Assembly: GCA_964388035.1 (NCBI GenBank)
Contig: CAYLZE010000010.1
Location: 79,909-93,664, forward strand
DNA: 13,756 bases
Direction: 5' to 3'
DNA from: an uncultured archaeon
Lineage (GTDB): Archaea > Asgardarchaeota > Lokiarchaeia > Sigyniarchaeales > SOKP01
The notes below the pieces were generated by a model. It saw only the letters and a list, made by a program, of their open reading frames with translations. It was not told the origin of the DNA and did no database searches. Position 1 is the first letter of the stretch; each line of letters opens with the position of its first letter. A program made the position numbers and the translations under genes. This document shows, one piece after another, positions 1 through 13,756 of this stretch.

Positions 1-1284
1 GACTTAGAGAATTTTGATCAGCCCATTAAAAAGCAATTTGAAGAAAAAATACGGTTTCTTGAAATTGACTTAGGAAGCAGAAAGGAATATGTTCAAACTA
101 AAGACCATTTCGAATCTTCAGTACAAAATATAAAACAAGCTTTAGAACAAATCAAAAAAGATACTTCCCTATTTAAAAAAGTTCAGAATTTGATCTTAAA
201 TTTTGCTGAAGAATTAAAATTGGATTTAAATAAAAACTATTCCATCATTTTAGAAGAAATTGAGACTTCCAAATCGTACGTGAAAATTAAAGATCATTTT
301 GAACGTTTTAAAACCGAATTTGAACAATCCTTAACGAACATTGATAAAAAAATCGAAGGGGAAATTACGATAATATTGGAAAAAAGCGAAGAAGCAAAAA
401 AGTTATCTTCGGAGCTCCAAGAATTAAAAGTTAAGTTTAAAAATCAAGTACTGCAAGAATATGAAATAACCCAAGAAAAACTTGATAAAAAGATCGAGCT
501 TTTGAAGAACGATTTATTGCAAGGAAACCTATTAGCTCTCATCAACGATTCCAAAATTCATTTAAGCCAGTTGCTGGGCACCCTTCAAAGAAGGGTCGAG
601 GATAATATTGAAATAAAAGAATTTAAGAGAGCGCAAGATATCGTACAAAAAAGGATAAAAAATGTTAATCTCGACTTAAAAAATATTCAAAAAAGGATTA
701 AGAACAAAGTGAAGGAATACAGTAAACAGTCAGTTGGATTTAAATCAAAAAACAAGTATATTTTAGAGAATTTCGATCAATTTCTCATTGAATATGATGC
801 GATATTAGTTGAAAAAGTAAAAACCCTAGAAAGAAACATCTTAAAAGATTATGTTCTAATGACAATACATGCCGTATCAAATCAATATTTAACCATCGGA
901 TTTCTAAATCATGAGCTTAAAATAAAAAAGCAAAATATTCAAGATCATCTACTCTATTTGATAAGCACGGAACAGTTACAAGGTAAGTATGATCCCCGAT
1001 TAGGACTTTATTATGAAAATCCCGAGGTATTGCGAAATTTAAATGAAAATGAACTCGAGGTGATAAAAAAAATGAACTTCCGGGTGTACATGTTTCTAAA
1101 TAGATTAAAGAACTTCACCTCACAATATTATTCCATCATTGCTTTCTTTGCGAGCACTCTTACCATTTCTTATTACCTCTTTACATTATCTGGTGGTAAT
1201 CCCCTGGCAATTTTCATACCACTCTCCATTTTGGTAATTCTTTTAAGTTACATGTTTTTCAAGAAAAGGAGAGAAAAAATTTAG
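1..1284 (+). CDS. Large coiled-coil protein with a C-terminal PCI-like winged helix and two terminal TM helices (5'-truncated)
   Basis: Frame 1 is open from base 1 (DLENFDQPIKKQFEEK...) into the listed 190..1284 ORF, so the gene starts upstream of the window. Long E/K/L heptad-rich region, then YLTIGFLNHELKIKKQNIQDHLLYLISTEQLQGKYD (PCI/WH pattern LI...L.GK.D), two hydrophobic segments and a basic tail KKRREKI. Confidence 0.8.
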   Translation, partial: DLENFDQPIKKQFEEKIRFLEIDLGSRKEYVQTKDHFESSVQNIKQALEQIKKDTSLFKKVQNLILNFAEELKLDLNKNYSIILEEIETSKSYVKIKDHFERFKTEFEQSLTNIDKKIEGEITIILEKSEEAKKLSSELQELKVKFKNQVLQEYEITQEKLDKKIELLKNDLLQGNLLALINDSKIHLSQLLGTLQRRVEDNIEIKEFKRAQDIVQKRIKNVNLDLKNIQKRIKNKVKEYSKQSVGFKSKNKYILENFDQFLIEYDAILVEKVKTLERNILKDYVLMTIHAVSNQYLTIGFLNHELKIKKQNIQDHLLYLISTEQLQGKYDPRLGLYYENPEVLRNLNENELEVIKKMNFRVYMFLNRLKNFTSQYYSIIAFFASTLTISYYLFTLSGGNPLAIFIPLSILVILLSYMFFKKRREKI

Positions 1285-1332
1285 CGGAAAAATCCTTGGA
1301 ACACGCTTGCCTCTAAATAAAATCAATTATTT

Positions 1333-1554
1333 ATGCTTTCTAACATGAAAAATAGAATTTTTAAATCCAAAATCGACACGCTAATAAAAAGAATCCCCTC
1401 TCTTGGCAAATTATTAACTACCTTATTTGGAGCACAAGAAGTATTCATGCTGGAATTCTTGAGGATATTAGAATCAAAACTAAAGATAAATTCAATTTCG
1501 ATTTTAAATAAGTATCTTTTTAAAGGTAGATGGGGGGAAAAGTTATACCGTTAA
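1333..1554 (+). CDS. Probable N-terminal part of the downstream 4Fe-4S protein (frameshifted), or a small hypothetical protein
   Basis: 73-aa ORF overlapping the next ORF across the G6 run at 1532-1537. Adding one G gives the continuous reading ...LFKGRWGGKVIPLN... Confidence 0.5.
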   Translation: MLSNMKNRIFKSKIDTLIKRIPSLGKLLTTLFGAQEVFMLEFLRILESKLKINSISILNKYLFKGRWGEKLYR

Positions 1555-2138
1555 ACATGAACATAAATCTGGATGTAGGATTTCTCCCTTCTCAAGAAAT
1601 CTTGGCAATCCTTAAAAGGTCTAATGTAACGGGAATCTCTCAATGCTATTGCAGGACTACTCAACGTAAATATGATAAGCCCAATTGTGAATTTCCGATA
1701 AATACATGTATTCATATAGGATTTGGTAAATTTCTTCAAGAAATTCCATATAAATCGGAAAATTTAAAAAAGGTCTCAAAACAAGAAATTGAAGAACTCC
1801 TTATAAAATGTGATGAGTTAGGGTTAGTGCATCAGCTTATCTTCTATCCAAATCCGGAATTTTACTACGTGATTTGTAAATGCTGTCCTTGCTGTTGCGT
1901 GGTTTTAAATCGTTATCTTCAATTCGGCTCTCCACAAATGATAAAAAGTGATTTTCTTGCTATAACTGATTCCAATTCTTGTATAGATTGTGGAGAATGT
2001 GAACCATGGTGTTATTTTGGAGCAAGAAAAATTGTGAACGGAAAGCTTACTCATGATCCACTCTATTGTTTTGGATGTGGAATATGCATATCCAAGTGTC
2101 CTAATAAAGCAATTTCCTTAATTAAAAAAGCAGAGTGA
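1530..2138 (+). CDS. 4Fe-4S dicluster (ferredoxin-like) domain protein
   Basis: C-terminal CIDCGECEPWC and CFGCGICISKCP motifs. Upstream Cys cluster CYCR...C...C...GLVH...ICKCCPCCC is typical of a widespread anaerobe 4Fe-4S binding family. Confidence 0.9.
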   Translation: MGGKVIPLNMNINLDVGFLPSQEILAILKRSNVTGISQCYCRTTQRKYDKPNCEFPINTCIHIGFGKFLQEIPYKSENLKKVSKQEIEELLIKCDELGLVHQLIFYPNPEFYYVICKCCPCCCVVLNRYLQFGSPQMIKSDFLAITDSNSCIDCGECEPWCYFGARKIVNGKLTHDPLYCFGCGICISKCPNKAISLIKKAE

Positions 2139-2148
2139 ATTAATCCTT

Positions 2149-3141
2149 TTACCTTCTTTCTGGGAGTTTAGTTAAAAGTTCTTCAACCTCTTTTTTAAAT
2201 TTCATTCTAGGACTGATGATCTTTAAAAATTTATGGGGCGGTTTTTGGGTATCATCTGCAACCCAATGGTTTTTTCCTGGTTCTTTATCTAATATTAATC
2301 GATATCCGTTGACCTCTTCAAAATACTGATCACAACCCCGAATTGCGTAATAGGATGTTAACAGATCCCAGCTAAAATTTCCCTTGTGATGAGGAGTGAG
2401 ATATAAGTCATAACATTTACGAACGGGATTAGATGAGGGTGTTTTATACAAAGTTTTCCCATTAAGAAATTCATCTCCGTGCGTCTGTACAATTATTTGG
2501 GTTGGCCAAAAATGAATTACATTTCTTGCGGCTTTCCAATCCATTCTCCAATTAAGTCTTTCCATATCTTGAGGAAATCGACCCCATCCCATTGTTACAA
2601 GCTTCTTTACTTTTTTTTTAATTAATACCTTTCCCGATAAGGAACTAATTTCATCTGGTCCCGAGTCTAATAAATCACTTAATACCGAGAGTAATCCTAC
2701 CGCAATGATGATCACCGAATTATCCACAGAATTGCTCAATAACCGACGATATAGAGAGACAGCATCCCACAAGTTTGGAATATCAACATTCTTCAAATTA
2801 TAATGTTCTACCAATTTCTCGGGGTAATAATTTCGCTCAGAAGTAGCAATAATTTTTTTCTGATGTTCCCTATATTCCTTAAATCTCGTTCCATTTTTAA
2901 AATCCTCTTTCATTAGATAACCTATTGGAAGCTCAGCTCTGTGATAATACTTATTTATGGCAAAGGCACATTTTAGGGAAGAATCTAAGGGAACGTCGCA
3001 TATAACCCCGAGAAGATTTGCCTCTCCATTATCCATTAAAGCGTGAACAATAGCAAGGGCCCCAGCATCATCACAATCTAAATCCATGTCCGTGTCATAA
3101 ATCACGGAAATTGTACTAGAATTATGAGAATTCATGTTCAT
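2149..3141 (-). CDS. Inosine/uridine-preferring nucleoside hydrolase family protein
   Basis: N-terminal Asp-rich Ca-binding motif IYDTDMDLDCDDAGAL, plus IIAVG, LVTMG, E.LNW and SWDL motifs. Confidence 0.88.
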   Translation of the reverse strand: MNMNSHNSSTISVIYDTDMDLDCDDAGALAIVHALMDNGEANLLGVICDVPLDSSLKCAFAINKYYHRAELPIGYLMKEDFKNGTRFKEYREHQKKIIATSERNYYPEKLVEHYNLKNVDIPNLWDAVSLYRRLLSNSVDNSVIIIAVGLLSVLSDLLDSGPDEISSLSGKVLIKKKVKKLVTMGWGRFPQDMERLNWRMDWKAARNVIHFWPTQIIVQTHGDEFLNGKTLYKTPSSNPVRKCYDLYLTPHHKGNFSWDLLTSYYAIRGCDQYFEEVNGYRLILDKEPGKNHWVADDTQKPPHKFLKIISPRMKFKKEVEELLTKLPERR

Positions 3142-3231
3142 TATACTCCTCTCAATTAAATTCTAAATTTATAGTAAGAATTATATTAGTTCTCGTTTAA
3201 AAATTTAGAATTTATTTTAAAGGTTTGCAGA

Positions 3232-3864
3232 TTAAAGGAGGAACTTTATTTCTCTTTTTAAATTAATTCTCGCTCTTTCTTCATATAATGCTTGGAACTT
3301 TTCTGTCTTAAAAATATTACTTGAATCTAAAAATTTCATCAAAAGATTCTTTCTTTCCCGTTTGAATATTGATTCTGGAATTTCGACATATTCCAATTCG
3401 ATTTTTCTTCGATAATGCTGATAATGTTTCCAAGTTTCCCCCAATATAGCTAAATCACAATCTATCATTATTTTATGATCTTGATCATCGGGAAAAGGTA
3501 TTTTAAAGGGGTCGCGAGTGATGAGAATTAATTGCTTGATCCTTTCCACGCTTTCTTCCTTTAAGTTAAGTGATTTCAAGCATGATTCTGCAATCTTAGC
3601 GCTTTTCAGCTCATTATCAGTTCGTTTTGGATCATATATAATATCATGGAACCAAAGAGCAAACTTTACATGATCCTTTTCGATTATATTTAGTTTGAAT
3701 AAGCTAGCTTTTAAAAGCGTGTATTCAATATGACTTAAGTTATGATATTTTCTTCCTGGTTCATTATAATGAACCAATAAAAATTTAAAGGTACGTAATA
3801 TGGGTTTTTTCTCATCACAATATCTCGACGCTAATTGTTCCCATGGTTTTTTTAATCTTCTCAT
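3232..3864 (-). CDS. HD-superfamily metal-dependent phosphohydrolase (COG4339-like)
   Basis: Motifs Y.EPGRKYHNLSHI, ALWFHDIIYD, DNE..SA, DCDLAILG and AR.NL.RE. Confidence 0.88.
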   Translation of the reverse strand: MRRLKKPWEQLASRYCDEKKPILRTFKFLLVHYNEPGRKYHNLSHIEYTLLKASLFKLNIIEKDHVKFALWFHDIIYDPKRTDNELKSAKIAESCLKSLNLKEESVERIKQLILITRDPFKIPFPDDQDHKIMIDCDLAILGETWKHYQHYRRKIELEYVEIPESIFKRERKNLLMKFLDSSNIFKTEKFQALYEERARINLKREIKFLL

Positions 3865-3947
3865 GGATTAGAAATTAAAATACTTTATATTATTTTTTTG
3901 TGGGTATGATAGAAAAAGATACCTCCATAGACGAGAGAAAATTGGAT

Positions 3948-6110
3948 TTATTCTAAATCCTTAATTAAGCAGAGCGTGTCATCTTTTTGTTTTTCTAAAT
4001 ATCCCAAATAACAAACTTGATTTAAGTGTATGAAAAATTTTTTCTCATCAATCCCCTCCTGTTCAGCAATTTCTTTTAATTTTTGTAATTTAATTTTGCC
4101 CCCTGCGGAATAGGTTTTTGTTAAGTTTATCAAGCTTTTTAAGTTTTTATTCAGGGATCTTTTAACATGGCGTTTCTCCTGTTGTTTTTTCTTCTTTCCT
4201 TTCAGAGTTAGCACTTTTTTTGTTAAATGGGGTTTAGAAATATGCGCAACATCAGAAAAAAAAGTTACTCCATATTCTTTGAATTTTTTATATTGTTCGC
4301 TTTGTGCGAAATTATCCATTTCCTCTATAATTTCTTCTATTGATCGATTGGCTAATAGTTCCTTTTCTTTTTCCTTCCGCTCATTGAAATCTTGAATAAT
4401 ATCCCATTCTGATCTCGGCTTAAGTTGTCTTTTAAAATTTATCTTCTCTCGAGATTCAACTGTTTTTAGCTCTAAAAATTCTTCATTTGATAATATTGAT
4501 TTCATGGAATCTTCTTTTGTGCAAGCCACTTTATAGAAAGGTACATCCACGGTGTTTTTTGTGATTAATATATAACATCTTCCGGGAGCATGTCTTCCTG
4601 TTCTTCCTCGTCTTTGAATGGTTCGTATTTCTGAGGGAATGGGTTCATAAAAAATAATAGCATCCACGTTAGGAATATCTAATCCTTCCTCTGCCACGCT
4701 AGTGGCAATAATTATATTAATTTCTCCCGTTCTAAACTTTTCCATGATCTCCTCTTGTTCTCCCTGAGAAAAACCTCTATCCTCTACTTTAGAAGCCTGT
4801 CCTATGAATTTTTCAATTTTAATATCGAGAGGTAAAATTGATTTCAAATTTTTCTTTAAAATGGTTGCCATTTGGCGATACTGTGTGAAAACAATCAATT
4901 TTTTATTATTATACCCTTCTAATTCGTTCTGAATTATGGAGGTTACTAAAGTAACTTTGGGATGGAGTGAATCTTCATACCTTTCCTGTTCAAAATATGA
5001 GGAAATTAATTTAAAATGCTCTGACGCGACGATTCTCTTGGCAGCAATATTTTCATTATCCGCTTTAAAGATGAGTTTATCCAAGAAGGTTTTAAAGAGT
5101 TTAATATCTTGCGTTTCTAATAAATCCTTTCCATGTAATAGAGAGATACAGCTAGAACAGTAGGAATAAATGGAGTGGATATTAAGCTTATTTTCTGTCA
5201 CGATATCAATTATGCGCGGAGAAGTATAATAAAGCGTGTTCTCAAGCATATCTTTCCCCATATCTTTGTCCATTATATCTTCAAATTTTAAGGATATGGT
5301 TAAATCCTCGGCTAATCGTAAAAAGTCAATTTTAGAATAATATTTTTTATGAGGATTGATCAAATTACGTTGAATGAAAAATCTCAGAAAATTTTGAAAT
5401 AGGGAATCCCAAATGACACTCAGTTCTACATACTCCATGGGCAAATGAGTATACTCTAAAAAGATCTCAATATCATTCAGATATTGCTTTACATCAAGAT
5501 CCTCCCGGGATTTGAAAATAACTTTCTCAATAAATAGATTATCACAAATTTGTTGAATGCATTCTTGATCCTTCCCAGGAGAAGCAGTTAATGCTAAAAT
5601 GAGAGGATCCGAACAAGATTTAAGATATTCCTTGGAAAGATCCGTATAAGCATAATTACCTCGTGTTCTGTGAGCTTCATCCACGATCATTAGGGAAGTA
5701 GTGGATAGGTAATACCGCCCTCTAAAGATATCATTTTTTATAACTTGAGGGGTGGATACAATGATTTTCGATTCCCCAAACAAAGAGATCCTTTTCTCAG
5801 GACTAATTTTTCCTGTCAAGGAAACAATATCCGTTTCCTTTATAGAAAGATATTTTTTACAAGATCGTTCATGTTGTGCAACTAAAGGTCTCGTGGGAGC
5901 AAGGATTAGGACTTTTCCCTCAGGGTATTTTTTCAATACACGTGCAATAAGTAATATGGCTATAATTGTTTTTCCTAATCCTGTAGGCAATACTACTAAG
6001 GAATTTTTATCATAAATTTCGTTTAAAATATTAATCTGATACTCTCTAAATAAAATAGAATCTTTTTTTAAGAAGAAATCGTTGTAATATTCGAGCTTTT
6101 TATTTGACAT
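3948..6110 (-). CDS. hef: Hef/FANCM/Mph1-family DEAH-box helicase lacking a recognisable ERCC4 nuclease domain
   Basis: Q motif FREYQ, motif I LPTGLGKT, Ia LAPTRPLVAQH, Ib TPQ, II DEAHR followed by GNYAY, III TASPG, V ATSVAEEGLDIP and VI IQRRGRTGR. Confidence 0.92.
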   Translation of the reverse strand: MSNKKLEYYNDFFLKKDSILFREYQINILNEIYDKNSLVVLPTGLGKTIIAILLIARVLKKYPEGKVLILAPTRPLVAQHERSCKKYLSIKETDIVSLTGKISPEKRISLFGESKIIVSTPQVIKNDIFRGRYYLSTTSLMIVDEAHRTRGNYAYTDLSKEYLKSCSDPLILALTASPGKDQECIQQICDNLFIEKVIFKSREDLDVKQYLNDIEIFLEYTHLPMEYVELSVIWDSLFQNFLRFFIQRNLINPHKKYYSKIDFLRLAEDLTISLKFEDIMDKDMGKDMLENTLYYTSPRIIDIVTENKLNIHSIYSYCSSCISLLHGKDLLETQDIKLFKTFLDKLIFKADNENIAAKRIVASEHFKLISSYFEQERYEDSLHPKVTLVTSIIQNELEGYNNKKLIVFTQYRQMATILKKNLKSILPLDIKIEKFIGQASKVEDRGFSQGEQEEIMEKFRTGEINIIIATSVAEEGLDIPNVDAIIFYEPIPSEIRTIQRRGRTGRHAPGRCYILITKNTVDVPFYKVACTKEDSMKSILSNEEFLELKTVESREKINFKRQLKPRSEWDIIQDFNERKEKEKELLANRSIEEIIEEMDNFAQSEQYKKFKEYGVTFFSDVAHISKPHLTKKVLTLKGKKKKQQEKRHVKRSLNKNLKSLINLTKTYSAGGKIKLQKLKEIAEQEGIDEKKFFIHLNQVCYLGYLEKQKDDTLCLIKDLE

Positions 6111-6250
6111 TAGTTTTTTAAAAGGTGCTTTATGTAATAAAAATCGGGAGTGTATAGAATTATCAATTAATAAAAGGTTTTTATTCCCTTTTTAACTTGA
6201 GTTTGAGAATTGTTAATCCAAGAACATGCCGTATTATAACCCAACATGTC

Positions 6251-6366
6251 ATCATGGAATGCTTATCAATCATTACTAAATAGTGATTAAAAAAAAAAAA
6301 CCATGATCTTGAAAGTCCATTTTTTATTAGGATTTCAAACTGATCATGGAATATGATAATGCATCC
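6251..6366. other. Intergenic multibranch stem-loop element (candidate cis-regulatory RNA or ncRNA)
   Basis: CCATGATC (6301-6308) pairs with GATCATGG (6342-6349) around TTGAAAGTCC/GGATTTCAA. Hairpin AATCATTA/TAGTGATT at 6268-6288, imperfect outer helix 6256-6268/6354-6366, and an A12 run at 6289-6300. Confidence 0.4.
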
Positions 6367-6505
6367 AAATGAACTAAACCTTATTGAATTATAAGTTTTG
6401 AGCTTTCCAATCCTAATGGAAATCGTAGATTCTATTATAAATTATTATCTCTATTTTTAATTAAGAAAAATATGATGCTAAGAAAGAGGCGGAGAATGGT
6501 CACTA

Positions 6506-7519
6506 TTAATCAACCGGAACAGGTAAAAATTCTATTTCCTTCTTCCCGATAATGCGTTTTATGAGTCCCTCCTTTTCCAATTGTTTTAGCGTCAAGCATA
6601 CGTATCCTCTTGCCATGCTTTTAATGCGTTGACTTCCCTCGGGATAAAGATTTTTTATTATTTCAGAAGGTGCGATCCCGTGGTTAGAATTATGTTGTAC
6701 GAGCTCTAAAATTTCTTCAGTCCTAGCCCGTCGATGGTCCAAAATTTCTTTAATTCTCTCTTTAGGATTCGATACAGGGCTACCATGGGAGGGTAAAATG
6801 AGTTTTAGATTGGGTAATTCTTGTAATTCTTTTACGCTTTTAATATAATCATCAATATTAGAGTCTGGAGGTCCTAACCACGTTGTTATTGACCTTAACA
6901 CGTTATCTCCCGAAAAAAGTATGCCATCTTGATTGTTATATAAAGAGATGTGGCCAAAACAATGCCCTGGAGAGGGAAATATCTCCCATTCTTGTCCATT
7001 TATGGAAATTGTTGTATTCTCTTCAATGATTTCATCTGGATTTGCAACCATGCGTATGCCAAAGAATTTCTGATACATGTAATGAGTAATTTTACGGGTA
7101 AACCAATGTTTAAACCGATTTGTTCGGTTTGGGGCATATAAATGATCTTCAAAATAATTGGAATCATAATAATTCGCAAACGTATTTTTATTAGCTATCA
7201 CTTCTGCGGTTGTTCTGGTTAAAATGATCCTAACGTTTAATAATTCTCGAATAAGTGCCAGTCCTGAAACATGGTCTCCATGGGGGTGAGAAGGCAAAAT
7301 CCGTGAAAGATTGAACTCCTTTCCTTGTTCCTTGTATACTTTTTCTATTTTTCTAATTTCTTGTACCAAATATCTTACTGTTTTTTCATCCCCATACCCT
7401 GCATCGTAGATAAGACCATCAATGCCAGCAATAATAAAAATATTTTCGGGGGGACGTTGGATTCCTAAAAATTTACCCCTTTCTACTATAGAAAAAATAT
7501 CCGGATAAACTTCTTTCAT
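6506..7519 (-). CDS. Metallo-beta-lactamase fold hydrolase with a C-terminal winged helix (glyoxalase II/LACTB2-like)
   Basis: Motifs YDAG, SHPHGDH (HxHxDH), SPGHCFGH, FSGD and LPSHG. C-terminal LKQLEKEGLI is WH-like. Confidence 0.9.
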   Translation of the reverse strand: MKEVYPDIFSIVERGKFLGIQRPPENIFIIAGIDGLIYDAGYGDEKTVRYLVQEIRKIEKVYKEQGKEFNLSRILPSHPHGDHVSGLALIRELLNVRIILTRTTAEVIANKNTFANYYDSNYFEDHLYAPNRTNRFKHWFTRKITHYMYQKFFGIRMVANPDEIIEENTTISINGQEWEIFPSPGHCFGHISLYNNQDGILFSGDNVLRSITTWLGPPDSNIDDYIKSVKELQELPNLKLILPSHGSPVSNPKERIKEILDHRRARTEEILELVQHNSNHGIAPSEIIKNLYPEGSQRIKSMARGYVCLTLKQLEKEGLIKRIIGKKEIEFLPVPVD

Positions 7520-7580
7520 TTTTTCGATGTCCTTTCAAAGAATTCTCTATTTTAAATTAACCTTGTAAAAAATATAAAAT

Positions 7581-8354
7581 TTAGGATTCTTTCTTCGAAT
7601 TAAAACCGCCAATATGATTGAAAGTTAGTCGACACGCAAAATATGCCAAAAGTGTCCCAGCTATCTCATCGATGATATAATGTTGTTTAACAAAGAGCGT
7701 GGATAATATTACCCCAAATGCAATAAAAGTACTGATAATTGCTATTATCTTGTAAAATGTAGTCGAATGCACTTTATAATTTCTATACCAAGTATAAGCC
7801 ATGCTAACCGAAATGGATGCGTGGAAGCTTGGAAAACAATTGAAAGAGGTATCAAAACGGTAATATGAATACATCAATTGCGCCCAGTAATTACCGGAAT
7901 ATGAGCTTTCTTCTGCAAAAAGTTGCACCCTCCACCAGTAAGTCGATACCGGAAAAATGATATAAATAATCAATGAAATCACCCCAATAAAGATCAATGC
8001 CCAAGCGAGGGGATATCCTTTCTCTGGAGAGATAAAAACAAAATAAAAAAAAGTATAGATAATCATGACTACAACTAAATAAACGTAAAAGATTGCCATC
8101 GCTGGAACGAAGGGGATGAGATCATCTAAATCTCCAAAAATAAAATCTAAACGATAGCCTGTCCCTTCGGGATATAAGTTGCCTGTCCAAGTATATCCTA
8201 TTTCCATTATTAATACAATAAAGACACCCACAATAAGGATCAGATCTAAAATTATGAATGCCAATTTCCTCGACCAATTCGAGGCTTTCTCTTTAAAAAA
8301 TACCTTCTCTAAGTATAGTTGTAATTTATCTACAATTTTTATAAAAAATGCCAT
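7581..8354 (-). CDS. PAP2-superfamily membrane protein (inositol phosphorylceramide synthase/PAP2_3-like)
   Basis: About six TM segments. Contains C2 motif NCFPSFH and C3 motif STLFVKQHYIID, with no C1 KxxxxxxRP motif. Confidence 0.85.
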   Translation of the reverse strand: MAFFIKIVDKLQLYLEKVFFKEKASNWSRKLAFIILDLILIVGVFIVLIMEIGYTWTGNLYPEGTGYRLDFIFGDLDDLIPFVPAMAIFYVYLVVVMIIYTFFYFVFISPEKGYPLAWALIFIGVISLIIYIIFPVSTYWWRVQLFAEESSYSGNYWAQLMYSYYRFDTSFNCFPSFHASISVSMAYTWYRNYKVHSTTFYKIIAIISTFIAFGVILSTLFVKQHYIIDEIAGTLLAYFACRLTFNHIGGFNSKKES

Positions 8355-8998
8355 GAGTTAATCATTTAAAAGGAAATTCAATTAATTTTATATAAGAAAA
8401 TTGTTAGAAATTAATCTTGATAATAATCTAATAATTTTTTTGGAAAAAATAAAATTCTACCATTAAGATTTAAATCAAAATCCTATTTAAATAAAGCATT
8501 TTCATAATTAATATTTAAACGAATTCTATTTCTAATGCTGGAATGGAAATTAAGCCCTTAAAATTCAAGCCAATCATAAAGTTAGGAAATAAATCTAAAC
8601 CGGGGTTCATTCGAGATTAACTTTTAAGAAAAAATAGTTTGGTTATTCTTGCTTCAGTCATGAAGATTCTAAGGAGTCTTTTCAGATTCTTCACACCCTC
8701 ACTATTTATTAGGGAATAAATTATTATGTAGAAATATTGAATGGGGAAGAATATCAAGAATACTTAAAATTGTATAAACAATTAATGAAAAAATGGGACG
8801 ATTTTAGTAAAAAAAAGAAAACCTGAAAGCAAAATAAATAAAGGTGAAAAATTATTTGCTGCATTTCATATTATTCTTCCCATCAAAGAAATTCAAGAAG
8901 CGCGATTCAATAGAATGTGGAAAAAAGAGTGAGCGAGGAATGATGATGCCATTTTATATAAGAAAATTAGTAGAAAATGGATATTTTTTTAAAACCAA

Positions 8999-9118
8999 GA
9001 TTTCCCTCAGGCACCCTGGATTTTTGTTTTTTGGTTGGTGTAGAGATCCTACGCCGGTATTTTATCTTTTTCCTTTTTTAGTTTATGACCTTCTTATTAG
9101 GTTCGCCTGAGGGAAATC
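8999..9118 (+). ncRNA. Candidate ~120-nt structured RNA (unknown family)
   Basis: Perfect 14-bp terminal inverted repeat GATTTCCCTCAGGC/GCCTGAGGGAAATC. Internal hairpins 9034-9058 (4 G-U pairs on + strand) and 9087-9103, U-rich linkers, and a TATA-like TTTATATA at 8953-8960. The strand call is tentative. Confidence 0.45.
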
Positions 9119-9234
9119 GCCTTTTGCATGGCGAGATCTTGATCCTGCAATAAAATTCTAGACTCAAAATAATCCCGAGTAAAATTGAAAAAAACTTCTA
9201 AGTTATTCTCATTTTTATAACTTTACACGAAATT

Positions 9235-9253
9235 AAGAAAAAAAGAAAAAAAA
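9235..9253 (-). terminator. Oligo-U terminator downstream of the histone gene
   Basis: The minus strand has two T runs separated by a C (TTTTTTTCTTTTTTC) about 70 nt after the histone stop, resembling an archaeal U-tract terminator. Confidence 0.4.
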
Positions 9254-9321
9254 GTGTATAATTTTTTCCCGATAAGTGCTTTTAGCTGACTTTCTTAGCG
9301 GGTTTTAAGAATATGCTGATT

Positions 9322-9534
9322 TTATGCAAAATATTTAATCGCCAAAAGAATGTCTTCCCTAGTAACCTTCTTTCTCTTGCTGTGTTTTGTTAAATTAAGA
9401 GCCGTTTTTGTTATTTTTTCTGCTGAACGGGTCAGCCAATCAATTAACTCATCCACAGCATCTCTGGCAACGATAATCGCACCATTATGCTTCATGAGTC
9501 TGCGGATTGGACTCCATGAAATATATTCGGACAT
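9322..9534 (-). CDS. Archaeal histone (HMf-like single histone fold), 70 aa
   Basis: MSEYISWSPIRRLMKHNGA..VARDAV...A..L.KHSKRKKVTREDI.LA follows the histone-fold pattern. The start is placed at the ATG at 9534 because the listed GTG at 9552 overlaps a GGAGG SD-like site. Confidence 0.92.
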   Translation of the reverse strand: MSEYISWSPIRRLMKHNGAIIVARDAVDELIDWLTRSAEKITKTALNLTKHSKRKKVTREDILLAIKYFA

Positions 9535-9625
9535 TTTTAATACTTCCTCCACTAATTTTTTTATTCTTTTTTTACTAATTATTTTTTATTAAAATTGCTT
9601 ATTAAGTTAAGTATTGTGTTTCATA

Positions 9626-9643
9626 TATTTAAAGATTTTGGTT
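9626..9643 (-). promoter_or_regulatory. Putative BRE/TATA promoter of the histone gene
   Basis: The minus strand reads ACCAAAATC-TTTAAATA(TAT) about 90 nt upstream of the ATG. The AT-rich background lowers specificity. Confidence 0.35.
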
Positions 9644-10223
9644 GTATCATGAAAATTGAGAGAACAAAGTGAAAAAAATTTAACGACAAAAATCGAATCT
9701 TAGAAAAGGATCGATATGGTGCAAGTTAACACTTTTTCATCAAATTGCCCATTATTTTAAGATTTGGCATTTTTTTAACGAATCTCTTGGAAATTCTTCT
9801 CTAATTCATTATCCAAGATAAACTCTCAAAAGAAAAAGGAGATTTTGTAAAATTGTGAGATGCTGAAATCAAGATTTTTATAGCATTTCGAACTAAAGAA
9901 AAAATTTTTTTCTTTTAAAAATTATTGCTTCAAAAGATAAAATAAAAGCATGACTAGTGATTAAAATCTTCATATTTCAAAACTTGGAAGACTTCCGTTG
10001 AATATTTGTTTCCTTTTTACCCTAAAGTTCTCGGAAGAGAAAACGAAAAAATGTGGATCGACTTACTCTGAAGGTTAGCTTCAAAATTTATCTGTTTTAT
10101 TTTTGTATTTTTATAATTCTTCGCAGTTAACTTTGAAATAGATAATAAATTTATGGTATAACAAATTTATCTTGGTGAAAGATTATTATTATTAACCTCA
10201 TTTGGCTGGTAAACATACGAAAA

Positions 10224-10898
10224 ATGCTAAATAAACTAAATTCACTATTTGAAAGCGATACTATAAAGCCTTCCTACTTGCCAGCTCATATAATTTTGGC
10301 TCTTTTCATTTTTAATGATTATGAAGATGGATTGGGTAGATATCGATTAAAGAAAGAATTAGCGTTAGGTGCTGGCACGGCTAGAACTTTAATTAAAAGA
10401 TTAGCTGAAAATACTAATTTTATTAAAGTGAATAGCGGAGAAAACAAAAGAAAAGGGCATGTCTTAACGAAAGAAGGATTCACTTTTTTAAATAATATAA
10501 AAAAAAAGATTCCGATCATAGAAAATGGAGACACGTCGGTGCTGAAAGATATAATTATTAATTCAGAGGACAATCCAATCTATTTTTGTTTAGTAATCAA
10601 TGCTGCAGATAAGCTTTCTACAGGAATAGAGCAGAGAGATGCAGCTATTAAGATTGGAGGTCTCGGAGCGACTTGTTTGATATATGATGGATACATTCTC
10701 TTATTCCCTTCTCAATCCTTCCCACCTGTTCCAAGAAATGAATTAAAAGTAGACAAAAAAATTATGAATTATTTTTTGGCAAGAATGAAAAAGAATGGTA
10801 TCACGCTACACAAAAATGATGTGATTTTGGTGGGATTGGCAGCTGATCCTAAAAAAGCTCGATTAGCTACTCTTAACTCCGCTCTCACGTTAATATAA
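10224..10898 (+). CDS. DUF4443/DUF2111-like archaeal winged-helix protein
   Basis: N-terminal wHTH GLGRYRLKKELALGAGTARTLIKRL...GHVLTKEG and C-terminal GIEQRDAAIKIGGLGAT signature. Confidence 0.78.
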   Translation: MLNKLNSLFESDTIKPSYLPAHIILALFIFNDYEDGLGRYRLKKELALGAGTARTLIKRLAENTNFIKVNSGENKRKGHVLTKEGFTFLNNIKKKIPIIENGDTSVLKDIIINSEDNPIYFCLVINAADKLSTGIEQRDAAIKIGGLGATCLIYDGYILLFPSQSFPPVPRNELKVDKKIMNYFLARMKKNGITLHKNDVILVGLAADPKKARLATLNSALTLI

Positions 10899-10914
10899 TA
10901 TAAAAGGTGTCATC

Positions 10915-11388
10915 ATGAAATTTGAAAGAGATATTAAATTCTTTTTAACTCAAGAAATCTTTGAGCAATTGAAAGCATGTGTAAACAATGCTCGACCAAA
11001 TGAAGCCTGTGGTTTCATTTTTGGTAAGGTCGAGGAAATAAATAAGGATGGTGACTTTGAATATCATTATATCGCACAAAAATTTTATTGCATTGAATCT
11101 ACGGAAAAATCCCCGGTAGCATTTTTGATTTCAAATACGGAAAAACTCAATGAAGTTTTCCTGGAAGCGTCTAAAGAGCATGCTCTTCAATTGGTTAGCA
11201 TCTTTCATTCTCATCCTGGAGGGGCACATCCAAGTGGAGTGGATGCCAATAACATGCAGTTCTTGAACGAACAACCCATTAAAGCCTTCAAATCCCAGAT
11301 CTGGACGATCATGGATGCATCAAACTATAATCTAAATGGCTTCATTTTTTTAAATGATAAGTTACTCCAAATAGACGTCTCTTTATAA
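10915..11388 (+). CDS. MPN+/JAMM (Mov34) zinc metallo-isopeptidase
   Basis: Catalytic Glu in PNEACG and the JAMM motif FHSHPGGAHPSGVD. Starts 16 nt after the DUF4443 stop, with AGGTG upstream. Confidence 0.9.
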   Translation: MKFERDIKFFLTQEIFEQLKACVNNARPNEACGFIFGKVEEINKDGDFEYHYIAQKFYCIESTEKSPVAFLISNTEKLNEVFLEASKEHALQLVSIFHSHPGGAHPSGVDANNMQFLNEQPIKAFKSQIWTIMDASNYNLNGFIFLNDKLLQIDVSL

Positions 11389-11582
11389 TTTATCTTAACG
11401 TGAATCGATAAATTACTTGAAATTCTTACCAGAAATGCACATGAGGCCAAATGCATTTTTTATCAATCTACTCGTAATAACATCAAAAGAATGCATCTAA
11501 TTCGTACTAAAACTTATCTCTAAACAAGTTAAAAATGTACCTTAAGATACACGACGGAAAAATAGTAAGAGAAAAAGGATAA

Positions 11583-12230
11583 TTATTGAATTTGGATATA
11601 TCCATTCTTATCAATAGTGCAAATCTGAATGTTATACCCCGAGGCGGCGTCTCTTTCTTTTGCCGCAGAGATAGCAGTTTTTATTAATTCAATTCCACCT
11701 TCTTTACTCATGTTAGGCTTCCAATCTGCTTCCATGACACCTAATACGAAAGGAGATCCCGAACCATAGGATATATACTTCTCATCTTCATAGAACGTGC
11801 CTAATAAATCGACACCATACAATTTCCCTTGGCTTTCCTGTAGAGAGTAACCTCCTATTATCATCATGGAAAGAAAAAAGGATCTTCCGCTAAAGAGAAT
11901 GTTCCTTAATACATTTGCCATGTACTTAGGCTCCGGAACATGCCCTCTCTCTACCTCTCTCAACTTAGAAATTGCTCTTAACTGATTGATTACGTATTGA
12001 CAATCGGCAACGCCCCCTGATATCGTAGCTCCGGTAAAGTTATTAATTTCAAAGAGTTTTTGAGCGGTTTTTGTTGCTACGGTATACCCGGCGGTCGCTT
12101 GAGATTCTGTTCCTATCACCACACCATCAGCAACTTTAATCCCCACGGTGGTGGTCATGGATTCAATGACATGATTTAAGGATTTCTGATCCACTTTTAA
12201 TATTTTATCTATATTCTCCATCCTAATCAT
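11583..12230 (-). CDS. psmB: 20S proteasome subunit beta
   Basis: TTTVGI..DGVVIGTE with Thr1, Glu17 and Lys33 in register, plus SGGVADCQ, YGSGS and RDAASG motifs. The start is uncertain (12230, 12221 or 12158). Confidence 0.95.
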   Translation of the reverse strand: MIRMENIDKILKVDQKSLNHVIESMTTTVGIKVADGVVIGTESQATAGYTVATKTAQKLFEINNFTGATISGGVADCQYVINQLRAISKLREVERGHVPEPKYMANVLRNILFSGRSFFLSMMIIGGYSLQESQGKLYGVDLLGTFYEDEKYISYGSGSPFVLGVMEADWKPNMSKEGGIELIKTAISAAKERDAASGYNIQICTIDKNGYIQIQ

Positions 12231-12406
12231 TCAATTTATATTGAAAATTAATTTCGATTTAATATTATATCCTCTAATGAAAATTCCTATTTTTAGTTTT
12301 CCTTAATAAATTATACATGACGCTCACTTTTTTTGTTAATAAAATTTTAAAGATATCCTTTCTTAACTAATATATCTAACTAAAGTTTATTTTAGCGTGA
12401 AAAAAA

Positions 12407-12784
12407 GTGGCTCGCAGTCAAGGAAGAGGCCGAAGGAAATACACCGGAAAAAAATACAAGTCTTTCCGAAAAAAACGAAAGCGTGAACTGGCACGTCCTC
12501 CCATTGAAACTACCATTGGAGAGGAAAAGAAGAAAAATCAAAGGACCTGGGGAGGAAATAATAAATTGAAATTATTTTCGACCAATTTCATCAATATTAC
12601 GGACCCCCACACGAATAAAACCACTAAGGTCAAAATTACGGGATTTGAGGAAAACCGGGCCTCTAAGGATCTAAATAGACGGCACGTGATAACCAAGGGA
12701 GCTATTGTTGCTACAGAATTAGGAAAGGCGAGAGTTGTTTCAAGACCCGGTCAGGATGGACAACTCAATGGTATTTTAGTGTAA
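12407..12784 (+). CDS. rps8e: 30S ribosomal protein eS8
   Basis: Motifs GRGRRKYTG, RKKRKREL.RP, R..GGN.K, RRHVITKGAIV.TELGKARVVSRPGQDG.LNG. GTG start. Confidence 0.97.
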   Translation: MARSQGRGRRKYTGKKYKSFRKKRKRELARPPIETTIGEEKKKNQRTWGGNNKLKLFSTNFINITDPHTNKTTKVKITGFEENRASKDLNRRHVITKGAIVATELGKARVVSRPGQDGQLNGILV

Positions 12785-12900
12785 TCCGAAAAGAAAAACA
12801 GCTCAAAAGTTCATTCTCCTTTTTAATCCAATTTCTAAAACTTTTGAATAAAATAAAAATTTATTAACATGGTACATTCTCTAGTTAAAAAAAGGAGATA

Positions 12901-13587
12901 ATGATAATGTTCACTTCACTAACTTGGTTATTTGTTCTACCTTTTTCCCTTTTTAGCATCTATAAATATTATCGAGTAAGGGTAAAAGAGGATCTTAAAG
13001 GGGTAAAATTGTATCAACCTTTAACTACAATACTTTCACTAATAGCCTGTGTATTATCTTTCTTCTCGGACTATTCCGTTCCGCTTTATACACTCTGGAT
13101 TATTATCGGCATGACATTAGCTCTCATTGCTGACTTCTTGAATATAGATATGACTGACATGAAAGTGGTGATTAGAGGATTAATCATATTCTTTCTGGCG
13201 TATTTAGTCTACACGATCGCAACATTTATATTCACAGGGTTTACTCTATTGATGTTGATTCCGATCATCGTCATGGGCGTGGTTTTTCTCGTGGTCTTTC
13301 TCTTGGTAAAAAATGGGCTCCCTTCCATTGTAGAAAAAGGGGCAATGGGCGTTTATGGGCTATTAATCGCAATGATGGTTGCTTCAGCCATATCTACTTT
13401 TTTCTCCCAAAATTTCTCATTGCTTGCTTCCATTCTCCTCACGGTGGGATTTACTTTCTTACTTCTCGGTGATTATGAATTTGCCCTTTCAAGCTATTGG
13501 AAAGATCTTCACTTTCCTTATGGTCCAATCCTCTATTCCGGAGGTCAATTATTAGTTGCAATTGCCCTATTCTACGTGATGATTTAA
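12901..13587 (+). CDS. YhhN/TMEM86 lysoplasmalogenase-family membrane protein
   Basis: About eight TM helices. Motifs (K/Q)PL, ADFL, GLIIFFLAYLVY, VYG..I..M, G..FLL.GD and LYSGGQ. GGAG SD-like site at 12894-12897. Confidence 0.8.
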   Translation: MIMFTSLTWLFVLPFSLFSIYKYYRVRVKEDLKGVKLYQPLTTILSLIACVLSFFSDYSVPLYTLWIIIGMTLALIADFLNIDMTDMKVVIRGLIIFFLAYLVYTIATFIFTGFTLLMLIPIIVMGVVFLVVFLLVKNGLPSIVEKGAMGVYGLLIAMMVASAISTFFSQNFSLLASILLTVGFTFLLLGDYEFALSSYWKDLHFPYGPILYSGGQLLVAIALFYVMI

Positions 13588-13658
13588 ACTTGAGAAAATA
13601 GCTAAATACTAACCTGACAAGGAGAATTAGCGAAATAAATAATTAAATTTACAATTTT

Positions 13659-13756
13659 TTATTCTTGTATTTTTATATTCTTAACTGTCGCATTTTTCCC
13701 GCTTATTATTTCCGTATTTTTACTTTCGCAATGCCGGCATTGAAATAACTGAAGCC
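13659..13756 (-). CDS. hypA: C-terminus of hydrogenase nickel metallochaperone HypA (gene starts beyond the window)
   Basis: Manual translation of 13754..13659 gives LQLFQCRHCESKNTEIISGKNATVKNIKIQE*, matching the HypA C-terminal CxxC...EIISG....V..I pattern. Not in the ORF track. Confidence 0.75.
   Translation of the reverse strand, partial: LQLFQCRHCESKNTEIISGKNATVKNIKIQE

What the first reader, a model, noticed from the sequence alone, without database searches (positions are those of the whole stretch)
8999..9118. Candidate novel ~120-nt structured RNA downstream of the histone gene
Seen: in an AT-rich intergenic region, a GC-enriched perfect 14-bp inverted repeat (8999-9012/9105-9118) closes exactly 120 nt. 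Inside are a 10-bp hairpin (9034-9043/9049-9058, loop AGAUC) whose 4 G-U pairs form only on the + strand, and a 5-bp/7-nt-loop hairpin (9087-9103) abutting the closing helix. Two long U-rich linkers join them, and TTTATATA lies ~40 nt upstream. I see no 5S rRNA, tRNA, SRP or C/D-box motifs. Inference: an undescribed archaeal small RNA whose architecture (paired ends, pyrimidine-rich loops) recalls Y/vault/snRNA-type RNAs.
Basis: partly seen in the sequence, partly recalled or inferred. Interest (0 to 1): 0.75.

Follow-up and report, generated by a model that had tools for sequence, protein, structure and literature searches.

The report
New structured small RNA family, Lokiarchaea
The 120-base hairpin-closed element is one copy of an apparently undescribed, strongly conserved small RNA gene family found in two families of Loki-type Asgard archaea; its invariant U-rich centre resembles the site where Sm proteins bind eukaryotic snRNAs, but what it does is still unknown.

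Summary

The element is not a one-off. The genome holds five copies. A covariance model found it in 123 of 131 sampled genomes of the same family, listing 1-18 copies each. A model retrained with divergent copies found it in 10 of 14 genomes of a sister family. I did not find it in the other families of the order or class, nor in the 38 genomes sampled from 23 other Asgard families.

All 25 base pairs show compensatory changes (95-99% paired, against 32-47% when partners are slid). G-U pairs outnumber A-C by 98 to 16, so the window's + strand is the folded strand. Conservation ends at NCCUUU(U) just after the helix. Each family keeps one copy at a conserved chromosomal position. I found no conserved ORF, target-site duplication, Rfam match or paper.

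The centre, UUUUGUCUUUUGG, is nearly invariant. The window copy is a young paralog with one C-to-U change there.

I read it as a trans-acting RNA-protein particle, probably bound by an Sm-like protein (inferred, not shown). Rivals are a base-pairing sRNA, a ribozyme or aptamer, and a mobile element.

The parts
8953..8960 (+). TATA-like box (TTTATATA), the probable promoter of the RNA, 39-46 nt before the closing helix
   Evidence: Read from the sequence. Across 69 copies, TATA-like matches are enriched 45-70 nt before the helix and depleted at -35 to -15. Syntenic copies share AAGATAAAAATTTAAA about 65 nt upstream. The promoter role is inferred; no transcript data.
8994..8998 (+). Conserved A-rich 5' flank (ACCAA; family pattern AAnnAW)
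   Evidence: Positions -6 and -5 are A in 77-84% of copies, and -2 is A in 87%.
8999..9012 (+). P1 closing helix, 5' arm (GAUUUCCCUCAGGC)
   Evidence: Perfect 14-bp complement of 9105-9118. All 14 pairs show compensatory changes across 73 copies.
9013..9036 (+). J1/2, the invariant U-rich junction strand (ACCCUGGAUUUUUGUUUUUUGGUU). It contains the AUUUUUG Sm-site-like heptamer (9020-9026). The family's C at 9028 is U in this copy.
   Evidence: CTGGATTTTTGTCTTTTGG is identical in nearly all f1 copies. UUUUGUCUU(U)UUGG is kept in both families. Own-genome variants are listed.
9037..9055 (+). P2 hairpin (GGUGUAG / loop AGAUC / CUACGCC)
   Evidence: All six conserved pairs covary and the loop sequence is free.
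9056..9086 (+). J2/3 pyrimidine-rich linker. It is (U)UGAUUU + CCUCCUCCCC in canonical copies and U-rich here. In the sister family it is partly folded into an extra hairpin, P2b.
   Evidence: Alignments; folds of f2 copies.
9087..9103 (+). P3 hairpin (5 bp, 7-nt loop UCUUAUU)
   Evidence: All five pairs covary. Some copies replace it with a longer hairpin.
9105..9118 (+). P1 closing helix, 3' arm (GCCUGAGGGAAAUC)
9119..9125 (+). Conserved 3' tail N-C-C-U-U-U-U (GCCUUUU), the probable transcript end
   Evidence: C 88%, C 85%, U 75-88%, then composition falls to background; 64 of 68 copies have a run of 3 or more T here. The terminator role is inferred.

Best explanation
Window 8999-9118, with about 20-45 nt of leader and the 3' tail to 9125, is one of five paralogous genes in this genome for an apparently undescribed structured small RNA of about 125-170 nt. 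The family occurs in two families of Loki-type Asgard archaea.

Proposed working: it is transcribed on the + strand from its own TATA-type promoter and ends at the U-run directly after the closing helix. It folds into a long terminal helix (P1) and two or three hairpins (P2, P2b in the sister family, P3) around a large U-rich junction. The near-invariant junction strand (A)UUUU(U)GUCUUUU(U)GG is the functional centre. I propose it is the docking site for a protein, most likely an Sm-like (SmAP/LSm) ring. The RNA would then act in trans as a stable particle, with P1 sealing and protecting both ends.

Shown: the gene family, the fold, the strand, the boundaries of conservation and the phylogenetic spread. 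Inferred: promoter and terminator use, action in trans, and a protein partner.

My odds: about 0.9 that it is a real, selected, structured RNA gene. About 0.55 that the core works mainly as a protein-binding platform. About 0.3 that the partner is an Sm-like protein.
For: Copies and spread:
- Five copies in the genome.
- Found in 123 of 131 sampled genomes of family f1, in 12 of 13 genera.
- With the retrained model R3, found in 10 of 14 genomes of family f2. Closed f2 genomes hold at least 2-5 copies each.

Fold:
- 25 of 25 pairs have double-sided changes. 95.1% of cells are paired, against 69.6% when shuffled and 32-47% when slid.
- Across both families, 98.7% are paired.
- The same helices come out of a MAFFT plus RNAalifold run that was not fitted to the model.

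Strand: G-U/U-G 98 against A-C/C-A 16. The model scores 109 bits on the + strand and 11.7 on the - strand.

Gene-like organisation:
- Conservation ends at NCCUUU(U).
- TATA-like boxes are enriched 45-70 nt upstream.
- One copy sits at a conserved locus across genera in f1, between a small membrane-protein gene and a radical-SAM gene.
- Another sits at a conserved locus in f2, between PFK and a THUMP-domain gene.
- Young duplicates carry the whole promoter-to-terminator unit.

Core:
- The 19-mer is identical in nearly all f1 copies, and UUUUGUCUU(U)UUGG is shared by both families.
- It lies between P1 and P2 and contains AUUUUUG.
- From established knowledge, RAU4-6GR between stems is the eukaryotic Sm site, and archaeal SmAP rings bind oligo-U.
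- The genome encodes 3-4 LSM-domain proteins.
Against: - I had no transcript data, so expression, ends and abundance are unproven.
- The 19-25 nt of invariance is more than an oligo-U-binding ring should need.
- LSM gene counts are the same in lineages with and without the RNA, so there is no co-occurrence signal.
- Thermodynamic folding does not mark the core as specially unpaired (0.51 against 0.47).
- Internal T4-T5 runs should themselves promote archaeal termination.
- The window copy has a C-to-U change at 9028, a position otherwise almost invariant. It has no counterpart at the same locus in the sister species, so this particular copy could be decaying.
Confidence: 0.5

Rival explanations
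1. A family of 'sibling' base-pairing regulatory sRNAs. The invariant U-rich strand, or the C-rich CCUCC linker, would be a seed that pairs with A/G-rich stretches of mRNAs such as Shine-Dalgarno regions. This could work with or without an Sm-like chaperone, as with bacterial Hfq-dependent Qrr-type paralogs. It overlaps the best explanation if a chaperone is involved.
For: Several paralogs per genome share an identical unpaired segment while their helices drift. The genome uses GGAGG/GAGGT Shine-Dalgarno motifs at -16 to -8. Canonical f1 copies carry GCCCUCCUCCCC, and the 3' tail (U/A)CACCUUU resembles an anti-SD sequence.
Against: I found no target with strong complementarity. Hits to the complement of the core are at background level, apart from the genes' own antisense strand. 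The C-rich linker is not conserved in the window copy. In the sister family it is sequestered in hairpin P2b. A 19-nt invariant seed is much longer than known seeds.
Confidence: 0.22
2. A catalytic or ligand-binding RNA, either a self-cleaving ribozyme or a free-standing aptamer. The conserved junction nucleotides would form an active site or binding pocket.
For: The pattern is typical of ribozymes and aptamers: conserved unpaired junction, covarying peripheral helices, free loops and variable helix insertions.
Against: No Rfam ribozyme or riboswitch model matches, even at E<=10. The junction is almost purely U-rich, which is unusual for known pockets. The RNA is not placed in 5' UTRs: downstream genes are 200-1000 nt away or convergent.
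Confidence: 0.07
3. A non-autonomous mobile element (MITE or other selfish repeat). The 14-bp inverted repeat would be its terminal inverted repeat, and any RNA-level function would be incidental.
For: Copy number varies from 1 to 18 per genome. Several copies abut contig ends. The window copy is absent from the orthologous spacer in the same-genus genome. One divergent copy lies on a contig that IMG/VR classes as viral.
Against: - The two arms change together across copies while the interior stays fixed. Independent decay after insertion would not do this.
- The strand asymmetry of G-U pairs points to RNA.
- No target-site duplications: the flanks are a conserved AAnnAW and NCCUUU, not direct repeats.
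- Young duplicates share 80-250 nt beyond the 'TIR'.
- One locus is stably syntenic in each family.
- No transposase gene recurs next to copies; the only recurrent neighbour outside the syntenic loci looks by eye like a leucine-rich-repeat protein, not checked against any library.
Confidence: 0.05
4. A cis element of the neighbouring histone gene, such as a 3' UTR structure, a bidirectional terminator or a processing signal analogous to U7-dependent histone 3' end formation.
For: It lies about 200 nt downstream of the histone-fold gene, which is on the opposite strand. The core AUUUU(U)GUCU resembles the U7 Sm site AAUUUGUCUAG (my recollection, not tested).
Against: The folded strand is opposite to the histone mRNA. 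The other four copies in this genome, and the syntenic copies elsewhere, have unrelated neighbours. The orthologous histone locus in the sister species has no copy.
Confidence: 0.02

Closest known systems
Sm-class snRNAs of eukaryotes (U1, U2, U4, U5, U7)
   Same: A small stable RNA with a single-stranded AUUUUUG-type heptamer set between helices. Both exist as multiple gene copies, each with its own promoter, and end in a U-run. Sm-fold proteins are encoded in the genome.
   Different: No Rfam snRNA model matches. None of the functional boxes of any snRNA are present. The invariant stretch is far longer than an Sm site. Detectably restricted to two families of one Asgard order, so there is no sign of common descent. 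Sm binding is untested.
Sibling (multi-paralog) Hfq-dependent sRNAs of bacteria, e.g. Qrr1-5 (from my own knowledge)
   Same: Several paralogs per genome, each with its own promoter and terminator. They share an identical unpaired segment while the stems differ. An Sm-fold chaperone is present in the cell.
   Different: Here the ends are sealed by a 10-14-bp terminal helix around a 3- or 4-way junction, rather than a row of hairpins. No targets were found. The host is archaeal.
Y RNAs (eukaryotic, and bacterial YrlA-type)
   Same: About 100-130 nt, with 5' and 3' ends paired in a long stem, a pyrimidine-rich internal region, a 3' U-run and several paralogs.
   Different: No TROVE/Ro gene in the genome (the control rang in Deinococcus). 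No conserved bulged Ro-binding helix: P1 varies freely in sequence and is bulge-free in most copies. No tRNA-like module. No Rfam match.
SmAP/Lsm-associated sRNAs reported in Sulfolobus and Haloferax (from my own knowledge; papers not read here)
   Same: Archaeal small RNAs with U-rich tracts that co-purify with Sm-like proteins.
   Different: Those are heterogeneous sets defined by pull-down. To my knowledge none is a structured family defined by covariation with an invariant core.

Membership tests
Any Rfam 15 family | Match to the family's covariance model at or near its gathering score | tested here: not met
   0 matches at gathering score on the window. Only chance-level hits at E<=10 on 8350-9650. 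0 matches at E<=1 on four canonical-copy loci.
Y RNA | A Ro60/TROVE protein encoded by the same genome | tested here: not met
   PF05731 has no match in G000 (96.7% complete). The control rang in Deinococcus and Bacteroides.
Y RNA | Terminal stem with a conserved, bulged Ro-binding helix | tested here: not met
   P1 has no conserved sequence beyond its outer G-C and A-U pairs, and no conserved bulge.
Vault RNA | Major vault protein encoded by the genome | tested here: inconclusive
   PF01505 has no match, but the control genomes were also silent, so the search is uninformative. The Rfam Vault model did not match.
Sm-class snRNA / Sm-bound RNA | Single-stranded RAU4-6GR site flanked by helices | tested here: met
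   GGAUUUUUGU lies at 9018-9027 between P1 and P2, and AUUUUUG is invariant in f1 copies. In f2 the site reads UAUUUUGU. The last position is U, not R. This is a sequence match only.
Sm-class snRNA / Sm-bound RNA | Physical assembly with an Sm/LSm ring | not testable with these tools
   LSM-domain genes are present. Their number does not track the presence of the RNA.
Sm-class snRNA / Sm-bound RNA | Homology to U1, U2, U4, U5 or U7 | tested here: not met
   No Rfam snRNA hit at E<=10.
MITE | Copies bounded by the terminal inverted repeats and flanked by target-site duplications | tested here: not met
   The flanks are a conserved AAnnAW and NCCUUU, not direct repeats. Recent duplicates share 80-250 nt outside the repeat.
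MITE | Arms that match a transposase's ends and do not co-vary between copies | tested here: not met
   All 14 P1 pairs have compensatory changes. No transposase gene recurs next to copies.
5S rRNA | Match to RF00001 and the helix II-III / IV-V arms | tested here: not met
   No Rfam hit. The arms are short hairpins joined by long U-rich linkers. There are up to 18 listed copies per genome.
Archaeal H/ACA or C/D box sRNA | ACA box 3' of the lower stem, or conserved C (RUGAUGA) and D (CUGA) boxes forming a K-turn | tested here: not met
   The 3' triplet is N-C-C: the third position is C in 85% of copies and A in 3%. AUGA at the 5' end is part of P1 and reads AUGG in f2. CUGA after P2 reads UUGA in f2. 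Judged by eye on the alignments.
Sibling base-pairing sRNAs (Qrr-like) | Several paralogs sharing an identical unpaired segment | tested here: met
   Five copies in G000. At least 4 in G038 and 3 in G048, all with the same core.
Sibling base-pairing sRNAs (Qrr-like) | Conserved complementary sites in target mRNAs | tested here: inconclusive
   Whole-genome scans for the complement gave only background-level hits. Short seeds cannot be assessed in an A/T-rich genome.

The most novel reading that the evidence does not exclude
Loki-type Asgard archaea assemble an Sm-like protein ring on a dedicated, structured, multi-copy small RNA through a canonical AUUUUUG site between helices. That would be a prokaryotic Sm-class RNP, built like a eukaryotic snRNP core, in the lineage closest to eukaryotes. 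It would be either a precursor or a convergent counterpart of snRNPs.
Probability: 0.12. Interest if true: 0.9.

Novelty: new variant of a known kind. Interest (0 to 1): 0.72.

Why it matters
Very little is known about non-coding RNAs in Asgard archaea. My paper searches found nothing describing this RNA, and Rfam 15 has no model for it.

This RNA family has textbook covariation. It is present in nearly every sampled genome of two Loki families. It is multi-copy, and its core is more conserved than most protein genes.

That core looks like an Sm site, which gives a concrete way to ask what archaeal Sm-like proteins bind in the closest relatives of eukaryotes. The question should be testable now. 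Three closed genomes of the sister family carry the RNA, and one of them, at 6,035,313 bp, has the size I recall for the cultured Lokiarchaeum ossiferum. That identification is from memory and was not verified.

Even if the Sm idea fails, the family is ready to be made into an Rfam-style model, and it would improve annotation of these genomes.

Tried and rejected
- Small ORF. The core reads PWIFVFWLV in one frame, and many copies start with ATG at the helix. But ATG is present in only 50 of 75 copies and falls in all three frames (19/19/12), so it is not coding.
- Pseudoknot between an upstream AAAUAGGG motif and CCCUAUUU in the linker. The motif occurs only in some genera and is absent from others with the same linker, so I dropped it.
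- Second copy in the same spacer. The 17-bp imperfect repeat at 8744-8881 is not a family member by the model with filters off.
- Viral carriage. Three of the four IMG/VR hits to the 19-mer are weak model matches with no family structure. One was inspected and lies antisense inside a 999-aa ORF. One hit is a real but divergent copy.
- Empty-site test for mobility. Flanks between species of one genus are too diverged, and only one downstream gene aligned.
- Protein partner by neighbourhood. The syntenic neighbours give no RNA-binding clue except THUMP: a 4-TM protein, a radical-SAM enzyme, PFK and a THUMP protein.
- Protein partner by co-occurrence of LSM genes. No signal.
- Accessibility of the core from partition-function folding. 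Uninformative.
- K-turn, H/ACA, C/D and tRNA-like acceptor/CCA readings, checked by eye on the alignments. None fits.
- 16S rRNA 3' end comparison. No SSU rRNA is assembled in this MAG.

Full report
**1.

The window has a perfect 14-bp inverted repeat, 8999-9012 GATTTCCCTCAGGC with 9105-9118 GCCTGAGGGAAATC, enclosing exactly 120 nt. It is the only fully complementary repeat of that length within 200 nt anywhere in the 13.7-kb window.

The two inner hairpins, the AGAUC loop, the four G-U pairs and the TTTATATA box at 8953-8960 are all as described. The segment has GC 0.40 in a spacer of 0.15-0.33.

It folds to -41.1 kcal/mol (z -4.85). The reverse strand folds about as well (z -5.54), so energy alone does not choose a strand.

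The spacer lies between a PAP2 gene (7581-8354, - strand) and a histone-fold gene (9322-9552, - strand). ARAGORN finds no tRNA. Rfam 15 gives nothing at gathering score and only noise at E<=10.

**2. It is a gene family, not a single hairpin**

BLAST and nhmmer find four more copies in the same genome, on contigs C87, C9, C75 and C208, at about 75% identity. Their closing helices differ in sequence but stay complementary. For example, GATTTCCCCCATGC pairs with GCATGGGGGAAATC, and GACTCTCCTAAACC pairs with GGTTTAGGAGAGTC. The interior is conserved.

A covariance model built from three copies (R1) found 1-12 copies in 23 of 24 genomes of the same family. After retraining on 73 copies (R2), it found the RNA in 123 of 131 genomes of that family, in 12 of 13 genera, with up to 18 listed copies.

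The 19-mer CTGGATTTTTGTCTTTTGG is identical in almost all of these. Among 400 genomes of the phylum, the exact 19-mer occurs only in that family and one genus of the sister family; two-mismatch hits elsewhere are at about the control's level. Record titles in the public collection name the hosts 'Promethearchaeota archaeon' MAGs, for example Loki_b32. This agrees with earlier notes of this scan that the genome is Lokiarchaeial.

A third model that included the divergent copies of that genus (R3) then found the RNA in 10 of 14 genomes of the sister family f2. It found none in families f3-f7 of the same order or class. In 38 genomes from 23 other Asgard families it found only one marginal hit, E 0.007.

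Listed copy numbers are lower bounds. In closed f2 genomes the exact core occurs 2, 3 and 5 times, and most of the extra sites fold as full members that the genome search had not scored.

**3. The fold is under selection, at the RNA level, on the + strand**

On the 73-copy alignment all 25 pairs show compensatory changes. 95.1% of cells are paired, against 69.6% after shuffling partners and 32-47% when partners are slid by 1-3 columns. No shuffle in 500 reached the observed score.

On the alignment spanning both families, 98.7% are paired and again all 25 pairs covary. These alignments were fitted to the model. As a check, a plain MAFFT alignment of 20 copies with RNAalifold recovers P1, P2 and P3, with double-sided changes in 15 of its pairs.

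G-U/U-G pairs number 98 and A-C/C-A only 16. The model scores 109 bits on the + strand and 11.7 on the - strand. The folded molecule is therefore the + strand transcript, convergent with the histone gene.

Loops are free. Some copies carry extra hairpins after P2 or a longer P3. The own-genus copies C75 and C208 have a ~30-nt insertion after the 5' arm. These are the expansions typical of a structured RNA.

**4. It looks like an independent transcription unit**

Conservation stops at N-C-C-U-U-U-(U) directly after P1 (C 88%, C 85%, U 75-88%). After that the composition is background, and 64 of 68 copies have a run of three or more T at this point.

Upstream, positions -6, -5 and -2 are A. TATA-like boxes are enriched 45-70 nt before the helix and depleted at -35 to -15. 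Syntenic copies share AAGATAAAAATTTAAA. This predicts a start 15-40 nt before P1, which is inferred and not shown.

There is no conserved ORF. An ATG at the helix start exists in 50 of 75 copies and falls in all three frames.

**5. Stable gene or mobile element?**

In f1, 24 loci from many genera share the same neighbours: a divergent ~130-aa four-TM protein upstream and a radical-SAM enzyme downstream. In this genome that is the C75 copy.

In f2, six loci from three genera lie between a phosphofructokinase gene and a THUMP-domain gene. So each family has an anchored copy plus dispersed paralogs.

Young paralogs in two genomes share 235-370 bp, that is promoter, RNA and terminator, not just the span between the inverted repeats. 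I saw no target-site duplications and no recurrent transposase. The only recurrent neighbour outside the syntenic loci looks by eye like a leucine-rich-repeat protein.

Three of the four viral-contig hits to the core are weak model matches without the family's fold, one of them shown to lie antisense inside a 999-aa ORF. One is a real divergent copy on a 224-kb contig.

The window copy is one of the dispersed paralogs. The same-genus genome has the PAP2 and histone genes but no copy between them. Uniquely among the five copies here, the window copy has U instead of the near-invariant C at 9028. Its helices are intact, so it is young, still selected, or both.

An empty-site test for the mode of spread failed because the flanks are too diverged.

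**6. What is conserved, and what that suggests**

Across both families the constant parts are the junction strands:
- (A)UUUU(U)GUCUU(U)UUGG between P1 and P2;
- UUGAUUU after P2;
- a pyrimidine-rich run before P3.

In f1 the middle linker is single-stranded GCCCUCCUCCCC. In f2 the same region is half of an extra hairpin, P2b.

The first junction strand contains AUUUUUG between helices, which is the form of the eukaryotic Sm site. The genome has 3-4 LSM-domain genes.

I therefore favour an RNP in which this strand is a protein platform, with an Sm-like ring as the leading candidate. The weaknesses are plain:
- The invariant stretch is longer than an Sm site.
- LSM gene number does not track the RNA.
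- Folding thermodynamics do not single out the core as open.
- Nothing here measures binding.

The main rival is a Qrr-like set of sibling base-pairing sRNAs. The genome does use GGAGG/GAGGT Shine-Dalgarno motifs, which CCUCC could mask. But no complementary targets stand out, and the C-rich tract is neither universal nor always unpaired.

A ribozyme or aptamer fits the pattern of a conserved junction with covarying helices, but has no other support. Readings as a MITE or as a cis element of the histone gene are contradicted by sections 3-5.

**7. Comparison with known families**

No Rfam family matches, including on canonical copies.

- Y RNA: no TROVE gene and no conserved bulged stem.
- Vault RNA: no Vault repeat, but that search had a silent control.
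- snRNAs: only the Sm-like heptamer is shared.
- 5S, H/ACA and C/D: defining boxes or arms are absent.

Full-text searches for Asgard or Lokiarchaeal non-coding RNAs, for Sm-like/snRNA, and for L. ossiferum transcriptomes returned nothing describing this RNA.

**8. Verdict**

This is a real and apparently undescribed structured small-RNA gene family of two Loki-type families. Its architecture is sound and its function is unknown. The window copy is a recent paralog.

The most interesting reading still open is a prokaryotic Sm-class RNP. I give it about 0.12.

Noticed in passing
window 8744-8881: A second closed element in the same spacer. An imperfect 17-bp inverted repeat (82%) encloses 104 nt. 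The - strand folds at z -3.0 and contains UUUAUUUUGCUUUCAGG, faintly like the family core. The covariance model does not recognise it (best 7.7 bits).
   Followed up: partly
window 9118-9133: A small hairpin, CGCC-UUUUGCAU-GGCG, overlaps the 3' tail of the RNA. It is not conserved in other copies.
   Followed up: no
L005:2551-2702 (-) and L004:2568-2718 (+), i.e. G000 C75 and C208: The own-genus syntenic copy and one paralog carry a ~30-nt insertion after the 5' arm, with a duplicated CCUGGAU motif. In C75 the insert contains a CUUCGG hairpin.
   Followed up: partly
G000 contig C148, about 8550-8672: A possible decayed relic. UCUUUUGGUUAG is followed about 85 nt later by GCCCUCCUCCCCCUAUAU, with no closing helix.
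   Followed up: no
L232, L233, L234 (G038) and L235 (G032): Closed genomes of the sister family hold several full copies that the genome-wide model search did not list, because only about 125 candidates per genome were scored. Copy numbers from those searches are therefore lower bounds.
   Followed up: yes
Alignments A6 and A7; window 9018-9030: GGAU and GUCU can form a 4-bp mini-hairpin with a UUUU loop. In f1 GGAU lies 5' of GUCU, and in f2 it lies 3' of it. The complementarity is kept but mirrored. There is no covariation to test it.
   Followed up: no
whole genome G000: About a quarter of long ORFs have GGAGG/GAGGT-type Shine-Dalgarno motifs peaking at -16 to -8. No SSU rRNA gene is assembled in this MAG.
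   Followed up: partly
L236 header (G048 contig 1): One sister-family genome that carries three copies is a single 6,035,313-bp contig. That is the size I recall for the cultured Lokiarchaeum ossiferum. If so, the RNA can be tested in culture. The identity was not verified here.
   Followed up: no
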